Source: an uncultured Gammaproteobacteria bacterium
GTDB lineage: Bacteria; Patescibacteriota; Microgenomatia; Daviesbacterales; UBA10151
Assembly: GCA_964551605.1 (NCBI GenBank)
Contig: CAZKCV010000003.1
Location: 15,474-79,473, forward strand
Direction of reading: 5' to 3'
Length of the DNA: 64,000 nt
In this document: positions 1-64,000 of the stretch, piece by piece
How positions within the stretch are numbered: the first letter of the stretch is position 1
Layout of the letters: each line of letters opens with the position of its first letter
Notes under the pieces: model-generated
The model's input: only the letters and a program-made list of their open reading frames with translations
Told to the model about the DNA's origin: nothing
The model's database searches: none
Translations under genes and position numbers: made by a program

Positions 1-1
1 G

Positions 2-553
2 GAAGCGATCACCAAAGATAATGTTTCTGCCCGGGTTAATGCCGTAATTTATTACCGGATCAGTGCCGCCCAAAAGGCTGTTTTAGAAGTAGAGGATTTC
101 TTTTACGCTGTTTCACAGCTGGCCCAGACCACTATGAGAAATGTTATTGGAGAAACCTCTTTAGATGATTTGCTCTCCAAAAGAAATGAAGTAGCAGATA
201 AGATTCAAAGAATTATCGATAAAGCCACTGATCCCTGGGGAGTTAAAGTTGAATCGGTAGAGCTTAAAGATATTATTCTGCCTGATGAAATGAAGCGGGT
301 GATTGCCAGGCAAGCTGAGGCAGAAAGGGAAAGAAGAGCCATTGTGATCCGGGCCGAGGGCGAAAAAGCAGCAGCGGAAAATATCGCCACGGCCGCAGGC
401 AGGCTGGCCAAAACTACCGGCGGTTTACATGTCAGGACCTTACAAACCCTATCCGAGCTTTCTGCTGACAAAAATAATACCATTGTCTTTGTCACGCCTT
501 TGGAAATACTGCGCGCTTTTGATGGCTTCATCAAAAAGGGATCAAAAAAATAA
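2..553 (+). CDS. SPFH/band-7 (stomatin/prohibitin-like) domain protein, 5' end truncated by window edge
   Basis: ORF open from position 2 in the frame of the 134..553 ORF. Translation carries stomatin-like motifs: DNV.V.VNAVIYYRI, QLAQTTMRNVIGE..LDDLLSKR, and a Glu/Arg/Ala-rich C-terminal coiled coil. Confidence 0.7.
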   Translation, partial: EAITKDNVSARVNAVIYYRISAAQKAVLEVEDFFYAVSQLAQTTMRNVIGETSLDDLLSKRNEVADKIQRIIDKATDPWGVKVESVELKDIILPDEMKRVIARQAEAERERRAIVIRAEGEKAAAENIATAAGRLAKTTGGLHVRTLQTLSELSADKNNTIVFVTPLEILRAFDGFIKKGSKK

Positions 554-568
554 TTATGCCGGGGGTTT

Positions 569-1030
569 TCAGCTTCTCCCTCTGAGGAAATTAAGAATTT
601 GGTTTAACAAATCTCTAATTTGATCCAGCGGGCCTCTGGCTCTCACTCTGACATCAGCCCCCTGTTTAAGTTTAATCTCCACCTCTTGATCGTCTCTAAA
701 AACTTTGATTTCCTCAGCAAACTTTTTATTATCCACTATAACCCCCTCTACTTTTGCATCCTCCCCCACTTTTAAAGTGCCTTTTTGTTCAAATTCCCTG
801 ACCAGTGAAGGATCAATAAAAATAGTATTTCCGGCAATGGTGAAATTATCAGAAGCAATGGCCGAAATTCTGCCGCTGATTTCAAATCTATTTCCTTGTA
901 TCTCTACCTTTTGCTCTATCCTCTCTCTTATCTCCACTTCATTCTCATCCCCGTTTCTGCCTTCCACTGCCAAAAGAGAAACCGGCATCAATAACACTAT
1001 ACCTATTAAAACTATAAGTATTCTTTTCAT
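569..1030 (-). CDS. secreted hypothetical protein
   Basis: 153 aa. The N-terminus MKRILIVLIGIVLLMPVSLLA looks like a signal peptide. No recognisable catalytic motif. Confidence 0.5.
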   Translation of the reverse strand: MKRILIVLIGIVLLMPVSLLAVEGRNGDENEVEIRERIEQKVEIQGNRFEISGRISAIASDNFTIAGNTIFIDPSLVREFEQKGTLKVGEDAKVEGVIVDNKKFAEEIKVFRDDQEVEIKLKQGADVRVRARGPLDQIRDLLNQILNFLRGRS

Positions 1031-1095
1031 ATATTTAAGCTAGCACAATCGGGTAAAAAATAAGTAAGTTTTAGGCAACAATTAGGTTAAAGCTA

Positions 1096-1458
1096 TTAGA
1101 GGTACTTTTTAACTTTTTTGACTAAATTAGCTATGTCAAATGGTTTTTCCAAAAAATCATCCGCCCCGAAGTCTTTAGCAGTTTTTGCCAAATCCCGGGT
1201 AGCCGAGACCAAAATAATCGGGATATGCTTGGTGCTGGCTTGACTTTTTAAGTTCCTGCAGATTAGTTTTCCGTCTGAGTGGCCCATCCAAAGATCAAGT
1301 AACAACAAATCAGGTAAATTAGTTCTCATCTCTTTTATGGTTTGCTCATCCACGGCTATTGCTACTTCAAAACCGTTCATCTCTAAAATTGTTTTAACTA
1401 CATCAGCAATCCCCTGGTCATCTTCTGCCACCAGGACTTTTTTCTTGATATCAGTCAT
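1096..1458 (-). CDS. response regulator receiver domain protein (CheY-like, stand-alone)
   Basis: 120 aa with Asp-pocket residues (EDD...LLLLDLWMG..DG) and a conserved K in LEKPF. Overlaps the upstream kinase gene by 4 nt. Confidence 0.8.
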   Translation of the reverse strand: MTDIKKKVLVAEDDQGIADVVKTILEMNGFEVAIAVDEQTIKEMRTNLPDLLLLDLWMGHSDGKLICRNLKSQASTKHIPIILVSATRDLAKTAKDFGADDFLEKPFDIANLVKKVKKYL

Positions 1459-3125
1459 TTAGCCTCTCCTTTGCCTAAAGGAATAGAAAAAGAAAAGACT
1501 GAGCCTTTTCCGGTCTCGCTTTCCACCCAGATTTTACCTTCATGCCTTTTAATTATTTCTGAAGAGATATAAAGCCCCAATCCCAAGCCGGTAGGAGTCC
1601 GCTCTCCCAGGGTTTCAATCTGATAAAACCGCTTAAAGATTTTTTGTTGCTTTTCTTTAGGAATTCCGATACCAAAATCTTGTACTGACAGGACAATTTG
1701 GCCATTCTTACCATTAGTCATAACTTTGACTTGATTTTTTCGTTGAGAGTATTTAACAGCATTTGTCAGAAAATTGGTCAGCACCTGGCCAATACGCTCC
1801 CTATCTCCATAAACAACCGTTGTCCGGGCTAACTCTTTAACCATCTCATGTGCCGGTGAGATACGCTGCACTTCTTCTACAGTCTCATCAACCATTTCAT
1901 TAAAATCAAAATAATCTTTATTAAACTGTAACTTGCCGGTTTGTATCCTGGTAATATCCAGCAGCTCTTTAATTAAGCTGATTAATCTGTTAACTTGTCC
2001 CTCCATCTTTCCCAACATCTCTGCTGACTTGATATCGCCCTGATCATAAAATACCTGTTGTAGTACTTGGGCATAGGCCTTAATGCTGGTAACAGGAGTT
2101 TTTAATTCATGAGTGGCCACTCCCAGAAAGTGATCTTTCTGCTGTTCCAGTCTTTTTAATTCAGTAATATCTACGCCATAAACCCTGACGCTGCCGATTT
2201 CAGCCACATAATGGATACTTTCCCGATACCATCTGTCTCCCAGGTTTACCTCCCGAATCGAAGACCTGTTCGTTTTTTTCATGCGCTGCGGTTTAATACC
2301 AAGAAGAAATGGATGTTGGCTGTTTTTATCTAGGATATCGGGAAAAAGTTTAAGTAAAGCCGGATTAACATAAGTCACATTGCCCTGCATATCCATTTCA
2401 GCAATCGGATTAATGTTCAATCTGGGAAATGAGGCTAAATGAACAATTTCTTTTTCCACCCGACGGAGTGCCTCTTTTGCCTGTTTTTGACCGGCGCTTT
2501 CGATAATTTCCCAGGATCCGGAGCGCTTAATCAGTGCAAATTGGTGGTTGGTAACTACATCTATAATCTCCCCGGCCCCGCATTTATCAAGAAAATAGGT
2601 ACATAAAACCAGTAGCTTGTAAGGGCCGATGACATTATTTATTTGGGCTTCATAAGAGGCAAAATCATCCCAATCTTTTTTATTATCAATCCAGAAAGGA
2701 TTACCGCTTACCCTCATGCCGTCAAAGCCGCGGGCTTTCCCCTCATTGTGTTTCCCTACCCACTTTTTTAGCACCCTCTTCATCTCAAACTTACCGCTTT
2801 TTAAATACCAATTGGTATAAGGAAAAATCTCTATCTGCCCTTTTTTTAAGTATTTGGCAAAATTAGGAATGGCCTTTTTCATGGCCGCCTTAGCCTCCTG
2901 ATCAGTTAGAAATTCTGAAGTCACCCAGACACAGAACTCGTTATTTTCCAACCCGGCCTTAAAATAACGCACTAAAATATCAGAAAGATCTTTTTTTGTC
3001 TGATAAAACTGGCAAAAATGGGTACCCCAGGGTAAATCACCGACAATTTTTAAACCTGAGTCTCTTAGCCCCTGTTTGGCTGTTTTTGCGGCCTTTTTCA
3101 TAGAAGATCTAAAATACCCCCGCAT
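1455..3125 (-). CDS. sensor histidine kinase (MEDS-like N-terminal domain, PAS, HisKA, HATPase_c)
   Basis: H-box HELKTPVTSIKAYAQVL, and a G-box region DFGIGIP...GLGLGLYIS. The N-terminal ~200 aa resemble a MEDS/DcmR sensory domain. The longest ORF starts at 3179 and overlaps the ZIP gene; an internal Met (MRGYF at 3125, or MKK at 3101) is the more likely start. Confidence 0.75.
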   Translation of the reverse strand: MRGYFRSSMKKAAKTAKQGLRDSGLKIVGDLPWGTHFCQFYQTKKDLSDILVRYFKAGLENNEFCVWVTSEFLTDQEAKAAMKKAIPNFAKYLKKGQIEIFPYTNWYLKSGKFEMKRVLKKWVGKHNEGKARGFDGMRVSGNPFWIDNKKDWDDFASYEAQINNVIGPYKLLVLCTYFLDKCGAGEIIDVVTNHQFALIKRSGSWEIIESAGQKQAKEALRRVEKEIVHLASFPRLNINPIAEMDMQGNVTYVNPALLKLFPDILDKNSQHPFLLGIKPQRMKKTNRSSIREVNLGDRWYRESIHYVAEIGSVRVYGVDITELKRLEQQKDHFLGVATHELKTPVTSIKAYAQVLQQVFYDQGDIKSAEMLGKMEGQVNRLISLIKELLDITRIQTGKLQFNKDYFDFNEMVDETVEEVQRISPAHEMVKELARTTVVYGDRERIGQVLTNFLTNAVKYSQRKNQVKVMTNGKNGQIVLSVQDFGIGIPKEKQQKIFKRFYQIETLGERTPTGLGLGLYISSEIIKRHEGKIWVESETGKGSVFSFSIPLGKGEAK

Positions 3126-3144
3126 TCTACCAAAGAAAATAATA

Positions 3145-3936
3145 TTACTCAAGCATACTAACCAGTAAATAAATAACAAACATCCCCAGAAAAAGTAATA
3201 TAGTTTGAATTATAGCCACATTTTTTTTGTCCTCATGGTGGATTTCCGGGATCAAGTCAGAGGCGGCAATATAGATAAAAAAACCGGCCGCTAAGGCCAG
3301 GAAAGCCGGTAAAAAGGCTTTTATATTCTCACCGACTAGAAAGGCAACGATCGCTCCGCCTATAGCCACTAAAGCGCTCAGGACATTGATAGCTATAACC
3401 TTTTTCTTTTTTAACCCCCTATGAAGCATAATGGCAAAGTCCCCTATCTCCTGGGGAACCTCATGAGCTACTATAGCCAGAGACGTTACCACCCCTAAGG
3501 GAATACTGACCATAAATGTTAGGGCAATCACTATCCCGTCAATAAAGTTATGAGTACTATCGCTAATAATTAGTAACGGGATAATTGATTTACCTTCCCG
3601 GGGGCTGGTATGGTCAGAAGCATGGTGGTGAAACCAATGGATAAACCGTTCCACCAAAAACAGCACGGAAAATCCGACCACAGCCCAAAGGAAAATATCC
3701 CCGCCAAACTCTTCTGCCTCCTCAAAAGCTTCCGGCAACAGATCAAAAAAAGCTGTTCCCAATAGCACACCGGCCGCAAAGGAAGTTAGAAAATGAGCTA
3801 TTTTAATAGCAAATTTTTCCTTATACAGCAGTATTAACCCCCCAATTAAAGAAGCAATACTGCCTAAGAATGTAAAAAGTAAAATATAACCTAAAACTGA
3901 CATGATTTTAATTATTATACACAATCTATTTTCCAA
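3145..3936 (-). CDS. ZIP family divalent metal transporter (ZupT-like)
   Basis: 263 aa polytopic protein with HHHASDH and HEVPQEIGDFAIMLHRGL, the ZIP signature with metal-coordinating His/Glu in adjacent TM helices. Confidence 0.8.
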   Translation of the reverse strand: MENRLCIIIKIMSVLGYILLFTFLGSIASLIGGLILLYKEKFAIKIAHFLTSFAAGVLLGTAFFDLLPEAFEEAEEFGGDIFLWAVVGFSVLFLVERFIHWFHHHASDHTSPREGKSIIPLLIISDSTHNFIDGIVIALTFMVSIPLGVVTSLAIVAHEVPQEIGDFAIMLHRGLKKKKVIAINVLSALVAIGGAIVAFLVGENIKAFLPAFLALAAGFFIYIAASDLIPEIHHEDKKNVAIIQTILLFLGMFVIYLLVSMLE

Positions 3937-4787
3937 ACACCTTTTTCTCTAAAAGCAGGAATAGTTTGACGCTTAGCTGCATTTAATATCACAGGGGCTG
4001 GTTTATTCTGCTGAATCGCAAATTCAGTAGCCTCAATAATTGTAGATCCTTTTAAATAAGCCGTTCTTTTATGTAAAGCCTCCATCAGGGCAAGCGAAAT
4101 TATTTTTCCCATTGTTTTAATTGTTTTATCATCTCTGTATTCCTTAAACGAGCTATAATAGATTTGTTTCTCCTTGTCCCGGATGATTATCCCCGGAAAC
4201 CCTAATCTATATAGCTGATAATTTATGATCACTCTGCCGATCCTACCATTACCATCATTAAAGGGGTGAATTGTTTCAAATTGCAGGTGGAACTTAGCAA
4301 TCTTGTCCACAAAATAACTTATGTTGTTACTTGAGTACTCTATTAAAGCCTCTTCAAGCATCCGTTCTATATGTTCCGGAGGTGGAGCAATAAAACTACC
4401 TATCCGGACATACTCTTCTTTCTTCCGTAATCTTCCGGCAATGCCTTCGTCTATATTCCCTAGTAACATTTGATGAAAAAGCAATATGGTTTCCTTAGAA
4501 AGCTCTTCCGAAGACTCGCCGCGCACATACTCCATAACCCCGGCCAGATTCTTAGCTTCGTAAACTTCACGCAGACTGACATTGCGTGAAACTTCCATCT
4601 CAAGGAGAATCTTTTCTGTTTCTTTCAAAGTAAGTGTGGAGTTTTCTATGGCATTGGAGTTATAAACACTTTCCGGAATTTCGGCTTCGTCAATAATTTT
4701 AAGTAAAGACTGCTTACCTATTTTAAAACGGTCATATTCTTTTTTAAGGGTTTCTATTCTTTTTTGCAGAAAAAGAGGAGTTGGCAT
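3915..4787 (-). CDS. Fic family protein (canonical HPFxDGNGR motif)
   Basis: 290 aa. HPFNDGNGRIGRVIINYQL matches the Fic core motif HPFx[DE]GNGRxxR. Confidence 0.8.
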   Translation of the reverse strand: MPTPLFLQKRIETLKKEYDRFKIGKQSLLKIIDEAEIPESVYNSNAIENSTLTLKETEKILLEMEVSRNVSLREVYEAKNLAGVMEYVRGESSEELSKETILLFHQMLLGNIDEGIAGRLRKKEEYVRIGSFIAPPPEHIERMLEEALIEYSSNNISYFVDKIAKFHLQFETIHPFNDGNGRIGRVIINYQLYRLGFPGIIIRDKEKQIYYSSFKEYRDDKTIKTMGKIISLALMEALHKRTAYLKGSTIIEATEFAIQQNKPAPVILNAAKRQTIPAFREKGVWKIDCV

Positions 4788-4805
4788 AAGAATTGTATTA
4801 TATCA

Positions 4806-4867
4806 AATTCACGTTATTTTGTCAATTTAACGTGAATTATATGCCGTTTACGGGATAAATTCACGGT
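4806..4867. promoter_or_regulatory. perfect 10-bp inverted repeat (AATTCACGTT-N13-AACGTGAATT) plus a third half-site copy; candidate operator upstream of the fic gene
   Basis: aattcacgtt at 4806-4815 and its exact reverse complement aacgtgaatt at 4829-4838. A further aattcacgg copy lies at 4858-4866. All sit in the 228-bp intergenic region immediately 5' of the fic start at 4787. Confidence 0.4.
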
Positions 4868-5015
4868 ATTTTTGCTCCCCAAGCCTTGACTTATTATATC
4901 AGCCTATTTTAGATACATTCTCCAATAAAAGTTATCCGGGGCAATTAAGTCAAAGGATAAATGTCCAAAGCTACTTCTTCATAAGGATAGACTTTCTTTA
5001 CTGATCTTCCCATAT

Positions 5016-6110
5016 TTATTTAAAGTAAGTTTCATTGGCAAATTTGATTTGTTCAATAAACAATCTTTTAATATGGACTATACTGAGCTGCTCATAAAAA
5101 AGTATTAAGGCTTTCTTAAATTCCTCTTCATCCACACTCCTGTAAGATAAAGGGTAAAGATCCCAGGCCAGCAAGATAGCATTAGTTAACATCCTTCCTG
5201 TTCTTTTATTCCCGTCAGAATATGGCTGAAGATAGGGAATCATAACATGGGCAATTAGGGCCTTCTCAAAATAATCCTGAGCCAGATTTATTGCTTTGAC
5301 TATTCTCTCAAACGCCTCTTTTATTTGAAATTCATTGTCAGGGGGTCTATAAAGCGTGCCTGTTATACCCACCGCTTGTTTTCTAATTCCGGTGGAGATG
5401 GATAAATCCTTAACTAAAATATTATGCAGTTGATTAATGTCTGAAGTAGAGATTACCTGAAAATCATTTTTATTTTTAAGTATGGTGTCAAAAGCTGATT
5501 TATGGTTTAAAATCATAATAGCCTCATCCTTAGTTTTACCTCTCGCCTCTTCCTGCTCTTTAATTAAACTTTCAGTTTCCAGGAGGGTATAAGTGTTACC
5601 TTCAATTTTGGAAGACTTCCATGATAGCTCAATAACAAATCTTTCCAGTTCCCTTTGCAAGATGTCCGGTGCTAAATGGCTGGTTTTTTGGATAAAACTG
5701 AACTTCGATTTTTGAAGATCAGCCAGCTCGTTGGGTAATAAAAGGTTATGTAGAAATTTAAATACACCCCCGTCAAAACCTTTTTTAACATCTGCTCTTT
5801 TATCAGGATCCAGGGCAAAATACTGTTCAAGATCAAAATAGCGCAGGAGTGGATTATCTACCACTGATAAATAACGGGTTGCCTTTGCTTTACCGTCAAT
5901 TTTTATCAGCTTAGCACTAAGAAGAATATTCAAATCCCGGATTAATGTTGGTTTTGATATTGGATATAATTTCTCAACTTTTCCCTGAATTTCTTCTCTA
6001 AGTAACCCTTCTGACTGGTTGATAATATTTAAAATATAACTTTGCCTTGGAGTAAGGATCGTCTCATTCATGTGTATCAATCGTATCATATTGAGACGAT
6101 CTGTCAACAC
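5016..6110 (-). CDS. Fic/Doc family protein with variant core motif (QPYSDGNKRTGR) and N-terminal winged-helix-like region
   Basis: 364 aa. HVMIPYLQPYSDGNKRTGRMLTNAILL aligns to the Fic/Doc motif, but with Gln in place of the catalytic His and a Doc-like Lys. The N-terminal region (LTPRQSYILNIINQSEGLLREEI) looks like a wHTH. Confidence 0.6.
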   Translation of the reverse strand: MLTDRLNMIRLIHMNETILTPRQSYILNIINQSEGLLREEIQGKVEKLYPISKPTLIRDLNILLSAKLIKIDGKAKATRYLSVVDNPLLRYFDLEQYFALDPDKRADVKKGFDGGVFKFLHNLLLPNELADLQKSKFSFIQKTSHLAPDILQRELERFVIELSWKSSKIEGNTYTLLETESLIKEQEEARGKTKDEAIMILNHKSAFDTILKNKNDFQVISTSDINQLHNILVKDLSISTGIRKQAVGITGTLYRPPDNEFQIKEAFERIVKAINLAQDYFEKALIAHVMIPYLQPYSDGNKRTGRMLTNAILLAWDLYPLSYRSVDEEEFKKALILFYEQLSIVHIKRLFIEQIKFANETYFK

Positions 6111-6367
6111 TTCAATTTAGTCAGTATTGACCTCTTCGAGAGCCTGAGGGCTCCTCGGAGCCTCGAAGGCCTGAGTTTGCCGAAAGTGTCAAGAGGTTAT
6201 AATAGGCAAAGCCTGTTACAACGCTTCGCGTTATAATAACAAATTTCAGCTCCACTGAGTTGGAGAGCTTAAGAACTTGCTCTCAAGTTCGCAAGACCTT
6301 GCGACGCAAGCGTCTTAGGACTGGCACTTTTAGAATCAGCGAATGAGGAAGTATGCTAAAGTAAATT

Positions 6368-7447
6368 ATGGGGCAAAAAGGGAATCTCGCAGTTTTGATT
6401 CTAATTGTCTTTATTATTATCTCCATCATCGCTATTATCGGAAGTCTTCTTATCCATAATCGTTTGGGGCTTTGGCCAAAAGATTTAATTTCAAACAGGA
6501 TATTTTCCAGGGAGCAGATGGAAGAGAAAGCCGCAGGTCTTGAAAGAAATTATCCCAAAGTTATCAAGGGGAACTGGGAACCTTCCTCTTTTCATATGTC
6601 CAAAATGCTGGATGAAGATTTAAATAAGATTAAAAGTCTCGGCGTTAACACAGTTTCCGTTTCTGTAGAATATAGTCTTAACCAAGATGGCACTCCGTCT
6701 CTCAAAGACGAAAACCAGTTGATATCTAATATTGTCAAAGCAAAAGAAAATGGCTTGGCAGTTTTAGTGGCCCCTAATTTTGTAGGTTCTGCCGGGCATA
6801 ATTTTAAGGAGGAAGGAATCGATATTGCTCTTGAGGATTATCTGAAGGTCTCGGAGGAAGTTGCCCTAAAATGGGCGGCAATTTCTGAAAAATATAAAGT
6901 GGAATTTTTTGCTCCACAAAATGAGTTCAACGGGATAATTGGAGGCAATTTTGCCCAAGGCGATGAGGAAATTGCCCATATAACTTCAGAGTGGCACCGC
7001 AATCTCCTGCCCAAAATAAAGACAGTTTATTCTGGCAAAACCATGATGAAGTTGTCCACAGTGCAACAAGGTACGGATGCAGCCGGCTATGACCTGGTGG
7101 GAATTACCATCTTTCATGGAAATGATGAACTGGGAGAATTTAGAAAACGAATTATCTCGCAATATCAAATCCTAAAAGATGTTGCGGAAAAAAGCGAAGC
7201 CATGTGGCTGGTTTCTGAAGCATGGTTTGCATACGGTGGACCATTTTTCCAACAAACCCAAAACAAAGCAGGAGAATCTTTGAATGAACTTCAGGATGAT
7301 TATTTTCAAATTTCCCTGGATGAGTATTTAAAATTTACAATTGATAAACCGGCAGGCTATATTTTTATTGCCTGGATCATGCCCGGAATGGATATTAAAA
7401 ACCGTCCGGCAGAAAAGGTAATTAAAGAATATTTTGGTAAATTATAA
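6368..7447 (+). CDS. membrane-anchored putative glycoside hydrolase (GH5 / clan GH-A-like TIM barrel)
   Basis: 359 aa with an N-terminal TM anchor. Candidate acid/base motif FAPQNEFNG (NEx) and candidate nucleophile region WLVSEAWF. Assignment rests on motif resemblance only. Confidence 0.4.
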   Translation: MGQKGNLAVLILIVFIIISIIAIIGSLLIHNRLGLWPKDLISNRIFSREQMEEKAAGLERNYPKVIKGNWEPSSFHMSKMLDEDLNKIKSLGVNTVSVSVEYSLNQDGTPSLKDENQLISNIVKAKENGLAVLVAPNFVGSAGHNFKEEGIDIALEDYLKVSEEVALKWAAISEKYKVEFFAPQNEFNGIIGGNFAQGDEEIAHITSEWHRNLLPKIKTVYSGKTMMKLSTVQQGTDAAGYDLVGITIFHGNDELGEFRKRIISQYQILKDVAEKSEAMWLVSEAWFAYGGPFFQQTQNKAGESLNELQDDYFQISLDEYLKFTIDKPAGYIFIAWIMPGMDIKNRPAEKVIKEYFGKL

Positions 7448-7613
7448 TGAACTACTAAAAATATCAGAGTAATAAATGAGAGGCTAAGTTCGGGTAGTAA
7501 GCATTCGGCTCCCGCTGGTAAACATGTTCAGGAATAAAGAGATTGAACTTGGACATAGCCTAGAAAGTCTCAAAGTCCTCTACTCTGAGCTTAATATACC
7601 AGAACGTAGCTTC

Positions 7614-7898
7614 TCAATCTAAAATCACTTCTTTCTCCCCCTTTATATATTGACGAATTAATAAACTAATTAAGGTCTGATAGGCTAAACCATTTCTCTT
7701 GGCTTTAGCTTTAACCTTAATGAGATCCTCTATATTCACCCTTAGCGTAATACTCTTGGTCTCTTGTAACTGCCTAAAGTTTTTAGCTGCCTCCTGAAAC
7801 ATTTCTTTAGTAGCTTCTAAGTTAGGTGTACTAACAAACTCACCCTTATCTAGTGCATCTTCTATCTCTTGCTCGTATTTATCAAGTATTACTTTCAT
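7614..7898 (-). CDS. brnA: BrnA-like antitoxin (ribbon-helix-helix)
   Basis: 94 aa. The C-terminal LIKVKAKAKRNGLAYQTLISLLIRQY is typical of BrnA. The gene lies immediately downstream of, and overlaps by 4 nt, the BrnT-like gene. Confidence 0.65.
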   Translation of the reverse strand: MKVILDKYEQEIEDALDKGEFVSTPNLEATKEMFQEAAKNFRQLQETKSITLRVNIEDLIKVKAKAKRNGLAYQTLISLLIRQYIKGEKEVILD

Positions 7899-8218
7899 TT
7901 TTTGACACCTCCTTTCAGATATTTATCAGTCAAAACCCTACTTGGATAGGCTGTTTTAAGAAAAATTGCTTTTCTTTTCTTATCTATCACATAAGGCACA
8001 GCATATACATATTCTTTTATCTTTACTACTAATATTCTTTGGTGAGGATATTTTTTGCTACTATGCCTTATATTACCTAGTATTTTCTTCCCTTCAATAG
8101 CAGTAACGACATCCTCCAACCCCACTCCTCTAGTTTCTTTTAATAAAAGATTTTTCTCTTCGGCAAACTCAATTCTGTAACCCTGGTACTTCACAAATAT
8201 ATTATACTCTCTGTACAT
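7895..8218 (-). CDS. brnT: BrnT-like toxin (DUF497, RelE-fold ribonuclease)
   Basis: 107 aa. The FAEEKN...KETRGVGLEDVVTAI...RILVVKIKEYVYAVPYVIDKKRKAIFLKTAYPSRVLTDKY pattern matches BrnT/DUF497. Toxin-first order is typical of BrnTA. Confidence 0.65.
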   Translation of the reverse strand: MYREYNIFVKYQGYRIEFAEEKNLLLKETRGVGLEDVVTAIEGKKILGNIRHSSKKYPHQRILVVKIKEYVYAVPYVIDKKRKAIFLKTAYPSRVLTDKYLKGGVKK

Positions 8219-8278
8219 ACTTTGTCAATACAGTAATAGGGCTAGTTAAGACATGATCCAAGATTTTGTATAATAAAT

Positions 8279-8745
8279 ACATGATCAATAACCTTGATGT
8301 AGACAAACTTCTTGATGAAGCTGATATAGAACATCAAAAACAACAATTACTTGAAGTGAGAATAAAAAACCAATTGTTCGTTCATATCAAGAATTTCTTG
8401 ATGAAGATGGAAAAGTTAAAGATAAATCCCCTTTTTATGTAGTTGTCCATAAAGCTGTAATCGAAGACGACAAACAACAAATAGATGAACAGACTCGCAA
8501 AAAAATATTAGGAGAGATTGATTTCATTGAAAAGAATTTCGACCATACCTCTGCTGGTCCTTTTCAAAGAGCAGCCGTACCTCACGATCGACCGATCATA
8601 GTGTGCGGTGCCTATGATGCTGTATGTGTTGGACAACAACACGATTTGCTTATTAAAGGAGGATTTGACGCTTATATATCCAAAGAAGGAACACTACCTT
8701 TTACTCCTAATAAACCTGCATACGAACCGAGTAATCAATAGTTTA
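8279..8745 (+). pseudogene. frameshifted ORF (shift at an A7 homopolymer near 8373-8379); hypothetical protein
   Basis: Frame 1 reads MINNLDVDKLLDEADIEHQKQQLLEVRIKN and stops soon after the A-run. The -1 frame then reads PIVRSYQEFLDEDGKVKDKSPFYVVVHKAVIEDDKQQIDEQTRKKILGEIDFIEKNFDHTSAGPFQRAAVPHDRPIIVCGAYDAVCVGQQHDLLIKGGFDAYISKEGTLPFTPNKPAYEPSNQ with no in-frame ATG. This is either a pseudogene or a homopolymer sequencing error. Confidence 0.35.
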
Positions 8746-8932
8746 GCTTATCCTAACAACCTAAACTCTATTTTGCTCCCCCTCCCTAGGATTACTATAC
8801 CGGAAAATACCTTTGTTTCTATCCTACAAACATTCCAAAATTTAGGCTATATTGGTGAAATGAGACAAAGATGGGAAAAGATTAAGAAACTGCAGGTAAA
8901 TACGGAGGGAATTATTGGTACAAATACAGGAT

Positions 8933-9358
8933 TTATAAATTCTTGAAGAAATGATAGCCATAATTCTTGTATCCTAAGCTCTCGTAAAATTTATGCCCTT
9001 GTTCATGCTTGTATTGAGATTCTATATAAACCCTATGACAACCTAGCTCCTTAGCTTTCTTCTCCACTTCTTGCATTAATACCTTTCCAACTCCATGCCT
9101 GCGAGAATCTGGATCAACATACATCTCATCTAATTCTGCTATTGGCTTTGGATAGCGGATAACAGGCCTGACCGAGAAGGTCGCCACTCCAACTAGTTTT
9201 CCCTCCTCTTCTGAAACATACACAAAATTAGTTGTACTGTTTAGAACTTTTGAGAATGAGTCGTTTTCTAATTTTGAATACCTATCTTCCCCAACAAAGT
9301 CATTATACAAACTCATTATTTGGTGATAATCAGACTCCCTAGCTAATCTAACAATCAT
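8933..9358 (-). CDS. GNAT family N-acetyltransferase
   Basis: 141 aa. RRHGVGKVLMQEVEKKAKELGCHRVYIES is the acetyl-CoA binding motif A (R/Q-x-x-G-x-G/A). Confidence 0.8.
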   Translation of the reverse strand: MIVRLARESDYHQIMSLYNDFVGEDRYSKLENDSFSKVLNSTTNFVYVSEEEGKLVGVATFSVRPVIRYPKPIAELDEMYVDPDSRRHGVGKVLMQEVEKKAKELGCHRVYIESQYKHEQGHKFYESLGYKNYGYHFFKNL

Positions 9359-9366
9359 AGATAATT

Positions 9367-9819
9367 TTATGAATTATTCTCCTTAACTAATTCTAACCTA
9401 GGTTCTCCATCTCCAAAATAATTATCTTTCCATCCCTCAATCTGAAAACCCATTTTAAGATAAATACGAATTGCACCACTATTATGTGGGTGAACTACTA
9501 AATCTACTTTCTTTGCATCTTTTATTTGATCCAATAACCATTCCATAGCTTCAGTACCATATCCTTTACCTGCATATTGCGGAAGGATTGCCAAACCATC
9601 TATGGAGATATGACCTGGTTCTTTAGGACTGTAGGCAACAGTTCCGATTGGCTGATTATCTTTAAGAACGAAAAATACTTTACATTTCTGTAAATAATCC
9701 CTCATTTCCTTCTCGGAATTATAGGCAAGAAAAAATCTAGGGGCAACTGAAGCAGCTTTCTTCTCTAAATCTCGCACCGCCTCCCAATCTTGTTCAGTAG
9801 CCTTCTTATAACTTAACAT
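9367..9819 (-). CDS. GNAT family N-acetyltransferase
   Basis: 150 aa. LAILPQYAGKGYGTEAMEWLL is GNAT motif A. It is a tandem paralog of the preceding GNAT gene. Confidence 0.8.
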   Translation of the reverse strand: MLSYKKATEQDWEAVRDLEKKAASVAPRFFLAYNSEKEMRDYLQKCKVFFVLKDNQPIGTVAYSPKEPGHISIDGLAILPQYAGKGYGTEAMEWLLDQIKDAKKVDLVVHPHNSGAIRIYLKMGFQIEGWKDNYFGDGEPRLELVKENNS

Positions 9820-9833
9820 AATAATTTGTAAAA

Positions 9834-10781
9834 TTAGTTTACAGTGTTTTTGGGTACACCGCCAATAAAATTTTCTATATTAGAAGTAAACATTTCCTGC
9901 TTATTGATTGCTGCCTCCTTGCTAATATAAGCCATTGGTGGGTAGATAATGCAGTTTTGGTAAGGTAACAACTTCTTTAAATCTTCCTCTGCCATTTCAT
10001 CAGAATGGTCAAGAATAAAGATAATATCACCCTTTTTAAGCCTTTTGATCAAGGCATCAAGGTCAATTAACTCCATTGGGGCAGTATTAATAACCACAGC
10101 CCCTGCTTTAAGGACTTGGAGTCTGTCTTTGTTAAGTATCTTTTCTGTTTCCGGTGTTTGAGCTAAATTTATTGATAAAAAGGTTGCTTCTGCAACTAAA
10201 TTATCCAAATCCTCATACTTAATACCCTTTGCTTCTACATCATCTTTTCTATTCCTAGACCAATATCTAACTTCAGCATTAAATCCTAAAGCTAATTCTG
10301 CTACCCTTGTGCCTATATTTCCCAAACCAATAACTCCAAAAACCTTATCTTTAATCTCAATAGCTGAAATACTTGCTTCAGAAACATTACCCGCCCTACC
10401 CCTTCTTTTCCCTTCCTCAAGCCCCCTAATCGCTTCTAAAATAGCTGCAATGGTAAATTCTGCTACAGACTCAGTGCTATAACCAGGAAGGTTACAAACA
10501 ATTATCCCTTTTTCTTTAGCGTAAGCTGCATCAACCTTTCCAAAAGCTGTTGCCAAAATACCAATGTATTTAAGATTTGGAGCAGCATCCATCATTTGTT
10601 TATCTACCACCACTCCGAAACCAACTAATAAGCAATCCATATCTTTTAAACTTTCTTTTATTTGGGGATTATCTTTAGGGAGGATCACTTTATTTTCAGC
10701 AAGAGCATCAATTCTTTTCCAATAATCAGGACCAACCTTATTTTCATCCACATTGATTGAAAGAATTTTCTTAAATTTCAT
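9834..10781 (-). CDS. D-isomer-specific 2-hydroxyacid dehydrogenase (glycerate/phosphoglycerate dehydrogenase family)
   Basis: 315 aa. NAD-binding GVIGLGNIGTRVAELALGFNAEVRYWSR (GxGxxG...D), with the catalytic-domain arrangement typical of the family. Confidence 0.8.
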   Translation of the reverse strand: MKFKKILSINVDENKVGPDYWKRIDALAENKVILPKDNPQIKESLKDMDCLLVGFGVVVDKQMMDAAPNLKYIGILATAFGKVDAAYAKEKGIIVCNLPGYSTESVAEFTIAAILEAIRGLEEGKRRGRAGNVSEASISAIEIKDKVFGVIGLGNIGTRVAELALGFNAEVRYWSRNRKDDVEAKGIKYEDLDNLVAEATFLSINLAQTPETEKILNKDRLQVLKAGAVVINTAPMELIDLDALIKRLKKGDIIFILDHSDEMAEEDLKKLLPYQNCIIYPPMAYISKEAAINKQEMFTSNIENFIGGVPKNTVN

Positions 10782-10933
10782 CTAGCTACTTTTTACTCTT
10801 TTTGTCTGGAACCGTCAAGCTTATTCCTATACAATCCTAAATAGTCTAACTGACAGTTTAACTACAATTATAAAAGCATTTCAGAATCCAATCTGGGCTG
10901 AATAAGTAAGACAAAGATTAAAGATAATAAAGA

Positions 10934-11875
10934 CTATAATGGTTTAACCTTTAAATTTCTAATAATAGCTCCATGTTTTAAATGAGCTCTGAATCCGACT
11001 AGGCCATATCCTAATCTAAATGGAATTTTTTGAACGTGACCGGCAAATAATCCACCTACAAGAATGTCTTTGGTTTTTTCTCTGTTGTCTTTAACTCCTG
11101 ACTCTATATGATTTACGTCCACATATACAGGTAGTATCCAGCCAAATATTGGGCTATTTTTGTAAAATATACGAGCAGTATCACCTTTTACTTCCAAGGA
11201 AATCTTAACAAAGTCTGAGAAATCTAAAGGTGGAGTAATTTCCTCTACACTCATTATTTCCCAACCTCCTTTATATCTGACATGTGGTTTTATACTAGAA
11301 ACTAGTACCAATTCTTCTCTCTTATCATCATTTATCCTTATATAACCCTCGGCATTCTCACCAATCTCTATCATAAAATAGTTATCTAAATCTTCAGCCC
11401 TAAAAATGAGACTAATAAGATTTTGGTTCCTAAAGTTATCGGGTTTGAATTTCATTTCAAAACTCATTTTAAAGTCTTTCCAATAATAATTATTTAAAAG
11501 GCATCCAGCACGCGAAGATTTAACAAATAGATACGCATCATCTACGAGTTCTGTTTTTCCATGAAATAGCCACTTATCAGGCCAGTCTTTACTATTAAAC
11601 TGATATGCTTTATTTTTATTCCTATATACATTAAACCAGCAAAACCAATTTTTAATTAATACAAAAAGTAATACCAGCAACAGGAAAAACCCAGCAACTT
11701 CAACAGCGTCTGGCGGATCAATAATATATGGAGAAATTAACTTTAATTGTTCACCAAACAAATTCCCAACCAACCTACCTGTAAAAAGAATGATTAAACC
11801 AGATAAGAACCAAGTGGCTACATCCTTTGTTAATTGCCACTTATCCTTAAAATCTAAAAATCGATTTATATCCAT
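10934..11875 (-). CDS. membrane-anchored hypothetical protein
   Basis: 313 aa with three N-terminal hydrophobic helices followed by a soluble domain. No recognisable motif. Confidence 0.45.
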   Translation of the reverse strand: MDINRFLDFKDKWQLTKDVATWFLSGLIILFTGRLVGNLFGEQLKLISPYIIDPPDAVEVAGFFLLLVLLFVLIKNWFCWFNVYRNKNKAYQFNSKDWPDKWLFHGKTELVDDAYLFVKSSRAGCLLNNYYWKDFKMSFEMKFKPDNFRNQNLISLIFRAEDLDNYFMIEIGENAEGYIRINDDKREELVLVSSIKPHVRYKGGWEIMSVEEITPPLDFSDFVKISLEVKGDTARIFYKNSPIFGWILPVYVDVNHIESGVKDNREKTKDILVGGLFAGHVQKIPFRLGYGLVGFRAHLKHGAIIRNLKVKPL

Positions 11876-11929
11876 AAAAACCTAACGCCTGAGCAGGTTT
11901 AATTTTGGTTCGATTAACGTCAACCCTTG

Positions 11930-12195
11930 CTCCCCCGAGAGGATTCGAACCTCTAACCTAGTCATTACTTTAATGGACTATCTCATCACCATAGATTAAA
12001 CCTTTAGGTGGTGGGCGCTTAAAGATGTACTCATCTAGTCTCTGCACCTTCCCCCCGCCAAAGGCGGGAGGCTTGGCTCAGGATTGTCCTTCACTTTCGT
12101 TCAAGACGTTCCCTGAATTCACCCACTTCTCATTCCGATGTTTCCACCGAAAGCTGCTAACACAGTGACCCGCTCTACCATTGAGCTACAGGGGA
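11930..12195 (-). tRNA. tRNA-Asn(GUU) interrupted by a ~194-nt group I intron in the anticodon loop
   Basis: Reverse complement gives exon 1 TCCCCTGTAGCTCAATGGTAGAGCGGGTCACTGT (12162-12195) and exon 2 TAATGACTAGGTTAGAGGTTCGAATCCTCTCGGGGGAG (11930-11967). Joined, these form a canonical cloverleaf with anticodon loop CU-GUU-AA, a TTCGAAT T-loop and a 7-bp acceptor stem with a U1-A72 pair. Confidence 0.75.
11968..12161 (-). ncRNA. group I self-splicing intron (core P, Q, R, S elements present) inserted after U of the anticodon loop
   Basis: The 5' exon ends in U and the intron ends in G (...ATTAAAG), as expected for group I introns. Intron sequence contains GAATTCAGGGAAC (P-like), AATCCTGAGCC (Q-like), GCAGAGACTAGA (R-like, GACUA G-site side) and GAGATAGTCC (S-like). 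Confidence 0.65.
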
Positions 12196-12304
12196 TTATC
12201 AATGTACGGGTGATATTTTATCATTCAATAACGCCGAAATCCACCCTATTATTTTTGCTTAAAATATAGATTGCCGCGCTAATCACTCGCAATGACGGAA
12301 CAGG

Positions 12305-13393
12305 CTATTCCAGGTAATCTCTTAACTTCTTAGCTCTGGTGGGGTGCTTGAGTTTCCTGATGGCTTTGGCTTCAATTTGCCTGATTCTTTCCCTGGTGAC
12401 CCCAAACTCTTTCCCTACTTCTTCCAGAGTCCGCTGTTTACCGTCTTCCAGCCCAAATCGAAGCTGGAGCACCCTTTTTTCCCGGGGTGACAGAGAGTCC
12501 AAAACTTCATCCAGGTGAATCTTTAATAGCTCTCTGGTGGCCTGTTCATCCGGCTGTAATCCCTGATCAGCGATAAAATCCCCCAAGTGGGAATCTTCCT
12601 CATCCCCTACCGGAGTCTCCAAAGAAGTTGGCTCCTGTGAAACCTTAATAATCTCCCGGGCTTTATTCTCATCTATCCCTAATACTTTGGCTACTTCATC
12701 CGGGGTAGGTTCCCTACCCAGCTCCTGCATTAATCTCCGCTGGGTCCGGTTAAACCTATTGATTGTTTCCACCATATGGACAGGGATACGGATAGTCCTG
12801 GCCTGGTCGGCAATAGCCCTGGTAATAGCCTGTCTGATCCACCAGGTGGCATAAGTAGAAAATTTATAACCCCTTCTCCAATCATATTTATCAACCGCCC
12901 TCATCAAACCAATATTGCCCTCTTCAATTAAATCCAACAAGCTCATCCCCCGCCCGACGTATTTTTTGGCTATTGATACTACCAACCGCAAATTGGCACT
13001 GATCAGCTTATCCCGGGCCCTCTTTTCATTTTTTTCTGCTTTTTTGGCCAGCTCTATCTCGTCTTGTGCTGTTAAAAGCGGAATTTTACCGATATCACGA
13101 AGGTATTGCCTAACAGGATCTGTCACCGCACCTCCCTCCAGAGTAGATAATATCTCCAACTCTTTTTCCAACTCAGAAGGGGTTTTACTCTCAGCCTCAA
13201 GTTCTTCCGTAGTAGTTTCAAAAACATCAATGTTTTCCGCAATTAACTTAATATAAAACTCGTCTAGCTCTTTTATTGTTTCCTCCGGCTTTGGGAAAAT
13301 CTGCAAGATCTCTTCTTGGGTCACAAACCCCCGATCCTTACCTAATTTCAGGAGTTTTTTAACGTCTAATTGTACTTGTTTTTTCTTAGCCAT
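12305..13393 (-). CDS. rpoD: RNA polymerase sigma-70 factor RpoD
   Basis: 362 aa. Regions 2-4 are conserved: [18 protein letters not shown], the [24 protein letters not shown] 2.4/3 region, and a C-terminal region 4 HTH ([28 protein letters not shown]). Confidence 0.9.
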
Positions 13394-13395
13394 AT

Positions 13396-13484
13396 ATTTA
13401 ATTAGTCGTCAGCTTTCAGCTTTCAGTCGTCAGATTTTTAATTTTTAGTCTGATAGCTGAAGACTGATGACTGATAGCTACTAG
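13396..13484. repeat. intergenic palindromic element built from inverted arrays of heptamer repeats (NNNTCAG x4 / CTGANNN x4) around an AT-rich centre; copy 1
   Basis: Left arm tcgtcag ctttcag ctttcag tcgtcag; centre atttttaattttta; right arm ctgatag ctgaaga ctgatga ctgatag. The element exactly fills the dnaG-rpoD spacer. A related copy lies at 24300-24380. Confidence 0.5.
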
Positions 13485-15322
13485 AGATTCTTCAACTTTA
13501 CCGACAAGTCTCTAAACCGCCTGTTCAAAGACTCTACTGTTTCCATCTTATCAAATTCCTGGGCATTCTTGATTTCCAGGGAAAGTTTTTCTAGGGATGC
13601 CTTGATTAAGGCTTTTTTAAGTTCTGAAACTACCCCCTCCAGCTCCTTCTGCCAGTATTTTGCATCAATCAGCTTGCTGTCAAGTTCTATTAAGTATAAT
13701 CTATCTATCTCTGAAAGCAACTCTTTTGGCAGGCCGGAGGCAAATTCATTAATATCAAATGCCCTACTCTTAAAAGATATGGAATCCAGGTATAATACCA
13801 GCAAAACAAAAATCTGGCGCCATTTTTCGGCTAAGAATAATGTTTCCGGAAAATTAGGAAAAAAATTGGATTCCTGTGGCGGATGTAGCAGCAAAGTAAT
13901 TAAATATTCCTCCAACAGCTCCCTTCTTGATTTGATAGAAACCACATTATCAGCAGTGGTTTTCTTCAGCAAATTAACATAGCTTTTTGAGGTCTCCTGA
14001 CGGGCTTTTTCTACGCTTTCTCTGATTATTTTTTCTTCGGTTTTCAAGAAGGCTGCCAGCCTTTGGATATAGCGCTCCCTGATTAAGTCATCCGTAATCT
14101 TCGCCCAGACAGGAATCAGCTCTTCCCCGATTCTCCTTAAATCTGCCGCTTTTTTAGTGTCATATCTTTTGGCAATCGAGGCCAAATAATAATCATAAAT
14201 AGGCACGGCTTCCTCCAAGGCCTTCTGCCATAGAGCAGGGTTCTCACGAATGACTTCTGCCGCATCCTTGCCGCCTGCCAATTGAATCACTGACAAATTT
14301 AAGCCGGCTTTATCTGCTATTTCAATACCACGGCGGGAGGCGCTATCTCCGGCCAAATCCATGTCAAAACCCAATTTTAGGTTTTCCGTATATTTTTTTA
14401 ACAGTTCAATTTGCCCTTCAGTTAAAGCCGTCCCCTTTGAGGCCACAATATTCTTAAAACCGGCCTGGAAAGACATAATCATATCCATTTCCCCTTCCAC
14501 CAAAATAGCCTCATTTGTATTCCTAATCTCTCCTTTGGCCAAATTGATACCGAAAAGGAAACTGCTTTTATCAAAAATTGCCGTCTGGGGGCTGTTAATG
14601 TATTTTGGCTCAGCCGGCAGTAAGACCCGGCCGGAAAAACCCCGCAGATGTCCTTTACCGTCAATTAAGGGAAAAGTAATCCGACCTCTAAAACGGTCAT
14701 AAGCGGAGCTTGCGGCTGCACCTAAGCTGCCGGATTTTGATGCTACCCCTAAACCGGAGGCAATAATTTCCTGGTGGCTAAAACCTCTTTTGAGTAAAAA
14801 CTTAGTCAAAGATTCCCAGGAATTAGGGGCATATCCCAAACCAAATTCTTCAATTGAAGAATTGCTGATCCCCCGTTTTCTTAAATATTCCAGGGCATTT
14901 TTACCCAGGGAGTGTTTGGTTAAAATATGGTGGAAAAATTCCTGGGCTTTTAAGTTAGCCTCAAACAACCGTTCCTTGGCATCTTTTTTATCAGAAGTCC
15001 TTTTCTGCAGAGTTATGCCGGCCTTTTTAGCCAACATTTCCAAAGCTTCCTTAAACTCCATGCCTTCCTTCTGCATCAAAAAGGTGAATAAATCGCCCCC
15101 AGCTCCGCAGCCAAAACAATGCCAGATTTGCCGTTCCGGAGAAACCACAAAAGAAGGTGTTCTCTCGTTGTGGAAAGGGCAATTGGCTTTAAAATTTACA
15201 CCTGATTTTTTTAGGGGAAGGTATTCGGAGATTAAATCAACAATATTAATTTTTTCTTTGATCAGATCAACGTCGTCCATAGCTTTGCAATCATCTTGTC
15301 GTCCGAAAAAACGGGACCACAA
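13481..15322 (-). CDS. dnaG: DNA primase DnaG
   Basis: 613 aa. N-terminal zinc ribbon CPFHNERTPSF...CFGCGAGGD, a TOPRIM domain (EAILVEGEMDMIM, DMDLAGD), and a position upstream of rpoD as in the classical dnaG-rpoD operon. Confidence 0.9.
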   Translation of the reverse strand: MWSRFFGRQDDCKAMDDVDLIKEKINIVDLISEYLPLKKSGVNFKANCPFHNERTPSFVVSPERQIWHCFGCGAGGDLFTFLMQKEGMEFKEALEMLAKKAGITLQKRTSDKKDAKERLFEANLKAQEFFHHILTKHSLGKNALEYLRKRGISNSSIEEFGLGYAPNSWESLTKFLLKRGFSHQEIIASGLGVASKSGSLGAAASSAYDRFRGRITFPLIDGKGHLRGFSGRVLLPAEPKYINSPQTAIFDKSSFLFGINLAKGEIRNTNEAILVEGEMDMIMSFQAGFKNIVASKGTALTEGQIELLKKYTENLKLGFDMDLAGDSASRRGIEIADKAGLNLSVIQLAGGKDAAEVIRENPALWQKALEEAVPIYDYYLASIAKRYDTKKAADLRRIGEELIPVWAKITDDLIRERYIQRLAAFLKTEEKIIRESVEKARQETSKSYVNLLKKTTADNVVSIKSRRELLEEYLITLLLHPPQESNFFPNFPETLFLAEKWRQIFVLLVLYLDSISFKSRAFDINEFASGLPKELLSEIDRLYLIELDSKLIDAKYWQKELEGVVSELKKALIKASLEKLSLEIKNAQEFDKMETVESLNRRFRDLSVKLKNL

Positions 15323-15394
15323 GAGATTGTGGCTGGATTGTACACCAAAGAAGGCCCGAAAACAAGGCTACGGGTGAATCGAGGTAAAAACGGG

Positions 15395-15481
15395 CGGTGG
15401 GAGAGGGATTCGAACCCTCGGTAGACTTACGCCCACACGATCTTTCCAGGATCGCCGGTTAAACCACTCCCGAATCCCACC
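15395..15481 (-). tRNA. tRNA-Ser(GGA), type II with long variable arm
   Basis: Reverse complement GGTGGGATTCGGGAGTGGTTTAACCGGCGATCCTGGAAAGATCGTGTGGGCGTAAGTCTACCGAGGGTTCGAATCCCTCTCCCACCG. Anticodon stem CGATC/GATCG, loop CU-GGA-AA, long variable arm, and a 7-bp acceptor stem. Confidence 0.8.
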
Positions 15482-15520
15482 TTCTAAATCCTAGTGATTT
15501 TAACACTTTTGACGCAAATC

Positions 15521-15570
15521 AGACAATGCCCTTGACAAAAAACAGGTATTACTATAAAATAGGTAATACT
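15521..15570 (+). promoter_or_regulatory. promoter (TTGACA -35, TATAAAAT -10) overlapped by a 7-bp-arm inverted repeat GTATTAC-N10-GTAATAC; the start codon lies immediately downstream, implying a leaderless transcript
   Basis: ttgaca at 15521-15526; gtattactataaaataggtaatac spans the -10 region; ATG at 15571. The longer ORF start at 15526 would contain the -35 box, so 15571 is preferred. Confidence 0.45.
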
Positions 15571-15867
15571 ATGTTGCAAATTCAAGCTACTACTATTACT
15601 CAAAAAGGGCAAGTAACAATACCTGCACCGGTCAGAAAAGCTTTAGGCCTGAAACCCGGCGATCAAATAAATTTTAAAGTTACCGGCAAAACTAAGGCAG
15701 AGATAAAACCTAAAAAGAGATTTTCTATCATGTCACTCTACGGCTCCTTAAAACCAAAAGTCATACCAAATCTAAGCGGCCAGGAGCTAATTAAATGGGA
15801 AGAACAGGCTTGGCCGCAAGCAGCTGTAGAAAGAGATCAAAAAACTATGAGAAGTATTAACAAGTAA
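15571..15867 (+). CDS. AbrB/MazE/SpoVT-type antitoxin (VapB-like)
   Basis: KGQVTIPAPVRKALGLKPGDQINFKV is the swapped-hairpin beta-barrel motif of AbrB/MazE antitoxins. The gene lies directly upstream of a PIN gene. Confidence 0.7.
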   Translation: MLQIQATTITQKGQVTIPAPVRKALGLKPGDQINFKVTGKTKAEIKPKKRFSIMSLYGSLKPKVIPNLSGQELIKWEEQAWPQAAVERDQKTMRSINK

Positions 15868-15872
15868 AAATC

Positions 15873-16274
15873 ATGATTTTACTTGATGCTAATATTATCC
15901 TGCGTTTTATTCTTGCTAATGACCCCGAGCTTTCTCCTAAAGCTGAAATTATAATTAAAAAAATTGAACAGGGAAAAGTAAAAATTCAGATAACTCTACT
16001 GGCTTTTTCGGAAGTGGTTTTTACTTTGGAGAGAGCTTACAAGATGCCTAAAGCAGAAATTACCCAAAAATTACTTTATTTACTACAAGTTAACAACTTA
16101 AAATTCGAAAAACAGAATATGCTACCTGAAATTTTTAAGTATTACCATGAAAAAAATATCAGTTTTATTGATGCTTACCATATTGTCCTGATGAATAAAA
16201 AGAAAATTAAGAATATTTATTCTTTTGACCGGGATTTTGATAAATTTCCTGAGGTTAAAAGACTTGAAAATTAA
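15873..16274 (+). CDS. PIN domain toxin (VapC-like)
   Basis: 133 aa. The N-terminal MILLDANIIL carries the first catalytic Asp. Further acidic residues are distributed as in VapC (FIDAYHIV..., SFDRDF). Confidence 0.8.
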   Translation: MILLDANIILRFILANDPELSPKAEIIIKKIEQGKVKIQITLLAFSEVVFTLERAYKMPKAEITQKLLYLLQVNNLKFEKQNMLPEIFKYYHEKNISFIDAYHIVLMNKKKIKNIYSFDRDFDKFPEVKRLEN

Positions 16275-16293
16275 AGTATTGTATACTTAGCAT

Positions 16294-16536
16294 ATGTTTA
16301 ACTGGAACATGCCGGATTTAGGAGTAGGAATTTTTATCCTGGTTTTATGGGAGGCTTTTTGGAAAGGCATTGGCCTTTGGAAATCAGCCAAAAAGGGTAA
16401 TCTTCTGTGGTTTGCAGCTATATTTTTAATTAACTTTTTCGGCTTGATCCCTATCTTTTACCTTTGGAGAACCAAGCAATTAGAAAATGTAGTAAAAGAT
16501 TTCCAAAACTTCTTTAAATCAAAGTTTCAGAAGTAA
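16294..16536 (+). CDS. small two-TM membrane protein, hypothetical
   Basis: 80 aa with two hydrophobic helices (VGIFILVLWEAFW and LWFAAIFLINFFGLIPIFYLW). Confidence 0.4.
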   Translation: MFNWNMPDLGVGIFILVLWEAFWKGIGLWKSAKKGNLLWFAAIFLINFFGLIPIFYLWRTKQLENVVKDFQNFFKSKFQK

Positions 16537-16543
16537 TTAGAAT

Positions 16544-17710
16544 TTAAGCAACTCCTACAGCAGGATAAAAATTTGCAAGATAATCCTTTGCTGTATCTGT
16601 CCAAAGCTGAGGATCGCATCCAGCTTTTTCAACTACTCCACCACGAACCTTTAAGGTCTCCGGGTCAGTATCTAAATAGCGGTAAGTTCTAAAACTAACC
16701 TCTTTCACATGCTCAAAAGCATCAACTAAATAATGTAAACCTTCTTGCTTTGCTCTTTGTTGTAACCGGACAGCCCCTCTATGAATGGTTGCACTTTCTT
16801 TAGGCCAAACTCTTGCATGATAATCATCTTCCATAGTCTCAGCAATCTTGGGCTCTATATTTAGGTAACCGGCCACTGTCTCAAGCGCTGCAGAGGTTTT
16901 AATAATAGCTTCCCATTGCCCAGGTTCCAAATCCTCAAAATCCAGGTAAGCAAACATATTTAATCCATCTGAGCTTATCCCTTGAATAAAGCCTAATTTA
17001 TCTATAGCGATGTAAAAAGTTCCTAGAGGAGAATCAAATAAAGCTTGTAGTCCTTTCCTCATCTTATTAGCTTCCTTCGTGAATTCGGTAGTCCCGAGTA
17101 GTGAGTCAGCCTCTCTTAATGCTGCCATATATTGAGCTTGAAGATTAGGAAAAACAACAGGATAAACAACTTTACCATCCTCTCTACCTGGCGTCATTGA
17201 ATCTTTCCAATCAGTCCTGTCAAGGGCAAAATCCTGCGCGCCGCATAGCTTAGGGTCTTCCTCAAATTGATAGGTACATGAATTAATGTGAGAAAATACG
17301 TAAACCTCTATTGCTCCCTGTAGATTATCTCTAAATCTTTCTGCTAACGATCTATCCCCAGTTGCTCTTTGATAATGAGCGTGACCTATCAGATAAAGCG
17401 CGTCGGCATCAGAAGCATTATATTCTGTTGATAGCCCTCTTTTTACAACTACACCTGGTAACTGATGATGGTATTTAAAACGCTCAGCACCAGTTAAAGA
17501 GTCAGCTGTCTTTGCCTGATGTAAGTTACCAAAGATTAATTGACCTCTAATCATTTCTAGGTCATTAGCCATTATGCCAGATTCAAGCTGATCCCTGGAA
17601 AAATTTTGGATGAAGCCTTCATCTTCTCTACCTTCGTTTAAACCAGCCTTATAGAGTAATAATCCATCCGGCGTACAGATCTTTAGTCTTTCCCTTAGCT
17701 CAGGTGACAT
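16544..17710 (-). CDS. putative (alpha/alpha)6-barrel glycosidase (amylo-alpha-1,6-glucosidase / GDE C-terminal domain-like)
   Basis: 388 aa. Composition and motifs (DALYLIGHAHYQRATGD..., acidic residues in helical hairpin-like repeats) resemble glycogen-debranching-type six-hairpin glycosidases. Low-certainty family call. Confidence 0.35.
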   Translation of the reverse strand: MSPELRERLKICTPDGLLLYKAGLNEGREDEGFIQNFSRDQLESGIMANDLEMIRGQLIFGNLHQAKTADSLTGAERFKYHHQLPGVVVKRGLSTEYNASDADALYLIGHAHYQRATGDRSLAERFRDNLQGAIEVYVFSHINSCTYQFEEDPKLCGAQDFALDRTDWKDSMTPGREDGKVVYPVVFPNLQAQYMAALREADSLLGTTEFTKEANKMRKGLQALFDSPLGTFYIAIDKLGFIQGISSDGLNMFAYLDFEDLEPGQWEAIIKTSAALETVAGYLNIEPKIAETMEDDYHARVWPKESATIHRGAVRLQQRAKQEGLHYLVDAFEHVKEVSFRTYRYLDTDPETLKVRGGVVEKAGCDPQLWTDTAKDYLANFYPAVGVA

Positions 17711-17747
17711 ATGCTAATATTACAAATTTATACTAAGGTTATCTCCT

Positions 17748-18344
17748 TTAAAAAGTCAAGCACAAGAGATATTCCTGATTACCTCCTCCACCCAAAATCG
17801 GTGATGCCATTTGATTATTGGCCTTAAATCCTAAATTAGTAATCTTATCTATAACTTGTTCTTTGACCAACTCAGCTTTATCTGACGGCAGAACACCCTT
17901 AACAAGATCTCTTTTTTCTGCTTCATAATGAGGTTTTAAAAGAGCAATAATTTTGCCTTCCGGCTTTAGAAACTTTTTCACAATAGGCAGAATCAATTCC
18001 AATCTTGTCCAGCCGGCATCAATAGTGATTAAATCCACCTGGAAGGAGTAAGCAGAGCTTGCGACCTGACGGTCTTCAGAGCCCACCTTCCAGGTGTCGG
18101 GAAAAAGGATATTGGTTCTCTCCATTACCACTACCCGGGGGTCATTGCGAAGTTTCCAGGCTAATTCCCCATAAGCTGTATCTAACGCATAAACTTTTTT
18201 GGCTCCAGTTTGTAACAGGCAATCCACAAAACCACCTGTAGAAGAACCGACATCCAGCACTGTTTGGTCTTGAATATCAACATGAAATTGCTCTAGTGCT
18301 GCTCGGAGTTTAATGCCGCCTCTGGAAACAAACTGGTTATCCAT
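17748..18344 (-). CDS. tlyA: TlyA-family rRNA 2'-O-methyltransferase (FtsJ-like), lacking the S4 domain
   Basis: SRGGIKLRAALEQF...VLDVGSSTGGFVDCLLQTGAKKVYALDTAYGELAWKLRNDPRVVVMERTNI matches the TlyA/FtsJ SAM-binding core. Confidence 0.75.
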   Translation of the reverse strand: MDNQFVSRGGIKLRAALEQFHVDIQDQTVLDVGSSTGGFVDCLLQTGAKKVYALDTAYGELAWKLRNDPRVVVMERTNILFPDTWKVGSEDRQVASSAYSFQVDLITIDAGWTRLELILPIVKKFLKPEGKIIALLKPHYEAEKRDLVKGVLPSDKAELVKEQVIDKITNLGFKANNQMASPILGGGGNQEYLLCLTF

Positions 18345-18744
18345 TTTTTCTCATTTCCAAAGCTTTTTTAAGTAATGACCTGTCCTGAGAAAAAGTCAAC
18401 TGTTTTAAGGCTTCTTCCGGCTCAAACCACCCTGACTCCTCCACCTCCCAATCATGATCAGCTATATTTCCGGATACATACTTCATCAAAAAATAAGTTA
18501 CTACTTTGAAGATCTTTTCATCATTAAAAGTATATACATATTTGGAATAGCCTACCTTACCTATAATCTCGGCCTCCACCCCGCCTTCTTCCCTGACTTC
18601 CCTTAAGGCAGATTCTTCCATTGTTTGTCCAGGATGATCAAGCAAGCCTTTAGGAAAACTCCAATGGTGATTTTGGGAGTGCTTAGTTAAAAGCACTTTT
18701 CCTTCGTTAAAAACTATTCCACCAGCTGAAAATTCTCGTTTCAT
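18337..18744 (-). CDS. NUDIX hydrolase
   Basis: Nudix box GQTMEESALREVREEGGVEA. The longest ORF begins at 18801 but overlaps the tRNA-Arg gene. The internal start MKREFSAGGIVF at 18744 is more likely. Confidence 0.75.
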   Translation of the reverse strand: MKREFSAGGIVFNEGKVLLTKHSQNHHWSFPKGLLDHPGQTMEESALREVREEGGVEAEIIGKVGYSKYVYTFNDEKIFKVVTYFLMKYVSGNIADHDWEVEESGWFEPEEALKQLTFSQDRSLLKKALEMRKNG

Positions 18745-18768
18745 GTTTTTAATCCACTTTATAATAAG

Positions 18769-18842
18769 TACGCCTGAGAGGATTCGAACCTCCGACCCCA
18801 AGATCCGGAATCTTGTACTCTAATCCACTGAGCTACAGGCGC
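18769..18842 (-). tRNA. tRNA-Arg(CCG)
   Basis: Reverse complement GCGCCTGTAGCTCAGTGGATTAGAGTACAAGATTCCGGATCTTGGGGTCGGAGGTTCGAATCCTCTCAGGCGT. Anticodon stem CAAGA/TCTTG, loop UU-CCG-GA, and a G1-U72 wobble. Confidence 0.8.
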
Positions 18843-19002
18843 ATCATAACAACGCATCTTCGACATCTTTTTTAAAAGACTTTTTATCAAAAAATCCAAT
18901 CTTCCATCTGGCTGTTGCTCCACGACACCATGCTCTCGCAAATAAGAGCTTCTTGACTTTTCTTGGTTTAATTGGTTTTTTAGTTTTTGGTAATGACATA
19001 AG

Positions 19003-19084
19003 CGGAGGGTGCAGGAGTCGAACCTGCTAGGGCTTTCACCCGATGGTTTTCGAAACCATTACCTTACCGTCCGGCCCACCCTCC
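19003..19084 (-). tRNA. tRNA-Ser(CGA), type II (D-arm fold less certain)
   Basis: Reverse complement ...GGAGGGTGGGCCGGACGGTAAGGTAATGGTTTCGAAAACCATCGGGTGAAAGCCCTAGCAGGTTCGACTCCTGCACCCTCCG. Perfect anticodon stem ATGGT/ACCAT, loop UU-CGA-AA, long variable arm, T-arm GCAGG/CCTGC, and acceptor GGAGGGT/ACCCTCC. Confidence 0.6.
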
Positions 19085-19090
19085 CTAAAG

Positions 19091-19163
19091 CGCGCCTGGA
19101 GGGAATTGAACCCCCGACTTCAACGTCCGCAACGTTGCGCTCTATCCGCTGAGCTACAGGCGC
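19091..19163 (-). tRNA. tRNA-Arg(GCG)
   Basis: Reverse complement GCGCCTGTAGCTCAGCGGATAGAGCGCAACGTTGCGGACGTTGAAGTCGGGGGTTCAATTCCCTCCAGGCGCG. Perfect anticodon stem CAACG/CGTTG, loop UU-GCG-GA. Shares acceptor and D-arm with the tRNA-Arg(CCG) gene 250 bp away. Confidence 0.75.
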
Positions 19164-19203
19164 AGGTAATGTGTATTGTACAACAGGCGAAGCTAATATG
19201 CGA

Positions 19204-19794
19204 TTAACGATGGACGTTTTCCAGAGGAAAATGCTTTTGCAGTGATTCTGACCATTTCTCCATCAGTGATTTATATGGCTTTTCATGAAATGGCAAAAAG
19301 CGGGCTACTATTTTTTTAATCTTCTCATCATCTTCTTTGCCTAAAACCAACATCAACTGAGTAGGAAATCTAAGCCGTGTCTGAACATGTAAAACCTTTA
19401 AATTATCTTTTTCTTTAAACCAGAATGAATCCAAAAAATGCCAGAAATAAAAATCCTCACCTATTGTAATCCCCTGGGTAGAAATATGGTAAGTAATATT
19501 GTGCGGCGGCACAAAAGCCAGGACATAAGTCACGAAAGCAAAAGAAAGTATCACTCCAATCAGTAAAAACTCCTGGGCTAAGAAAGCAATTAGAACTAAA
19601 AGTAAAGCAATTATGGCAATGGTGGTGTAGTAGGAACGGTCTTTTTTCTTAAAAGGCCGGGCCGGCGCTTCCCAAGACAGTAGAGTTTTAAGCTCCTCTG
19701 CTTCACTCATTTTGGGGGTGAAAAATTCCGGTCCGGTAGCTTTTTCTGAATGTTTTTCTTTAGGTGCTTCTTCTCTAGGATTATCCTTGGGCAT
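19204..19794 (-). CDS. membrane hypothetical protein
   Basis: Internal start MPKDNPREE (19794) is preferred because it avoids overlap with the endonuclease gene. Two TM helices (YYTTIAIIALLLVLIAFLAQEFLLIGVILSFAFVTYVLAF). Confidence 0.45.
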   Translation of the reverse strand: MPKDNPREEAPKEKHSEKATGPEFFTPKMSEAEELKTLLSWEAPARPFKKKDRSYYTTIAIIALLLVLIAFLAQEFLLIGVILSFAFVTYVLAFVPPHNITYHISTQGITIGEDFYFWHFLDSFWFKEKDNLKVLHVQTRLRFPTQLMLVLGKEDDEKIKKIVARFLPFHEKPYKSLMEKWSESLQKHFPLENVHR

Positions 19795-19804
19795 TTGATT
19801 TAAA

Positions 19805-20581
19805 TTATATATCAAAAAAAAATTTAGTAACAGTTGCTCTATCAAATTCTGTTTTCCAGCTATCATAAGAAGATATATCTTTAATGAAACTTCTTTTCAG
19901 TAACTTAGGATTACTAAAACCAATCCTTTCTCGATATATGTCTATGCTTTCATGATTACTTAAATAAAGCGATCTCTTCATTGTAAGCGTAGGCTTTAAA
20001 CCTAAATTGAGTAAGTTATCTTTTACAAATCTCATAAGTATCATATTTGCATTCCTGAAATTTAATTGTTTGTAAACACGAATCCCCTTTCTACTGTTAT
20101 AAAGCTTAAATGATATTGACCCCTCTGTGTCGAATAACCCACGAACGCATGCTCTACTATATTCTTCTCTCTTCAATATCCAATTTGGCACTACTTTTGC
20201 GTTGGATATAATCCCCATGCTTTTAAGAAAATTTACCGCGATTTTGGAATTTATTCTAATATCTACAGCATTTTCTCTTTTTCTTTTGATTACAGAAAAA
20301 GTGGCTCCAGGAAATAAGTTTCTTGCTAAATTTTCCACATATGATAAATAATCTCGATCCGCGATAAAGTTTAGTGTAATACCTACCTGATAACCAGAAG
20401 CATAGCCATCTCCAAGACAAATACCAATAAATTCTGCTAAAAGTTTACCTTTACGAGGCAGTGTTACTTTATTAAGGCCATTCCTATTATAACCACTTGA
20501 ACATGATAAAGAACAAAATTTACGAATACTTTCTCTTTTCCGATACTCATTCTTACAATGTTTGCAAACACCAAGCATCAT
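19805..20581 (-). CDS. LAGLIDADG-family homing endonuclease-like protein (double motif) with N-terminal Zn ribbon
   Basis: 258 aa. CKHCKNEY...CSLSCSS Zn ribbon; first motif LAEFIGICLGDGYAS; second motif CVRGLFDTEGSISF. Apparently free-standing, not inside an intron or intein. Confidence 0.65.
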   Translation of the reverse strand: MMLGVCKHCKNEYRKRESIRKFCSLSCSSGYNRNGLNKVTLPRKGKLLAEFIGICLGDGYASGYQVGITLNFIADRDYLSYVENLARNLFPGATFSVIKRKRENAVDIRINSKIAVNFLKSMGIISNAKVVPNWILKREEYSRACVRGLFDTEGSISFKLYNSRKGIRVYKQLNFRNANMILMRFVKDNLLNLGLKPTLTMKRSLYLSNHESIDIYRERIGFSNPKLLKRSFIKDISSYDSWKTEFDRATVTKFFFDI

Positions 20582-20666
20582 ATTTTTACACTAAACCACT
20601 CTGCATATATCATCCCATCAAGCTTCTAGCTTATCAAGTATCAATTTGCTACAATTAGCTTCTGAG

Positions 20667-20754
20667 GGTGGGGTGCTTGGAGTGGTTTATCAGGTTGGTC
20701 TTGAAAACCAATGATCGAGCAATCGGTCCGTGAGTTCGAATCTCACCCCCACCG
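20667..20754 (+). tRNA. tRNA-Ser(UGA), type II
   Basis: GGTGGGGTGCTTGGAGTGGTTTATCAGGTTGGTCTTGAAAACCAATGATCGAGCAATCGGTCCGTGAGTTCGAATCTCACCCCCACCG. Anticodon stem TTGGT/ACCAA, loop CU-UGA-AA, long variable arm. Confidence 0.75.
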
Positions 20755-20777
20755 CCCTAGGTTAATAACCTATAGTA

Positions 20778-20864
20778 GGAGAGGTCGCATAGAGGCCGAG
20801 TGCCGCGCAGTGCTAATGCGCTATACCCGTAAGGGTATCGTGGGTTCGAATCCCACCCTCTCCG
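20778..20864 (+). tRNA. tRNA-Ser(GCU), type II
   Basis: GGAGAGGTCGCATAGAGGCCGAGTGCCGCGCAGTGCTAATGCGCTATACCCGTAAGGGTATCGTGGGTTCGAATCCCACCCTCTCCG. Anticodon stem GCGCA/TGCGC, loop GU-GCU-AA, long variable arm, acceptor GGAGAGG/CCTCTCC. Confidence 0.7.
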
Positions 20865-20885
20865 CAGATAGGCTACAATAAAAAT

Positions 20886-21181
20886 ATGGCTAAAAAATTT
20901 AAAATATTTAATATTTCCCAAGTACCGTTTGAAGATATCCATGACACGCCAAACTAACAAAAGGCGCCTTAAAACCAGGACAAAAATGGAACTGGCATAA
21001 ACATGATCAATACGATGAACTTGGAATTGTTTTAAAAGGAAAAGGTAAATTTTATTGGGTGGATGAAATTGCAAATTATAAAGAGGAAGATGTAATTATC
21101 ATTCCAGCCGACACTAACCATAAATTTGAGGCCGAAGGCGATATAAACAGTGAATTTTACTTTGTCCGCATCAAAGTTTAG
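20886..21181 (+). pseudogene. cupin-domain protein gene interrupted by a frameshift in an A-rich run (~20951-20962)
   Basis: Frame 0 reads MAKKFKIFNISQVPFEDIHDTPN then stops at 20955. A second frame continues TKGALKPGQKWNWHKHDQYDELGIVLKGKGKFYWVDEIANYKEEDVIIIPADTNHKFEAEGDINSEFYFVRIKV, which is cupin-like (HKH...E, conserved barrel), with no ATG of its own. Confidence 0.5.
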
Positions 21182-21184
21182 TTT

Positions 21185-21883
21185 TTATCTAGCTAACGTA
21201 ATTGCCCAGACTTTTTTGACTCCATTTCTTTTCAAAACATAAGCGCATTCCCGGAGCGTTGAACCGGTAGTCCAGACATCATCTATGAGCAGCGTATAGG
21301 GTTTAGGGTGTAGGGTATAGTTAGGAGAAATCTCAAAAGCGTCCCGGATATTTTGGTGGCGGTCATAACCTTTTATTTTTACTTGAGGCTTAGTGTAGCG
21401 AACTCGTTTTAAACCTTCACAGTAATCTAAACCTAACTTTTTGGATAAAGTTTGTCCAATCAAAGAAGACTGGTTAAAACCTCTGTCATTACTCCTCCAC
21501 CAATGTAGCGGTACCGGAATTACCACCCATCCTTCCCCTTTACTCTTTTTAATTTGCTCTAAAACAAACGGCTGATATTTACCCCAATATTCCACCAATA
21601 TATCCACCAAGGTTTCTGCCAAACCGCTGACTCTACCATACTTCAGCTGTTTTATAGCTTCTCTTAATGAACCCTGGTATATGCCTAAACTCCACAGGCC
21701 GTCTAAGCCGTATCTTCTTTTGCAAATCGGGTGGGTTTGGCCTCCAACAGCTAACTGTTCACACTTAGGGCACACCAAATCCGTTTGCAAAATATTGGAA
21801 ATACAATCCGTGCAGTAATAAGTATCTAACTTTTTACAGCCAACACACCTTTTTGGAAAAAGCAGATCTAAAATTAGATTCAT
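21185..21883 (-). CDS. comFC: ComF family protein (ComFC-like: N-terminal Zn finger + phosphoribosyltransferase domain)
   Basis: Cys clusters CVGCKK...CTDC...CPKCEQ...HPIC. The C-terminal PRT motif LLIDDVWTTGSTLRECAYVLKRNG is present. Internal start MNLILDLLFPKRC (21883) is preferred over the longer ORF. Confidence 0.75.
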   Translation of the reverse strand: MNLILDLLFPKRCVGCKKLDTYYCTDCISNILQTDLVCPKCEQLAVGGQTHPICKRRYGLDGLWSLGIYQGSLREAIKQLKYGRVSGLAETLVDILVEYWGKYQPFVLEQIKKSKGEGWVVIPVPLHWWRSNDRGFNQSSLIGQTLSKKLGLDYCEGLKRVRYTKPQVKIKGYDRHQNIRDAFEISPNYTLHPKPYTLLIDDVWTTGSTLRECAYVLKRNGVKKVWAITLAR

Positions 21884-22311
21884 ATAATTGATTTTAAGCC
21901 TATTTTGTGGTAATATACAAACCTGGGGATGTATTGTCTCGACAGAATTGCTCTTTGAAAACTGCAAGCCGAATAGGAAACATTATTCGTTAAATATTGT
22001 TTCAAAACACAAACGGCAATAAAATTGTCGGATCCCTCAAGGGTCAAATTCAAAGCCTTATGGCTTTGAACGGCCAAGGCAGCTTTGCTGCTTTAGCAGC
22101 CTAACAGGGTACTTTAGAAATTGTTCTCTTTCTGACGGAATACTAAAGTACGTACAAAGTCAGGATGCTGTTAATCAGGTGTTGGTTGATCCGTATTAAC
22201 AAAAGACAACTCAATCATTCATTAGTTTTCCTGCTAATTGGTTACAACTAATGAACAAAAATTAATTAGCTAAGCTTGTAGAAGATTTTAAAGTCACAAT
22301 TTTGGACGGGG

Positions 22312-22839
22312 GTGCAAAGCCCCCCATCTCCACCCATTGACTATAACTCCACAGTAATATACGCTGAAGGTGTGAGAAAAAAGTGTCTTAAGTGTTATAG
22401 AATATTTGCTCCATCCAGTAGACACATACTATGTCCATCTTGTAGAGGACAAATATACAAAAAGCCATGTCCTAACTGCGGAAAGCTTATCCAACCAAAA
22501 TCATTTCTTTGTGGCAAATGCGACGGTATGAACCGAAGAAAAGCGGACGGTGATCTTTACACTGATAAGAAAGGTTATATTCTTGTTTTTTCTAGAAATC
22601 ATCCAAGGGCATCAAATCGTTATGTTTTTGAACATATTTTAGTGATGGAGAAAAAGTTAGGAAGATATGTATTACCCAATGAAAATATTCATCATAAAAA
22701 TGGTGTTAAGGATGATAATCGCATTGAAAATTTGGAATTATGGGTCAGACCGCAACCAACAGGGGTAAGAGCAAAAGATGCCATAGTTTGGGCAAAGGAA
22801 ATATTAAAAACTTACGGGAATGACGAAAATCAGTATTAG
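22312..22839 (+). CDS. HNH endonuclease with N-terminal Cys-rich Zn-ribbon repeats (homing-endonuclease-like)
   Basis: CLKCY..CPSCRG..CPNCGK..CGKCDG followed by the HNH core NIHHKNGVKDDNRIENLELW. The ORF as listed starts with GTG inside a G5-N8-C6 hairpin. The true start could be a downstream ATG. Confidence 0.7.
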   Translation: MQSPPSPPIDYNSTVIYAEGVRKKCLKCYRIFAPSSRHILCPSCRGQIYKKPCPNCGKLIQPKSFLCGKCDGMNRRKADGDLYTDKKGYILVFSRNHPRASNRYVFEHILVMEKKLGRYVLPNENIHHKNGVKDDNRIENLELWVRPQPTGVRAKDAIVWAKEILKTYGNDENQY

Positions 22840-22938
22840 TTGTGTCCAACAAGATTGTTTCGCTGATCGCTCACAATGACGAAAGAAGAGGATGATTCTC
22901 TACCGCAAAGTTCTTATTCCGCATGTTATAGTTAATTT

Positions 22939-23853
22939 ATGAGTGATATCGGTAAAGAAGGTCCGCGTATCCCCACTACTTCCTGGGAACAAATTAGGGC
23001 TATGCAATTAAGTACTCCCTATTCAGAAACGTTGAGGGCCTTTTTTGCAAGATCCAAAGAGTGGAGGGCTCAACCAAGACAACCAATTTCAGAAGAGGAG
23101 TTGAGAAATGCAATAAAACAACAAGTTATTAAGGCTAATGCTATGGTCCAAAATTACCATAACCCCGATTTAAAAATGATGAAATCCAGAAAAGTATTTG
23201 CTCAAGGTCTTGCTCGACCAGAGATTGGACAGCAAGTTCTAACCAGACTTTATTTTGGAATTGATTCCAGGCATTCAGCGGATGCTTTTAGTATATTGAT
23301 TGATGAATTCTCAAAGGCTGGATGTATGAGGGATATTGATATTGCCTTTAATGAAACAGCTATTGAGGAAGGTCGAACTACCTCCGATATGCTTGTAATC
23401 TATGAACCGCAGTCTCGCCCAGTTGTATTAAACAAAATCTTATCTGCTTACCGTTTAGCCAAAGAGCAACACCCAGATGTTTTCAATCTGACTCCCAGAC
23501 AGAGAGAGGCTGTGATGAGGCACGCCGTAATGCAATTTAAGGCTCCGATTGATGCAAACCTATCTTTTGTAGAAATGGATCCGGAAGATGCAGGGAAAAG
23601 CTGGGATACCGACGAAGTAAGAGAGATAAGAGCAGTTTCTGGTATAAATCATGTTCCTATTCCGAGCTTACCTAGACTAACTGACGAGGATTGGCTAAAA
23701 AAACAAGAGGCTGTAGAAAAAAGAGTTGTTTGGACTAAAAAGGCCGAAGAAGCCATAAAAAGCGGCAATGTAAAATCTGGAGATCAGTTAGAGTATAAAA
23801 GAAAATTATCCACCCCAGCTTTAGTTCAAAGAGGAACAATTACTGCAAAGTAG
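22939..23853 (+). CDS. hypothetical protein (no recognisable motif; GC-richer than surroundings)
   Basis: 304-aa intact ORF; coding is likely from its length and codon usage. Confidence 0.4.
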   Translation: MSDIGKEGPRIPTTSWEQIRAMQLSTPYSETLRAFFARSKEWRAQPRQPISEEELRNAIKQQVIKANAMVQNYHNPDLKMMKSRKVFAQGLARPEIGQQVLTRLYFGIDSRHSADAFSILIDEFSKAGCMRDIDIAFNETAIEEGRTTSDMLVIYEPQSRPVVLNKILSAYRLAKEQHPDVFNLTPRQREAVMRHAVMQFKAPIDANLSFVEMDPEDAGKSWDTDEVREIRAVSGINHVPIPSLPRLTDEDWLKKQEAVEKRVVWTKKAEEAIKSGNVKSGDQLEYKRKLSTPALVQRGTITAK

Positions 23854-23859
23854 AAAAAA

Positions 23860-24306
23860 TCATTCCCTCCCCCGTAGCTCTTGTTCCACTCTGCGCTGAT
23901 GATCTTTTGCTTTAATTAGCTTTCTCTTATCAAATTCTTTTTTACTCTTAGCCAGGCCTATTTCCAGCTTAAACCGGTTATTTTTCTCATAGATTGATAC
24001 CGGTACTAAGGTAGTCCCTTTTCCGGAGACTTTTCCAACCAGGGAGTTTATTTGATCTTTATGCAGTAATAACTTCCGGCTCTTCCCCGCATCATATTCT
24101 TTGTCTGCCGCCTGGTTATACCTGGGGATATTGGCATTGATTAAATAGGCCTCCCCATTTAGTACCCTGATATGACTCTCTCCCAAATCAATTCTGCCGG
24201 CCCGGATTGATTTAACCTCAGCACCTGACAGAACTATCCCGGCTTCCAGATGTTCCAGAATGTGATAATTATGGAGAGCTTTTTTGTTAATAATTCTCAT
24301 AGTCAT
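23860..24306 (-). CDS. smpB: SsrA-binding protein SmpB
   Basis: RIINKKALHNYHILEHLEAGIVLSGAEVKSIRAG...HIRV...EAYLINANIPRY..., the characteristic SmpB sequence. The start may be the second Met (24300). Confidence 0.85.
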   Translation of the reverse strand: MTMRIINKKALHNYHILEHLEAGIVLSGAEVKSIRAGRIDLGESHIRVLNGEAYLINANIPRYNQAADKEYDAGKSRKLLLHKDQINSLVGKVSGKGTTLVPVSIYEKNNRFKLEIGLAKSKKEFDKRKLIKAKDHQRRVEQELRGRE

Positions 24307-24380
24307 CAGTCTTCAGCTATCAGCTTTCAGACTTTTTAATTATATCAGTCTGATGACTGACGACTGACAGCTGATGACTA
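24300..24380. repeat. second copy of the heptamer-array palindromic element (NNNTCAG x4 / CTGANNN x4)
   Basis: tcatcag tcttcag ctatcag ctttcag - actttttaattatat - cagt ctgatga ctgacga ctgacag ctgatga. Fills the spacer between the stop of the 608-aa gene and the smpB start. Its left arm is near-identical to the reverse complement of the right arm of the 13.4-kb copy. Confidence 0.5.
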
Positions 24381-26204
24381 TTTCAAGTCCACAGTATAGA
24401 TCTTGCTACCATCAAGCAGATAAACCTTCTTCCCTTTTTCATCCACCACCAAATCCGTGGCTGCAGCAAATTTAGCACCAGTGATCTGGCCTTTATAAGC
24501 GCCGGTTTTAGTTAAAATAAGTAGCCGGGAATTACCGGAATCCAGCAGGTATAAGTTCTCGGTATCGGATGAGACAAAGAAGCTTTTCGGATCTTTAACT
24601 CCTTTATCTAACCCGCTATAGGCAAAATTATCTTTATCTCCCCTGGTTAAGCGGGTTATCTCTCCGCCAGTTTTAAGCACATAAATGGAGGATTCAATCT
24701 GCATTCTTAAAGCATTACTAAAATCAGCTGTAGTACCACCTTTCGTCAAATACTCTCTTTTGTCGGAATAACCCTCAGAAGTAGCCACATATTTCCAGAT
24801 TTGATTAGTATCCAAAAGATAAACATTGCTGGCAAAGCCATACAGATCTTTAACCCCTTTTAGATCATCATCTTTTTTAGCTACAGTTGTTAACTTGGAA
24901 TTGGTAATATCCACCCTTAAAACACCTTTATCCTTGGAATAGATAAATGCTAACCCACCGTTTAAAGAAACCAAGTTAGCCTCACCCAACTGCTCAGAAC
25001 CGGCCAGGATTTGATTGCTCTTTTTGGCTAAATCTATTACCACCAGTGTTTTTACTCCCGGATCCAATAAAAGCAATTTTTCTCCTGATAAACTCATCCG
25101 GGTAGCCCGGAAATTCTTTTTTATTAAATCCAGATCTAAAAACAGCGGAAATTCGGAAACAGCTGATTCCTGCAAAATGGAAGCGGTTTCGCTCTCGAGT
25201 TGTGTTTTGAAATTTTGGGCTTCAATCTCTTTTGGCTTTAAGCTTAAAGCAGCATCAACCTTTTCTTTAGCCAGATCCAGTTTCTTCTTAGCTTCAGCCG
25301 GGTTTAAGCTGGCTAATCCTTTGGCCGCGTTAAAATTATCCCTGGCTTCCTGCAAACTGCTATTAAACTGTAAATCCCTTTCCCGGTCGCGGGTTGCTTT
25401 ATATTGGTATCCGACACCCAAAGCAATAATTATGATTAAAATAACGGCTGCTGCCAACTTTCCCCTACCGCTGGTGGGAAAACGCGACCTCAGCTTATCC
25501 AAAAGTTTTAATATACCGCTTATAATAGCCTTCAGGAGTAGGGATGGTTTACTTATCCTCTTTTCACTGGCCGGCTCCGTCACCTCTAAATCTTTATTTT
25601 CTGATGAAATAGGTGCAATTTCCACTCTTTCTTCCACTGCCTCAACCAACAAACCTGCTAAACCTTCATTTTCTAAATCCGAGGCTCCGATTTTACTTTC
25701 TACTTCTTCTTCAAAAATCTCCAGCGGTAAATTTAAGGATTTCTCCAGCTCCTCTCCCAAAAACGAGATTAAGCTGCCGGTGGAAAAAAGTACTCTGTCA
25801 CCATCCTGCAAAAACCCGGATATTATTTGGGACGGCGCACCGACTGATAAAAGCGCAGATAAAGTTTCTCCCCGCTTTAGATGCACTGCCACCGCTCCTT
25901 TGCCTATCAGATAGAGAGCCTTGCCGGAAACAGCCGCTAAACACAGATCAAAATCAGATCCTTCAGGAATTTTTTTCCCGGCCTCCTGGAAGGTGGCGTT
26001 TAATTTTTCTGCCGCCGTTCCTTCTGATTCAAAATAAAAATCTTCCAGTTCAGATAAAATTTGTCTGCCGGAGGTAAAAGCATCATCTGAAGTAAGTTCC
26101 AAAACCGCGAAGAATGAATTGTCGTCTTCCCGGACTGAAGAGACCACTTGAGCGGCTTTCTGATCAGTATTTAAGCCAATGACCTGAGCAATTTTAAGTT
26201 TCAT
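24378..26204 (-). CDS. single-pass membrane protein with a cytoplasmic N-terminal domain, coiled coil and a C-terminal beta-rich (propeller-like) extracytoplasmic domain; hypothetical
   Basis: 608 aa; TM helix KLAAAVILIIIIALGVGYQY near residue 245; C-terminal repeats rich in YxL/ LLD / VxD patterns. The N-terminal domain has weak PP2C/SpoIIE-like character (low certainty). Confidence 0.5.
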   Translation of the reverse strand: MKLKIAQVIGLNTDQKAAQVVSSVREDDNSFFAVLELTSDDAFTSGRQILSELEDFYFESEGTAAEKLNATFQEAGKKIPEGSDFDLCLAAVSGKALYLIGKGAVAVHLKRGETLSALLSVGAPSQIISGFLQDGDRVLFSTGSLISFLGEELEKSLNLPLEIFEEEVESKIGASDLENEGLAGLLVEAVEERVEIAPISSENKDLEVTEPASEKRISKPSLLLKAIISGILKLLDKLRSRFPTSGRGKLAAAVILIIIIALGVGYQYKATRDRERDLQFNSSLQEARDNFNAAKGLASLNPAEAKKKLDLAKEKVDAALSLKPKEIEAQNFKTQLESETASILQESAVSEFPLFLDLDLIKKNFRATRMSLSGEKLLLLDPGVKTLVVIDLAKKSNQILAGSEQLGEANLVSLNGGLAFIYSKDKGVLRVDITNSKLTTVAKKDDDLKGVKDLYGFASNVYLLDTNQIWKYVATSEGYSDKREYLTKGGTTADFSNALRMQIESSIYVLKTGGEITRLTRGDKDNFAYSGLDKGVKDPKSFFVSSDTENLYLLDSGNSRLLILTKTGAYKGQITGAKFAAATDLVVDEKGKKVYLLDGSKIYTVDLK

Positions 26205-26212
26205 AGGTTAAT

Positions 26213-26479
26213 TCAAAGAATCCCGAATGCTAATATGATTAATCCAATGGCAAAGCCGGCATGGACTATGGAAAAAGCCTTCAGGATAGGCGAGACTTTA
26301 GTAATTAAGGTTTTGCTCATCAAATCCACCTGTCTAATGACTATTAAGGCAAATATAGCGTAAAACACTAAAATTATCAAAATGGCAATCTTTAAAGCTA
26401 TTCTGATAACCTCAAATTCTAATAAATCAGGTGTGGTGTTAGGCATCTTTTCTCCTTCCGTGAATTCGATGGGTTTCAT
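26213..26479 (-). CDS. small membrane protein, hypothetical
   Basis: 88 aa with two hydrophobic helices. Confidence 0.4.
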   Translation of the reverse strand: MKPIEFTEGEKMPNTTPDLLEFEVIRIALKIAILIILVFYAIFALIVIRQVDLMSKTLITKVSPILKAFSIVHAGFAIGLIILAFGIL

Positions 26480-26996
26480 CCAGGATAAAATCCGCTACAT
26501 GATGCGGTCTGGGCACAGAGTGAAAATCAATGTTTCTTGAAGCGCCGGCTGTTTGAATAAAGACATTACCGTAATGGAAGATAGAACTTAATAACCCACC
26601 CATAGAAGAAGCAGTATCTTCTATATTCCTTAAGGGCGCCACATCAATGTTTTTAAACATTAAAGAATGAAAATCCACATCAATTATATTTTTCTCAGTG
26701 ACAATGTAGACATTAAAATACCAATGCAGGAAACCCTCAAAGCTGATCAATAGAACCAGCAAATAGTTAATAATTAAAGAAATTGCAATAAAAGTGGCAG
26801 GTACTACTGCTAAGCTTAAATTAAATAAGGGCAAAGCAAGCGAAATAATAAAAGGGACCAAGAAAAGCAAAACAGCCAGACTGATCCAGCTTAGATTGGT
26901 AATAGGATGAGCCCGAAGCACCAGTAATATTTTTTCATCAGCATCCTGGCCTTCAAAACGGAAATCTGTCGGATGCTCTAAGTAGGCTGGGAACAT
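26439..26996 (-). CDS. membrane protein with bacterial PH-like (YdbS/YdbT-type) architecture; hypothetical
   Basis: 185 aa. N-terminal soluble segment, two TM helices, then a beta-rich C-terminal domain. The architecture resembles DUF304/bPH_2 proteins. Confidence 0.4.
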   Translation of the reverse strand: MFPAYLEHPTDFRFEGQDADEKILLVLRAHPITNLSWISLAVLLFLVPFIISLALPLFNLSLAVVPATFIAISLIINYLLVLLISFEGFLHWYFNVYIVTEKNIIDVDFHSLMFKNIDVAPLRNIEDTASSMGGLLSSIFHYGNVFIQTAGASRNIDFHSVPRPHHVADFILDETHRIHGRRKDA

Positions 26997-27009
26997 TAAG
27001 CTGAGTATA

Positions 27010-27050
27010 GCATAAGTAACTTAAGTTACTTAGGTCACTTAGGTTACTTA
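27010..27050. repeat. short tandem repeat, 4 x 9 bp (TTARGTYAC-like)
   Basis: ttaagttac ttaggtcac ttaggttac ttaggttcg. It lies immediately upstream of the start of the 26439..26996 gene. Confidence 0.5.
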
Positions 27051-28723
27051 GGTTCGATATTAAAGAAAGCAAAGCCGCTTTGGGGGATAGACATTCTGCC
27101 AGGTGCCCGCAAATTAAAGGCTTTCTTAAAATCAGCCCCGGATAAACTAACCCCCTCAATAGTCACCTGACTAGTATTGCCGTCACCTTGAATGACACTG
27201 ACAGAGATAGCTCCGGAAATCCCCCCGTATTTAGAAGCTACTGACCGCAGTTCATCCATACTGTAAGGATTCCCTCCCCAGCAGGAAGAAACCGGAGTCA
27301 CCCGGGAAGCCTCCTCGCTACTTCCTTTAATTAAAACTAAAGCAGCATTAACTATATCAGCCATTTCACTCCCATTAAGCCACGGATTACTCCTACCGCA
27401 TTTATCACTATTTACACTGTATCCTTGGGTATACCAGGCTTTATAAACCCAGGGGGAACCGCCGGCTTTTTCATAGGATTTATCAACAAAACTGGAGCCG
27501 CCGCCGCCGTCAGTAGTGTCCCAGCCCATCGATGGTATATAAACCCCATGGGTAGAAGCATAATAAGTCACCACGTCTTCAATGACCTGGCCGCGGGTGC
27601 TGTCTACTGCATCTTTCCAGGCCTGCGGCGGGCTGTCGGATTTGGATTTTGAATAGACCTGACAAGCTTCACTGGTACAAATGGCCTGGCCGTTTTGTTT
27701 ATACCGATAAGCATAAGTCCGGGCTGCCACAGCCTGGGCTTTTAATGCCTCCATATGCCAGCTGGAAGGCATCTCAGCAATGCCATATAAGTACTTTTCT
27801 TCAAAATTCATTGAACCATAACCTGAGACATTAATATCCCCACCGGTATCCTTACCCACCGGCTCTTTACCGTAATAGGCCCGTAAAATGGCTTTATAAT
27901 CCTGGCCAGACTGGGCCCGGCCCCGGGCTCCGTATTGGCTCATCCCTTTTCTGTGGGTATGGGCTCCGAAGGAAAAAACCGCAAAAGAACCCGAGGGAGC
28001 CGCTTCCCGGAAACCTTTAATAGAGGCATTATAATCATCTGCCAGCTCACTGTCCCCGATACTGGCGGTAAACTGGCCGGATCGGGCGGCTAAAATTTCC
28101 TGCTGCTTGGCGGAAAGTTCGGCAATTTTACCTGATAAATCAGATTGATAGGCTATAGCCTTTTTTATTTCTCCCCCCAAGAATGTCGCATTCTTATCTA
28201 CCTGCTCCTGAAAAGCAGCCAGTTTAATTTTATCTTTCTCCAGGCTTTCCTTATCTGTCAGAATACTCACTACTTCATTGCTGATACTTCTGATAATTTC
28301 CCGGTTTTGATTGATAGTTTTTAAGTGATAGAGTTTATCGGATAATCTGGATTGTCCCAGCAAAAAACCAATCGGATTATAGGAGTAAAGATTTTTATAA
28401 TCCTCTGCCACCCGTTCATTAAAGATAGCTGTCAGACCCACCAGGTTTTCTTCCCTGATATCAATTTCCTTTTGCTTTTTTTGGATATTCAAAGATAAAT
28501 TATTTAAGTTGGCCTGGATTTGAGCCAGTTGCAATTTCAAAGAGTTAAGCTGACCCTCTAAAGGCTTGGTGGCATTAACAGAAGATTCCCGGGCTTTATT
28601 TAATTCATTAATCTGATTTTGCAGATCCTCAATTTCATCTGCCCGGATAGGAGATGTAATGCCGGATAAAACCAGCAGAAAAAAGGTCAGTAGTAAAAGG
28701 AGGATTATCCTGGGCATGAGCAA
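27044..28723 (-). CDS. SpoIID/LytB-domain protein with signal peptide and N-terminal coiled coil
   Basis: 559 aa. Signal peptide; long heptad-rich segment (EIEDLQNQINELNKAR...); C-terminal AHTHRKGMSQYGARGRAQSGQDYKAILRAYYG matching the SpoIID/LytB signature. Confidence 0.65.
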   Translation of the reverse strand: MLMPRIILLLLLTFFLLVLSGITSPIRADEIEDLQNQINELNKARESSVNATKPLEGQLNSLKLQLAQIQANLNNLSLNIQKKQKEIDIREENLVGLTAIFNERVAEDYKNLYSYNPIGFLLGQSRLSDKLYHLKTINQNREIIRSISNEVVSILTDKESLEKDKIKLAAFQEQVDKNATFLGGEIKKAIAYQSDLSGKIAELSAKQQEILAARSGQFTASIGDSELADDYNASIKGFREAAPSGSFAVFSFGAHTHRKGMSQYGARGRAQSGQDYKAILRAYYGKEPVGKDTGGDINVSGYGSMNFEEKYLYGIAEMPSSWHMEALKAQAVAARTYAYRYKQNGQAICTSEACQVYSKSKSDSPPQAWKDAVDSTRGQVIEDVVTYYASTHGVYIPSMGWDTTDGGGGSSFVDKSYEKAGGSPWVYKAWYTQGYSVNSDKCGRSNPWLNGSEMADIVNAALVLIKGSSEEASRVTPVSSCWGGNPYSMDELRSVASKYGGISGAISVSVIQGDGNTSQVTIEGVSLSGADFKKAFNLRAPGRMSIPQSGFAFFNIEPK

Positions 28724-28779
28724 TTAATTTTAACATATCGGCTTGAGTTTTAAGTTGATCCCATGCTAAGCTTACCTTA

Positions 28780-30159
28780 ATGTCCAGAATCCTTTCTTCA
28801 AGATTTTTATTCCAAATCTTTAGTGTGATACTTTCCCTTTTTATACCCTTTTTAGCATCAGAAAAGGTGCTGGCTCAAAATGTTAATATTCGGTGTAGCG
28901 ACAATTTCCAAAAGTATATCCGGTCTGTTAATCTACCAGAAGAAGTTCGCCTCGGAGAAGCTTTTAATGTCAAAGTGGCGTTTACCTCCATTGCAGATAC
29001 TTCCTTAAATTATTATCTGAAATTCACTCAGCCAGGAACTCCACTGTTCGGCCAAAATATCGGTAATGCGGATTTCCGAACAGAGTGGCAACATATTAGT
29101 AACCCAGCAAATCCGGAAATTGATTTCAGTTTTGATAATCGCAACGATACTAGCCCAGGCACCTTCCAACTCAGCTTAATGTATACCACACGTAATTTCG
29201 ATAGAGAAGAAGAGGTATGTAAATTAGGCACTATTAATTTTGTCGAAAAAAACATGAATGAAATTACTTGTAATCTGAAAATGCCTGATAAGGTTGAGCA
29301 AGATAAACCCTTCACTATGAACCTGGATAAAGTTGATAAGCCCAATATCGAATATGCCTTCTATTTCTTTTCCAAAGGAGACATCGATATTAATAAATTA
29401 CCCAAAGGTATGGCAGTTGTTCAAACTGGTAGAAATTTAGCACCCATCTCGAAATTCACTCCCGGTAAAAATACACGCTACAGCAGTGGAGCACTGCCTT
29501 CAAATCCTTCCGGGTCAATTCCCATAACATATAGCAATAACGGAGGTGACCGACTTCGTGGAGGGGAATATATTGCTGTCATCGAAGCTAGAAGACTTCT
29601 AAACTGGAATCCTAGCTTCACTCTTACCGGAGATGACAATAAATGGCTGGTTTCTTACTGTAGTTACCACCCCTTTACCGTCAGCTCAGAACCTACCTCT
29701 GCGGAAACTGACGGGACAGCTATTGCCAAACCAGGGAAAGGTGGTACTTTAGGCGGAGAAGACCTCAAAACTGAAACTTGTTTGGAAAGATTAAGAAAAG
29801 ATCCTACTGCCAAGTGTGCAGAGGCAGGCGGAAAACAAATAAGCGGTTGCGGTGGCCAGGATGACCCAAGAGGACCGGCCATTGCCACTGCTATTGGCTG
29901 TATCCATACCAATCCTGTGGAATTTACTAAAGATATCATGAAGTTTGTTTTGGGTATTGCCGGTGGCCTGGCTTTCTTAATGATGCTGATGGGTGCTTTT
30001 CAAATTCTTTCTTCTGCTGATAACCCGGACACCTTAAAAGCCGGCAGAGAAAGATTAACCAGCGCTGTAATCGGACTTCTGTTAGTTATTTTTGCCGTCT
30101 TGCTGCTGCAAATAATCGGAATTGATATACTGCATTTGCCCGGATTCGGAAGATCATGA
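28780..30159 (+). CDS. large pilin-domain protein: signal peptide + ~370-aa extracellular domain fused to a C-terminal VirB2/TrbC-like pilin module
   Basis: The C-terminal 80 aa (FVLGIAGGLAFLMMLMGAFQILSSADNPDTLKAGRERLTSAVIGLLLVIFAVLLLQII) share the motif of the five small pilin genes downstream. Confidence 0.55.
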   Translation: MSRILSSRFLFQIFSVILSLFIPFLASEKVLAQNVNIRCSDNFQKYIRSVNLPEEVRLGEAFNVKVAFTSIADTSLNYYLKFTQPGTPLFGQNIGNADFRTEWQHISNPANPEIDFSFDNRNDTSPGTFQLSLMYTTRNFDREEEVCKLGTINFVEKNMNEITCNLKMPDKVEQDKPFTMNLDKVDKPNIEYAFYFFSKGDIDINKLPKGMAVVQTGRNLAPISKFTPGKNTRYSSGALPSNPSGSIPITYSNNGGDRLRGGEYIAVIEARRLLNWNPSFTLTGDDNKWLVSYCSYHPFTVSSEPTSAETDGTAIAKPGKGGTLGGEDLKTETCLERLRKDPTAKCAEAGGKQISGCGGQDDPRGPAIATAIGCIHTNPVEFTKDIMKFVLGIAGGLAFLMMLMGAFQILSSADNPDTLKAGRERLTSAVIGLLLVIFAVLLLQIIGIDILHLPGFGRS

Positions 30160-30182
30160 CAATATACAACATCAATTAACCT

Positions 30183-30600
30183 AATTAATCTAATTTCTAA
30201 TTTACCTAAAGAATGACTAATGACGAAATTACCAAAAAGTTTAACCTGGAAGATAGAACAGCTCTATTTGGAGAAAGTGTGATTAAATTTTGCCAAAAGA
30301 TATTCAGGGGACCTTTAACTGATCCTTTGATTATACAACTGGTAAAATGTGGCACCAGTGTAGGTGCTAATTATTGCGAAGCAGATGATGCAGAGAGTAA
30401 AATGGACTTTAAGCATAAAATAGGCATTTGTAAAAAAGAGGCTAGGGAAGCTAAACATTTTATCAGAATGGTTGTAATTGCAATACCTGCTTTAAAAGAA
30501 GAAGCCAAACCACTATGGCAAGAAGCGAAAGAATTAAACTTGATATTTAACGCTATTTATAAGAAAGTAAAATAAGGAAGAATTAATCTAATTTCTAATT
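30183..30600. mobile_element. putative insertion cassette: four-helix-bundle gene bounded by perfect 20-bp direct repeats (AATTAATCTAATTTCTAATT)
   Basis: Identical 20-mers at 30183-30202 and 30581-30600 flank the 30213..30575 CDS. An inverted partial copy (aattagaaatt) lies at ~30665-30675. Confidence 0.45.
30213..30575 (+). CDS. four-helix-bundle protein (23S rRNA intervening-sequence protein family, TIGR02436-like)
   Basis: 120 aa. LVKCGTSVGANYCEADDAESKMDFKHKIGICKKEAREAKHFIRM matches this family. Confidence 0.75.
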   Translation: MTNDEITKKFNLEDRTALFGESVIKFCQKIFRGPLTDPLIIQLVKCGTSVGANYCEADDAESKMDFKHKIGICKKEAREAKHFIRMVVIAIPALKEEAKPLWQEAKELNLIFNAIYKKVK

Positions 30601-30675
30601 ATTCTAATTGATCTAAACTTAGACATTTGATCATTGGGATTTATTTAGAAATTAGTAATTAAAAATTAGAAATTT

Positions 30676-30990
30676 ATGAAGCTAGCTCTAACCTTACCTG
30701 GCTCTAATAATATTGTTGATAGCCCTGTAAAAGAGAAGTTTACTGATCTCGCTGGTGTCCTAACCGGCATACTTAATATCGTCTTTTACCTGGCAGCCTT
30801 TATGGCTTTTTTCTATATCCTCTGGGGGGCATTTTCCTATATCAGCGCCCAGGGCAAAAAAGAAGATTTGGCCAAGGCCCGGGCCAGGATCACCTGGGCT
30901 ATAATCGGATTAGTGATTGTCTTTCTGGCCTTTATCCTCACCCAATTTATTGCCGAAGTATTTAAGCCGCAAGGAGGATTACCATTCTGA
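30676..30990 (+). CDS. VirB2/TrbC-like T4SS pilin paralog
   Basis: 104 aa with two hydrophobic helices and the shared loop motif GAFSYISAQGKKEDLAKARARITWAIIGLVIV. Confidence 0.6.
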   Translation: MKLALTLPGSNNIVDSPVKEKFTDLAGVLTGILNIVFYLAAFMAFFYILWGAFSYISAQGKKEDLAKARARITWAIIGLVIVFLAFILTQFIAEVFKPQGGLPF

Positions 30991-30992
30991 AA

Positions 30993-31022
30993 AAGGGTAC
31001 AGGGTACAGGGTACAGGGTACA
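30993..31022. repeat. tandem heptamer repeat (GGTACAG x4)
   Basis: gggtacagggtacagggtacagggtacag lies between two pilin genes. Confidence 0.5.
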
Positions 31023-31037
31023 GTTAAGAAAGCTTTT

Positions 31038-31406
31038 TTGGCTATAGTATTTTTTGTTTTGCTATACTACATGCCCACTCCTGCTTATGCTGCCTGTGTT
31101 GAACCGGGGAAAGGTGTCCGGATTAGCGACTGTTTCGGCTTTGGGGATGTTAAATCCGTAGGAGATGCCACCAACAGAGGAATTCCTGCCTTATTTGCCC
31201 TACTGGCAGCCATAGTGGTGGTATATTTTGTCTGGGGAGCTTTTAAGTTTATTTTATCCAGAGGGAATAAAGAAGCAGTAGCAGAAGCCAGAGGTATGAT
31301 TACCCATGCCATTATCGGTTTTATTCTATTAATCTTTGTTTTTGTGATCTTGCAATTTTTACTAAATAGCTTATTTAAGATACAATTTAGTATTATAGGA
31401 ACCTAA
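31038..31406 (+). CDS. VirB2/TrbC-like T4SS pilin paralog
   Basis: 122 aa; motif GAFKFILSRGNKEAVAEARGMITHAIIGFILLIFV. Confidence 0.6.
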   Translation: MAIVFFVLLYYMPTPAYAACVEPGKGVRISDCFGFGDVKSVGDATNRGIPALFALLAAIVVVYFVWGAFKFILSRGNKEAVAEARGMITHAIIGFILLIFVFVILQFLLNSLFKIQFSIIGT

Positions 31407-31411
31407 ACTAT

Positions 31412-31840
31412 ATGCGAATTTTACAGATTGTACTGCTGGGAATTTTTTGTCTTTTTGTTTTCGTACCTAGAACTTTAGCTATCGACCCTCCATGTCAGCC
31501 GGACGACAAAAGGGTGGAATGCGTTTTTGGCACCATATCTGCTCCCCCTCCTTTGGCTGAGTTTCTAAAAGATGATCCGACCGGGGCCGGAGCAATCAGT
31601 AATTTTTTATCTAACCTGGTAGCCTTATTTTTTACCTTGGCAACTATAGTGGCATTGTTTATGTTTCTGTGGGCAGCAATTGAATGGATGACTTCCGGCG
31701 GGGAAAAAGAGAAAGTTGCCTCAGCCCGCAATAAAATCATCTATACCATTATTGGTATAGTCCTTTTGGCCACAGCTTTTGCCATTCTTAACATAGTAGG
31801 CATATTTACCGGCTTTACTTTCTTTGCCGGTCAAAAGTAG
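31412..31840 (+). CDS. VirB2/TrbC-like T4SS pilin paralog
   Basis: 142 aa; motif AAIEWMTSGGEKEKVASARNKIIYTIIGIVLL. Confidence 0.6.
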   Translation: MRILQIVLLGIFCLFVFVPRTLAIDPPCQPDDKRVECVFGTISAPPPLAEFLKDDPTGAGAISNFLSNLVALFFTLATIVALFMFLWAAIEWMTSGGEKEKVASARNKIIYTIIGIVLLATAFAILNIVGIFTGFTFFAGQK

Positions 31841-31883
31841 TCACTTGACAAGTGCTTTATGATGCGGATATAGTTAAACTAGA

Positions 31884-32273
31884 ATGAAAAAATTAGCTGT
31901 TATTGGAGCCGGAATTACCAGCCTCTTAACACCGGTCAAAGCTTTCGCGCAAGGAACGGTAGTGATCCAACCCCCACCAGGCAAAGGATTCCCCTCATTA
32001 TCCAATTTTATCCAAAATGCCCTATTGTTAGTTTTTACAGTCGGGGCTTTCATTGTCTTGCTGATGTTAATTATCGGAGCATACGAGTGGATGACTTCCG
32101 GCGGCGACAAAGAAGCCGTCGGTAAAGCCAGAAACAGGATCATTAATGCCTTGATTGGCTTAGTAATATTAGCTATCGCCTTTGCTCTAGTCAACCTGAT
32201 TGGTGTATTCACCGGCTTAAATCTTAGAAATTTGACAGTACCTGGTCCTGCGGCAACCGATACCAATCTTTAA
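31884..32273 (+). CDS. VirB2/TrbC-like T4SS pilin paralog
   Basis: 129 aa; signal-like N-terminus; motif GAYEWMTSGGDKEAVGKARNRIINALIGLVILAIA. Confidence 0.6.
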   Translation: MKKLAVIGAGITSLLTPVKAFAQGTVVIQPPPGKGFPSLSNFIQNALLLVFTVGAFIVLLMLIIGAYEWMTSGGDKEAVGKARNRIINALIGLVILAIAFALVNLIGVFTGLNLRNLTVPGPAATDTNL

Positions 32274-32322
32274 AACTGTTACCTGCATTGATCTTCAAGG
32301 ATATCCATGATAAGTTTAAGTA

Positions 32323-32643
32323 ATGGGACCTCCTCCGGCCGGTTTAACTGAACTGGAAAATTTAGTAGCAAATGTAATCTCGGTAATAGTAGCCCTGGGA
32401 TTTATTGCCATGTTTGTGACGCTGATCATGGCCGGATTTAAATACCTAACCTCCGGCGGTGAACCCAAAGCCATCCAGACCGCTCACCATACCTTATCCT
32501 GGGCCATTTTAGGCATCTTACTTATGATCGTAGCCTGGATACTGTTACAGCTTATCCAGGCCTTTACCGGAATAGAAGTAACCGTGTTTAACATCAAAAC
32601 ACTTTGTAAAAATGCCGCAGGAGCCTTGTCATTTTGTCCGTAA
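32323..32643 (+). CDS. VirB2/TrbC-like T4SS pilin paralog
   Basis: 106 aa; motif AGFKYLTSGGEPKAIQTAHHTLSWAILGILLMIVA. Confidence 0.6.
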   Translation: MGPPPAGLTELENLVANVISVIVALGFIAMFVTLIMAGFKYLTSGGEPKAIQTAHHTLSWAILGILLMIVAWILLQLIQAFTGIEVTVFNIKTLCKNAAGALSFCP

Positions 32644-32701
32644 CCCACCCCCGGACCGTAAGGGGTTGCAAAAATGGATTGGTTTGGGTTAGTGTTAAAG
32701 T

Positions 32702-34480
32702 ATGACTGCCCTGAGTAGAATTAAGGATTTAGAATTAGGAATTAAACTTTTCATACCTTTATTCTTTATTCTTATTGCTTTATTCTTACCCAACCCTGCC
32801 TTTGCCCAAACCGCTTCCTCAAGTGCTGCAGCTCTAGCGCCTGCCACCTATAACCTACCACCTACCGTCTCCCCTGTTTCCCCGCTTTATACTGACCTGT
32901 TAGTAAATAATATGTTCCATACTTTTTCCTGCCTGGCTATTGGCCAATCAATCATCGGCCAGCCTTGTTTAACTTATCAACTAACCCAAAATGCCCAAGG
33001 CATGCTGCAAGGAGTGCCGGTTCTTTCCCAGACTAATTTATCAGGAGGGGCTTTAGGCGGCGTCACTTCCGTAATAGGCATGCTATACACCAATCCGCCG
33101 GTTCGGACTGCCGATTATTTAGCCAGCGTAGGAGAGGGTTTAGGTGTAGTCAAACAGGCTCATGCCCAAGGGGTAGGCGGTTCCGGAGCGGCAGTTCTAA
33201 ACCCCATCCTAAAACTCTGGCAGGTTTCCCGGAATATTTCTTATGTCATACTCATTCTTATCTTTCTGGTAATCGGACTGATGGTCATGTTTAGGAATAA
33301 AATCAACCCACAGACAGTTATCACAGCCCAAACAGCTTTACCGGGACTGGTAATCGGCCTGGTCATGATTACATTTTCCTACTTCTTTGCCGGCCTGATT
33401 TCCGATTTGGCCTTTGTAGGGACAAATGTTGTAGGTTTTTATTTTACAACCGCACAGAATAAGCCACCCGAAGATTTAACACAAAAAATCTCAGGTAGTA
33501 ATATCTTGAATATCATGGGCTCGCTTACAGGAATTATCGAAAGCGGAGATGTTGCTAGCTTTTCCGGCATACTGTTTGACTCTCTCGGTGGTGAAGCCCA
33601 AAAAGCCATCCGGATCTTGGTATTTTGGCTGAGTTCCCAGTTCGTATCAGGCTTAATACCAGACGTAGGAGGAACCGGTAATGCTTTGACACCCTTAATA
33701 AAACCCATTGCCGGTATTATCACAGGAATAGCAACAAATGCCATGATTTCTCCCCTGCTGGGACAATTTTTAAGTCTTGCTGCAGCTTTAGCCTTAGTCT
33801 ATCAACTACTCAAACTACTATTTAAGTTAATTATGACCTGGCTGACAATTATTTTTTTAACCATCATAGCACCATTTCAGTTTCTTTTTGCCTCCTTGCC
33901 GGGCAGACAAGGAATGGCTACCGGTTGGATGCTAAACATGTTGGGTAACATCCTAGTGTTTCCGGCTGTTATAGCTGTAATTTATTTTGTCGCTTTTTTA
34001 CTGGGTCCTAGATTTGCAGCCAACTGCCCCAAAGATAATACTGGTTCTTGTCTGATTCAAATTTCTGCTGTTAACCAACAAGATGATAGTATTTTAGCAG
34101 CACCAGTATACGCAGCGGATAGTAATGATGTAATCGGAACTCATGCTTTCCCTTTATTTGGGGGAATGGATTTAAGTTGGATTCAAATATTACTGGCTTT
34201 TGGGGCCTTAATGGCATTACCGGCAATACCTGATATAATAGTAAGAACTGTTGGAAAGGCAGGACAAGCAGGACAAATGATTGGACAAGAAGTTGTGGGT
34301 GGCGGCAGAACCGGCCAGGGTTTTGCCCAACGGAGCTATAGCTCAGGTATCCAAACCGGACAGACCTGGAAAACAGGTCTCCTTGGTGAAACACAAGTTT
34401 TGCCGTCAGGCGACACTAAGGTAGTAAAACGCGGTCTATTTAGAAATGTCTACGGATGGGGAGTGGGGAGGAAACCTTAA
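32702..34480 (+). CDS. VirB6/TrbL-like polytopic inner-membrane T4SS component
   Basis: 592 aa with a signal peptide and at least six TM segments separated by loops. It sits directly after the pilin array, as in VirB/Trb operons. Confidence 0.5.
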   Translation: MTALSRIKDLELGIKLFIPLFFILIALFLPNPAFAQTASSSAAALAPATYNLPPTVSPVSPLYTDLLVNNMFHTFSCLAIGQSIIGQPCLTYQLTQNAQGMLQGVPVLSQTNLSGGALGGVTSVIGMLYTNPPVRTADYLASVGEGLGVVKQAHAQGVGGSGAAVLNPILKLWQVSRNISYVILILIFLVIGLMVMFRNKINPQTVITAQTALPGLVIGLVMITFSYFFAGLISDLAFVGTNVVGFYFTTAQNKPPEDLTQKISGSNILNIMGSLTGIIESGDVASFSGILFDSLGGEAQKAIRILVFWLSSQFVSGLIPDVGGTGNALTPLIKPIAGIITGIATNAMISPLLGQFLSLAAALALVYQLLKLLFKLIMTWLTIIFLTIIAPFQFLFASLPGRQGMATGWMLNMLGNILVFPAVIAVIYFVAFLLGPRFAANCPKDNTGSCLIQISAVNQQDDSILAAPVYAADSNDVIGTHAFPLFGGMDLSWIQILLAFGALMALPAIPDIIVRTVGKAGQAGQMIGQEVVGGGRTGQGFAQRSYSSGIQTGQTWKTGLLGETQVLPSGDTKVVKRGLFRNVYGWGVGRKP

Positions 34481-34490
34481 ATTAAAGTAA

Positions 34491-37400
34491 TTATTTTGCC
34501 AGAATTGCCCGCCTCATTAATTCAGTCAAAAGCGTCCCATCCTGACCAAAGTAGTTCTCCTGTTTGCTCAACGGTGTCTTAGCTGTAAACGGTTCAAGCA
34601 CTGCCCTTATTAAAGGCATATTGATATTATAAACTGATTGTCCCTCAGGATGCGCTACCGCCCAATAAGCCATTCTCCTAATAGCAGTATCGCCGCTAAA
34701 TTTAGCTGCTAAAGGTACCTGGGAAGCAGTACCAACAAAGGCTAGGCTATTTCCGTAAATTGTCACCCTCTCCCATCTGTTTTCTATTTCGTCTATAGCT
34801 TTTTCATAGTCCCCTGCTTCTAATTTATCCCATTTCCTTTTTGACATAAGCCACAAAGACGAACTTTCGCTCTCTAGTCCTGAGTTGGATTGTGCAAGAG
34901 TATAATTATTTCTCCCAATAGTTTTGACTATTTTTTTGAAAATGCCCTCAAAATTAGGATTCTGGCCGACTTGCCCGCCGATTAAAACCGGACGGACTGC
35001 TTCTGCGCCCTTGGCTGCCTCTAACCAGCGCTCGGTCTGCAATTCATCCATGGCACCACTAAAATCTACTTCATAATCAAACCCGTGCGTCCTAAAGCCA
35101 TTATAAGTAGAAATAATGCCCCTTAATCCTCTGCTGCCGATACTATGATCTAAACCTCTGAAATTAGATTCCAGATATTTCAGAAAACCCCTACCACGGG
35201 CAGCCTGACCACGGTTCCATAAAGTCCAAAACCGCTGTTCAATCATCCTTCTGCCAATAAAAGGTGTGTTTCGGCGATTTTCCACATATTCTGCTTCCAC
35301 TTCCCCGTCTTTATACAAATCAGGCTGGTAAAAAGCCCCGAAAACTTTCACACTATCTACTGCAAAACAAAACCTTCTCTGGGTTTCCTGAGCCCGGAAG
35401 ATTCGTTTCCTTTTTTCATCGGGATCAGAAATGCCTTTTAATAAAGTATTATCCGGATCAATCAATCGTCTGGTTCTGGCCGGGTAGGTATTATAATGAG
35501 GGTGATCAGAGTTATAGGCGGCAGCGGTGATTTCCTGCGACATCAACAAGCTGCTGTAATTTTGATCATCAGTCATGGAAAAATTATACTGCGGATCAGC
35601 ATCTTCCCGATTGATAATATCGCGATAGCCAACAGAAGCTCTTTTTTGTGTTTCTCCCTTATGAACACTCAGAACCTGCTTATCTCTGGCAGCTTGTCTG
35701 CTGGCAAAATTAATCGGTAGTTGACTTTGAATTATTTCATTTTGGATTATTCCATCTATATCAGCAACAGTTAAATCACTTCCTTTTTCTTTTAATTTTT
35801 CCAAAACTTTTTCCTGAATGTCTTCCACTGTTTGAACATAAGTCGCATATTGTTGTTCTTCTTCTGTCAAAGTAATTAATCTTAATGACTCTTGGGCATT
35901 CTTCCCTAATTCACTGTCTTTTCCTTTATCACTGATCACCTTGTTAGATATTTTTCTAAATTCCAATTTATCAGCTATATCCACATATCTTAAACCGGCT
36001 CCCTCTTTGGTAGCAGAGGTAATTGCTTTGGCAATAGTTTCGGGCAAACTGGCGATGGCTCTTTCCCTGACAAATTTATTCAGGCGGACCACATCATTAT
36101 ATGCAAGTAATTCACCTTTACCCTTGCCGGGTATCTCATGCTTGGTGATCAGCAAGGCGCCGGCTTTTTCCGCACTGATGAAAAATACGTCTCTGGTCTT
36201 AATTGCCAAATCAACTGCCTGCCTGGCCCGGGAAATTTCCGGAAACATACGCAGTTCTTTCTCTGTTAATTTACCGCCATCTTCTAGTTTTTTAAGTAGC
36301 TCATCTCTAGCCAAAAATTGCCTTTCAGTTTCGCTTAGCTGTTCATTATTATTGTGCTTTAGCCATAATTCTGCTACTTTAGCATCATAGCCTGCCTTCG
36401 ACCCAAAACCCGCATATTCTGTGTAGAGACTTCTAAATTGTCTATCTGTCTGGTCAATTACTACCAGTTCCTCGGTTTTTTGATAAGGTCTAATCCGATC
36501 TAAAATCAGCATTTTTTTCTCTATATCCGTTAACTGATCTGTCACTGTGACAGTTTGGGGATCTTTTTGGTTTAAAGCCTTTAATTTATCATTAATTCTT
36601 TTTATTTCATCTAAATATTGGGAATTCTGGAATAACCTTGTAACAGAAAGGGGTTGATTAGTAACAGGATCAATGGCGTTTCTGTCAAAACCAAATCCAT
36701 CAATTTGCGTCTCAATACCGACAAAGTTTTCTCTGATTACCGTATCGATATCTTTAAGCTGTGACAAGGCAATTCTGACTTCTAATCTACGGCGCTCTTT
36801 TGCCCGATCAGACCATAATACTTCATCGTTTTGTCCGCTTGGATCTGAAAGAAATTCGGCCGGCCTGGAGAATTTATCATATTCTTCATCATTATCTAAA
36901 ATATCTGCCGCATGCATCACTTCGGCTTCATGAGCTTTGGCAATAGCATTTAACCTAATATTAATATGCTTACCGATTTCTGAAGTGATCTGGTGCCACT
37001 CAGGCACATTCCAACGGACAGCAAAATGATCAGATACATTAACCAATAAAGTGCCTTGTGCCCTAGCCACTTCACTAGATATCCTCTCTTCTTCCATTCC
37101 CATTTGACGGCCGGTACGCTGAATCTCCTCATTTAATCCGTAAGCATCCTGCCTCATTTGATCGGGCGTAAAAGTACTGCTTTCGCTGGTAGCAACCTGC
37201 AGAAAATGATCAATTCCTTTGACAATTTCCTCAGGAGTCCTGCCGGTTAAAACGATCCTGCCCCAACTTCTATCCCAAAATGGGTTTTTTTCGCGCTGCT
37301 CGTTTAATCTCTCATCTTCTCTGGTTCTGATTGACTCTATCAATCGATCACCTATTTCTGTAGGAGATAAAGCAACTCCTTTGAAAACTTTTTCTAGGGC

Positions 37401-38090
37401 TAAAGCCACCTTTGGAGCCAAGTAAGTTGCCACCCCCTTATGGCGCGCTTGCAAACCAGATAGATTCGGATCATTGTAGTCCCAAAATCTTTCCTGATAA
37501 TTATCCAGGGCCCCATGCACCATTGTAATTCTATCTGCATATGTTCGCCGAGATTCAGCGCCATGTTCATCCCGGTAACGGGAAGTAGACTCGGCCATCA
37601 CTTCCCTATACAACTGACTAATCTCCCCATAAAAGTGCCTTAAGGCGCCGCTATTGTTTGCATCATTAATTAAATCATTTATTTCCCGCTCATTTTGCCG
37701 AACTAAAGCATCGTATTCTGCTTGTCGGTCAATCCCTTGAGCCGGATCAACCGGAAGCTTATTACGGTCAACTTTGGCCAATTGTTTCTGGCGGTCAACT
37801 GCCAACTCAAACTCTGAAAGAGCGGGAGGTTTTTCCACTTGAGCCTGCAGGATCCATTCCGGTTCTCCGGCGCCGCCGGCTACCTTAGGAAAGCGGCGTA
37901 CTTCTTTTGCGAGGCCGGTTGTTGAATCGATCTGCAGTGGATCAGCAACAATAACATAATTACCTTCCTGCCGCGTTTGATAATCTTCCCGCTTCGGGTC
38001 ATACCCCCCCTCTTTGATCACCCCTTGAGAGGGTACTTGCGTAGGATTAACAGCCGGTGTATTTTCTGCCATACTTTCTATTCTAGTCAT
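34491..38090 (-). CDS. large (1199 aa) soluble hypothetical protein within the T4SS-like island
   Basis: Long uninterrupted ORF with no TM segments and no P-loop or relaxase histidine triad. Charged, coiled-coil-rich middle section and a Gly/Arg-rich C-terminal domain. Confidence 0.6.
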   Translation of the reverse strand: MTRIESMAENTPAVNPTQVPSQGVIKEGGYDPKREDYQTRQEGNYVIVADPLQIDSTTGLAKEVRRFPKVAGGAGEPEWILQAQVEKPPALSEFELAVDRQKQLAKVDRNKLPVDPAQGIDRQAEYDALVRQNEREINDLINDANNSGALRHFYGEISQLYREVMAESTSRYRDEHGAESRRTYADRITMVHGALDNYQERFWDYNDPNLSGLQARHKGVATYLAPKVALALEKVFKGVALSPTEIGDRLIESIRTREDERLNEQREKNPFWDRSWGRIVLTGRTPEEIVKGIDHFLQVATSESSTFTPDQMRQDAYGLNEEIQRTGRQMGMEEERISSEVARAQGTLLVNVSDHFAVRWNVPEWHQITSEIGKHINIRLNAIAKAHEAEVMHAADILDNDEEYDKFSRPAEFLSDPSGQNDEVLWSDRAKERRRLEVRIALSQLKDIDTVIRENFVGIETQIDGFGFDRNAIDPVTNQPLSVTRLFQNSQYLDEIKRINDKLKALNQKDPQTVTVTDQLTDIEKKMLILDRIRPYQKTEELVVIDQTDRQFRSLYTEYAGFGSKAGYDAKVAELWLKHNNNEQLSETERQFLARDELLKKLEDGGKLTEKELRMFPEISRARQAVDLAIKTRDVFFISAEKAGALLITKHEIPGKGKGELLAYNDVVRLNKFVRERAIASLPETIAKAITSATKEGAGLRYVDIADKLEFRKISNKVISDKGKDSELGKNAQESLRLITLTEEEQQYATYVQTVEDIQEKVLEKLKEKGSDLTVADIDGIIQNEIIQSQLPINFASRQAARDKQVLSVHKGETQKRASVGYRDIINREDADPQYNFSMTDDQNYSSLLMSQEITAAAYNSDHPHYNTYPARTRRLIDPDNTLLKGISDPDEKRKRIFRAQETQRRFCFAVDSVKVFGAFYQPDLYKDGEVEAEYVENRRNTPFIGRRMIEQRFWTLWNRGQAARGRGFLKYLESNFRGLDHSIGSRGLRGIISTYNGFRTHGFDYEVDFSGAMDELQTERWLEAAKGAEAVRPVLIGGQVGQNPNFEGIFKKIVKTIGRNNYTLAQSNSGLESESSSLWLMSKRKWDKLEAGDYEKAIDEIENRWERVTIYGNSLAFVGTASQVPLAAKFSGDTAIRRMAYWAVAHPEGQSVYNINMPLIRAVLEPFTAKTPLSKQENYFGQDGTLLTELMRRAILAK

Positions 38091-38177
38091 AAATTCCTTT
38101 CTCTGGCAAGTTTATACAATACGATCTTTAACTGCTTGATTAAATTCTAATAAAATCCTGACGAAGTGCTTCTTAAA

Positions 38178-39110
38178 TTAGCCGCATCTTTTGACAGCTC
38201 TGCATTTGGGACAACTATCCCCGGCCCTGACTATACAATTTATTTCTTCTTGGCAAATCGGACATACCCGGCAAAAATCAGAGTCTTTACCGCTGGAACC
38301 TGATGAACCCCCATAAGAAATAGCGTTTTCCGAAACAACCTGAAAGCCGGTTCTGCCACCACTACCAGATCGCGGCGGACAACTGCCACCCTGTAAGCCC
38401 AGTATTTGCATAACGGCCTTTTTTGCCTCATCTGAATAAGATAATCTCGAATCAGTAAAAAACTGTTTTTGGACCATTGCAGCCCGCCTCAAGGCTTCTT
38501 TTTTATATTCTTTATCTTCCCCATTTCTGATCATTGTCCAAACTTTGGGAGCATCAATTAATTTTTCCAGAATATCAACCCAGGATTTTTTCTCTTCATC
38601 TAAAATTAAAGGGGTCGCCCTGATCCCGTCTGAACTCCGAAATATAGGTTTATTAAGGCTAAAGCTGGTTAAATTCCAGGCAAATTTCATACACTGCTCT
38701 TCATTAAAATCCAGCACAATCGCCCGGTTAAATACTTTTTTAACTCCTGCTTCATAAATAATTTCCTGAACAATTATCTTAGAAGTAGGATAAACCCCTG
38801 CTTTTGGCGGACTAATCCAAATAGAAGCCCCTTTTTTATTAGCAGCAGCCCATTGTTCGTTTGCTAATACAGCCTGATATTCTAGTTGCCCCAACAGACT
38901 GGTTTTATCATCAATAGTAGCTTTCACCAGACACTGACCGATCGGCGAGAATAATTCTCCGCTTGCTGTAATCGAATAAAAATAAGGATCAGGAATCCGG
39001 TAAGTCTCTTGGCTTAAAGAAGCCAGATATTCAGCAAATTGCGCGGCGGTGGTGTTTCGTAAACCGGGAATATTTTCGGTAGCCGTTCGCTCTTGTTCTA
39101 ATACTGGCAT
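38178..39110 (-). CDS. hypothetical protein with C-terminal 4-Cys zinc ribbon
   Basis: Preferred start is MPVLEQ (39110), preceded by a GGAG Shine-Dalgarno. The C-terminus reads CRVCPICQEE...CPKCRAVKRCG. A Gly/Ser-rich linker precedes the Zn ribbon. Confidence 0.5.
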   Translation of the reverse strand: MPVLEQERTATENIPGLRNTTAAQFAEYLASLSQETYRIPDPYFYSITASGELFSPIGQCLVKATIDDKTSLLGQLEYQAVLANEQWAAANKKGASIWISPPKAGVYPTSKIIVQEIIYEAGVKKVFNRAIVLDFNEEQCMKFAWNLTSFSLNKPIFRSSDGIRATPLILDEEKKSWVDILEKLIDAPKVWTMIRNGEDKEYKKEALRRAAMVQKQFFTDSRLSYSDEAKKAVMQILGLQGGSCPPRSGSGGRTGFQVVSENAISYGGSSGSSGKDSDFCRVCPICQEEINCIVRAGDSCPKCRAVKRCG

Positions 39111-39454
39111 ATAACTCCTGCTCGGGATAAAAAATTGTGGTCGGTCTCCTGACTTTACCCTTCGATTCCACTCAGGGTTATAACAGTTGCGGCACAGTCT
39201 CTGATTTACACAGAGTTCCCTTAAGAGCGAAGCTTGCAAGCTCCGCTTATTGTACTTTGAGTTCAATTCTGAACCTAGTACACCACCATCCCAGCATAGC
39301 CGGAGAATTATCAATTTTCAAGTCCCAATTTTCTCCACTGATTTAATCTGATCTTGTCCGAATTGATCTGTTTTGTGCCGCTTGCCAATACTTTTTTCAC
39401 GTTGTATAACAGTGATGAGTTCGTAGTTGGTAGTTCGTAGTACTAAGTTATAAA

Positions 39455-39823
39455 ATGACTAACTTCAATTTTCAAAACCTGAGCGTCTATAAAAAATCCC
39501 TGGATTTTTGTGAGCAGATTTATCAAACTACAAAGACATGGCCTAAGGAATACTCGTTTGATATAACAAGCCAACTAAGAAGAGCTTCGCTGTCAATATC
39601 TTTAAATATAGCAGAAGGCACAAGCAGGACGAAAAAGGAATTCAGCAGGTTTCTTGATATTGCCCGTGGTTCATGTTTCGAATGCGTTGCATTAATAGAA
39701 ATAGGTGTGAAATTAACCCTTATAGAAAATACTCTGAAAGCTAGATTTCTCATGGATCTAGAAGAATTATCTAAAATGCTTTCCGGTCTTAAGAAATCTA
39801 TGAACTATGAACTCAAGGCGTGA
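39455..39823 (+). CDS. four-helix-bundle protein (23S rRNA IVS protein family), second copy
   Basis: 122 aa. NLSVYKKSLDFCEQIYQ...LRRASLSISLNIAEGTSRTKKEFSRFLDIARGSCFECVALIEI matches TIGR02436-type proteins. Confidence 0.75.
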   Translation: MTNFNFQNLSVYKKSLDFCEQIYQTTKTWPKEYSFDITSQLRRASLSISLNIAEGTSRTKKEFSRFLDIARGSCFECVALIEIGVKLTLIENTLKARFLMDLEELSKMLSGLKKSMNYELKA

Positions 39824-39845
39824 AACGCCGTACTAATAACAAACT

Positions 39846-40904
39846 ATGGATGCCCACCCTATCCCTCAAAACGTAACCTCTTTCCAATTCAAACTGGTAG
39901 GAGATATGACCTTGAAGCAATTTGCCTACCTGGCTACCGGTGCCGCCGCCGCTTACATTACCTTTGTATTTTTTACCAAAGACTACCCTTTTTTTGCCTG
40001 GCCTCTGACAATTTTATTTGCCGGCTCAGGAGCAGTCTTTGCCTTTTTGCCGATCGGTTCCCGCCCCCTGGATTATTGGACCAAGGCTTTCTTAAAGGCC
40101 GTTTACTCACCCACCAAAAGAGTCTGGAAGAAAAACGGAAAAACCTTCAGGGATGATCCTTTATTTAAGAGCCGGCTGGCTATGTATCTGGCCGGGACAC
40201 AACTGCCTCAACCGATAATTGATAATCCGCTGCTGGCTCCAGCGGAAAACGGCAAGCCAAAGACGGAAGACATTTCTTTACCCCTGGTTAATAAACCCGG
40301 CCCACCACTCCCCACGCCGGACGCTTTGAAAAAAACCGTGGACCTGGCCAGGGAGGCCCAACAAGTCCAGATGCAAATCATTCAAACAGAGAGAACCCTT
40401 TCCCAAATCAAATCCCAGGCTCAAAAACCCACTCCCATTCCCGTAGACTATAGCCAGCAGGTTAATAAGGTTTTATCTGACTTACAGGGCCTGATGAGCC
40501 ATGCCTCAGAGGTCAAGCAACAAATTCAAACTATCCAGACACCGCCACAAAAGGCTCCGGAAAGCATCCCGGCAGTCAGCCGGGAAAAAGTTAAAGTGGT
40601 AGCTTCACAAAAGGCTCAACCAGTGCCTATCACCTTAACCACCTTTCCGAATGTAATTAATGGCATTGTCAAGGATAAAAGCAATAATTACCTGGATGGT
40701 GTGGTGGCCGTTATCTATGATAAAGATGGTCTGCCGGTTAGAGCACTGAAAACTAATAAATTAGGCCAGTTTACCGGCTCCACCCCGCTTTTGGACGGAA
40801 CTTATACTTTGGAACTGGAAAAAGAAGGCTTTACCTTTGATGTTTTACAAATTGAATTAGCAGGACAAGTCATGCCGCCGCTGACGATTACGGCTAAGGG
40901 ATAA
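39846..40904 (+). CDS. membrane protein with two N-terminal TM helices, Pro-rich linker and C-terminal beta-sandwich (carboxypeptidase-regulatory/Big-like) domain; possible VirB3/VirB8-analogous T4SS component
   Basis: 352 aa. TM helices (LATGAAAAYITFVFF, FAWPLTILFAGSGAVFAFL); C-terminal region NGIVKDKSNNYLDGVVAVIYDKDGLPV...GTYTLELEKEGF. Confidence 0.4.
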   Translation: MDAHPIPQNVTSFQFKLVGDMTLKQFAYLATGAAAAYITFVFFTKDYPFFAWPLTILFAGSGAVFAFLPIGSRPLDYWTKAFLKAVYSPTKRVWKKNGKTFRDDPLFKSRLAMYLAGTQLPQPIIDNPLLAPAENGKPKTEDISLPLVNKPGPPLPTPDALKKTVDLAREAQQVQMQIIQTERTLSQIKSQAQKPTPIPVDYSQQVNKVLSDLQGLMSHASEVKQQIQTIQTPPQKAPESIPAVSREKVKVVASQKAQPVPITLTTFPNVINGIVKDKSNNYLDGVVAVIYDKDGLPVRALKTNKLGQFTGSTPLLDGTYTLELEKEGFTFDVLQIELAGQVMPPLTITAKG

Positions 40905-40914
40905 TACCAATACA

Positions 40915-41655
40915 ATGAACACTACACAACAACATCTGGCTGTTAGGGATATTCACGGTGACATTCTGATTCTCAAAGACGGCGGAGGCGCCCTGGTGCT
41001 GCAGGTTTCAGCTGTTAATTTTGGCTTGCTTTCCGAACGTGAACAGATGGCCATTATCCAAAGTTTTGCCCAAATGCTTAATTCGTTATCTTTTAGCCTG
41101 CAGATTGTCATTCATTCCGAAAGGCTTAACTTAAGCTCTTATCTGACGCTTTTGGAAAAAGCCCAAAAAGCTCAGACTAATCCGCTGCTGTCGCAAATGA
41201 TTACCGACTATAAACAATTCATACAAAGTGTAGTTAAAGACATGGAAGTACTGGATAAAAAATTTTATATTATCATTCCTCTGTTTAGCATAGAACTAGG
41301 TCTAACTGCCTCCAAAGCTAATTTAGAACAAAAAATTAAAACCGTACTCACGCCCAGAAAAGATCAGGTCATCAGACAACTGCAGCGGGTAGGACTGCAG
41401 GCTGTTCAATTAGACAAAGCAAAATTAATTGAGGTTTTCTATGATATCTATAACGGAGAACAAATCCAGCCGGCTGAATCAGTTCAACTACAGGACCTGG
41501 CAGTCAGGCTCAAAAATCCGCAACCCAGTCAAGCCGGTCCGCAAGCCAATATACCGCCACCTATCCAACAACCCACTCCTCAACCAGTTCAGGCACCAAC
41601 TGCCACCCAAACAGCAAGAAACCATCCTTTTATTGTAGAGGAGCTGGAAGCATGA
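40915..41655 (+). CDS. VirB4/TrbE N-terminal domain protein (split from the ATPase domain)
   Basis: 246 aa. LAVRDIHGDILILKDGGGALVLQVSAVNFGLLSEREQMAIIQSFAQMLNSL matches the VirB4/TrbE N-terminal pattern. Ends in a Pro/Gln-rich tail and overlaps the next ORF by 4 nt (ATGA). Confidence 0.5.
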   Translation: MNTTQQHLAVRDIHGDILILKDGGGALVLQVSAVNFGLLSEREQMAIIQSFAQMLNSLSFSLQIVIHSERLNLSSYLTLLEKAQKAQTNPLLSQMITDYKQFIQSVVKDMEVLDKKFYIIIPLFSIELGLTASKANLEQKIKTVLTPRKDQVIRQLQRVGLQAVQLDKAKLIEVFYDIYNGEQIQPAESVQLQDLAVRLKNPQPSQAGPQANIPPPIQQPTPQPVQAPTATQTARNHPFIVEELEA

Positions 41656-43409
41656 AACTACCAAGTTTACTTAAAAAAACAAAGCAAACTGATCCGGCGA
41701 TTCCTCAGTTAACTCTGGAGGATGTTCTGGCACCGGCTGAACTGGAAGTAGATTTTAACTACCTAAAAGTAGACGGCCGCTTTTTCAGAACCTATTTTGT
41801 GTCTAATTATCCCCGCTATGTTGATCCCAACTGGCTGGAGCCGTTAATTTCCTTTGACCATACCCTGCTCATTTCCATGTTTATTTATCCTTCCCAATCA
41901 CAAGGGGTGCTGGATGAGCTTAAACGCAAGGTAGCTGAGATGGAAGCCACCATCCAAACAGACCTGGAGCGGGGCCGGGCTATTGACCCGGCAGTAGAAG
42001 TCGCTTTAGAAGATGCCAGGGGCTTGCAGGACCAGCTGGTCAGGGGGGTAGAGCGGTTTTTCCAGTTTGGTCTCTATATTTGTGTACCGGCTGCTTCCCT
42101 GGAAGAGCTGCAAAATACTTCCAAGCTCGTGGAATCTACTTTAGCGGCTCTTTCCATTACCGCCAAACAGGTCATCTTGCAAATGGAGGACGGGTTTAAG
42201 TCCTGCCTGCCCCAGGGTCAGGATTTATTAAACCTAAACCATAATATGGACACCACCTCCCTGGCTACTACTTTTCCCTTTGCCTCATCAGAATTGACTG
42301 CCAACGAAGGTATTATGTACGGAATTAATGAGCATAACGGCTCGCTGATTTTATTTGACAGGTTTAGTTTGGAAAACTTTAATTCAGTTATTTTTGCCAA
42401 AGCCGGGGCCGGCAAATCATACTTTGTAAAACTGGAGGCCTTAAGATCATTAATGTTCGGAGCGGAAATTATCGTCATTGATCCTGAACAGGAATACCTA
42501 CCCCTCTGCCAGGCAGTCGGAGGTGAATATATTAACTTTTCCGCCTCATCACCGGTAAAAATCAATCCCTTTGACATGTCAGGCGAACTGGTACCCGGGG
42601 AAAATGAGCTGGGCCGAAAAATCTTATCTTTAACCAGCTTCTTAAGGATTGTTTTAGGCAACTTAAACGCCCAGGAAACAGCGGTTTTAGACCGGGCCCT
42701 AAAACAAACCTATCAATTAAAAGGCATTACTGATAATCCGGAAACCCAAAATAAAATCCCGCCCTTAATGGAGGATTTATATAAAGTCTTAATCGGGATG
42801 GAAGAAGGCCCGACCATGGAGCTGGCTGCCAGATTAGAGCGCTTCATTAAAGGCTCATTGACCGGTATTTTTTCTGCCCACTCCAATATTGACCTTAAAA
42901 ATTCCTTTACTGTCTTTTCTGTCCGGGATTTGCCGGATCAGCTGCGGCCCTTAGCCATCCATATGATTTTGGAATATGTCTGGACCAAAATCAGGGGGAA
43001 GCTTAAAAAAAGATTATTAATCGTAGATGAAGCCTGGTATTTAATGAGAAACCAGGATTCGGCTGACTTTTTAGTGGATATGGCCAAAAGGGCCAGGAAA
43101 TATTATCTGGGGCTAACTACTATTACTCAGGATGTCGAGGATTTTCTGGCCACTGAGCGGGGCAAGGAAATTATCTCCAACTCCTCCATCCAGGTACTCT
43201 TAAAACAAGCTCCGGCTTCTATTGACCTTTTGGCGGAAGTTTTTAATTTATCAGAAGGGGAACAAAGGCTGCTCATGTCAGAAGGAGTAGGTGAAGGAAT
43301 ATTCTTTGCCGGTAATACCCATGTCGCTATGAGGGTGGTGGCCTCCTCCAACGAGCATGAATTAATTACCACCAGCCCCCAGGAGATCCTGGCCAGACAA
43401 GAAGAATAA
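41652..43409 (+). CDS. VirB4/TrbE-family T4SS ATPase (central and C-terminal ATPase domains)
   Basis: 585 aa. Walker A FAKAGAGKSYFVK, Walker B RLLIVDEAWYLM, and a VirB4-like mid region (RTYFVSNYPRYVDPNWLEPLI). Confidence 0.8.
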   Translation: MKLPSLLKKTKQTDPAIPQLTLEDVLAPAELEVDFNYLKVDGRFFRTYFVSNYPRYVDPNWLEPLISFDHTLLISMFIYPSQSQGVLDELKRKVAEMEATIQTDLERGRAIDPAVEVALEDARGLQDQLVRGVERFFQFGLYICVPAASLEELQNTSKLVESTLAALSITAKQVILQMEDGFKSCLPQGQDLLNLNHNMDTTSLATTFPFASSELTANEGIMYGINEHNGSLILFDRFSLENFNSVIFAKAGAGKSYFVKLEALRSLMFGAEIIVIDPEQEYLPLCQAVGGEYINFSASSPVKINPFDMSGELVPGENELGRKILSLTSFLRIVLGNLNAQETAVLDRALKQTYQLKGITDNPETQNKIPPLMEDLYKVLIGMEEGPTMELAARLERFIKGSLTGIFSAHSNIDLKNSFTVFSVRDLPDQLRPLAIHMILEYVWTKIRGKLKKRLLIVDEAWYLMRNQDSADFLVDMAKRARKYYLGLTTITQDVEDFLATERGKEIISNSSIQVLLKQAPASIDLLAEVFNLSEGEQRLLMSEGVGEGIFFAGNTHVAMRVVASSNEHELITTSPQEILARQEE

Positions 43410-43424
43410 TGATAATCTAAACTT

Positions 43425-45299
43425 ATGGCTATCTTAAATCCTTTAGAACTTACCCGGCTTAAGTCACTGCTTTCAGGAAAAGTGCTTACAACAGAAGAGC
43501 AAATCAACACCTTGGACCTGCTGCGATCCAGGTTTTCTAATTTCTTTTCCAGTCTGGAACCTAATCTAACAGAAGAAAAGCTCAAGGATAATAAATTTCT
43601 TATCAAATACTTATCAAATCCCTATAACAGAAATAAAATCAAAAATGCCCTTCGCAGCGAACTATCCCTGCCTGCAGACCAACAAATCGCCCTGGAACAA
43701 GCGCTCAGCGAAAAGCCTGTTGCAGCAGAAGAAGCCGGTGGACAGTCAACTAACCAAGAAGCAACACCAGCAACCGGTCAAGAAACACAACCAGCAGGAG
43801 CAGCCGGCAGTTCTGCCGTGAACATGCCTTTTGGCGGCATGTCATCCGTTCCCTCTTTCTCTTCCTCCCCGCGTGTTTTTGCAACTCAACAAACCCCGCC
43901 GGTCGGCGGGATGGAAGGCGGCACTGGCCAAGGCACAGCTGCCACCAATAAAGCAGGCCGGAGTTTTAACTTTTCGTCTTTTAGATCTAAGGTGGGATCA
44001 AAAATAACTGGAGCTGCCAGAACCGGACTGGAGAAAGCTAACCCATTTCTAAAACAGATGGGTACCGGAGGAATCAACGCCCTCTCTGGTATGGCTAATT
44101 TCGGCGGGGGACAGGGAGGTATTTTCTCATCATTGGGAAGATTCGGTAAAGGCGGCGGACGAGACAGCTCTTTAGTCAGTAAAGCTAAAGGCAGAGGGGG
44201 ATTGATTTTTGCAGGAGCTTTAATAGGCGCTATGTTTCTGGTAGGAGCAATGGCAGCTTTCGCCCCAAACCCCACCCCTGGCCAGACTGCACCTATAAGT
44301 AATACTTCCGGCCTGGATTATACCCTCCCTTTGAAAAGCACATCTGTTCAACCTTTGGATATTAAAAATCAAGTTACAGCAGCTTTCCCGGGAGCCAAAC
44401 TGGAATATTGGGATAAAATCGTCCAAAGCAGTATAGCTGCCGGATTTAATCCAGCTTTAGCGCTAGCCTTGTGGATTGAGGAGACAGGCGCTTCACACAC
44501 CACGCTTGCCAGAAATGGCGGCAGCGAAATTCCCGTTAACGGAAACTTAACCAAAGGCCATCTGGGCTGTGCGCCAACACAGGACCAGGCCATAGACGAA
44601 AGCTTAAGTTGTTTATTTAAATTTATGGCCACATATAACTTTACCAATGACCAGTTCGCGGATTTTATGGCCAAATATTCCGGAGGACCAACCAACGCTC
44701 CGTTTTCTAACAATCCAAATTTCCCCAAAAATCTTAAGGAGTGGTATTCAAAATTGGTACCTTCCGGAGCCGGAGCCATCGTGGCAGTCACCCCCAGTCC
44801 AATGCCTCAGCAAGCTATAGCTTCTTGCCCTGTAGCCGAAGGACGCATTAGCACGCCTTCTTATAATGCCAGCCCCAATACAGGACACTGTGGAGGTAGT
44901 TATGCTTCTTCTTGTCATTGCGGAACAACAGGCAGAAGAGCCAAAGCTATTGATGTCCCCACCAACGGCCAAAGTGTGGTTCTACCAACCGTCAACGGTC
45001 AATCGGTCAACTGGAAACTCATCGAGGGACCTTACCAAGTAGAGATTGGCGAGGGCGGCGGACAAGGCTATACTTTCCAAGCCAATCAGGGAAACGATAC
45101 CTGGTATCTGGATATGTTGCACTTAAACACATCTTCTCTAGCGCGGAACACAGAGTACCCTTCCGGGACGCCTGTAGCAAAAAGCGCGATTACACACGTA
45201 CATATGACCATAGGCAGAAACTTAAGCAGCCGGCCGATAGCCGGAACTGCAACGGATTGCGACCCCAACTGGCTGCCATCAGACTTTTTATGTCAATGA
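43425..45299 (+). CDS. T4SS-associated putative cell-wall hydrolase (Gly-rich linker, TM segment, C-terminal degenerate M23/LytM-like domain)
   Basis: 624 aa with a TM helix LIFAGALIGAMFLVGAMAAF. C-terminal motifs HCGGSYASSCHC...AIDV...GNDTWYLDMLHLN resemble the HxxxD / HxH of M23 peptidases (inference). Confidence 0.4.
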   Translation: MAILNPLELTRLKSLLSGKVLTTEEQINTLDLLRSRFSNFFSSLEPNLTEEKLKDNKFLIKYLSNPYNRNKIKNALRSELSLPADQQIALEQALSEKPVAAEEAGGQSTNQEATPATGQETQPAGAAGSSAVNMPFGGMSSVPSFSSSPRVFATQQTPPVGGMEGGTGQGTAATNKAGRSFNFSSFRSKVGSKITGAARTGLEKANPFLKQMGTGGINALSGMANFGGGQGGIFSSLGRFGKGGGRDSSLVSKAKGRGGLIFAGALIGAMFLVGAMAAFAPNPTPGQTAPISNTSGLDYTLPLKSTSVQPLDIKNQVTAAFPGAKLEYWDKIVQSSIAAGFNPALALALWIEETGASHTTLARNGGSEIPVNGNLTKGHLGCAPTQDQAIDESLSCLFKFMATYNFTNDQFADFMAKYSGGPTNAPFSNNPNFPKNLKEWYSKLVPSGAGAIVAVTPSPMPQQAIASCPVAEGRISTPSYNASPNTGHCGGSYASSCHCGTTGRRAKAIDVPTNGQSVVLPTVNGQSVNWKLIEGPYQVEIGEGGGQGYTFQANQGNDTWYLDMLHLNTSSLARNTEYPSGTPVAKSAITHVHMTIGRNLSSRPIAGTATDCDPNWLPSDFLCQ

Positions 45300-45742
45300 A
45301 AAATATTAAAATCATAATATTTATAATAGTTATGCTAAGTATTATGGCTTTTATTCTGAAAAGCCGTATTACTATCTTACCTTCCCCCTCCCAGTCACCC
45401 TCACCACAAACAGTATCCTCATCCGACAAGCCCACAATAATTTCTACCAAACCTAATCCTTTGGATGAAAGTATTATTACAGCCACGGAAATAGTAGAAA
45501 TTACTTTTAACCGGACCATTGAGAATGTGGGGGAATTTAAGGTCAAAATTGAGCCGGAAATAGAATACAGGATGGAGCTTTCCGGGGACAGAAAAACCGC
45601 TAAAATTATCCCCCTTAAACCTTACCAGCTAGGCACAACTTATACCTTGTTTATCGGCACTGAAACTAAATTTGACGGCGTGGGCAGATGGGGAGAAGAA
45701 AAGGTTTTCCATTTTAGAACCATTAAGTATACGGGTGTATAA
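45257..45742 (+). CDS. secreted/anchored hypothetical protein with Ig-like (SbsA/Big-type) domain
   Basis: 161 aa with an N-terminal hydrophobic helix and a Ser/Pro linker. ATEIVEITFNRTIENVGEFKVKIEPEIEY...KIIPLKPYQLGTTYTLFIG resembles a bacterial Ig-like domain. Confidence 0.4.
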   Translation: MRPQLAAIRLFMSMKNIKIIIFIIVMLSIMAFILKSRITILPSPSQSPSPQTVSSSDKPTIISTKPNPLDESIITATEIVEITFNRTIENVGEFKVKIEPEIEYRMELSGDRKTAKIIPLKPYQLGTTYTLFIGTETKFDGVGRWGEEKVFHFRTIKYTGV

Positions 45743-45824
45743 GCGTATGGTGAATAGCGTACAGCGTATAGTTAAAGAAAAATTATGCGCTTACAACTAT
45801 ACCCTAAACGCTATACGCTAAACC

Positions 45825-46925
45825 CTAGTTAAGTCTCACCGGCATTACAATATATTCCAATCCTTCAACACCCATTGGCTTAATCAAAGCCGCTGACAGA
45901 GCTCCGGAAAATTCAATCATAATCTGGGTCGCAGGAGCGTTAGAGATAGCATCCAATAAAAACTTGGTATTAAAGGCGATTTTTAACTCTTCTCCTTCAA
46001 TTTCTCCTTCTATTTCATTTTCCTGGCTGCCCAGTTCCTTAGCCTGTGATTCCAGCTTTAATATGCCTTTTTTAGTGGTTAAAACTACTACATTAGCTTC
46101 ATTTTTGGCAAAAATAGCTGCCAGTTTACTGGCTTTTAATAATTCCTCTTTCCCAATCATTGCCCTGGCCACAATCTTTTCCGGGATTATCTTTTCCCAA
46201 GCCGGGAATTGGCCTTCAATTAATCGGGAAGAAACAATCGTATTTCCCAGCTTAAATACTACCTGATTTTGGTTCTGACTGGTGGCAATACCAACCTCTT
46301 CAACTTCTTCTTCAGCTATAATCCGCAGTAATTCCTCAAACGTTCTCCGGGGAATTAAACTCCTAAACTGATCTTTGCCTTTAGGTAATTCAAACCGGCG
46401 GTGGGCTAGCCTAAATCCATCTGTGGCTACAAAATCCAACTTGCCATTAGACACTTCAGTCAATATACCGGTCAAAATCGGCCTGCCCTCATCCACCGCC
46501 GAGGCAAACAGAATTTGCGATGAGATTAAAAAGGCTTCCTTAGGAAAACTGATGCCAGTACCTTCAGCCAAAGGGATAGCCGGAAATTCAGCAGCGGCAA
46601 TCCCGTTAATACTGGCCTTTAGTTTACCGGACTGCACAGTTAAAACTTCATCTTCTGATGTCAAAATCACCTTAGCTTGTCCTAAACCGGAAATAAGCTC
46701 TACTAAAGTCTTGGCAGGCACAGTAACTTCTCCGGGAACTTCAATTTCCGTATTAATATACTTAATTACCCCGATTTCTAGATTTGTGGCTGCTATCTTT
46801 AATTTCTGTCCTTCAGCGGAAAGTAAAATATTATCCAGTACCGGCAAGGTGGAACGGATACCAACTGACCGGGCCACAGCTTGCAATGCAGGCAGTAAAT
46901 CTTGTTGTAAACATGTAAATTTCAT
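45825..46925 (-). CDS. dnaN: DNA polymerase III beta subunit (sliding clamp) DnaN
   Basis: 366 aa. MKFTCLQQDLLPALQAVARSVG is the classical DnaN N-terminus; three-domain length. Confidence 0.9.
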   Translation of the reverse strand: MKFTCLQQDLLPALQAVARSVGIRSTLPVLDNILLSAEGQKLKIAATNLEIGVIKYINTEIEVPGEVTVPAKTLVELISGLGQAKVILTSEDEVLTVQSGKLKASINGIAAAEFPAIPLAEGTGISFPKEAFLISSQILFASAVDEGRPILTGILTEVSNGKLDFVATDGFRLAHRRFELPKGKDQFRSLIPRRTFEELLRIIAEEEVEEVGIATSQNQNQVVFKLGNTIVSSRLIEGQFPAWEKIIPEKIVARAMIGKEELLKASKLAAIFAKNEANVVVLTTKKGILKLESQAKELGSQENEIEGEIEGEELKIAFNTKFLLDAISNAPATQIMIEFSGALSAALIKPMGVEGLEYIVMPVRLN

Positions 46926-47380
46926 TATTTCTCTCTTGAGCCGGAAACGAATCTATGAACCTCTTCTTCTGTTACTTTAATTAATCTGAAATTAACTCTT
47001 CCAGATGCAATAAGGTTTTTAATGTGTTTTTCTTCATCTGTCAAGACATGAAACTCCCCGGACTTTACTTCAATAAAATCAATCCGCTCGTTATTTTTAA
47101 TACCAATAAAATCAATCGGCCAACCTAAAGGAATAATCCGGTCATAGTCATACCGAAGTTCGGCATAAGTTAATAACTCTGCCATTTTACCCTTTTGAGG
47201 ATTGATTGACCCCTGTATAGTTTGCAGCACCCTGGCCGGTAAATCCTGTACTCCCCGGTAAAGATCAATTAGATCTGAAGGAATATCCACAGATTTTCTA
47301 GCATGCAATCTGCCGATTAAATAAGTGATTACCAATAGTAACACTAGTATTCCCAGTAATACCCAGTTAATTTTATCCAC
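46925..47380 (-). CDS. membrane-anchored PD-(D/E)xK nuclease-like (NERD/Mrr-cat-like) hypothetical protein, inserted between dnaA and dnaN
   Basis: 151 aa. N-terminal TM helix; DFIGIKNNERIDFIEVKSGEF resembles the D...E-x-K core of restriction-endonuclease-fold proteins (inference). Confidence 0.4.
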   Translation of the reverse strand: MDKINWVLLGILVLLLVITYLIGRLHARKSVDIPSDLIDLYRGVQDLPARVLQTIQGSINPQKGKMAELLTYAELRYDYDRIIPLGWPIDFIGIKNNERIDFIEVKSGEFHVLTDEEKHIKNLIASGRVNFRLIKVTEEEVHRFVSGSREK

Positions 47381-47384
47381 AAGT

Positions 47385-47550
47385 CGTTCGATTATACTAC
47401 ATCATATTAATAATAATAGTAATAGTAATATGTGGTGTGGATATGTGTAAAAACCAATTTTTCCGTTCACTTTTGGGAGAATTTCGTGTGAGTAAATTCC
47501 TGATATTTGTGGAAAAGTAGGTGGATAACTGACTTTACCCGGTGGATAAT
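47385..47550. promoter_or_regulatory. candidate oriC segment: AT-rich unwinding-like stretch plus DnaA-box-like 9-mers downstream of dnaA
   Basis: attaataataatagtaatagtaatat (47405-47430). tgtggatat at 47436-47444. ggtggataac at 47520-47529. ggtggataat at 47541-47550, which lies inside the dnaA 3' end. Confidence 0.45.
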
Positions 47551-48860
47551 TGTTGCCTTACTTCAATAGAAATCCGCTGGATTTCCCTGTCTGTTAATAT
47601 CAGTTTTTTGATTTTATCCCGGCCGTGCATAACTGTAGTGTGATCTCTGCCGCCTAACAGTTCTCCGATTTTTTCCACAGTCATGTTTAACTGGTCGGAT
47701 AAAATGTGCATAACTAAATGTCTTGGCAAAACTAACTCTTTGACTCTTTTAGGCCCGGTTAAGTCAGTATGCTTGACCTTAAAGTAGTCACAAACTACAT
47801 TAATCACCTGCTTGGGGGAAAGAGCTTTCAATTCACTTTCGCTTCGTCCTCCCAGCAAAGATCGGACATTTTCCACAGTTGGCTCCATGCCCTTGGTTTT
47901 TAAAGATTGCAGTACCTGGATTAATTTTCCCTCCAGGTCCCTGGCGTTTGTTTCAACTGAAGCTGCCACTAAATTTAAACAATTTTCTTCCAGGAGAAAA
48001 TTTTGTTCCTTGCATTTATTTTTTAATATGGCTACCCGGGTGTCAAAATCCGGAGCTTGGATGTCGACCATTAGCCCGCCCTGGAAGCGGCTTTTTAAGC
48101 GGTCTTCCAGTTTGGCGATTTCATAAGGGGGCCGGTCCGAGGTGATGACAATCTGGGAATTCCTGGCGGATAATTCATTAAAGGTGTGGAAAAACTCTTC
48201 CTGGGTGCCTTCCCGGCCGGAGAAAAACTGGATGTCATCAATCAGCAAAATATTAACGCCCCGGTAGCGGTTCCTAAATCTGCCAAACTGCTTGGTCTGT
48301 AGCGCTTCCACATAGTCGTTGGTAAATTTTTCAGAAGAGCAATAATTGACTTTGAAGTGAGGATGCTTTTTAAGTATGGCATTGCCAATGCCTAACATCA
48401 GGTGAGTTTTTCCTACGCCGGTTCCCCCGTAGACAAAAAGCGGATTGTAGGATGTGCCGGGATTTTGGGCTACAGCTTGGGCAGCCGCAAAAGCTACGTT
48501 ATTGGTGGGTCCCACCACAAAATTTTCCAGGGTATATTTCGGGTTAAGGTCAGAGGTGACAGCAGTTTGAACAGGCTGGAAGAAATCCTGCTCCTCAGCC
48601 GGAGGTGCTGTTTCATGTTCCTTGATGATGAATGTAACTTGTACCTTATTGCCCAGCAGGTTTTCAAAAGCCTGTTCAATCAAGGCCTTAAATTTTTGAT
48701 CCAGGTTTTCTTTAATGAAGGCTGAAGGAGCAGATAAAACAATCAGCCCCCCATTAGCTGATTTTAAAAGGGTTTTCAAAAAGTAGGCTTTAAAGTTGTC
48801 AGGCCCGACTTGGGGTTTAATGGTTTGCAAAAATTTATGCCAGAGGCGGAGATTGTCCAT
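47535..48860 (-). CDS. dnaA: chromosomal replication initiator DnaA
   Basis: 441 aa. AAA+ Walker A GGTGVGKTHLM, box VII, and a C-terminal DNA-binding domain (VVCDYFKVKHTDLTGPKR...RHLVMHILSD). Confidence 0.9.
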   Translation of the reverse strand: MDNLRLWHKFLQTIKPQVGPDNFKAYFLKTLLKSANGGLIVLSAPSAFIKENLDQKFKALIEQAFENLLGNKVQVTFIIKEHETAPPAEEQDFFQPVQTAVTSDLNPKYTLENFVVGPTNNVAFAAAQAVAQNPGTSYNPLFVYGGTGVGKTHLMLGIGNAILKKHPHFKVNYCSSEKFTNDYVEALQTKQFGRFRNRYRGVNILLIDDIQFFSGREGTQEEFFHTFNELSARNSQIVITSDRPPYEIAKLEDRLKSRFQGGLMVDIQAPDFDTRVAILKNKCKEQNFLLEENCLNLVAASVETNARDLEGKLIQVLQSLKTKGMEPTVENVRSLLGGRSESELKALSPKQVINVVCDYFKVKHTDLTGPKRVKELVLPRHLVMHILSDQLNMTVEKIGELLGGRDHTTVMHGRDKIKKLILTDREIQRISIEVRQQLSTG

Positions 48861-48861
48861 G

Positions 48862-48890
48862 TTGATAAGTTATCCACAATTTATTCTACC
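48862..48890. promoter_or_regulatory. perfect DnaA box TTATCCACA immediately upstream of the dnaA start (dnaA promoter/oriC-proximal box)
   Basis: ttatccaca at 48870-48878, 10 nt upstream of the dnaA start codon at 48860. Confidence 0.5.
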
Positions 48891-48946
48891 AGGCTTTGAT
48901 TGGCAATATAGAGAAACTATTAAAAACTAGATCATTTTTGGAGTTA

Positions 48947-49291
48947 TTAGATCAGCTCTAAGCCTGCTACTGAATAGACGGTAGTAAAATACCGCTTTCT
49001 CTTTTTCAGGCGGTTGATAGATTCAATGGCTTTATCCATATGAACAAGGATATCATTGGGTTCTGTGTAAGGAAAATCAAAAACCACTACGTTAAATAGT
49101 CTCCCGCCTTCTTTTTTAAGAAAATCTTTATCAAAGGTGAATATAATGCGGTTTTCCTGAACAGCCAGTTTTTTGATACTTAAATCGGAAATTGTTTTGG
49201 CTGATCGTTGGATTCGCTTGACATCATGATGTTTCTTTTGGAGATAAGAAATGAGTGTTGGAGGAAAATTTTCGTCAGCGAGTAATTTCAT
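48947..49291 (-). CDS. DUF5615-type PIN-like domain protein (putative toxin)
   Basis: MKLLADENFPP...IFTFDKDF matches the DUF5615/PIN-like pattern (D-E-N acidic cluster). The internal start at 49291 is preferred. Confidence 0.55.
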   Translation of the reverse strand: MKLLADENFPPTLISYLQKKHHDVKRIQRSAKTISDLSIKKLAVQENRIIFTFDKDFLKKEGGRLFNVVVFDFPYTEPNDILVHMDKAIESINRLKKRKRYFTTVYSVAGLELI

Positions 49292-49541
49292 GCAAGGTAG
49301 TTGCGAAGGCCTCGTTATTTTTGATCCTACGGGGGTTTGTCTTGGCAACTAAGCGGGTTGCATATTCTATGGCGGCAATGACTTCAGATTTTTTAAGCTC
49401 GGGGTATTCCGCAGTAATTTCTTTGACACTCATGTCGGCTCCCAGAAAATTCATAATAAGCTCCACAGAAATCCTTGTCCCCGCTATAATTGGTTTCCCG
49501 CCCAGGATCTTTGGATTTGAAACAATTATTGCTTTTGCCAT
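49275..49541 (-). CDS. DUF433 domain protein (putative antitoxin partner of DUF5615)
   Basis: 88 aa. IVSNPKILGGKPIIAGTRISVELIMNFLGADMSVKEITAEYPELKKSEVIAAIEYA is the DUF433 signature. It overlaps the downstream PIN-like gene by ~17 nt. Confidence 0.6.
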   Translation of the reverse strand: MAKAIIVSNPKILGGKPIIAGTRISVELIMNFLGADMSVKEITAEYPELKKSEVIAAIEYATRLVAKTNPRRIKNNEAFATTLHEITR

Positions 49542-49578
49542 ACCCGTATTATACTACAAGAGGGAAGAATCTTTTGAC

Positions 49579-50424
49579 TTAATTTCTAAGCCAATTAATG
49601 CCTAATGTATAAAGGATATTGGCTGAACGCCAAGATCTGTCAAGTTGGGGCGGCGTGTTAACAGGATCGTCTATAGTTTCTGGGTGGAATAATCTGGAAG
49701 CTATTTCTTCCGGGTTAATACTTGAGGGTGCTACAAGTTTATCAGCCGGTTGTTGACGGGAGAATTTTTCTACGGTTACCCATTGCGGATCAAATGAAAG
49801 GAGGTAGCTATAATGGCGGTTTATTCTAATACGGACAGCACCTTTTTCTTTCAGAGTTGCCAGGCTACCAGCCATTTGTAAAAGGTTTGGCCATCCTTCA
49901 AAGCGCCCGGCTGGAGTGCGATCGTTAGCCAGAGGGTCGACTTCTTTCAAAGAACCAGTGCCGTCATATCGCAGAGCTAGATGATGCCCGTAGATTGATG
50001 CACCCAAGCATGTTGGACTATGTTGTTCTCGGTAGCGTTGCCAAAACGCAAGATGGATCATGTCCCGGCTCCTGGGGTTTAGACGAGTATCTTTAGGTGG
50101 TTCGCCCCAGAGGGTAAGTTCTACGGGATGGCATTGGCCTCGGGAGATTATAAATTGGGCTTCGGCCAGCTCTCTGAACTCAGGAGATTTATTATTGGGA
50201 ACGAGTCCAAAATAGGTTCTGGTAACAGTAATTGCAGGAATGGGTTTTGGCCAAACATGTTTAGTTATAACCAGTAATTGTTCAGGGTCTGTCTTAGCTA
50301 CTCTTCCGAATAACTGACGGTTTCTTCTTAAGCCACTGACATGAGCCAAGAAAGCTTCTTGGGTATGCAATGGAAGTGCATCTTCCATGTAAACAGGTTG
50401 AGTTGTTGGTGACTCGATCCGCAT
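49579..50424 (-). CDS. hypothetical protein (Arg/Pro-rich, GC-richer than flanks)
   Basis: 281-aa intact ORF with no recognisable motif. Confidence 0.4.
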   Translation of the reverse strand: MRIESPTTQPVYMEDALPLHTQEAFLAHVSGLRRNRQLFGRVAKTDPEQLLVITKHVWPKPIPAITVTRTYFGLVPNNKSPEFRELAEAQFIISRGQCHPVELTLWGEPPKDTRLNPRSRDMIHLAFWQRYREQHSPTCLGASIYGHHLALRYDGTGSLKEVDPLANDRTPAGRFEGWPNLLQMAGSLATLKEKGAVRIRINRHYSYLLSFDPQWVTVEKFSRQQPADKLVAPSSINPEEIASRLFHPETIDDPVNTPPQLDRSWRSANILYTLGINWLRN

Positions 50425-50496
50425 AAGTAGTATATTATAGAAGATTGCTCTGGTGGATTCAAATCAGGTGTGCTAAAATACTAACCAGATAAAAAT

Positions 50497-50634
50497 ATGC
50501 CAAAGAGGACTTATCAACCAAAGAAATTAAAGAGGATCAGGAAGCACGGTTATCGGGCCCGGGCGGCCACTTCCGGCGGGCGCAGGGTTTTAAAAAGAAG
50601 AAGGGCTACGGGTAGAGCGCGCCTCACAATTTAA
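50497..50634 (+). CDS. rpmH: 50S ribosomal protein L34
   Basis: Translation [45 protein letters not shown] is the canonical L34. Absent from the ORF track because it is shorter than 60 aa. Confidence 0.85.
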
Positions 50635-50972
50635 TGCTTCCTAAATCCCAACGCTTAAACTTAAAAAAAGATTTCAAATGGGTAGCTGGTGGCAAAAAGC
50701 TGGAGACTGCCTATTTGAAGCTTTTTATTAAAATGGGAGATAACCGGCAGCCCCGAATTGGCATAGCAGTCTCTTCCCGGATCTTTAAGAATGCTACAGA
50801 GAGAAACCGGGCCAAACGAGTAGTTTCAGCAGCATGGGAAGTTCTTTATTCAAATCTACCCGATACTATTAACATAGTGGCCCTTCCCAAAGCCGGGGTA
50901 ATTAAGGTAAAATCAGGTGATCTGCTTTTAGATTTGGAAGCAGCTTTAAAAAATGCAAAGATTATTAATTAG
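50634..50972 (+). CDS. rnpA: RNase P protein component RnpA
   Basis: [17 protein letters not shown]...[22 protein letters not shown] is the RnpA RNR motif region. The start overlaps the rpmH stop (TAATG). Confidence 0.85.
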
Positions 50973-51153
50973 TTTAATTAGTTTTTACCAAACCTTTCTG
51001 TCATTTGATAAAGGAGTGCTGGCGGTATTTGCGCCGGGCGGAGCATGCAGGTATAATCCAACCTGCTCTGAGTATGCTAAGCAGCAGGTCAGGAAGTTTG
51101 GGGTCCTCAGGGGAATTTGGTTTGGCTTAAAAAGAATTTGGAGTTGTAGATGA
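50953..51153 (+). CDS. yidD: membrane protein insertion efficiency factor YidD
   Basis: 66 aa. [37 protein letters not shown] is the YidD signature. Confidence 0.8.
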
Positions 51154-51992
51154 GCGGAATAACAGCTATTTTTGACTTATTATTTTTCGGACCGATTATT
51201 AATATTTTAGTCTTAATTTATCAGGGTCTTTCCTCCCTGAATATCCCGGGTGCGCTAGGTTTTTCCATAATAGCTTTAACTCTGGCGATAAGAATCCTGG
51301 TTTGGCCATTTATGAGCTCACAGATTAAAGCTACCAAAAAGATGGCTGACTTAAAGCCACACCTGGATGAATTGAAACGAAAGCATACCGGCGATAAAAA
51401 GGCTTTAGCTGCTGCCCAAATGGCTTTATATAAGGAGCACGGAGTAAATCCGGCCGGTGGTTGTTTGCCGGCCCTAATTCAGCTGCCGGTATTTTTTGCT
51501 TTATATCAGGCTATTATTAATATTTTACCGGGAACAGGTGGAAATCTAAACCGAATAAATGACTTGTTGTACTTTCCTCAGCTTAAACTACCTTCCACTA
51601 TTGACCCGAATTTTTTTGGGCTTAATTTAGGGCTAAAGCCGGCTGATTTCGGCAAGTATGGGGTGTTTCTTTTGTTGGTACCGGTGGTGACTGCCCTTTT
51701 GACCTTTGTACAATCTAAGATGACCTTGCCAAAACCAATTAAACATTACCCTTCTGATTCACCTAAGGAAGCAAAAGAAAAGGAAGGCTTAGAAGAAAGC
51801 ATGGGAGCAGTCCAATCCCAAATGGTTTACCTGATGCCGATTATGATCGGTTATTTTGCCTTTTCTTTTCCGATCGGGCTTGCAATTTATTGGAATACCT
51901 ATACAATATTGGGCATTACTCAACAGTACCGGATGGCCGGCTGGGGTGGTTTGGAGAGTCTAGTGGCTAGAGTCAAGAGTCTAGGCAAATAA
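51150..51992 (+). CDS. yidC: membrane protein insertase YidC (short form)
   Basis: 280 aa with five TM segments and the conserved C-terminal region [34 protein letters not shown]. Confidence 0.85.
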
Positions 51993-52017
51993 ATCTAGAC
52001 TCTAGCCACTAAAAATT

Positions 52018-52518
52018 ATGGAAAATCAATTAAGCGATGTATTGGATAATGTGCTGGGTTTGTTGCTCCTTGAGGGTAGCTACGATATTGAAGAGGGAGA
52101 GGAAGGTTTTTCTGTTTCCATCGAAACCCAAGATGCCGGTAGGTTAATCGGAGCCAGAGGCGAATCGCTGGATGCGTTGCAGCTTTTAGTTAACCAAATG
52201 GTAGCCAGAAAAGTCGGAGAAGAGGGTTTTAAAAGGGTGGTTATAGATGTGGAAGGCTGGAGAAAGCAGAAAGAGGAGGAGTTGGTAAAAAGCGCGGAAA
52301 GCTGGGGTAAACAGGTTTTGGAAACAAAAAAAGAAATTGAGCTTGAGCCGATGTCATCCTGGCAAAGAAGAATTGTACATATGACGATTTCCGAGATGGA
52401 AGGGGTGGAATCTGAGAGTTTGGGAGAAGGAAGAGACAGGCATATTGTAATAAAACTCAAAGATCAAAAGTCAAAGGTCAAAAGTGAAGAGCAAGATGTC
52501 AAAACTCAAGAGAGTTGA
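52018..52518 (+). CDS. jag: Jag/KhpB-like RNA-binding protein (KH + R3H domains)
   Basis: 166 aa. The C-terminal R3H-like region MSSWQRRIVHMTISEMEGVESESLGEGRDRHIVIK. Located after yidC as in the conserved rpmH-rnpA-yidC-jag cluster. Confidence 0.7.
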   Translation: MENQLSDVLDNVLGLLLLEGSYDIEEGEEGFSVSIETQDAGRLIGARGESLDALQLLVNQMVARKVGEEGFKRVVIDVEGWRKQKEEELVKSAESWGKQVLETKKEIELEPMSSWQRRIVHMTISEMEGVESESLGEGRDRHIVIKLKDQKSKVKSEEQDVKTQES

Positions 52519-53773
52519 GAGCGTTCTCCTTTTTTTAATCCTGCTTTTTCTTCCCACGCAGTTAGGTAAGCATTTTTGGCCGCAGTTTGCGTATATTTAT
52601 TCCCTTAAAATAGATTATTTATCTCCCGCCATTTATTTCTGGGATTTCTTAGTAGCAGGGTTGGTAATTGTTTGGCTTGTAGGCAGGCCGGCGATTAACA
52701 GGTTAGCCCTAAATTTATTTTTACTTTTTCTGTTTACACAGATTGTATCTTTACCTGGTGCTTTGAATATAGAAGCGGGATTGGTTAGGCTGGAACAATA
52801 TTTATTGGCAGGTTTGTTTGGAGTTTTTTTAGCCTCCCAGGATATGAAAAATTTATCTAAGAAGATATACCTCCCGTTTGTCATAGGTTTGCTGGGTGAA
52901 GCTGCATTAGCAATTTTACAATTTATAAAAGGCGGTACCTTAGGGTTGTGGATTCTAGGAGAGAGGACTTTTAATCTTTCTACACCGGGAATTGCCAAGT
53001 TTGATTTTTATGGTCATCAGTTTTTGCGGCCTTACGGCACTTTCCCGCATCCGAATGTGCTGGCAGGATTTATTATTCTTTCGATTGTCATCCTGAGGCG
53101 ATTAGTCCCGATTTTATCGGGATCCCGATCTATCGGGGCCGAAGGATCTAATTATATTCTTCTCCGGCAGAGCCGGATCAGAATGACAGTTCTGGATTTC
53201 ATTAGTCTTTTTGCCGGCCTCACTATTTTTCTGACTATGTCACGTACAGTCATTCTGGCAGGAGTAATAACGCTTCTTTTAACTGTGAAAAGACGATGGT
53301 TTGTCTGGATAATGCTGATCTTGCTAGTTATGTCCCCCATTTTGTTTACCAGGTTTTCCAGCCTTTTTAGCTTTGATAATCTAACTTTACTCAGAAGGGA
53401 AGAACAAATCAGTACTGCTTGGCAAATATTTCAAAACCGGCCGATTTTTGGGGTAGGTTTAAATAATTTTATTCCCACCATTGCAACTGATTTAACAGTC
53501 GGCCCCAGCCGCTTTTTGCAGCCGGTCCATAATATTTTCCTGTTAGCTTTATCAGAAACTGGTTTGGTTGGCCTGAGCGGGTTAATTATTCTTATTGGGT
53601 TTCCTATCTTAAAAATTATTAAACTAAACCCTTTCCGCTTCACGCTTTACCCTGTCCTGCCCTGGTTAATAATTCTGTTTCTGGGAATGTTTGACCACTA
53701 CTTTTTAACTTTGCCCCAGGGTTATCGAATGCTTTTCTTGGTATGGGGTCTGTCTTTGGCCATGTTAAAATGA
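52496..53773 (+). CDS. O-antigen ligase/polymerase-like polytopic membrane protein (Wzy_C-type)
   Basis: About 425 aa with at least 10 TM helices and one larger periplasmic loop (RRLVPILSGSRSIGAEGSNYILLRQSR). Start is uncertain: 52484 or 52496. Confidence 0.45.
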   Translation: MSKLKRVESVLLFLILLFLPTQLGKHFWPQFAYIYSLKIDYLSPAIYFWDFLVAGLVIVWLVGRPAINRLALNLFLLFLFTQIVSLPGALNIEAGLVRLEQYLLAGLFGVFLASQDMKNLSKKIYLPFVIGLLGEAALAILQFIKGGTLGLWILGERTFNLSTPGIAKFDFYGHQFLRPYGTFPHPNVLAGFIILSIVILRRLVPILSGSRSIGAEGSNYILLRQSRIRMTVLDFISLFAGLTIFLTMSRTVILAGVITLLLTVKRRWFVWIMLILLVMSPILFTRFSSLFSFDNLTLLRREEQISTAWQIFQNRPIFGVGLNNFIPTIATDLTVGPSRFLQPVHNIFLLALSETGLVGLSGLIILIGFPILKIIKLNPFRFTLYPVLPWLIILFLGMFDHYFLTLPQGYRMLFLVWGLSLAMLK

Positions 53774-53774
53774 C

Positions 53775-54986
53775 TTGGTGAAGCCTTTCGTAAAAATTTT
53801 GGAGCAATCGTCCTGGCAGGTTTTAGGCAAAGTTGTCACCGCTTTTTCCACTTTTGTGATTTTAGGCCTGGTTACGAGAAATTATGGTCAATCAGGAACC
53901 GGAACCTTTACTCTGGCTTTAACTTATGTGGCCATATTTTATCTGTTGGCTGATTTTGGGTTCAATGCACATATTCTGAGAAGAATTAAGAGTCTAGAGT
54001 CTGGAGTCAAGGAATGGAATAAATTACTGGGAACAAGATTGGTTTGGTCAGGAATTTTAGTAGTCGTGGCAGTCGGGTTGTTGCCTTTTTGGCCATTTAG
54101 CACGCCCGAGTTTATGGAGGCGGTGGTATTTGGCAGTTTAGCAATCATAGCTTCTGCAGTGTTTGTGACCGCTAATTTAATCTTCCAGGGAAAACTGCGC
54201 TATAATCTGTCAGTTGTTGCCACCATTATCGGTACCCTGGTTGGTTTAGTAGTTTTTGCGCTTTTAGCTTCTTCCCGCTTCCCCATTTCGTTTTTGATGC
54301 TGGCTCATTTAATTAGCTGGTGTATTATGGCCCTGGCTGCGCTTGTATTAATACGAAAATTATTTTCTGATATTGCTCCGATATACGATATACGATATAC
54401 CATAAACCTGTTCCGGCAGTCCTGGCCGGTAGCAGCTACTTTGGCCCTGAACGTAATTTATTTCCGGGCTGATGCTTTTATGATTGCTTATTTTAAGTCT
54501 GCTGCGGATGTGGGTATTTATAATGTGGCTTACTCTGTTTTTCAGTCTGCTCTGGTCCTGCCAACTTTTATTATGAACTCTTATTATCCGATGATGCTTA
54601 AATCTTTTAGCGGCATTAAAGTGGTTCTCCTAAGCTTACTGGGGTTATCACTAACTGGTTTGGTGATGACTTTTGTTTTGGCACCGCTGGTGATTGATGT
54701 CCTCACCGGAGGCGGCTTTAGTGGTTCTGCAGTTTCATTGCGAATTTTATCCTTAGGTTTCCCGGCCTATTTTTTATCTTCCTTGTTGATGTGGGTTTTA
54801 ATTGCCAAGGGTAATTATAAGCAAATGCTTTTACTTTACATGTTGGGGTTGATTGTTAACCTAGCCTTAAATCTAATCTATATTCCGCAGTATTCATATT
54901 TGGCAGCTTCGTGGATAACGGTAATTTCAGAATACCTGATTTTAGTGCTACAAGTTATGGTATTATGGTGGAAACTTAAGCGATGA
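53775..54986 (+). CDS. polysaccharide biosynthesis/oligosaccharide flippase family membrane protein (Wzx/MOP-like)
   Basis: 403 aa with about 12 TM helices. The organisation is typical of the MOP flippase superfamily. Confidence 0.5.
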   Translation: MVKPFVKILEQSSWQVLGKVVTAFSTFVILGLVTRNYGQSGTGTFTLALTYVAIFYLLADFGFNAHILRRIKSLESGVKEWNKLLGTRLVWSGILVVVAVGLLPFWPFSTPEFMEAVVFGSLAIIASAVFVTANLIFQGKLRYNLSVVATIIGTLVGLVVFALLASSRFPISFLMLAHLISWCIMALAALVLIRKLFSDIAPIYDIRYTINLFRQSWPVAATLALNVIYFRADAFMIAYFKSAADVGIYNVAYSVFQSALVLPTFIMNSYYPMMLKSFSGIKVVLLSLLGLSLTGLVMTFVLAPLVIDVLTGGGFSGSAVSLRILSLGFPAYFLSSLLMWVLIAKGNYKQMLLLYMLGLIVNLALNLIYIPQYSYLAASWITVISEYLILVLQVMVLWWKLKR

Positions 54987-55396
54987 AACTGATTATTTAT
55001 ACAGATGGAGCTTCGCGCGGCAATCCCGGCCCGGCCAGTTATGGTTTCACTATTTCTGATGACAAGGGAGGTTTACTCTATAGAGAAGGTAAGTATATTG
55101 GTTTTACCACCAATAATGTAGCTGAATATACGGCTGTTTATCAGGCGCTAAAATATATTAAGGAGAAATTTGGCGGTGAGGATCTAAAAATTGAATTATA
55201 TGCAGATTCAAAATTAGTAGTTGAGCAATTGGCCGGCCGGTTTAAGATAAAAAGCGCTCACTTAAAGCCGCTGATTGAGAAAATTAAAATTTTAACTCCG
55301 GAACTGGGTGGAATAATCCATATTCACGTACCCAGATCTCAAAATACAGAAGCAGATAGGTTAGCCAACCTGGCCTTAGATTCCCGCGGCCCTTAG
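54983..55396 (+). CDS. rnhA: ribonuclease HI
   Basis: MKLIIYTDGASRGNPGPASYG...EYTAVYQALKY...ADSKLVV...HVPRSQNTEADRLAN contains the RNase H catalytic residues D, E, D, D. Confidence 0.85.
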   Translation: MKLIIYTDGASRGNPGPASYGFTISDDKGGLLYREGKYIGFTTNNVAEYTAVYQALKYIKEKFGGEDLKIELYADSKLVVEQLAGRFKIKSAHLKPLIEKIKILTPELGGIIHIHVPRSQNTEADRLANLALDSRGP

Positions 55397-55456
55397 TTAT
55401 ACTCCGATACGTTTGATCACTCTTGCAATTTATGATTATCATGCTACGATTTACGC

Positions 55457-58333
55457 GTGGTTGAATCTGCCGAATCTATCAATGAAAAAAATAGTATCCT
55501 GCTTTCGCGAAACAGCCCGGTGGCTTTAGTCGTGGGCGCTGCAGGCTTTTTGGGTTCGCATTTGGCAGATAAGCTATTGGCTAAAGGTATACAGGTGGTT
55601 GGGGTGGATGATCTGCAATATGGGGATAAGTCTAATTTGAGAAGAGCTGCCGAAAATCGAAATTTTCATCTGGTGATTGAATCTCCGGAAAAGATTGATC
55701 TAAGTTTACCGAGACTTGATTATATTTTCCTCTTGCCGGGCGGAGAGACGAATTTGGGCAGGATATTGGCGCAATTTAAGAAGGAAAAAAGCCGGTGCCT
55801 TTTAGTGTCTTCAATTGATTTATACGCCGGCCCACTGGAAAATGGTCTGGGATGGCTTAAGGAGACTGAGGCACGAATTGCCAAGTTTGCCAGAGAACAT
55901 AACTTAAACGCCCGGGTATTACGGCTGGGGCCTGTTTACGGGCCGCGAATGAATTTTAGCCTTAAGGATCCGGTCATAAAATTAATTGCTCAGGCTCTGG
56001 GCGGAAATTTACAGAAAGAAGTGGCATTGGATTTTTCTTCACGGGCGCTTTATGTAGATGATGCCGTAGATTTAATCACCAGAACCATATTTGCCGGGAG
56101 TACCGCCCAGAAGATCTTTGACGGAGTATTGCCCGGTCCGGTTAAGGTATCTGAGATAAAACAAGTCCTGCTTGACCCGGTCTGGTATAGCGAAAAGGAG
56201 TTTTCTTTTACGGAATTGCCACCCTGGCCGACACCTAACCTGGAGAAAACCATCAGAACACTGAATTGGCATCCTAAACCCCGGATCCTGGCTAATCTAA
56301 AAGAAACTTTAAGCTATTTTAAGGACAATGAAATCAAGGTGCCTGACATAGAAAGCGGGCAGGAAGATTTAAACGAAATGGAACAGGAGAGTTGGAATGA
56401 AGAAAAAAGGGAGGTGCTGGAAGCATTCAGGCAAGAAAGAAAAGAAGAGGTTAAAAACGAGTCTAAGCCAAAAAAGGGGAGTAGAATATCAGGATTTTCC
56501 TTATCCAGGTTGTCTATGATCCTGGTACTGGCGTTGGTGACATATGCCTTGATTTGGCCGGGTATAATTCTGGGCTGGAGCATATTTAGTTTCCGCTACC
56601 AGTTAAATGAAAGCTTAAAAAATCTGGAAAAAGGACAATTTGAGAAAAGTCTGGATAATATCAGACAAGCGCAAGTAGGGGTAGGGGAGGCGAAAATCAT
56701 CTACGACAGCTTCGAACCGATCCGAAAAACCGGACTGCTGAAGGAGCAATTTGAATTGGGTGATAACTTGCTGGATCTATCCTTTCTTTCCGTCTCTGCC
56801 GCCAAAAATACGGCTTTCGGGATGCAGGCTCTCCTGCAAAGCATCAAGACGGTAATCGGTGAACAAAATGAACCGGCGCAAAAATATTTTGAAACGGCTC
56901 AGATGGAGCTCGGCTCAGCCGGCCAGAATTTATCTAAAGCAGAAGTTATCTTAAAGGAAGAAAATTTCAAAAAAGATCTGCCTGAATTGTTAAAGGCCCG
57001 GATAAATGAATTATCAGCCAAGCTTTCCCGCTACAGCAAATTAGCTACTAAAGCAGAAGCTATTAGTATTTTACTGCCGAAGTTGGTAGGAATGAAAGGA
57101 GTCAGGAACTATCTAGTGCTGTTGCAAAATAATATGGAGCTTCGCCCGGGCGGAGGCTTCATAGGCTCTTTTGCCGAAGTTTCCTTTGAAGGGGGAAAGC
57201 TGAGAAAGATTGAGGTAAATGATATTTATACCATTGACGGTCAGTTGAATCTTCGTGTTGAACCGCCGGTGGAAATTAAGGAAGACTTAGGTCAAAAGGA
57301 TTATTACTTGCGTGATTCCAATTGGGAACCGGATTTTCCAACCAGCGCCCGGCAGGCAGAGTGGTTTTATAATAAAGAAACCGGAAACAGCGTGGAGGGG
57401 GTAGTAGCTTTGGATGTTTCAGCCATGGAGGAGTTATTGTCGGTGATCGGTCCGATAGACCTGGCTGATTATAAGGAAAAGATCACAGCTGAAAATCTTT
57501 TTGAAAAGGCGGTCACGCATGCGGAAACAAGTTTTTTCCCGGGCACCCAAGCTAAAAAAAGTTTTTTAACCGCTCTAAGTAACGGGGTATTTGAGAAGAT
57601 TTTCTTTCTGCCCCAAAATAATTGGCCCGGGATTATCTCGGCGCTGGGGAAATCACTGGAGGAAAAACACATCAGCTTTTACTTAAACGATCCCAAGCAA
57701 TTCCAGTTTCTACATTCCCAAAATTGGACCCATATTTTACCAAGGCAATCAAAGGAAAACCTGGGAAGTGATTTTTTAAGCATAGTTGAGGCTAATTTGG
57801 GAGCTAATAAAGTAAATTACTACCTGGACAGGTCTTATAACCTGCATACGATTATCGGGAAGGAAGGGGATGTCAGTCAAAGACTGAGAATAAATTATAT
57901 TAACAGAAGCCCTTCTGAAGCTTTTCCCGGCGGCAAATATAAAAACCGGATGCGGATATATTTACCATTCGGAGCCAGTTTAACCAGAGCTATTTGGGGG
58001 GAGGCGGATATTACTGCTGATGTAAACGGGTTTGTGGATTATGGCCGATCCGGCTATTCTTTGTTATTAGAGCTGGCTCCCAAAGAGCAAAAAATGCTGG
58101 TAATAGATTATACCGTGCCTCTTAAATTGGATTTTCAGGAAGGTAAAGCCTCTTACCGGTTGGATATCATTAAACAAGCCGGCACCGGAAAAGACCCGTT
58201 TGCCTGGACCGTTACTTATCCGATCAGCTATAAAGCGTCTTCAAGTCAAGCTAGAAACTCCAGTCCGCAAGAGAGTTCCATTTCCACGGATCTATCCCGG
58301 GATCGCAGCTTTGAGGTAGAATTCAGAAGGTAG
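55457..58333 (+). CDS. fusion protein: N-terminal NAD-dependent epimerase/dehydratase (SDR-type Rossmann) + TM segment + large C-terminal DUF4012-like domain
   Basis: 958 aa. N-terminal VVGAAGFLGSHLADKLLAKG matches the GxxGxxG NAD-binding motif. The TM helix MILVLALVTYALIWPGIILGW is followed by ~600 aa of unknown function. Confidence 0.55.
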   Translation: MVESAESINEKNSILLSRNSPVALVVGAAGFLGSHLADKLLAKGIQVVGVDDLQYGDKSNLRRAAENRNFHLVIESPEKIDLSLPRLDYIFLLPGGETNLGRILAQFKKEKSRCLLVSSIDLYAGPLENGLGWLKETEARIAKFAREHNLNARVLRLGPVYGPRMNFSLKDPVIKLIAQALGGNLQKEVALDFSSRALYVDDAVDLITRTIFAGSTAQKIFDGVLPGPVKVSEIKQVLLDPVWYSEKEFSFTELPPWPTPNLEKTIRTLNWHPKPRILANLKETLSYFKDNEIKVPDIESGQEDLNEMEQESWNEEKREVLEAFRQERKEEVKNESKPKKGSRISGFSLSRLSMILVLALVTYALIWPGIILGWSIFSFRYQLNESLKNLEKGQFEKSLDNIRQAQVGVGEAKIIYDSFEPIRKTGLLKEQFELGDNLLDLSFLSVSAAKNTAFGMQALLQSIKTVIGEQNEPAQKYFETAQMELGSAGQNLSKAEVILKEENFKKDLPELLKARINELSAKLSRYSKLATKAEAISILLPKLVGMKGVRNYLVLLQNNMELRPGGGFIGSFAEVSFEGGKLRKIEVNDIYTIDGQLNLRVEPPVEIKEDLGQKDYYLRDSNWEPDFPTSARQAEWFYNKETGNSVEGVVALDVSAMEELLSVIGPIDLADYKEKITAENLFEKAVTHAETSFFPGTQAKKSFLTALSNGVFEKIFFLPQNNWPGIISALGKSLEEKHISFYLNDPKQFQFLHSQNWTHILPRQSKENLGSDFLSIVEANLGANKVNYYLDRSYNLHTIIGKEGDVSQRLRINYINRSPSEAFPGGKYKNRMRIYLPFGASLTRAIWGEADITADVNGFVDYGRSGYSLLLELAPKEQKMLVIDYTVPLKLDFQEGKASYRLDIIKQAGTGKDPFAWTVTYPISYKASSSQARNSSPQESSISTDLSRDRSFEVEFRR

Positions 58334-58352
58334 GGGATGCTATCATGTATAG

Positions 58353-59195
58353 ATGGCAACTTTAGGAATCCTGGCGGCATTGACTACTGCTTTATGTTGG
58401 GGTTCCTACATGGTCCCTTTTAAGAGATCCGGCAGCTTAAATTTAATTCAATTTCAGGCTTTAATGGCAGTCGGAATAGGAATTTCCGGTTTAATGTTGT
58501 CGCTTATCTTAGGTTATGCTTTTAGCTTAGATGAATACGGACTTTTTAGCGGAGCATTATGGGCGGTGGCCAATCTAGTAGCATTAGTGGCTATTTCCAA
58601 CTTGGGACTTTCCAGGGCTACCCCGGTAATAGCTTCCTTAGTAGTCATCTTTTCTTTTTTGTGGGGAACTTTGATCTTTAATGAATTGCCTTCGGGTTTA
58701 ATGATAGGTCTTGCAGGGATTGGAATGATTATTTTAGGGGTTATTTTAATTAATACTATTGGTAATACCGGAAGTAAAAATATTAGAAAAGGCATGCTGG
58801 CTGCAGCCTTAGCCGGTTTAATTTGGGGTAGCCAGTGGGTGCCTTTAAAAATAAGTAATCTATCGACGGCTGATTTTTTCTTTCCATTTTGTCTGGGGAT
58901 ACTTATTTCCGGTTTAGCTATTTTTATTTTAAGAAGAGAAAAATTTAAGAGAGAGGCAATTAAGGAAAGCTTGTTAAGTGGGCTAGTTTGGAACATTGGT
59001 AATTTATTATCACTTATTTCACTTTCTTTAATTGGTCTTTCGAAGATGGGCCCTATTAGTCAAGTAGCCACACTGGTGGCTGTTTTATGGGGGGTATTTT
59101 ACTTTAAAGAAGTTAAGGTTCTGCGGGCCAAGGTGCAAATTTTAATAGGCGCCGCCATTTTATTGATGGGGGTGATTACCCTTGGCTTGGCTTAG
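58353..59195 (+). CDS. 10-TM membrane protein, putative sugar/metabolite transporter (GlcU/RhaT/EamA-like two-fold repeat)
   Basis: 280 aa with two homologous 5-TM halves. The fold assignment is tentative. Confidence 0.4.
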   Translation: MATLGILAALTTALCWGSYMVPFKRSGSLNLIQFQALMAVGIGISGLMLSLILGYAFSLDEYGLFSGALWAVANLVALVAISNLGLSRATPVIASLVVIFSFLWGTLIFNELPSGLMIGLAGIGMIILGVILINTIGNTGSKNIRKGMLAAALAGLIWGSQWVPLKISNLSTADFFFPFCLGILISGLAIFILRREKFKREAIKESLLSGLVWNIGNLLSLISLSLIGLSKMGPISQVATLVAVLWGVFYFKEVKVLRAKVQILIGAAILLMGVITLGLA

Positions 59196-59240
59196 CTCTT
59201 GCCCTCTGAGCCTAAATGTGGTAAATTATCTTAACTAATT

Positions 59241-60014
59241 ATGGATAGACTAAGCTTACAAGCCGAAGAAAGAATACTCTTAGGCAAAAAGGTTAAAAAT
59301 TTAAGAAAAGACGGTAAGCTCCCGGCTCATGTTTTTGGCAAGGGTTTGGAAACTGATCATGTGTCAGTTGACGGAAAGACCTTCTTGAAAGTTTTTAAGG
59401 AAGCCGGAGAGACTGGTTTAATTGACTTAAAAATCGGTTCAGAAAAAGTCAGGCCGGTAATGATCAGGGGTCTGCAGTTTGATCCAGTTTCCGGTGAGCC
59501 TATTCATATCGATTTTTACCAGGTTAATCTGACCCAAAAAGTCAGGGTGCCGGTTCCTTTGGTATTAATAGGCGAACAACCTGAATCAGTGCATTTGGGT
59601 GAAACTATAGTTCTGCAGACTATGAATGAAGTTGAGGTTGAGGCTCTTCCTACGGACTTAGTGGAAAATATTGAAGTAGATATTACTTCTTTGAAAAATA
59701 TTGATGATGCCATTACTGTGGGGCAGTTAAATTATGACAGAAGTAAATTAACAGTTCATGCCGGAGAAGAAGATATTGTCGTAAAACTGGCCCCGGCTGT
59801 AACAGCAGAGATGCAGCAGCAAATGGAAGAGGCGGCAGCTGAAGCGGCAGCCGCTGCTGTTGAAGCAGAGGAGGGGGAGGCTGCCGAAGGGGCTGAGGGT
59901 GTCGAAGCTGCTGAAGGCGAACAAGCTGCAGAGGGTGAACAGCCACCTGTTGAAGCTGGGAGGGAAATTCCCACTAAAGGAGCAGAAGAAACTAAACAGG
60001 CGAAAGAGAAGTAA
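59241..60014 (+). CDS. rplY: 50S ribosomal protein L25 / general stress protein Ctc with long Ala/Glu-rich C-terminal tail
   Basis: The N-terminal ~190 aa (LQAEERILLGKKVKNLRKDGKLPAHVFGKG...VRPVMIRGLQFDPVSGEPIHIDFYQV) match the L25/Ctc beta-barrel. The C-terminus is AEAAAAAVEAEEGEAAEGAEG... Confidence 0.8.
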   Translation: MDRLSLQAEERILLGKKVKNLRKDGKLPAHVFGKGLETDHVSVDGKTFLKVFKEAGETGLIDLKIGSEKVRPVMIRGLQFDPVSGEPIHIDFYQVNLTQKVRVPVPLVLIGEQPESVHLGETIVLQTMNEVEVEALPTDLVENIEVDITSLKNIDDAITVGQLNYDRSKLTVHAGEEDIVVKLAPAVTAEMQQQMEEAAAEAAAAAVEAEEGEAAEGAEGVEAAEGEQAAEGEQPPVEAGREIPTKGAEETKQAKEK

Positions 60015-60039
60015 GGTTTCTGCCCGGAAAGGAGGAATT

Positions 60040-60378
60040 ATGGAGGATGAAAGAAGAATAGGATGTGATTCTTTTGGAGAGGCGGCAGCTAGACTAGGTG
60101 AAGCTGTTAAGCCATCTTGGCCGGTACTTGAAATAGCTTCTCAAAAAGCAATGATAGGTGTGGGAGAGTTAATCAAACGTTTAGCACAAGACCAGCGTGG
60201 TGGTGGAAGAGCAGGTTGCGCTGTATTTATGGTTGGGGGCGCCATTATTGTAGGAAGCTATGTAAATGCAGTGAGAATCGGTGTGCTGAATGATGGGTTT
60301 CTACTAGGTCTTGTTATCGGTGGAGCAACAATGGCGGTTGGTGCTGTCGCTGCGATGGTGCCGTCGGATAGGTGGTAG
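60040..60378 (+). CDS. small hypothetical protein with C-terminal hydrophobic helix
   Basis: ATG at 60040 preceded by GGAGG. Translation MEDERRIGCDSFGEAAARLGEAVKPSWP...VIGGATMAVGAVAAMVPSDRW. The longer ORF from 59860 overlaps rplY and is unlikely. Confidence 0.35.
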   Translation: MEDERRIGCDSFGEAAARLGEAVKPSWPVLEIASQKAMIGVGELIKRLAQDQRGGGRAGCAVFMVGGAIIVGSYVNAVRIGVLNDGFLLGLVIGGATMAVGAVAAMVPSDRW

Positions 60379-60491
60379 GAGGCTAAGTGCCTCGGCAGAA
60401 GGTGAAGCGTGGCTGAGGGTGAGGCCCCGGCAGAAGGCGCTGAGGAAGGCAAAAAGGCTGAACAAACTCCAACTGAAGAAAACAAAGAAGG

Positions 60492-61631
60492 TTAGTTATC
60501 TATTAATTGTGCGCCCATTTTTCTCAATTTTTGGTTAATTTTTAACTCTGTTTCTGGTGTAGTGGTCTCTGGATCTATCCCGAGTTGAAAAACCACAGTT
60601 TCTGCCCGGGCATCCATGCCCTGTTGAATAGCTTCTTTGGTAGGTGGTACCCGCATAGAACCAATTGCTGTTAAGCTAACTTTACTTCGGTCAAAAGGAT
60701 TTAATAACCTTCTTAAGGTGCCGGGAGTGTCAGAGGGAATACTGAGGTTTTGACTACACAGCGAGGTACGCAGTATTTGTGCTATTAATAGTCCGGTGTT
60801 ATTGAACATCTCCTGGAGTTTTCCGGTGGATCCGCCATGGAAATTTTGCAGCCTATCGATGAAATCTTCCAACTCTTTTCTATTCGACACCAAACTTTTA
60901 AGTAATTGCAGGGCCTGAATTTGGCTGTCGATAATTCTTTCTGTGGTGGGGAGCTGGCCGTTTAAAATCTCTCCTATAGTTCCTGCACGCTGGCCCAATC
61001 CGCGGATATCAGAATCTCCGCCTAATTGCGAATTTGCTGTTGAATTTTGATCTAACTCCTGGAAAGTGATGTCTCTATCCATTAAAGATATGGCAGCGGC
61101 AAGTTGTTTAACAAAGGTATGAACTTGGGTTTCCTGAATTTTGTGATGATCCCTTAATTTAATGGGTACGATGCGGGTACGGAAATGGGAAAAAAGATCC
61201 TGGGCCAATAGCAGGGCGTTCCCAGAATTTGATCCTACTTCGCAGTTCCACAGCTTGGCACCGGCCCAGGAATTATCAGTTTTGATCCCCAAATGCACAG
61301 AGGCAACGCTTATTCCGTTTTTATCAAACTCTTCAAACAATGGAATCAGTTGTTGTTTAGTACTAGCACCTTCTACTATCACAAAACCAGGTGTTATTTC
61401 CGGTTTGCAAGATTCCAAAATATCTTTAGTAACCATTTCTTCTGTGGCAAAGAAGGCTATCCGGCTACGGGTTAACACTTCACGAATGGGATCTCCAATA
61501 TCACAAGTTGTTAGTTGTGCTATTTTCAGGCCTCTTTTTAAGCCATCAGCCATCCTGGTCCCAAGTTCGCCCCGGCCTCCAATTACTACAGTGGGCTCAC
61601 GTGTGTAGTCCCAAGTTTTACCCTCGATCAT
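60492..61631 (-). CDS. prephenate/arogenate dehydrogenase family protein (TyrA-like)
   Basis: 379 aa. N-terminal Rossmann VVIGGRGELGTRMADGL and a dimerisation-domain-like helical C-terminus. Family-level call only. Confidence 0.45.
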   Translation of the reverse strand: MIEGKTWDYTREPTVVIGGRGELGTRMADGLKRGLKIAQLTTCDIGDPIREVLTRSRIAFFATEEMVTKDILESCKPEITPGFVIVEGASTKQQLIPLFEEFDKNGISVASVHLGIKTDNSWAGAKLWNCEVGSNSGNALLLAQDLFSHFRTRIVPIKLRDHHKIQETQVHTFVKQLAAAISLMDRDITFQELDQNSTANSQLGGDSDIRGLGQRAGTIGEILNGQLPTTERIIDSQIQALQLLKSLVSNRKELEDFIDRLQNFHGGSTGKLQEMFNNTGLLIAQILRTSLCSQNLSIPSDTPGTLRRLLNPFDRSKVSLTAIGSMRVPPTKEAIQQGMDARAETVVFQLGIDPETTTPETELKINQKLRKMGAQLIDN

Positions 61632-61740
61632 AGTGGGAGATTAACAGTATTATAGGTTTTTGTCAAGCCAAAAAGAAAAATAATTGCGGATAATCTGCTG
61701 TAATTTTGTGGGAAACTCTGAATAGTTACCAATTTAATGC

Positions 61741-61785
61741 TTGACATAAATAAAGCGACTATGGTACTATGACTATAGTCATATG
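61741..61785 (+). promoter_or_regulatory. promoter (TTGACA -35, TACTAT -10) with a perfect 16-bp palindrome TATGACTATAGTCATA abutting the start codon; leaderless toxin-antitoxin operon operator
   Basis: ttgaca at 61741-61746. tatgactatagtcata at 61768-61783 is its own exact reverse complement. The ATG of the antitoxin begins at 61783. Confidence 0.5.
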
Positions 61786-62022
61786 CAACAAACTATTTCC
61801 AAATCACAATTTAAGGCTCATGCTTTAGAATTACTACGGGTGGTTGAACAACAAAAAAAGCCGCTTATCATTACTCACGGGGGCAAGCCAGTGGTTAAGG
61901 TGATTCCCTATAAAGAAGAATCTAAGTCGGAAGACATACTGAAGTCCTTAAGGGGTAGCGTGCTCCGCTATGATAACCCCACCGAACCAGTAGGTTTAGA
62001 GGATTGGGATATGCTCAAATGA
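61783..62022 (+). CDS. Phd/YefM-type antitoxin
   Basis: 79 aa. SKSQFKAHALELLRVVEQQKKPLIITHGGKPVVKVIPY is the Phd/YefM N-terminal fold motif. Confidence 0.65.
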   Translation: MQQTISKSQFKAHALELLRVVEQQKKPLIITHGGKPVVKVIPYKEESKSEDILKSLRGSVLRYDNPTEPVGLEDWDMLK

Positions 62023-62414
62023 TAGTTTTAGATACCCACGTACTTCTGTGGTGGCTCAGCAGTCCGGAAAAACTTTCCAAAAAGGCAGGCAAAGCAATTG
62101 ATGAAGCGGTTAAACATCAAGAAATTTTAGTTTCCTCGATTAGTGTTTTAGAAGTTTATACGTTAGTTAAAAAAGGCAGGCTAGAGTTAAATACTCTTCC
62201 TGATAGTTGGCTTCAGAATGTTGAGAGTTTGCCGTTTATCAGGTTTATACCAGTGGATAATAAAATAGCAGTGCAGTCCGTTGATCTGCCTGAACTTTCA
62301 CATAAGGACCCTGCTGACAGGATTATCATAGCTACATCTTTAAATACCGGAGCAAAGCTTGTTACTGCTGATAAAGAAATCTTGAGGTATCCTCACATCC
62401 AATCAATTTGGTAA
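62004..62414 (+). CDS. PIN domain toxin (VapC-like)
   Basis: 136 aa. MIVLDTHVLLWWL carries the first catalytic Asp; further acidic residues E/D/D follow at typical spacing. Overlaps the antitoxin gene by 19 nt. Confidence 0.75.
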   Translation: MGYAQMIVLDTHVLLWWLSSPEKLSKKAGKAIDEAVKHQEILVSSISVLEVYTLVKKGRLELNTLPDSWLQNVESLPFIRFIPVDNKIAVQSVDLPELSHKDPADRIIIATSLNTGAKLVTADKEILRYPHIQSIW

Positions 62415-62504
62415 ACCCGGCCATTTTGCCGGAGTTCTTCCTTGTATTGTTTAATGCGTCAATTATGCGTTAAATTTGCGGGGAATGGTGCCTAAAGAAG
62501 ATGA

Positions 62505-62858
62505 TTACGCGGCGCAAGCTAGATGAACAGCAGCCGGCAAGCTAGGACCTACTGTAAAACAATTTTCGCTGTCTTTTGGATCCGTAATACAAAGCCTATC
62601 AGGTAGTACTTCCAGAGTACCATTTTTGATTTGCAGCCTTATAGGTATCCCTCTCAAAGGATATATTGCTATGTTGCAAAATTGAGAGAAAGGAGTTTCT
62701 GTTCGGACAGTTAAGGATACAAAATTGCCTGTTGTTGGGTCCTTTCCATCTATGAAAGTAGCCCCTTTGGGGAATGCTGCAGATCCTCTAGGGACCTGTA
62801 CCGCTTCAGTATTTAATGCTCGTGCCACTTCGCCTAAATTTTCTCTACTCAGAAACAT
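62505..62858 (-). CDS. hypothetical protein
   Basis: 117-aa ORF with no motif. Lies in tandem with the following ORF. Confidence 0.3.
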   Translation of the reverse strand: MFLSRENLGEVARALNTEAVQVPRGSAAFPKGATFIDGKDPTTGNFVSLTVRTETPFSQFCNIAIYPLRGIPIRLQIKNGTLEVLPDRLCITDPKDSENCFTVGPSLPAAVHLACAA

Positions 62859-62866
62859 ATAATAAA

Positions 62867-63211
62867 TTACTTTGTATGATGGTAAATAGTAGCCGATGAG
62901 TCAGGATTTATGGTAATACCATCTGTTTCATTTCCAATCCCAATTCCGCCTTCCGGCGTGTCTATAAAGTTACCATTTAATATATCAATTCTATGTATTT
63001 CGCCATTTGGAGCAACTGCTTCTGCACTGCATAACTCTGTGACCCTATTAACCTGTTCTATTCTCAATGCTACCCCTAATCTCCCTCTGCCGCTTGTAGG
63101 AAAAGATAGGATATGGGCAACTCCGCTAGGGCCCCAGGTTATGCCTTCACCAAGAATTTTGGCTACTTGAGCAAAATCTCCTATGCGTTCAGCACCTAAT
63201 CTTCCACTCAT
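62867..63211 (-). CDS. hypothetical protein (Gly-rich)
   Basis: 114-aa ORF with no motif. Confidence 0.3.
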   Translation of the reverse strand: MSGRLGAERIGDFAQVAKILGEGITWGPSGVAHILSFPTSGRGRLGVALRIEQVNRVTELCSAEAVAPNGEIHRIDILNGNFIDTPEGGIGIGNETDGITINPDSSATIYHHTK

Positions 63212-63242
63212 ATATTATGAATACCTCTTTTCATACCAGATG

Positions 63243-64000
63243 TCAAGTCGCTGGCCAACTGGTAGTCATGATGGATTTACCCTGGTGTGGCAATTTCTGC
63301 CAAAGCTCTTCTGTTAGAAATGGCATGAATGGGTGTAACAGCTCTAGGGATGTCTTCAGAACATATTCCAGGGTTGGTTGGGCTTCGGCTCGTCTGGTTT
63401 TCGTAGATTCAATATATTTATCGGCAAATTCATGCCAGATGAACTCATATAAAACTTCAGTAGCCAAGTGTAATTGAAAGCTCTCAAGATTTTTAGTAAC
63501 AGACTTTATTGTTTTGTCTAGTTCTTCCATGATTTTTTTATCATCCGCATTTTTCATTTGTACCACGATCGTGGGACGTTTGTTTTTTATGGCTTCAGGT
63601 TTCAGTTCAATTATAAATCTATAGATATTGCGCAGTTTGGTGCCGAAATTGCGGAAGTTTTTACATCTTTCATCCATCTGTTGTCTGGAGGTCCGGCCAT
63701 CCCGGCCGGGAATGGAATACCCATAAAGAGCCATTCTGGTAGAATCAACGCCCCACTGGGCTACCAAATCATAGGGACTGATGCCGTTTCCTAAAGATTT
63801 GGAGAATTTCCGGCCTTGTAAGTCTCTTAACATGCCATGAAAGAACATATTCCTAAAAGGGATATCGTCCTTAAACCACAGTCCCAGCATGATCATCCTG
63901 GCAATCCAGAGGAATTTAATTTCCGGGGCTGAGGTTTCAAAATCCCAGGGGTAGTATTTTTTAAGTTCTGTTGTCTCATCAGGCCCGCCTGCATCGCTAT
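63243..64000 (-). CDS. valS: valyl-tRNA synthetase, C-terminal part (5' end beyond window)
   Basis: WVARMIM-like ETSAPEIKFLWIARMIMLGLWF, FRNMFFHGMLRD, KFSKSLGNGISPYDLVAQWGVDSTRMAL (KMSKS region) and NFGTKLRNIYRFI (ValRS NFCNKLWNA-like). The ORF is open to the window end. Confidence 0.6.
   Translation of the reverse strand, partial: SDAGGPDETTELKKYYPWDFETSAPEIKFLWIARMIMLGLWFKDDIPFRNMFFHGMLRDLQGRKFSKSLGNGISPYDLVAQWGVDSTRMALYGYSIPGRDGRTSRQQMDERCKNFRNFGTKLRNIYRFIIELKPEAIKNKRPTIVVQMKNADDKKIMEELDKTIKSVTKNLESFQLHLATEVLYEFIWHEFADKYIESTKTRRAEAQPTLEYVLKTSLELLHPFMPFLTEELWQKLPHQGKSIMTTSWPAT

Follow-up and report, generated by a model that had tools for sequence, protein, structure and literature searches.

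The minus strand of the window, by which we mean the whole 64,000-nucleotide (64-kb) stretch of DNA analysed here, carries a tRNA-Asn(GUU) gene that is interrupted at anticodon position 35/36 by a real group I intron. We put at roughly 85% the probability that this locus is a functional tRNA gene of a member of the Patescibacteria (CPR), split between U35 and U36 by an ORF-less, self-splicing intron of the IA type. The tRNA-Asn 35/36 intron is not new as a kind, since such introns were described and shown to splice between 2020 and 2026, and the finding extends this recently described phenomenon incrementally; it opens no long-standing question. Judged against the part of the published set available for comparison, the feature that goes beyond it is an architecture without the P9 hairpin, which is a modest structural novelty and not a categorical surprise.

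The gene becomes visible when nucleotides 12195-12162 and 11967-11930 of the minus strand are joined. ARAGORN reads the joined exons as a canonical 72-nt tRNA-Asn(gtt), with the acceptor stem TCCCCTG/CGGGGGA, the anticodon loop CU-GUU-AA and a discriminator G; the CCA end is absent from the gene sequence. The exon coordinates proposed in the initial annotation, which had assembled a canonical 72-nt tRNA-Asn from the sequence alone, are thus confirmed to the base. Exon 1 (34 nt, 12162..12195, minus strand; called by ARAGORN in both joined and genomic sequence) contains the 5′ strand of the acceptor stem, the D arm, the 5′ strand of the anticodon stem and C32, U33, G34 and U35, so that its last nucleotide, U(-1), lies at 12162. 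Exon 2 (38 nt, 11930..11967, minus strand; ARAGORN and sequence) contributes U36, A37 and A38, the 3′ strand of the anticodon stem, the variable loop, the T arm, the 3′ strand of the acceptor stem and the discriminator G. The 194-nt intron between them occupies 11968..12161 on the minus strand, has no ORF, and is delimited by its match to Rfam RF00028, the ARAGORN intron call and our alignments.

Detection of this gene depends on how it is sought. Default ARAGORN and the Rfam tRNA model both missed the split tRNA-Asn gene, and intron-aware ARAGORN on the genomic DNA recovers it directly as tRNA-Asn(gtt), interrupted by an intron of 194 nt, with actgt|...aaag|taatg as the junction. The insertion point falls between anticodon nucleotides U35 and U36 (G34-U35 | U36), giving the junction CUGU|...G|UAA; the linear position 34/35 that ARAGORN reports is the canonical 35/36, because position 17 is missing from the D loop. 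[quoted passage not shown] A two-base shift of the boundary, which affects many relatives and converts the call to Thr(UGU) 33/34, is impossible for the window intron, because that intron ends in ...UUAAAG and not in ...GUG. We also rejected an alternative P1, CACUG/CGGUG, with which the U.G wobble would fall two nucleotides further upstream and no tRNA would result; its bases form P2 instead.

Several lines of evidence identify the insert as a group I intron. The Rfam Intron_gpI covariance model (RF00028) matches 11958-12169 on the minus strand over its full length (1-253) with 69.1 bits and E = 1.9e-15, well above the gathering score of 50 bits. The 3′ end of this match, 11958, was rejected as the true end of the intron: the P9 of the model over-extends, and the last ten bases run into exon 2. 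The strings that the initial annotation had matched to the conserved P, Q, R and S elements correspond to J3/4-P4, P4′-P6, J6/7-P7 and J8/7-P7′, respectively, and their columns are invariant or nearly so in 52 family members. The whole core aligns with the published introns of GCA_016700035.1 and GCA_016700135.1, and 54 columns show no variation among the 52 sequences, which establishes homology. P1 with its U.G wobble, P3 and P7 can all be formed; we have drawn them, and they are consistent, through covariation or invariance, with the alignment of 52. The proposal that the tRNA-Asn(GUU) anticodon loop contains a group I intron therefore held in every respect tested. A tentative assignment of the intron to subgroup IA follows from the position of P7.1 and from homology.

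All core helices from P1 to P8, and P10, can be drawn for the window intron. An unconstrained minimum free energy (MFE) fold recovers P2, P3, P4, P5, P6/6a, P7.1 and P8; it does not recover the pseudoknotted P7. In what follows all features are on the minus strand and intron nucleotide i corresponds to window position 12162-i. P1 (12154..12165) pairs exon nucleotides C-U-G-U(-1) (12165-12162) with intron nucleotides G5-C6-A7-G8 (12157-12154), so that the U(-1).G5 wobble marks the 5′ splice site, and all four pairs are invariant in 52/52 sequences of the broad family and in 20/20 of a subfamily lacking P9 that is described below. In the window this helix has 4 bp (CUGU/GCAG) followed by an A.C mismatch, whereas most relatives have 5-6 bp. 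The P1 loop, G1-U2-U3-A4 (12161-12158), doubles as the guide for P10, whose partner, U-A-A-U in exon 2 (11964..11967), can be read directly from the sequence; the GUUA is invariant and exon 2 begins UAA(C/U) in all 20 P9-less members. P2 (12133..12152; intron 10-17 / 22-29) has 8 bp, is present in the MFE fold and shows compensatory changes at all 8 pairs. It is capped by L2, a GAAA tetraloop (intron 18-21) that is GAAA in 20/20 P9-less members.

The 5′ strand of P3 (12121..12126; intron 36-41) pairs with its 3′ strand (12011..12016; intron 146-151), and covariation in the broad alignment supports the pairing: 99-100% of cells are paired and 4 pairs covary. The P4-P5 domain (12078..12116), in which P4 encloses P5 and P5a, rests on the MFE fold and covariation and contains the strings noted as P and Q in the initial annotation. 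P4 (intron 46-50 / 80-84) is paired in 97% of cells of the broad alignment, with 4 covarying pairs; P5 (intron 55-59 / 72-76), with 3 pairs covarying within the P9-less subfamily, leads into P5a (62-63 / 68-69) and a GAAA loop. P6 (85-87 / 114-116) and P6a (91-99 / 103-111) together span 12046..12077 in the alignments; P6 is invariant and 4/4 tested pairs of P6a covary. The 5′ strand of P7 (12036..12042) consists of G120, a bulged A121 and G122-A126 and corresponds to the R string, and its 3′ strand (11975..11980; intron U182-C187) corresponds to the S string and forms a pseudoknot with P3. All 6 pairs of P7 are invariant in 52/52 sequences, and by analogy with solved group I introns G122 (12040):C186 (11976) is the probable position of the guanosine-binding pair.

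Between P7 and P3′ lies the P7.1 hairpin, GAUG-AGUA-CAUC (12024..12035; intron 127-138, with 127-130 paired to 135-138), which is present in both the broad and the subfamily alignment. At one pair of the window P7.1, G:C has been replaced by A:U through a two-sided compensatory change, the sole such case in the 20 sequences. P8 (11987..12010; intron 152-155 / 172-175 and 159-160 / 168-169) has covarying proximal pairs and includes CCUAAAG...CUAUGG, a motif present in 20/20 subfamily members and similar to the 11-nt GAAA-tetraloop receptor. The intron ends in a tail of seven nucleotides, A-U-U-A-A-A-G (11968..11974; intron 188-194), of which the last is omega-G194 at 11968. Neither alignment places a P9 hairpin or P7.2 in the window intron. 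In the window one can draw a hairpin over the 3′ splice site (CAUUA-AAG-UAAUG), but the tails of the other subfamily members give it no support and we do not retain it.

These elements allow a splicing pathway to be proposed. The 266-nt precursor would fold into P1-P8, and the GAAA loop of P2 would probably dock in the receptor-like P8, a contact that would secure the fold where P9 does so in other introns. The G122:C186 pair of P7 would bind free guanosine for its attack on the bond after U35, the nucleotide that the 4-bp P1 offers in a U.G wobble. The terminal G194 would then enter the same site in P7, and P10 (GUUA with exon-2 UAAU) would align the 3′ exon for a ligation that restores the GUU anticodon. 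The window copy itself probably catalyses these steps; self-splicing at 35/36 has been demonstrated in vitro for a P9-bearing homologue.

The window intron belongs to a broad family. A genome scan with a core pattern blind to the host gene, covering one genome per species, returned at least 120 loci from many phyla. After uniform re-annotation of the matches listed, 75 of them had the CUGU| junction, and their hosts were tRNA-Asn(GUU) in 68 cases, tRNA-Tyr in 5, and tRNA-His and tRNA-Asp in 1 each. Twenty ARAGORN calls of ‘Thr(UGU) 33/34’ among the matches listed are the two-base boundary artefact known from PMC13011429. A MAFFT alignment of 52 sequences was then made from 49 ORF-less members among the matches listed, two published sequences and the window. 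With the structure of the window intron imposed on it, pairing is seen in 90.7% of cells, a figure that falls to 31-40% if the partners are slid, and compensatory changes occur at 27/45 pairs, with P1, P6 and P7 invariant; the covariation score was reached by 0/500 shuffles. Pair counts used bracket types capable of representing pseudoknots. P5 pairs in 53% of cells of this alignment, as against 98.7% within the P9-less subfamily, and the low score arises because a region of variable length is misaligned. The core motif also extends beyond tRNA-Asn introns: in viral contigs, 121/125 matches lie outside tRNA genes, and the motif therefore marks a wider IA-type core.

The most conspicuous difference between the window intron and this family is at the 3′ end. 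The P9 segment, from P7′ to omega-G, is 27-29 nt long in 50 of the 51 other aligned relatives and 7 nt in the window, and the P9 hairpin of these relatives has a nearly invariant GNRA loop, mostly GAAA. The one other short case, a tRNA-Tyr intron with an 11-nt tail, is probably the product of a wrong 3′ boundary assigned by ARAGORN and not a second P9-less type. Among published introns, Table S3 of PMC13011429 has a P9 hairpin in all fifteen tRNA-Asn and all three tRNA-Asp introns at 35/36, and only a Doudnabacteria tRNA-Phe 33/34 intron is without one.

A P9 that is nearly universal and of nearly fixed length suggests that it normally matters, and this lends some weight to an explanation that we nonetheless consider unlikely, in which the intron is removed in vivo but not autonomously, with a protein cofactor or chaperone, or unusual ions, needed for folding and for the second step. 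Protein dependence is common among organellar group I introns, and the short P1 of the window intron would fit such a need. However, the catalytic core is complete, the pair formed by GAAA L2 and the receptor-like P8, universal in the subfamily, could compensate for the missing hairpin, and sunY (T4 nrdD) mini-ribozymes engineered without the region 3′ of P7/P9.0 reportedly stay active. A dedicated helper would also have to be found in the very reduced proteome of a Patescibacteria host, and there is no maturase-like ORF in or beside the intron. Given the completeness of the core and the lack of any apparent cofactor gene, we do not favour protein dependence and keep to autonomous splicing as the preferred reading.

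Loss of P9 is not peculiar to the window. We scanned metagenome contigs with a pattern that a P9-less tRNA-Asn intron alone could match and obtained 88 matches, of which about 30 are real split tRNA-Asn genes with a full core. The 20 distinct P9-less introns, the window intron included, range from 174 to 261 nt, with 13 under 200 nt. They share an invariant 5′ end, GUUAGCAGC, a P8 of the form CACCUAA(A/G)...(U/C/A)A(U/C/A)GGUG in 20/20, a P7.1 hairpin GGUGA(G/U)UACACC and an A-rich tail of 6-8 nt. When these 20 sequences are aligned, 98.5% of cells pair, versus 35-45% with partners slid, and 17 pairs show compensatory change; in the P2, P5 and P6a stems the sequence varies across the subfamily and the pairing is kept. 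Six P9-less relatives, the 174- and 177-nt ones among them, exceed the Rfam gathering score. Compensatory changes of this extent argue for function, and the window intron is almost certainly functional.

The same observations bear on the idea that the intron is a decaying relic, inactivated by deletion of P9, and that this tRNA-Asn copy is a pseudogene whose role is filled by another gene. The missing P9 is what one would expect of such a relic, and the search for a second tRNA-Asn covered the 64-kb window only; within that window, ARAGORN found no other tRNA-Asn gene. We regard a pseudogene as very improbable, because compensatory evolution extends across the 20 sequences that share the P9-less form, the window P7.1 itself carrying a two-sided change, and because both the exons and the splice-site elements (U(-1), omega-G, P1, P7 and P10) are intact. 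The locus is more plausibly a working gene, and probably the only tRNA-Asn gene of its genome. That the arrangement is an artefact of metagenome assembly, or that two tRNA halves came by chance to flank a structured RNA of another kind, can be dismissed even though the source is a metagenome-assembled genome (MAG), because it recurs in about 100 independent contigs (at least 68 from genomes and about 30 from metagenomes, from many samples, with the same insertion point and core), and the covariance-model E value quoted above is far from what chance would give.

How the P9-less introns hold their fold is suggested by the broad family. Among the 52 aligned sequences, which derive from the matches listed, a receptor-like P8 is present in 8/28 members with a GAAA L2 and in 0/24 without (Fisher p = 0.005). 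As the receptor-like P8 co-occurs only with a GAAA L2, we infer that L2 may dock into P8 and so stabilise the fold without P9. A larger claim can be built on this, and we give it a little better than an even chance: that these introns constitute a natural, lineage-specific class of P9-less ribozymes, the shortest natural self-splicing group I introns, in which an L2-P8 clamp replaces the L9/P9 contact and the 3′ splice site is specified by P10 and omega-G alone. If true, their minimum of 174 nt would lie below the 184-nt minimum of the 2026 survey and below the Azoarcus intron at 205 nt; our literature search returned no usable explicit statement on the smallest group I intron. None of the strings that mark the subfamily is present in the portion of the tables of PMC13011429 that was available for comparison.

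The initial annotation had considered that an intron in tRNA-Asn would be noteworthy, and this premise of rarity is out of date. Williams (2020; bioRxiv 10.1101/2020.01.27.920355) brought the count of group I intron types in bacterial tRNAs from 4 to 21, and, going by the account of that work in PMC13011429, the type named ‘Asn.4Ug’ is the 35/36 intron of tRNA-Asn(GUU). Nakagawa et al. (preprint 2025; mSystems 2026, PMC13011429) then showed that a 35/36 intron self-splices accurately in vitro in a GTP-dependent, two-step reaction that is blocked by an omega-G to C mutation. The rarity premise is superseded because tRNA-Asn is already the commonest group I host in Patescibacteria, with 15/22 tRNA introns in 95 complete genomes, and 19/28 of the 35/36 introns in complete bacterial genomes come from Patescibacteria (PMC13011429). 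The tRNA introns of this group belong to subgroup IA, not IC3, are 184-894 nt long and mostly without endonuclease genes; the IA features include the extra helices P7.1/P7.2 between P7 and P3′ (PMC13011429).

The window intron has the host tRNA, the insertion point and the invariant P1 (CUGU/GCAG) of these Patescibacteria 35/36 introns, and shares with them the core strings GGUGAAUU, AGCCAAG, CAGAGACUA, AGCGCC and GAKAUAGUCC. It also shares the extra helix between P7 and P3′ that is typical of IA, the lack of a homing endonuclease gene and probably the kind of host. In contrast to them, it has neither P9 nor P7.2, and P7′ is separated from omega-G by 7 nt in place of 27-29 nt. Its P1 is shorter (4 bp), its L2 is GAAA rather than GUAA, and its P8 is receptor-like. 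The GCA_016700035.1 intron, which has been spliced and has P9, measures 234 nt, 40 nt more than the 194 nt of the window intron.

The intron of Azoarcus sp. BH72 pre-tRNA-Ile(CAU) and the classical introns of tRNA-Leu (UAA), tRNA-fMet and tRNA-Arg (CCU) resemble the window intron in being small (~200 nt), ORF-less and located in the anticodon loop of a bacterial tRNA, with a P1 likewise made from the anticodon loop and stem, and presumably in being self-splicing. The window intron probably works like these classical IC3 introns but is not a member of their group: IC3 introns lack P7.1 and are inserted at 33/34, 34/35 or 36/37, whereas the window intron has P7.1 and is at 35/36. In the Azoarcus intron, which is 205 nt long, the receptor in P8 accommodates a GAAA L2, the contact that we propose for the window intron on the strength of its sequence. 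Azoarcus has in addition a P9 with an L9 tetraloop contact, which the window intron lacks, and in length it exceeds both the window intron, with its 194 nt, and the relatives of the latter, the shortest of which has 174 nt.

An IA-type core is also common to the window intron and the phage introns T4 td and nrdD (‘sunY’), and viral contigs are rich in the pattern GTGAATT...AGCCAAG...CAGAGACTA. The phage introns differ in lying in protein-coding genes, often with endonuclease ORFs, and in having a P9 region. BLAST of the window intron against phage genomes gave weak matches to the core, in jumbo-phage genomes only.

The locus is probably a further case in which Patescibacteria, despite extreme genome reduction, retain a self-splicing intron in an essential and probably single-copy tRNA gene. 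Because standard tRNA finders miss the split gene, the genome appears to be without tRNA-Asn and estimates of its completeness are distorted, a point of annotation that was also made in PMC13011429. The P9-less introns of 174-200 nt, with their many natural variants, are a possible naturally minimised group I scaffold, and the subfamily can be viewed as a natural experiment in how far the periphery can go when another tertiary contact is present.

The split tRNA gene follows dnaG (13481-15322, minus strand; Pfam) and rpoD (12305-13393, minus strand; Pfam), with 110 nt between the rpoD stop codon and the start of the tRNA. Transcription might proceed from a weak promoter-like site at 12292-12263 on the minus strand, which is a consensus match only, or by read-through from rpoD. 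The order dnaG, rpoD, intron-containing tRNA-Asn recurs in many MAGs named Parcubacteria, Paceibacterota, Nealsonbacteria and similar, and the best named full-length matches of RpoD, at 56-57%, are to Parcubacteria/Nealsonbacteria MAGs. This synteny and the RpoD similarity, together with a DUF5652 gene near the locus and an accession that falls in the series of the NC_groundwater CPR MAGs, point to a host among the Patescibacteria (CPR). The closest full-length RpoD relatives of the window, at 67-70%, are on contigs that also bear a P9-less intron, which fits vertical inheritance of this intron in one lineage.

The initial annotation had also pointed to LAGLIDADG and HNH endonuclease genes near the tRNA-Asn gene. 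Both are real, free-standing ORFs, LAGLIDADG_3 at 19805-20581 on the minus strand and HNH_3 at 22312-22839 on the plus strand, and both lie 8-10 kb away, outside the intron; no link between them and the ORF-less intron is visible in the window. The HNH genes of published tRNA-Asn introns sit inside the intron (PMC13011429). An identical RpoD is encoded on one public contig (NCBI GCA_016184225.1, JACPDA010000004.1), and the gene call of that assembly has a spurious 86-aa ORF on the opposite strand that spans the tRNA and the intron.

Loss of helices in this family of 35/36 group I introns has taken more than one form. The tRNA-Tyr(GUA) genes in four Omnitrophota MAGs (L030, L055, L119 and L121) are interrupted at 35/36 by introns of the same family as the window's intron, with which they share an L2 of GAAA and a CCUAAAG-type P8. 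These introns are 198-222 nt long and have lost both P7.1 and P7.2 (CAGAGAC-UAAGCGCC) while keeping P9, and they represent another route to a minimal intron than the one taken in the window. A second group of tRNA-Asn introns, defined on metagenome contigs L144, L151, L154, L163, L168, L182, L184-L186, L193, L195, L199 and L207, is found in genes whose exon 1 begins TCCGAGG. The segment from the 3' strand of P7 to exon 2 is fixed at 14 nt in this group (e.g. AGUCACUAGCACUG). As the introns are 266-569 nt long, P9 appears to be shortened or rearranged there, not absent.

In the relative L149 (Ga0114944_1026375), the gap from rpoD to tRNA-Asn (250-1151) is ~900 nt, compared with 110 nt in the window, and the 3' end of rpoD shares 81% DNA identity and, over 82 aa, 97.6% protein identity with that of the window; the intron itself is 177 nt, with P5 almost deleted. 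L069 (CAYTFL010000170.1), a contig labelled 'Candidatus Woesearchaeota archaeon', carries both a tRNA-Asn group I intron and a bacterial-type RpoD (67% identity to the window's RpoD over 236 aa). Its origin is almost certainly bacterial (CPR), and its place in an archaeal MAG a binning error. Mis-binning of the same sort is described for a 'Pacearchaeota' bin in the survey of bacterial tRNA group I introns by Williams (bioRxiv 10.1101/2020.01.27.920355). L123, a metagenome contig with a P9-less tRNA-Asn intron, also has a LOOT RNA (Rfam RF03000; 3813-3935, minus strand, 89.1 bits).

Two endonuclease-domain ORFs lie near RNA genes in the window. The first, a free-standing ORF with a LAGLIDADG_3 domain (19805-20581, minus strand, E = 1.5e-9), is flanked by tRNA-Arg(GCG) and tRNA-Ser(UGA) within a cluster of six tRNA genes (four Ser, two Arg), and no intron was detectable around it. 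The second encodes an HNH_3 endonuclease domain and a double zinc ribbon (22312-22839, plus strand); its start falls within the 3' end of the tmRNA gene (21925-22334, plus strand, 410 nt, Rfam 124.8 bits) or immediately next to it. The 3' ends of tmRNA genes are commonly used as integration sites, so this ORF may mark the boundary of a mobile element. The tmRNA tag predicted by ARAGORN is unusually long at 29 residues (GNKIVGSLKGQIQSLMALNGQGSFAALAA); the tag region contains ~90 nt more than the Rfam consensus, and this additional stretch aligns with low posterior probability.

Antisense to the split tRNA-Asn, the gene prediction of the public MAG places an 86-aa ORF (12034-12294, plus strand; 4100-4360 of L001, the public contig bearing this locus) that spans exon 1 and the greater part of the intron. 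It has no Pfam match and is almost certainly spurious. Elsewhere in the window, the region immediately upstream of the dnaG operon holds a MazE-like antitoxin/PIN-domain toxin pair (15526-16274, plus strand), and domain search found two neighbouring Fic/DOC-domain ORFs (3915-4787 and 5016-6110, minus strand) ~6-8 kb from the split tRNA-Asn, on the side away from that operon. A cobalamin riboswitch aptamer (39122-39259, minus strand) scores 39.9 bits against an Rfam gathering score of 31.5, in what is apparently a reduced CPR genome.

Follow-up and report, generated by a model that had tools for sequence, protein, structure and literature searches.

The two palindromic elements found in a 64-kb stretch of a Candidatus Daviesbacteria (CPR/Patescibacteria) genome, hereafter the window, belong to a widespread and barely described class of inverted heptamer-array palindromes, in which about four NNNT(C/T)AG units are followed by an AT-rich stretch of 13-19 nt and then by about four CT(G/A)ANNN units. 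Elements of this class exist in large numbers in many phyla, have a built-in polarity, show no bias towards the transcribed strand and are not intrinsic terminators, and they have been gained or lost at an orthologous site. The explanation that we favor, with a probability of roughly 45%, is a DNA-level repeat of the REPIN, REP/BIME or MITE-like kind that turns over in stop-to-start spacers and has consequences as an RNA hairpin.

Copy 1 is housed in the 87-nt spacer (13394..13480, minus strand) between dnaG (13481..15322, minus strand; TAG stop at 13481-13483) and rpoD (12305..13393, minus strand; ATG at 13393-13391). Read on the plus strand, its left arm (13406..13433) holds four NNNTCAG units (tcgTCAG, cttTCAG, cttTCAG and tcgTCAG), its AT-rich loop comprises 16 nt (13434..13449; atttttaatttttagt) and its right arm (13450..13477) holds four CTGANNN units (CTGAtag, CTGAaga, CTGAtga and CTGAtag). 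Copy 2 is flanked by a 608-aa ORF (24378..26204, minus strand) and smpB, and has the same design, with a left arm of tcaTCAG, tctTCAG, ctaTCAG and cttTCAG (24303..24330, plus strand), an AT-rich loop of 19 nt (24331..24349; ACTGATATAATTAAAAAGT on the sense, minus strand) and a right arm of CTGAtga, CTGAcga, CTGAcag and CTGAtga (24350..24377, plus strand); its full palindrome, ATAGTCATCAG...CTGATGACTAT, occupies 24299..24381 on the minus strand. The arrangement of four TCAG heptamers, an AT-rich centre and four CTGA heptamers, which a first, sequence-only reading had described for both loci, is thus borne out. The same reading held that each copy exactly fills its spacer, which is correct for copy 2 and not for copy 1, since 12 nt (ctaattaaatat) are left over between the latter and the rpoD ATG. 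For copy 2, the 146-aa length of SmpB orthologues places the true smpB start at the second ATG (24300..24298), and with that start the element is exactly the 77-nt spacer. On the sense (minus) strand, the 5' stem base of copy 2 contains the TAG stop of the 608-aa ORF (24380-24378), and the 3' stem base contains the AT of the smpB ATG (24300-24299). The 608-aa ORF itself had no Pfam and no NCBIfam match, and its identification as rnr is unsupported.

The three-unit TCAG pattern TCAGNNNTCAGNNNTCAG has eight matches in the window, all of them within the two loci, and none in 100 shuffles. The claim of a palindromic, non-random element of period 7 between co-directional genes is upheld. The two-unit pattern has 13 matches against 1.5 expected (12 of the 13 in the same loci), and tandem repeats (TRF) are reported at 13409-13426, 13450-13479 and 24350-24379. 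Folding of the transcripts, a check that had been proposed, yields strong predicted hairpins at both loci (-24 to -41 kcal/mol, z from -3.4 to -7.9) when G-U pairs and register slips are admitted. The statement that the 3-nt spacers do not pair is approximately correct in strict register, in which only 0.17 of 3 spacer positions of the window copies are Watson-Crick, but G-U pairs and slips still give strong hairpins. In these two copies, 11% of neighboring spacers are identical.

The architecture is far from confined to the two loci. A scan of species-representative genomes for three TCAG units, a gap of 8-38 nt and three CTGA units recovered at least 120 stretches, compared with about 0.07 expected for this 24-base pattern by our own estimate, which assumes uniform base composition, so that the possibility of only two copies existing, raised at the outset as a refutation, fails. 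About 20 phyla are represented among the matches listed, which come from Acidobacteriota, Gemmatimonadota, Nitrospirota, Planctomycetota, Bacteroidota, Chloroflexota, Desulfobacterota, Verrucomicrobiota, Actinomycetota, Deinococcota, Pseudomonadota, Omnitrophota, Elusimicrobiota, Chlamydiota, Myxococcota, Bacillota, Cyanobacteriota, Poribacteria, Binatia and Patescibacteria. At least 120 further stretches with the TCAG-first architecture were found in IMG/VR contigs, one of which carries about 14 copies in 34 kb alongside exonuclease, excisionase-like and O-like replication genes; a BLAST search of one element against cultured phages gave no match. Cultured carriers of the class include Geothrix alkalitolerans SG263, Microcystis and Nostoc. 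The element is, accordingly, not novel in kind, as first proposed, and represents one family in a widespread class of intergenic heptanucleotide arrays.

Among the matches listed, the arms have four units, mostly three to five, with unit counts that differ by at most one between the arms of 78% of the elements; the median loop length is 13-18 nt, and the loops have 48% GC against 60.5% for the flanks. The period is strongly biased, as the matched loci contain 295 arrays of period 7 and 2-20 for any other period within 5-11. Outside the seed elements, 127 arrays were counted at these loci, and 96 of them use other heptamers, many as inverted pairs; in a ribosomal-protein operon of Chloroflexia (S17, L14, ..., S8, L6, L18), every spacer contains a heptamer palindrome. 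Class-wide, 1.5 of 3 spacer positions are complementary between arms compared with 0.93 after shuffling, only 11% of spacers are fully complementary and 21-28% of neighboring spacers are identical, from which it follows that the 4-nt core is kept and not the whole unit. Upstream stop codons are in phase with the array, ending 3 or 10 nt before the TCAG core, and 48% of them are TAG; start codons lie near the 3' edge of the element.

The window is attributed to Daviesbacteria on the strength of its SmpB, RpoD and four-helix-bundle homologues and the sources named for these. It is itself rich in heptamer arrays, with 13-26 of period 7 depending on the threshold against 0.2-3 expected, while other periods that are not multiples of three remain at the background level. 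Several of these arrays are inverted pairs with units other than TCAG/CTGA. A CTAATTN ... NAATTAG palindrome (30581..30674, plus strand) takes up the spacer that separates a PF05635 four-helix-bundle gene from a T4SS-pilin-like gene, and a direct array of the CTAATTN type (30174..30210, plus strand) lies just upstream of the PF05635 gene, which is thereby placed between arrays of like units. A link between this gene (23S-IVS protein) and the arrays was considered and rejected, as no homologue was detected by phmmer and an iterated HMM in about 369 related loci. Another palindrome, of the AGCGTAT ... ATACGCT type (45743..45831, plus strand), is situated at the 3' end of dnaN between convergent ORFs. 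A single direct array of AGGGTAC repeated 4.3 times (30994..31023, plus strand) fills a stop-to-start spacer and is an example of the heptamer-rich spacers of this genome.

The elements are strictly oriented with respect to their own center. In IMG/VR, at least 120 stretches are TCAG-first and seven are CTGA-first, and the TTAG/CTAA core, which is independent of TCAG/CTGA, obeys the same rule (98 TTAG-first stretches and eight CTAA-first), with ratios that go from 12:1 (TTAG) to more than 17:1 (TCAG). An element maps onto itself under reverse complementation, and a CTGA-first arrangement is a physically distinct element. The 38 inverted pairs with other cores have 5' arms enriched in GG, GGA, GT and AG and 3' arms enriched in CC, TCC, AC and CT, GGA being split 14:1 between 5' and 3' arms. 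Control scans with GACT/AGTC overlap the TCAG family and are not independent of it. Two simple causes of the polarity were tried and abandoned. Stop codons in all three frames would fit TCAG/CTGA and fail for TTAG/CTAA, because both arms of the latter carry stops in either orientation; a purine/pyrimidine rule does not hold either, as the TCAG arms have pyrimidine-rich spacers and the 5' arms of other families are rich in G.

Since the polarity is set relative to the palindrome center, with cores of both CTGA and CTAA, the element might be an array of binding sites on DNA, in which CT(G/A)A units face outward around an easily melted AT-rich center and are recognised by a DNA enzyme. Primase initiates on CTG in E. 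coli and on CTA/TTA in Firmicutes, and one candidate would be a cluster of such DnaG initiation trinucleotides that acts as a single-strand initiation signal of the G4 type; another would be a nucleoid or recombination protein. The strand symmetry described below, the AT-richness of the loops relative to their flanks and the abundance in phage-like contigs are consistent with this proposal. We nevertheless regard it as distinctly unlikely: the case is inferential throughout, units spaced by 7 bp do not match the helical phase for binding to double-stranded DNA, CTR cores are missing from the other heptamer families, and AT-rich loops are normal for intergenic DNA.

The history of the elements can be followed at the junction upstream of smpB (X-smpB), which was compared between the window and eight other Daviesbacteria. 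Three genomes (L360, L361 and L364) have a 9-nt spacer (CATTTGCGT or CATTTGCTT) and L366 one of 4 nt, while L362 has a 68-nt heptamer palindrome of four plus four units with a CTAG core, L363 a 124-nt (NNNNTAG)8...(CTANNNN)8 palindrome, L365 an unrelated hairpin repeat of 133 nt that was apparently inserted into the 9-nt spacer, and L369 a TCAG element nearly identical to copy 2. L369 and the window agree at 56 of 57 arm positions and in the first half of the loop, whose second half has diverged. This near-identity is at odds with the tree of the flanking proteins, (L369,((L362,((window,(L360,L361)),(L364,L365))),(L363,L366))), in which the closest relatives of the window, L360 and L361, lack the element with flanking DNA 84% identical to that of the window, and the outgroup L369, which has it, is 67-74% identical in its flanks. 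Because the 9-nt spacer is common to the clade of the window, the element of the window is most simply a secondary gain. Vertical neutral descent at this junction is excluded. Either near-identical elements reach the same junction independently, or selection on all arm positions is very strong and several precise losses have occurred. Two Logan contigs end within the X-smpB element, showing that it breaks assemblies.

The dnaG-rpoD copy has a different history. Its spacer is identical at 87 of 87 positions in JACPDA010000004, where it forms part of a 1.75-kb tract that is 100% identical and lies between stretches of about 80% identity. This tract is the product of a recent recombination between Daviesbacteria lineages, and for that reason the identity of the spacer is uninformative. 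In relatives with at most 71% RpoD identity, the dnaG-rpoD spacers are short and contain no element. Two more TCAG copies occur in a pilus operon of JACPDA01 (locus L068), 79-84% identical to the window copies, with which they have the loop motif ACTTTTAATT in common. In 64 kb, 21 kb and 8 kb of sequence from the lineage, five copies are present, with mutual identities of 75-84%.

The many distinct heptamers per genome and the different heptamer palindromes at one orthologous spacer could also be seen as a passive by-product of mutation, with neither function nor mobility, in which slippage favors 7-nt units, intrastrand template switching makes their inverted partners, and the products accumulate where non-coding DNA is tolerated. 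Heptamers are over-represented and polymerase slippage was proposed for them by Mrazek (2007), as that work is cited in PMC4679880 and PMC4692102. At locus L190, moreover, the arms have been homogenised separately. Slippage on its own is an unlikely explanation, given that neutral processes would not be expected to produce a polarity of 12:1 to more than 17:1, a 4-nt core that stays intact though only 21-28% of neighboring spacers are identical, a tight clustering around four plus four units, or 98% identity across lineages whose flanks are about 70% identical.

No preference for the transcribed strand was detected. Among co-directional elements, the sense strand folds better in 38 and the antisense strand in 41 (p=0.88); non-Watson-Crick spacer positions on the sense strand comprise 155 of G-U type and 166 of A-C type (p=0.58); and sense and antisense are alike in the spacer content of the 3' arm. 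A search for selection at the RNA level thus gave no signal in folding energy, in G-U versus A-C counts or in spacer content. About 70% of neighboring genes are co-directional in the usual bacterial background, and the 159 co-directional, 65 convergent and 38 divergent contexts of the elements are close to it, with a modest deficit in divergent, promoter-containing spacers.

These results bear on the main rival, a functional intercistronic RNA hairpin with NAG triplets every 7 nt in its 5' arm. An oligomeric RNA-binding protein would read the triplets, or a terminating ribosome would melt the stem, and the state of the hairpin would set downstream expression through translational coupling, processing or stability. 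Such a switch would explain the polarity and the conservation of the core well, as T-Y-A-G is always in the arm that is transcribed first, where it could be bound co-transcriptionally. It would also suit the in-phase stop codons at the 5' edge, the start codons near the 3' edge, the opposition of stop and start at the stem base of copy 2, the conservation of the arms above that of flanks that are about 70% identical, and the rarity of Shine-Dalgarno-like motifs, which precede 10 of the 66 window ORFs. The TAACTGA repeats located just upstream of Beggiatoaceae start codons (PMC4679880) also speak for it. The closest mechanistic precedent is HutP, which recognises XAG at 7-nt spacing in two sites that are joined by a linker of 12-17 nt and located between a stop and a start codon (PMC2425495). 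The proposal is weakened by the lack of any signal on the sense strand and by relatives without the element, the closest of which function with a 9-nt spacer. In addition, the 65 convergent and 38 divergent contexts are roughly what the background predicts, A-C mismatches weaken the sense-strand stem at locus L190, neither copy is adjacent to a HutP-like gene, and no single RNA-binding protein of such specificity is known across about 20 phyla and phages. On balance, we find the RNA switch doubtful, and the slippage, DNA-binding or primase array and terminator proposals rank below both it and the DNA-level repeat.

The last of these, an intrinsic and possibly bidirectional terminator or attenuator, may be suggested by the strong predicted hairpins (class median about -38 kcal/mol) and by the excess of convergent over divergent contexts (65 to 38). 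A T-run follows only 4 of 80 elements, however, and terminator scans were negative at both window loci, hence the elements are not intrinsic terminators, in agreement with the initial impression that they are unlike simple ones. Their presence inside obligately co-expressed operons, such as that of the ribosomal proteins, and stems far longer and loops (13-19 nt) far larger than the canonical ones make this role highly improbable. A promoter in the loop of copy 2, suggested by TGATATAAT on the sense strand, which is conserved in L369, was also rejected, given that a scan finds no -35/-10 pair and that the motif is absent from copy 1 and from the GC-rich loops found elsewhere. A K-turn or C/D-box (CUGA/UGAUGA) was dismissed because the GA that it needs is missing from the 5' arm and the Rfam matches to snoRNA or miRNA are sub-threshold; in Rfam 15, neither locus has a match at the gathering score, only sub-threshold ones to generic, miRNA-like hairpins.

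The DNA-level repeat is favored over these alternatives by the strand symmetry, the background-like gene contexts, the turnover at X-smpB with its near-identical copy incongruent with the tree, and the resemblance of copies within the lineage. Elements would colonise tight stop-to-start spacers, displace each other and vanish, while the units of each arm would expand and be homogenised in seven-base steps, slippage thus shaping the copies. Polarity and a conserved core imply recognition by some factor, and the spread of the elements would require one that recognises the hairpin and its T-Y-A-G and C-T-R-A cores, possibly an enzyme of the HUH/Y1 type or a protein involved in replication or priming. 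Being located inside operons, the element must be transcribed, and within the dnaG-rpoD and X-smpB transcripts it would form an imperfect stem of about 28 bp with the stop and start codons at its base. We envisage that such an intercistronic hairpin either acts, by 3' end protection, processing or translational coupling, or is tolerated.

Several observations count against a repeat of this kind. No transposase was found among the approximately 16 window ORFs scanned against Pfam and NCBIfam, nor was a target-site duplication or a sharp terminal boundary found at the elements, and at locus L190 similarity between copies fades inside the arrays; the filled site of the window does not equal the 9-nt empty site plus an insert and is not a simple insertion; and copies of the same genome, at 75-84% identity, have diverged considerably, unlike young MITEs. 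A 4-nt core that recurs every 7 nt while the spacers vary freely is, to our knowledge, not a property of any REP or MITE, and has more the look of a protein-binding array. Homologous recombination, too, does take place between Daviesbacteria lineages. Finally, the near-perfect agreement of the L369 arms with those of the window, which extends to unpaired positions, may just as well be due to strong purifying selection on an element that has a function. A broader proposal, more speculative and rather unlikely in our opinion, is that the cores, the 7-nt spacing, the four-plus-four design and the polarity are the footprint of an unrecognised and widespread machinery that reads or writes hairpins in about 20 phyla and their phages, whether in the form of a hairpin-specific mobilising enzyme that targets stop-start junctions, an oligomeric regulator that binds NAG-N4 RNA and controls operon spacers globally, or clustered primase sites.

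Heptanucleotide repeats, over-represented according to the 2007 work as cited by later authors, have remained without an accepted function or origin. A stereotyped architecture that can be searched for is now available, consisting of four plus four units with a T-Y-A-G/C-T-R-A core and an AT-rich center, and any explanation must accommodate its strict polarity, its symmetry with respect to transcription, and its rapid gain, replacement and loss at one stop-start junction. In practice, short-read assemblies break at the elements, whose presence can also lead to wrong start-codon calls, smpB being an instance here.

Among known systems, the hut RNA of Bacillus is similar in having NAG triplets at 7-nt spacing in a hairpin between a stop and a start, arranged as two blocks of at least three triplets with a linker of 12-17 nt (PMC2425495). 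The window copies have CAG every 7 nt in the 5' arm and a loop of 16-19 nt; in the 3' arm, in-phase NAG occurs only in an AGCT-type subfamily, in about 20-23% of spacers. In hut, however, the RNA carries both blocks as direct repeats with a U-tract terminator behind them, and the gene of the binding protein is immediately upstream, whereas the second block is here a reverse complement, and no HutP gene or U-tract was found, the upstream genes being dnaG and the unannotated 608-aa ORF.

Heptamer repeats as such are not new. In many bacteria, no other long simple repeats are over-represented to the same degree (Mrazek 2007, as cited in PMC4679880 and PMC4692102), cyanobacterial STRR, or long simple sequence repeats (LSSR), have already been published, and reporter data from Nostoc have given hints of heptamer-based regulation. 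TAACTGA direct repeats were described in Beggiatoaceae, cyanobacteria and Bacteroidetes (MacGregor 2015, PMC4679880), and our elements resemble them as intergenic tandem units of period 7 with a CTGA core that are often directly upstream of start codons, occur in ribosomal-protein operons and are patchy across phyla. Like STRR, LSSR and TAACTGA repeats, they are head-to-tail units of period 7 in at least three copies within non-coding stop-to-start spacers, but those are defined by a fixed heptamer and only the 4-nt core is fixed here. The TAACTGA repeats are one such heptamer, nearly all direct, with a single indirect repeat reported (PMC4679880), and no TAACTGA doublet is present in the window even with two mismatches, while our elements have a free 3-nt spacer and inverted pairs of four plus four units that form a hairpin; polarity, strand symmetry and turnover at an orthologous site were not described for the TAACTGA repeats. 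In Xanthomonas, intergenic heptamer arrays of GGGAATC have been described as inverted pairs (Rehm et al. 2015), with 70-75 arrays in convergent, stem-loop-capable pairs whose length varies between related genomes (PMC4692102). Those pairs are G-rich, quadruplex-capable and restricted to the genus, unlike the TCAG and TTAG families, which span about 20 phyla with a defined polarity. In a partial literature search, we found no description of a four-plus-four T-Y-A-G/C-T-R-A palindrome, of its occurrence in about 20 phyla and in phage-like contigs, or of its polarity, transcription symmetry and turnover at an orthologous junction, so that heptamer repeats are known and their architecture, polarity and turnover appear undescribed.

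The comparison with mobile palindromes is closest to the explanation that we favor. The sharp terminal inverted repeats and target-site duplication of MITEs were not found, and a TA duplication, suggested by the TA-TA flanks of the Daviesbacteria copies, was rejected for being inconsistent across the class. REPs are without internal 7-nt periodicity and form large families of near-identical members, and neither their RAYT transposase (about 16 window ORFs scanned) nor, beyond copy 1, their 5' GTAG motif was found here, copy 2 and the pilus-operon copies having ATAG instead. REPINs are REP doublets that form hairpins (Bertels and Rainey 2011, PMC3116915), and the elements share with REP, BIME and REPIN sequences an imperfect extragenic hairpin, about 70-100 nt long, in which two inverted units enclose a less conserved spacer, a location at transcribed intergenic sites, lineage-specific families, and variation in presence or absence among relatives, in support of the REP/BIME-like behavior that was first suspected from the two copies of the window.

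The dnaG-rpoD spacer (13394-13480), with its copy of the TCAG-type palindrome, lies in a tract of about 1.75 kb that is 100% identical between the window (12302-14100) and the JACPDA010000004 locus of another Daviesbacteria genome (9300-11020), and that spans the 3' end of dnaG, the heptamer element and the entire rpoD. Because the DNA flanking this tract is only about 80% identical between the same two genomes, comparison of the sequences indicates a recent recombination or transfer between lineages. Directly downstream of rpoD, the minus strand at 11958-12169 matches the group I intron family (RF00028, 69 bits); there ARAGORN identified no tRNA, and the adjoining 313-aa ORF (10934..11875) had no Pfam hit.

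At the second copy, between the 608-aa ORF and smpB, two Logan short-read contigs from other samples (L367 and L368) terminate within the hairpin, at position 1, and such elements therefore fragment assemblies. The start of smpB was also miscalled by gene callers, whose choice of an ATG within the final heptamer yields a protein of 148 aa rather than 146. A tmRNA gene (21925-22335, plus strand) is located approximately 1.5 kb from smpB; elsewhere in the window are a LAGLIDADG-domain ORF (19805-20581, minus strand) adjoining a tRNA cluster and a cobalamin riboswitch (39122-39259, minus strand). In one Daviesbacteria relative (L365, 1368-1500), the spacer upstream of smpB is filled by a different intergenic hairpin repeat, which has an AT-rich loop and is of the GTCATTGCGAG...GCAATC type. 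Since similar copies recur downstream of smpB in two other relatives (L361 and L363), these repeats are a second small hairpin-repeat family in these genomes.

Inverted heptamer palindromes occupy all spacers of a ribosomal-protein operon (S17-L14-...-S8-L6-L18) in the Chloroflexia MAG DASVQO010000194 (L083, 680-6840), most with AATTCTT/AAGAATT and some with other units. About 14 TCAG-type palindromes, sharing the loop consensus TAAACCGC, were found on a single 34-kb phage-like contig, IMGVR_UViG_3300045936_000120 (L146, L165 and L166), and at locus L161 a conserved ribosome-binding module, GGAG-N8-ATG, comes after every element.

The window also holds, at 30174-30674, a PF05635 gene (23S rRNA intervening-sequence protein, a four-helix bundle) with CTAATTN heptamer arrays on both sides, whose protein has homologues in Daviesbacteria, Levybacteria, Curtissbacteria and Gottesmanbacteria at 75-89% identity. 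The placement of this gene resembles that of one carried within a heptamer-palindrome arm.

Follow-up and report, generated by a model that had tools for sequence, protein, structure and literature searches.

The free-standing homing endonuclease SegB of phage T4 is encoded inside a tRNA gene cluster (PMC2330249). In a related genome devoid of the SegB gene, the enzyme cleaves the tRNA region, and inheritance of the gene goes along with co-conversion of the flanking markers (PMC2330249, PMC2790892). Group I introns of tRNA and tmRNA genes are likewise mobile in conserved stable-RNA genes and leave the mature RNA intact (PMC3984707, PMC11915505), and ssrA as well as tRNA genes are classic sites of integration (PMC11915505, PMC3146451). 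Here, we describe a window of 64,000 nt from a Microgenomates-type genome (CPR/Patescibacteria), in which a conserved neighbourhood of stable-RNA genes, consisting of a Ser/Arg tRNA cluster, ssrA and smpB, harbors two endonuclease genes (Table 1). As for SegB and other Seg and Mob enzymes (“intronless homing”), these genes are free-standing and intergenic, and similar to SegB co-conversion we find presence and absence of the genes, mosaic RNA genes and dS values rising with distance from the HNH gene. However, SegB is a GIY-YIG enzyme of a phage that spreads in co-infection, whereas the enzymes described here are of the LAGLIDADG and HNH_3 types, reside in cellular chromosomes of CPR and other organisms and are known from sequence. 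Furthermore, and different from SegB, both families have a fixed geometry, with the ORF at or over the 5′ end of tRNA-Ser/Tyr genes or at the 3′ end of ssrA, and the Zn-type LAGLIDADG members carry an upstream tRNA-half-like sequence.

Table 1. Features of the stable-RNA gene neighbourhood and of two further tRNA genes (positions in the window).
Feature	Position	Strand	Basis or remark
tRNA-Asn(GUU) with ORF-less group I intron in the anticodon loop	~11929..12195	-	Rfam RF00028, 69.1 bits
tRNA-Ser(GGA)	15393..15481	-	ARAGORN; mosaic allele; no adjoining endonuclease gene in the window
tRNA-Arg(CCG)	18768..18842	-	ARAGORN; Rfam tRNA, 65.2 bits
tRNA-Ser(CGA)	19002..19084	-	ARAGORN and Rfam
tRNA-Arg(GCG)	19090..19163	-	ARAGORN and Rfam
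DUF5673-like membrane protein gene	19204..19794	-	weak Pfam match to DUF5673
Free-standing monomeric double-motif LAGLIDADG endonuclease gene, N-terminal four-cysteine Zn ribbon	19805..20581	-	Pfam LAGLIDADG_3
tRNA-Ser 5′-half-like sequence GATGGGATGATATATGCAGAGTGGTTTAGT	20590..20619	-	ends 8 nt ahead of the LAGLIDADG start codon
tRNA-Ser(UGA)	20667..20756	+	ARAGORN and Rfam
tRNA-Ser(GCU)	20778..20865	+	ARAGORN and Rfam
Cupin-family pseudogene	20886..21181	+	frame stops after 23 codons (sequence reading)
ComF-family phosphoribosyltransferase gene	21185..21883	-	TIGR00201 ComF, E 2.4e-28, under curated cut-off
tmRNA gene ssrA	21925..22335	+	Rfam RF00023, 124.8 bits; ARAGORN tag peptide
Free-standing HNH_3 endonuclease gene, double Zn ribbon	22372..22839	+	Pfam HNH_3; 36 nt downstream of ssrA
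Lineage-specific insertion, 976 nt, with orphan ORF304 (22939-23853)	22881..23856	+	comparison with L081 and L086
smpB	23860..24306	-	Pfam SmpB, E 7.7e-49; protein partner of tmRNA

All five tRNA genes that the earlier note had read in the cluster (Arg-CCG, Ser-CGA and Arg-GCG on the minus strand, Ser-UGA and Ser-GCU on the plus strand) were recovered with ARAGORN and Rfam, and tRNA-Ser(CGA) is a member of a Ser/Arg tRNA cluster that is conserved in Microgenomates (L025, L253). The DUF5673-like gene is a conserved neighbour outside the mobile units; its synteny is kept in the relatives L001 and L086, with 94.6% DNA identity to L086. The same two relatives have an intact cupin-family gene (90-104 aa), and the DNA of the pseudogene in the window is 79.6% identical to that of L086. 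The gene previously read as comFC, the start of which was placed by comparison with L001, fits a ComF-family protein, though its scores stay under the curated cut-offs and the matches to Pfam DZR_2 and Pribosyltran are weak. The 976-nt insertion is missing in L081 and L086, where HNH gene and smpB are separated by ~50 nt; only six homologs of ORF304 were found, all at other sites (e.g., between map and infA in L250), and searches of Pfam and NCBIfam profiles with ORF304 gave no match. Several labels of metagenome-assembled genomes are unreliable.

The LAGLIDADG protein has the two motifs (LGDG and FDTEG) and the N-terminal Zn ribbon (CxxC...CxxxC) proposed from the first reading, and its Pfam LAGLIDADG_3 score of 38.4 bits is above the cut-off of 22.5. 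D58 and E153 are invariant across our alignment (A1). Its AlphaFold model (pLDDT 90) has I-Tsp061I as top Foldseek match (E 1.5e-10) and also matches I-DmoI, bI3 maturase and I-AniI, and the fold agrees with that of intron- and intein-encoded LAGLIDADG enzymes. I-DmoI, I-Tsp061I and intein endonuclease domains match it best in structure and sequence, and the protein shares with them the fold, both LAGLIDADG motifs and the acidic residues. However, sequence identity to them does not exceed 15-21%, the protein of the window has the additional Zn ribbon, its gene lies outside any intron or intein, and long-type members of the family have an added HTH-like domain (~125 aa), some of them with weak Pfam WhiA-domain matches. 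Like the HNH gene, the LAGLIDADG gene is a free-standing gene of homing-endonuclease type with intact catalytic motifs, and both scored above the cut-offs in the profile searches. The GC content of the LAGLIDADG gene is 27-34% compared to ~40% in the flanks. Kept synteny, 75% amino acid identity and a dN/dS of 0.16 relative to L001 were observed, which shows a long residence, not recent movement. Its dS relative to L001 is 0.91, that of the neighbours 1.9 or more, for which the AT-rich composition may be a partial cause.

The LAGLIDADG family is small, comprising 311 clusters (50% identity, E <= 1e-30) among 1.84 billion representatives. Among 85 relatives from 81 loci, 79 lie within ~130 nt of a tRNA gene, which is nearly always tRNA-Ser (GCU, UGA, CGA, GGA) or, in some bacteria, tRNA-Tyr; two archaeal loci adjoin tRNA-Gln, and a class II tRNA idea does not account for them. 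For 64 ORFs there is a co-oriented tRNA whose start lies between -107 and +50 nt (median -15) relative to the stop codon, and the remaining tRNA-adjacent ORFs are divergent (11) or convergent (4). The usual layout is thus the ORF followed by the tRNA on one strand, where the two adjoin without a spacer or the ORF ends within the tRNA, and independent gene calls give an overlap of 23-25 nt in L254 and L086. When the count was restricted to co-oriented tRNA-Ser and tRNA-Tyr genes with a start between -110 and +50 nt relative to the stop, 60/85 family ORFs but only 6/454 other ORFs of the same loci had such a neighbour. Therefore, the tRNA adjacency exceeds chance, and the position of the two endonuclease genes beside RNA genes, which the earlier note had pointed out for tRNAs, is not accidental. 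Host labels of these loci include CPR, DPANN archaea, Planctomycetota, Chloroflexota, and Omnitrophota. In 84 and 83 of the 85 ORFs, respectively, both motifs retain their acidic residues, a conservation that is partly built into the sampling, as the loci were gathered by peptide patterns spanning the catalytic motifs. Some genomes have a second copy, which is split in L008. With such a small family and presence or absence of the genes among close relatives, the idea of conserved housekeeping paralogs failed.

The Zn-ribbon members have a tRNA-Ser 5′-half-like sequence ahead of the start codon, whereas no tRNA-half sequence was found in the upstream regions of the long-type members. The corresponding stretch of L007 and L254 is similar to the adjoining tRNA from position 1 to about position 29, with 26 of ~33 aligned positions identical (z 6.3). 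In the window, the LAGLIDADG gene and tRNA-Ser(UGA) are divergently transcribed with a spacer of 85 nt, and all loci of this divergent type keep the core TGCAGAGTGGTTTAGT. As this pre-ATG motif is conserved better than the tRNAs themselves in the divergent-type loci, it may serve there as ribosome-binding site or as operator instead of representing a relic.

The second endonuclease gene is linked to another RNA gene. What had been taken for a 430-bp non-coding gap after comFC is the tmRNA gene ssrA, which is orthologous to the tmRNA genes of L001 and L081; in L001 the HNH gene is absent and smpB, ssrA and comF are collinear, and compared to L001 the ssrA gene of the window has the opposite orientation with respect to smpB and comF. 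The assignment of the downstream gene as Zn-ribbon HNH endonuclease is correct (Pfam HNH_3 37.1 bits, cut-off 24.8, with an additional match to a double zinc ribbon model), but the start at 22312 is not: it lies inside the tmRNA, and all homologs share the start GTG 22372 (155 aa). At least 26 homologs, nearly all with at least 46% identity, adjoin the 3′ end of a tmRNA gene, with unrelated housekeeping genes on the far side. Most of the closest relatives in other phyla also lie at this ssrA edge, so that the HNH gene is ssrA-associated and not, as first suggested, tRNA-associated. The HNH relatives are free-standing in every locus inspected, no integrase was present in these loci, and a search for a direct repeat of the ssrA 3′ end in the window gave none. 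More than 560 relatives are found in viral contigs, and in the HNH as well as in the LAGLIDADG family the orientation relative to the RNA gene flips. These comparisons establish family membership and geometry of both endonuclease genes.

Among close relatives, both genes are present or absent. In the HNH gene, window and L086 share 99.1% DNA identity (dS 0.033), and the cassette is 99% identical between genomes that are ~80% identical elsewhere. Between these genomes dS climbs with distance from the HNH gene, from 0.13 (DUF5673) and 0.43 (comF) to 0.78 (smpB) and 1.79 (rpoD). The near-identical tract begins inside the ssrA T-arm: HNH-bearing genomes have the T-loop TGCAAAG and the end ...ACCC, the HNH-free L001 has TTCAAAA and ...ACCA. 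The HNH gene moves together with the final ~35 nt of ssrA. As judged from these alignments, a recent lateral transfer of the HNH cassette is evident. At tRNA-Ser(UGA), L081/L086, with flanking DNA 78-95% identical to the window, has no LAGLIDADG gene and carries foreign Ser(UGA) and Ser(GCU) alleles. The window allele of tRNA-Ser(UGA) is common to L001, whereas the closer relative L081 has a very different allele on the opposite strand. Position and orientation of tRNA-Ser(GCU) and the LAGLIDADG gene to each other also differ across relatives (L002, L004, L005, L253). In L086, a long-type LAGLIDADG gene (380 aa) overlaps the 5′ end of tRNA-Ser(GGA) by 25 nt; in comparison with the window, the BLAST match on the dnaG side includes the 3′ third of this tRNA but not the differing 5′ two-thirds, and the tRNA gene is a mosaic between the two genomes. 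The integration hot spot suggested earlier thus holds as a recombination hot spot among close relatives, but not as one of the recombinase type, with neither integrase nor ssrA 3′-end repeat.

We assume that two unrelated free-standing homing-endonuclease genes colonised this neighbourhood, and that each family specialised on the edge of one stable-RNA gene. The I-DmoI/I-Tsp061I-like LAGLIDADG enzyme belongs to a family occupying the 5′ edge of tRNA-Ser (or tRNA-Tyr) genes. In the usual layout the ORF therefore rides in the tRNA 5′ leader, and removal of this leader by RNase P would render the insertion no more harmful than an intron. The enzyme is predicted to cut endonuclease-free tRNA-Ser genes in the 5′ half or anticodon stem, and repair from a donor with the arrangement [5′-half copy]-[ORF]-[intact tRNA] would copy the ORF together with the 5′ part of the donor tRNA, leading to mosaic or replaced tRNA alleles. 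From the co-oriented layout, the divergent one of the window, in which ORF and tRNA-Ser(UGA) point away from each other, would have arisen by rearrangement. Similarly, the HNH_3 enzyme may cut ssrA alleles that have no HNH gene, in the region of the T-arm or the 3′ end, and its gene would then be copied along with the last ~35 nt of ssrA. Endonuclease activity, target sites and repair pathway are thus postulated for both enzymes.

Alternatively, the two proteins might be domesticated host factors for the adjoining RNA genes, i.e., transcription regulators, RNA-binding maturation factors or gene-maintenance enzymes that are kept adjacent for co-expression. The linkage is deep with a geometry conserved across phyla, the missing spacer implies co-transcription with the tRNA, and the pre-ATG motif is conserved past neutral expectation; dN/dS values of 0.16 and 0.08 show purifying selection on the endonuclease genes. 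The fold matches to bI3 maturase and I-AniI and the synteny of the window LAGLIDADG copy with L001 point in the same direction. However, at three different RNA genes close relatives differ in the presence of the endonuclease genes, the LAGLIDADG family is patchy with one split copy, the orientation to the RNA gene flips for both types, and diverged genomes share a nearly identical HNH cassette, the family of which is abundant in viral contigs. Furthermore, WhiA and many LAGLIDADG maturases have lost the catalytic acidic residues, which are kept in the LAGLIDADG family. WhiA, a domesticated LAGLIDADG regulator with HTH, and the maturases do resemble it in combining a LAGLIDADG scaffold with an extra nucleic-acid-binding domain, but retained catalytic residues and patchy distribution led us to reject membership in the WhiA/maturase family. 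Hence, domestication seems unlikely.

It is quite improbable that the genes are relics of endonucleases once encoded in a tRNA, rRNA or tmRNA intron or in an intein, either stranded after loss of the ribozyme or intein or serving ORF-less introns in trans, as the earlier note had proposed. The nearest solved structures are indeed archaeal intron- and intein-encoded enzymes, the layout [tRNA 5′ half]-[ORF] in L007 and L254 puts the ORF start near the position of anticodon-loop introns, and the tmRNA T-loop is a known site of group I introns, some of them with LAGLIDADG genes (PMC11915505). The window also has an ORF-less group I intron at a distance of 8 kb in tRNA-Asn, where it had been seen before; by Rfam it spans 11958-12169 on the minus strand, the exons having been mapped on the intron-less tRNA-Asn of L086. 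However, the Rfam scan of the whole window detected no ribozyme around either ORF, in agreement with the earlier statement that neither gene is inside an intron or intein, and the co-oriented loci have an intact tRNA after the ORF instead of a 3′ exon. L001, which has the LAGLIDADG gene, and L086, which has the HNH gene, both have an intron-less tRNA-Asn, and the HNH relatives are free-standing in all inspected loci. Trans service to the tRNA-Asn intron is not supported, as the two families are associated with other RNA genes, and neither tracks tRNA-Asn or any intron. Instead of a recognisable relic of past intron or intein mobility there is the family-wide geometry with the ORF at the tRNA 5′ edge, and it is possible that the LAGLIDADG family descended from a tRNA-intron endonuclease.

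The endonucleases have the target genes in common with integrase-borne islands and prophages, the insertion of which may also bring a partial replacement copy of the RNA gene, as seen here with the ssrA end at the HNH gene and the tRNA 5′-half-like sequence at Zn-type LAGLIDADG genes. Integrases target the 3′ part of tRNA genes. That the nuclease genes are coincidental neighbours or cargo or debris of such islands or prophages at an ordinary integration hot spot is very improbable, even though HNH_3 genes are common in phages and ORF304 and a toxin-antitoxin pair show that other material lands here: integrase and att repeats are absent, the insertions are single genes between housekeeping genes in many phyla, the LAGLIDADG genes are on the tRNA 5′ side, and the tRNA association of the family is far over the control rate.

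In the literature searched, we found no description of RNA-gene edges as a hiding place for such endonuclease genes. Similar to group I introns in tRNA anticodon loops or the tmRNA T-loop, they exploit stable-RNA genes, but whereas introns are neutral by self-splicing, neutrality would here result from a position in leader (5′) or trailer (3′) sequences that normal RNA processing presumably removes. Free-standing homing endonucleases probably exploit the flanks of RNA genes as an intron-like niche.

Each of the two endonuclease genes lies against a gene for a stable RNA, and the simplest account of the sequence comparisons is that both are free-standing homing endonucleases, whose niche would be the processed flank of a conserved, essential stable-RNA gene. 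The earlier note had rightly read both nucleases as free-standing homing endonucleases. No ribozyme lies near either ORF in an Rfam scan of the entire window, and the five tRNA genes of the note were recovered at the same positions by ARAGORN and Rfam. The LAGLIDADG ORF scores 38.4 bits with Pfam LAGLIDADG_3 (cut-off 22.5), and the ORF ending at 22839 scores 37.1 bits with HNH_3 (cut-off 24.8) and also matches a double zinc ribbon model. The gene called comFC is compatible with a ComF-family protein (TIGR00201, E 2.4e-28, with a score under the curated cut-off). The gene for tmRNA, ssrA, occupies what had been described as a non-coding gap of 430 bp; Rfam RF00023 gives it 124.8 bits across the full model length, and ARAGORN reads from it a tag peptide ending ...FAALAA. 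The HNH gene starts at GTG 22372, 36 nt past ssrA and outside it, and not where it had been placed before. With this one important omission and this one coordinate correction, the original observation is real.

Features of the window, with DNA identity and dS against the close relative L086 where compared
Feature	Position	Strand	Remark	Identity to L086	dS to L086
tRNA-Asn(GUU)	11929-12195		interrupted gene
Group I intron	11958-12169		ORF-less, in tRNA-Asn(GUU)
tRNA-Ser(GGA)	15393-15481		further tRNA found by ARAGORN/Rfam
AbrB/VapC-like pair	15526-16274
Insert between tRNA-Ser(CGA) and tRNA-Arg(CCG)	18843-19001		159 nt
LAGLIDADG gene	19805-20581	-
tRNA-5'-half-like stretch	20590-20619	-	GATGGGATGATATATGCAGAGTGGTTTAGT
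Cupin-family pseudogene	20886-21181		beside tRNA-Ser(GCU)
ssrA (tmRNA)	21925-22335	+
tmRNA tag-coding stretch	22011-22105
36-nt spacer upstream of HNH gene				100%
HNH gene	22372-22839	+		99.1% (464/468)	0.033
ORF304	22939-23853		in insertion 22881-23856
smpB	23860-24306		protein partner of tmRNA, 1.5 kb from ssrA	84.9%	0.78
DUF5673 region				94.6%	0.13
comF				88.3%	0.43
rpoD				82.6%	1.79
dnaG				79.4%
Cobalamin riboswitch	39122-39259	-	Rfam 39.9 bits, in an apparently small CPR-type genome

The LAGLIDADG protein carries the motifs LAEFIGICLGDG (D58) and RGLFDTEG (E153) and an N-terminal cysteine cluster (C6-C9-C23-C27), as seen in an alignment of 25 relatives (A1) in which D58 and E153 are invariant. 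The acidic residues of the two motifs are retained in 84 and 83, respectively, of the 85 ORFs of the family, whose loci, like the other locus sets used here, were gathered with peptide patterns that include the catalytic motifs. An AlphaFold model (pLDDT 90, pTM 0.83) has the two-domain alpha-beta-beta-alpha-beta-beta-alpha fold, and its best Foldseek match is the archaeal intron enzyme I-Tsp061I (E 1.5e-10), followed by intein endonuclease domains and I-DmoI and also including I-AniI and I-SceI, with which a profile search of PDB sequences agrees. This is a genuine LAGLIDADG scaffold of the monomeric kind, and its catalytic residues are intact. Its gene is not in the classical intron or intein location and stands alone between the DUF5673 gene and tRNA-Ser. 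The public record of the protein has 257 aa, starting from the second Met, and an exact-match look-up found no record of the 258-aa form.

A scan of one genome per species gave 158 LAGLIDADG relatives, and 80 loci were retained. Among the full-length proteins with a Zn ribbon, a tRNA-Ser gene lies within 100 nt in 17 of 17 loci, and in 16 of these it is tRNA-Ser(UGA). More distant, longer members of about 330-350 aa, which show weak HTH-like matches in their N-terminal domain, lie directly upstream of tRNA-Ser(GCU, CGA, UGA, GGA) or tRNA-Tyr in genomes labelled CPR, DPANN, Planctomycetota, Chloroflexota and Omnitrophota, some of these labels of metagenome-assembled genomes being doubtful. Altogether, 64 of the 85 ORFs (81 loci) are co-oriented with a tRNA gene whose start falls between -107 and +50 nt relative to the stop codon (median -15 nt), so that the reading frame often terminates within the tRNA. 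Eleven ORFs are divergent from the tRNA, as in the window, four are convergent with it, and six lack a neighbouring tRNA, most of these lying in archaeal loci or at the end of a contig. As a control, the 454 remaining ORFs of these loci with a length of 200 aa or more were examined, and only 6 have such a Ser or Tyr tRNA. The overlap of ORF and tRNA is also present in the gene calls of public collections (23 nt in L254, 25 nt in L086), and three further, independently obtained contigs obey the rule of tRNA adjacency. The open-access papers searched do not describe this link between LAGLIDADG genes and tRNA-Ser in bacteria or archaea. Beside tRNA-Ser(GCU) and the LAGLIDADG gene, ARAGORN calls a "tRNA-Ser(ACU)" in eight loci of CPR genomes (L018, L021, L029, L033, L034, L044, L058, L060), an unusual anticodon. 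The Ser/Arg tRNA cluster also contains, in a Levybacteria genome (L253), two small stand-alone GIY-YIG genes at 5060-5299 and 2508-2759 (79 and 83 aa), one of which stops 4 nt short of tRNA-Ser(CGA); these may be a third nuclease family in the same niche.

One rival explanation is domestication, in which the endonuclease-like proteins would serve as host factors, and it keeps some weight because the linkage to RNA genes is deep and selection is purifying (dN/dS 0.16 for the window's LAGLIDADG gene vs L001, a relative of the window). Domestication of the WhiA kind can be rejected: WhiA-like proteins have degenerate motifs without the catalytic acids, a C-terminal HTH and a near-universal presence in their clade, whereas the present family retains the acidic residues, has its extra domain at the N-terminus and is patchy, being missing from close relatives. 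Moreover, an exhaustive profile search among 1.84 billion representatives gave only 311 clusters at 50% identity (E <= 1e-30), which is few for a housekeeping gene.

On the coding strand, a sequence similar to the tRNA-Ser 5' half stands in front of every gene of the Zn-ribbon type. The loci L007 and L254 have GGAGGCGTGCCGGAGTGGTTGATCGGGTTGG there, ending 5 nt ahead of the ATG; it resembles positions 1-29 of the neighbouring tRNA and agrees with it at 26 of ~33 aligned positions (z 6.3). Loci L009-L017 have the D-arm part GAGTGGTT(T/G)AA 15-20 nt before an extended -10 box, and the D-loop TTGAAC may double there as a -35 element. Loci of the divergent type have a highly conserved 16-nt core, TGCAGAGTGGTTTAGT, 0-8 nt before the ATG; the corresponding stretch of the window (see table) can be compared with the start of the window's own tRNA, GGTGGGGTGCTTGGAGTGGTTTATCAG. 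Upstream of the long-type genes no tRNA-half remnant was found (median z ~0). Where a motif is conserved ahead of the ATG, it may have a regulatory role and not be a relic. Promoter and terminator scans gave counts not above those of shuffled sequence and are therefore usable as hints only.

Among close relatives, both the LAGLIDADG and the HNH gene are present in some genomes and absent from others at the same site. DNA identity with the window is 66-79% in L001, and L081/L086 are closer, with most genes 78-88% identical and the stretch from tRNA-Ser(CGA) to DUF5673 94.6% identical. L001 agrees with the window here, both in the presence and place of the LAGLIDADG gene and in its alleles of tRNA-Ser(UGA) and tRNA-Ser(GCU). 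In L081 the LAGLIDADG gene is missing, and in place of window positions 19802-21185, which hold this gene, the two tRNAs and a decayed cupin gene, there are 237 nt, in which the opposite strand encodes Ser(UGA) and Ser(GCU) alleles that differ strongly from those of the window. At tRNA-Ser(GGA) only L086 has a copy, a long-type LAGLIDADG gene of 380 aa that overlaps the 5' end of the tRNA. The tRNA-Ser(GGA) of the window has no endonuclease gene alongside, and a second LAGLIDADG gene sought upstream of it was not found there; its allele is a mosaic, which aligns with L086 over the 3' third, in the dnaG-side BLAST match, and differs from it in the 5' two-thirds. Two LAGLIDADG copies are present in L002 and L027, and in L008 the second copy is split. 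Lateral spread of the LAGLIDADG gene with co-conversion is thus far indicated only indirectly, by the replaced or mosaic tRNA alleles and by a lower dS (0.91 vs L001, with neighbours at least 1.9 and saturated), to which the AT-richness of the gene may contribute.

Other genes of this region vary as well. Window positions 15393-17710, upstream of tRNA-Ser(GGA), hold the AbrB/VapC-like pair, a DUF5652 gene and a 388-aa gene, all of which are missing from L001; L086 has kept the DUF5652 gene and has LAGLIDADG and cupin genes at the edge of tRNA-Ser(GGA) instead. The cupin gene, whose frame stops after 23 codons in the window, is intact in L001 and L086 and in the latter is relocated beside the long-type LAGLIDADG gene. 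The genes for tRNA-Ser(CGA) and tRNA-Arg(CCG), separated by an insert in the window, are 1 nt apart in L001 and L081. This insert encodes a Lys-rich 51-aa ORF, which was considered as a GIY-YIG relic and rejected: its similarity was not significant, and none of the loci obtained has a homologue of it.

The HNH protein has five residues (H88, H107, H108, N116, N120) that are invariant in the alignment of its relatives (A3). All homologues begin with M-[R/E]-K-x-C, aligned with the GTG start, and the protein therefore has 155 aa; public records shorten the gene to 103 aa. The family comprises more than 900 proteins from many phyla, with more than 560 relatives in viral contigs, and among metagenome and viral-contig loci almost all full-length homologues of at least 46% identity adjoin a tmRNA gene. 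Usually the two genes converge, and 5-60 nt separate the stop codon of the HNH gene from the 3' end of the tmRNA; a tandem layout with the HNH gene after the tmRNA is found in L088, the window and L081. On the far side of the HNH genes lie unrelated housekeeping genes, two of the loci have smpB next to the 5' side of the tmRNA, and no integrase was found at the HNH-ssrA loci inspected. A free-standing HNH gene beside ssrA is likewise undescribed in the open-access papers searched.

L001 has no HNH gene, and its smpB, ssrA and comF are collinear; in the window and L081, ssrA and the HNH gene are inverted between smpB and comF. Compared with L086, dS climbs with distance from the HNH gene, from the DUF5673 region over comF and smpB to rpoD (see table), and the near-identical tract starts within the ssrA T-arm. 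Both HNH-bearing genomes (window 22311-22335; L081) have in common the tmRNA T-loop TGCAAAG, with a G where the second T is normal, and the end ...ACCC, in which CCA is not encoded; the HNH-free L001 has the T-loop TTCAAAA and the end ...ACCA. This pattern marks the HNH cassette as recently copied by lateral transfer, with its flanks co-converted. In the window, pairing of the ssrA 3' strand with the HNH start region is not significant (z -1.3). Twelve other loci (L091, L092, L094, L097, L098, L105-L107, L112, L124, L161, L174) have a hairpin of ~20 bp at the junction of tmRNA 3' end and HNH gene, where the HNH reading frame has its non-conserved tail (z -3.5 to -4 in RNA folding). The hairpin pairs the tmRNA 3' acceptor strand (e.g. 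CACCTCCAA) with a distal arm (TTGGAGGTG) that covaries with the acceptor strand across loci. Furthermore, extra and different HNH-family genes (PF01844, HNH_2) occur near HNH-ssrA in L089 (3256-3774), where the gene flanks the tmRNA 5' side, and in L105 (344-1261), where it lies ~80 nt upstream of the HNH_3 gene, away from the tmRNA.

The tag-coding stretch of the window's tmRNA is only 42% identical to that of L081 and unalignable with that of L001, and outside it the three tmRNAs (L081 3390-3808; L001 4288-4708) are 90-99% identical; their tags are unusually long, with ~29-33 codons, and end in A-[L/F]-A-x-A. ORF304, an orphan gene for 304 aa without Pfam or NCBIfam match, lies in an insertion that is missing from L081. 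It has only six homologues, at unrelated sites (including L250 1119-2081 and L251 1598-2518), the one in L250 being between map and infA beside a Bro-N protein, and it looks like a roaming gene. Known traffic at ssrA consists of integrase-borne islands and T-loop group I introns (PMC11915505, PMC3146451). An integrase-type island at ssrA or the tRNAs, or the hot spot of integration that the earlier note had proposed, finds no support in the window, since no integrase domain is present among the neighbours and no second, att-like copy of the ssrA 3' end was found with up to 3 mismatches allowed; a repeat scan of 18-25 kb gave chance-level matches only. The same note's idea of intron or intein relics is not supported either. 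The sole intron in the Rfam scan of the window interrupts tRNA-Asn(GUU) in the anticodon loop, and its service in trans by either nuclease is rejected, because relatives in which one of the two nuclease genes is present lack the intron. Since both close relatives are intron-less at this tRNA (L001 12562-12636; L086 1380-1452), this intron is also polymorphic.

How two unrelated nucleases could live at such sites as free-standing homing endonucleases can be outlined as follows. The stable-RNA gene of the host is assumed to be single-copy, and an insertion in its 5' leader or 3' trailer would not alter the mature RNA, given the known roles of RNase P and 3' processing in the removal of leaders and trailers. 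This removal would do for the ORFs what splicing does for intron-borne endonucleases. The donor of the Zn-ribbon type would have the layout [5'-half copy]-[ORF]-[intact tRNA], and the enzyme is predicted to cut in the 5' half or the anticodon stem of an endonuclease-free tRNA-Ser gene, a candidate target being the ORF-free tRNA-Ser allele with the GGAGTGGTT D-arm. The target proposed for the LAGLIDADG enzyme is taken from two things only, the position of the gene and the tRNA-half-like sequence. Repair from the donor would copy the ORF together with the 5' part of the donor's tRNA, and would thus yield mosaic tRNAs like the Ser(GGA) of the window. The divergent layout of the window could be derived by inversion and relocation of Ser-GCU from a layout like that of L253, in which Ser-UGA (-) is followed by the ORF and then by Ser-GCU (+), and L002, L004 and L005 look like intermediates toward it. 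The nearest precedent is SegB of phage T4, a free-standing endonuclease within a tRNA cluster (PMC2330249). The family-wide attachment to the 5' edges of tRNA-Ser and tRNA-Tyr and to the 3' edges of ssrA is a new form of a known kind of element.

A further step, which we put forward tentatively and regard as rather doubtful, is that the endonuclease genes are vehicles that drive the horizontal replacement of essential tRNA-Ser, tRNA-Tyr and tmRNA alleles across lineages and phyla, with the RNA gene or its half copy as an integral part of the cassette. The RNA gene or half copy would then be the homology arm, would supply the promoter, with the D-loop TTGAAC as -35 element, and would be the immunity allele, and removal of the ORF by RNase P or 3' processing would replace splicing. 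If true, homing endonucleases of cellular genomes would have a way of life equivalent to that of introns, and the mosaic tRNA genes of CPR bacteria and DPANN archaea could have their explanation here as well.

It is usually assumed that homing endonucleases survive chiefly inside introns and inteins or, in phages, between genes. If the two genes are indeed free-standing homing endonucleases of stable-RNA flanks, the processed flanks of tRNA and tmRNA genes would offer them a third refuge, one that is widespread in cellular genomes and extends to the tiny ones of CPR bacteria and DPANN archaea. The two families would also be two sets of natural sequence-specific nucleases with predictable and highly conserved targets, predicted to be the tRNA-Ser 5' half for LAGLIDADG and the ssrA 3' end for HNH. 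Such a refuge would explain why whole tRNA-Ser alleles differ at this locus among close relatives, with inversions and mosaic tRNAs, and would provide a route of lateral transfer for RNA genes that are usually taken as vertically inherited.
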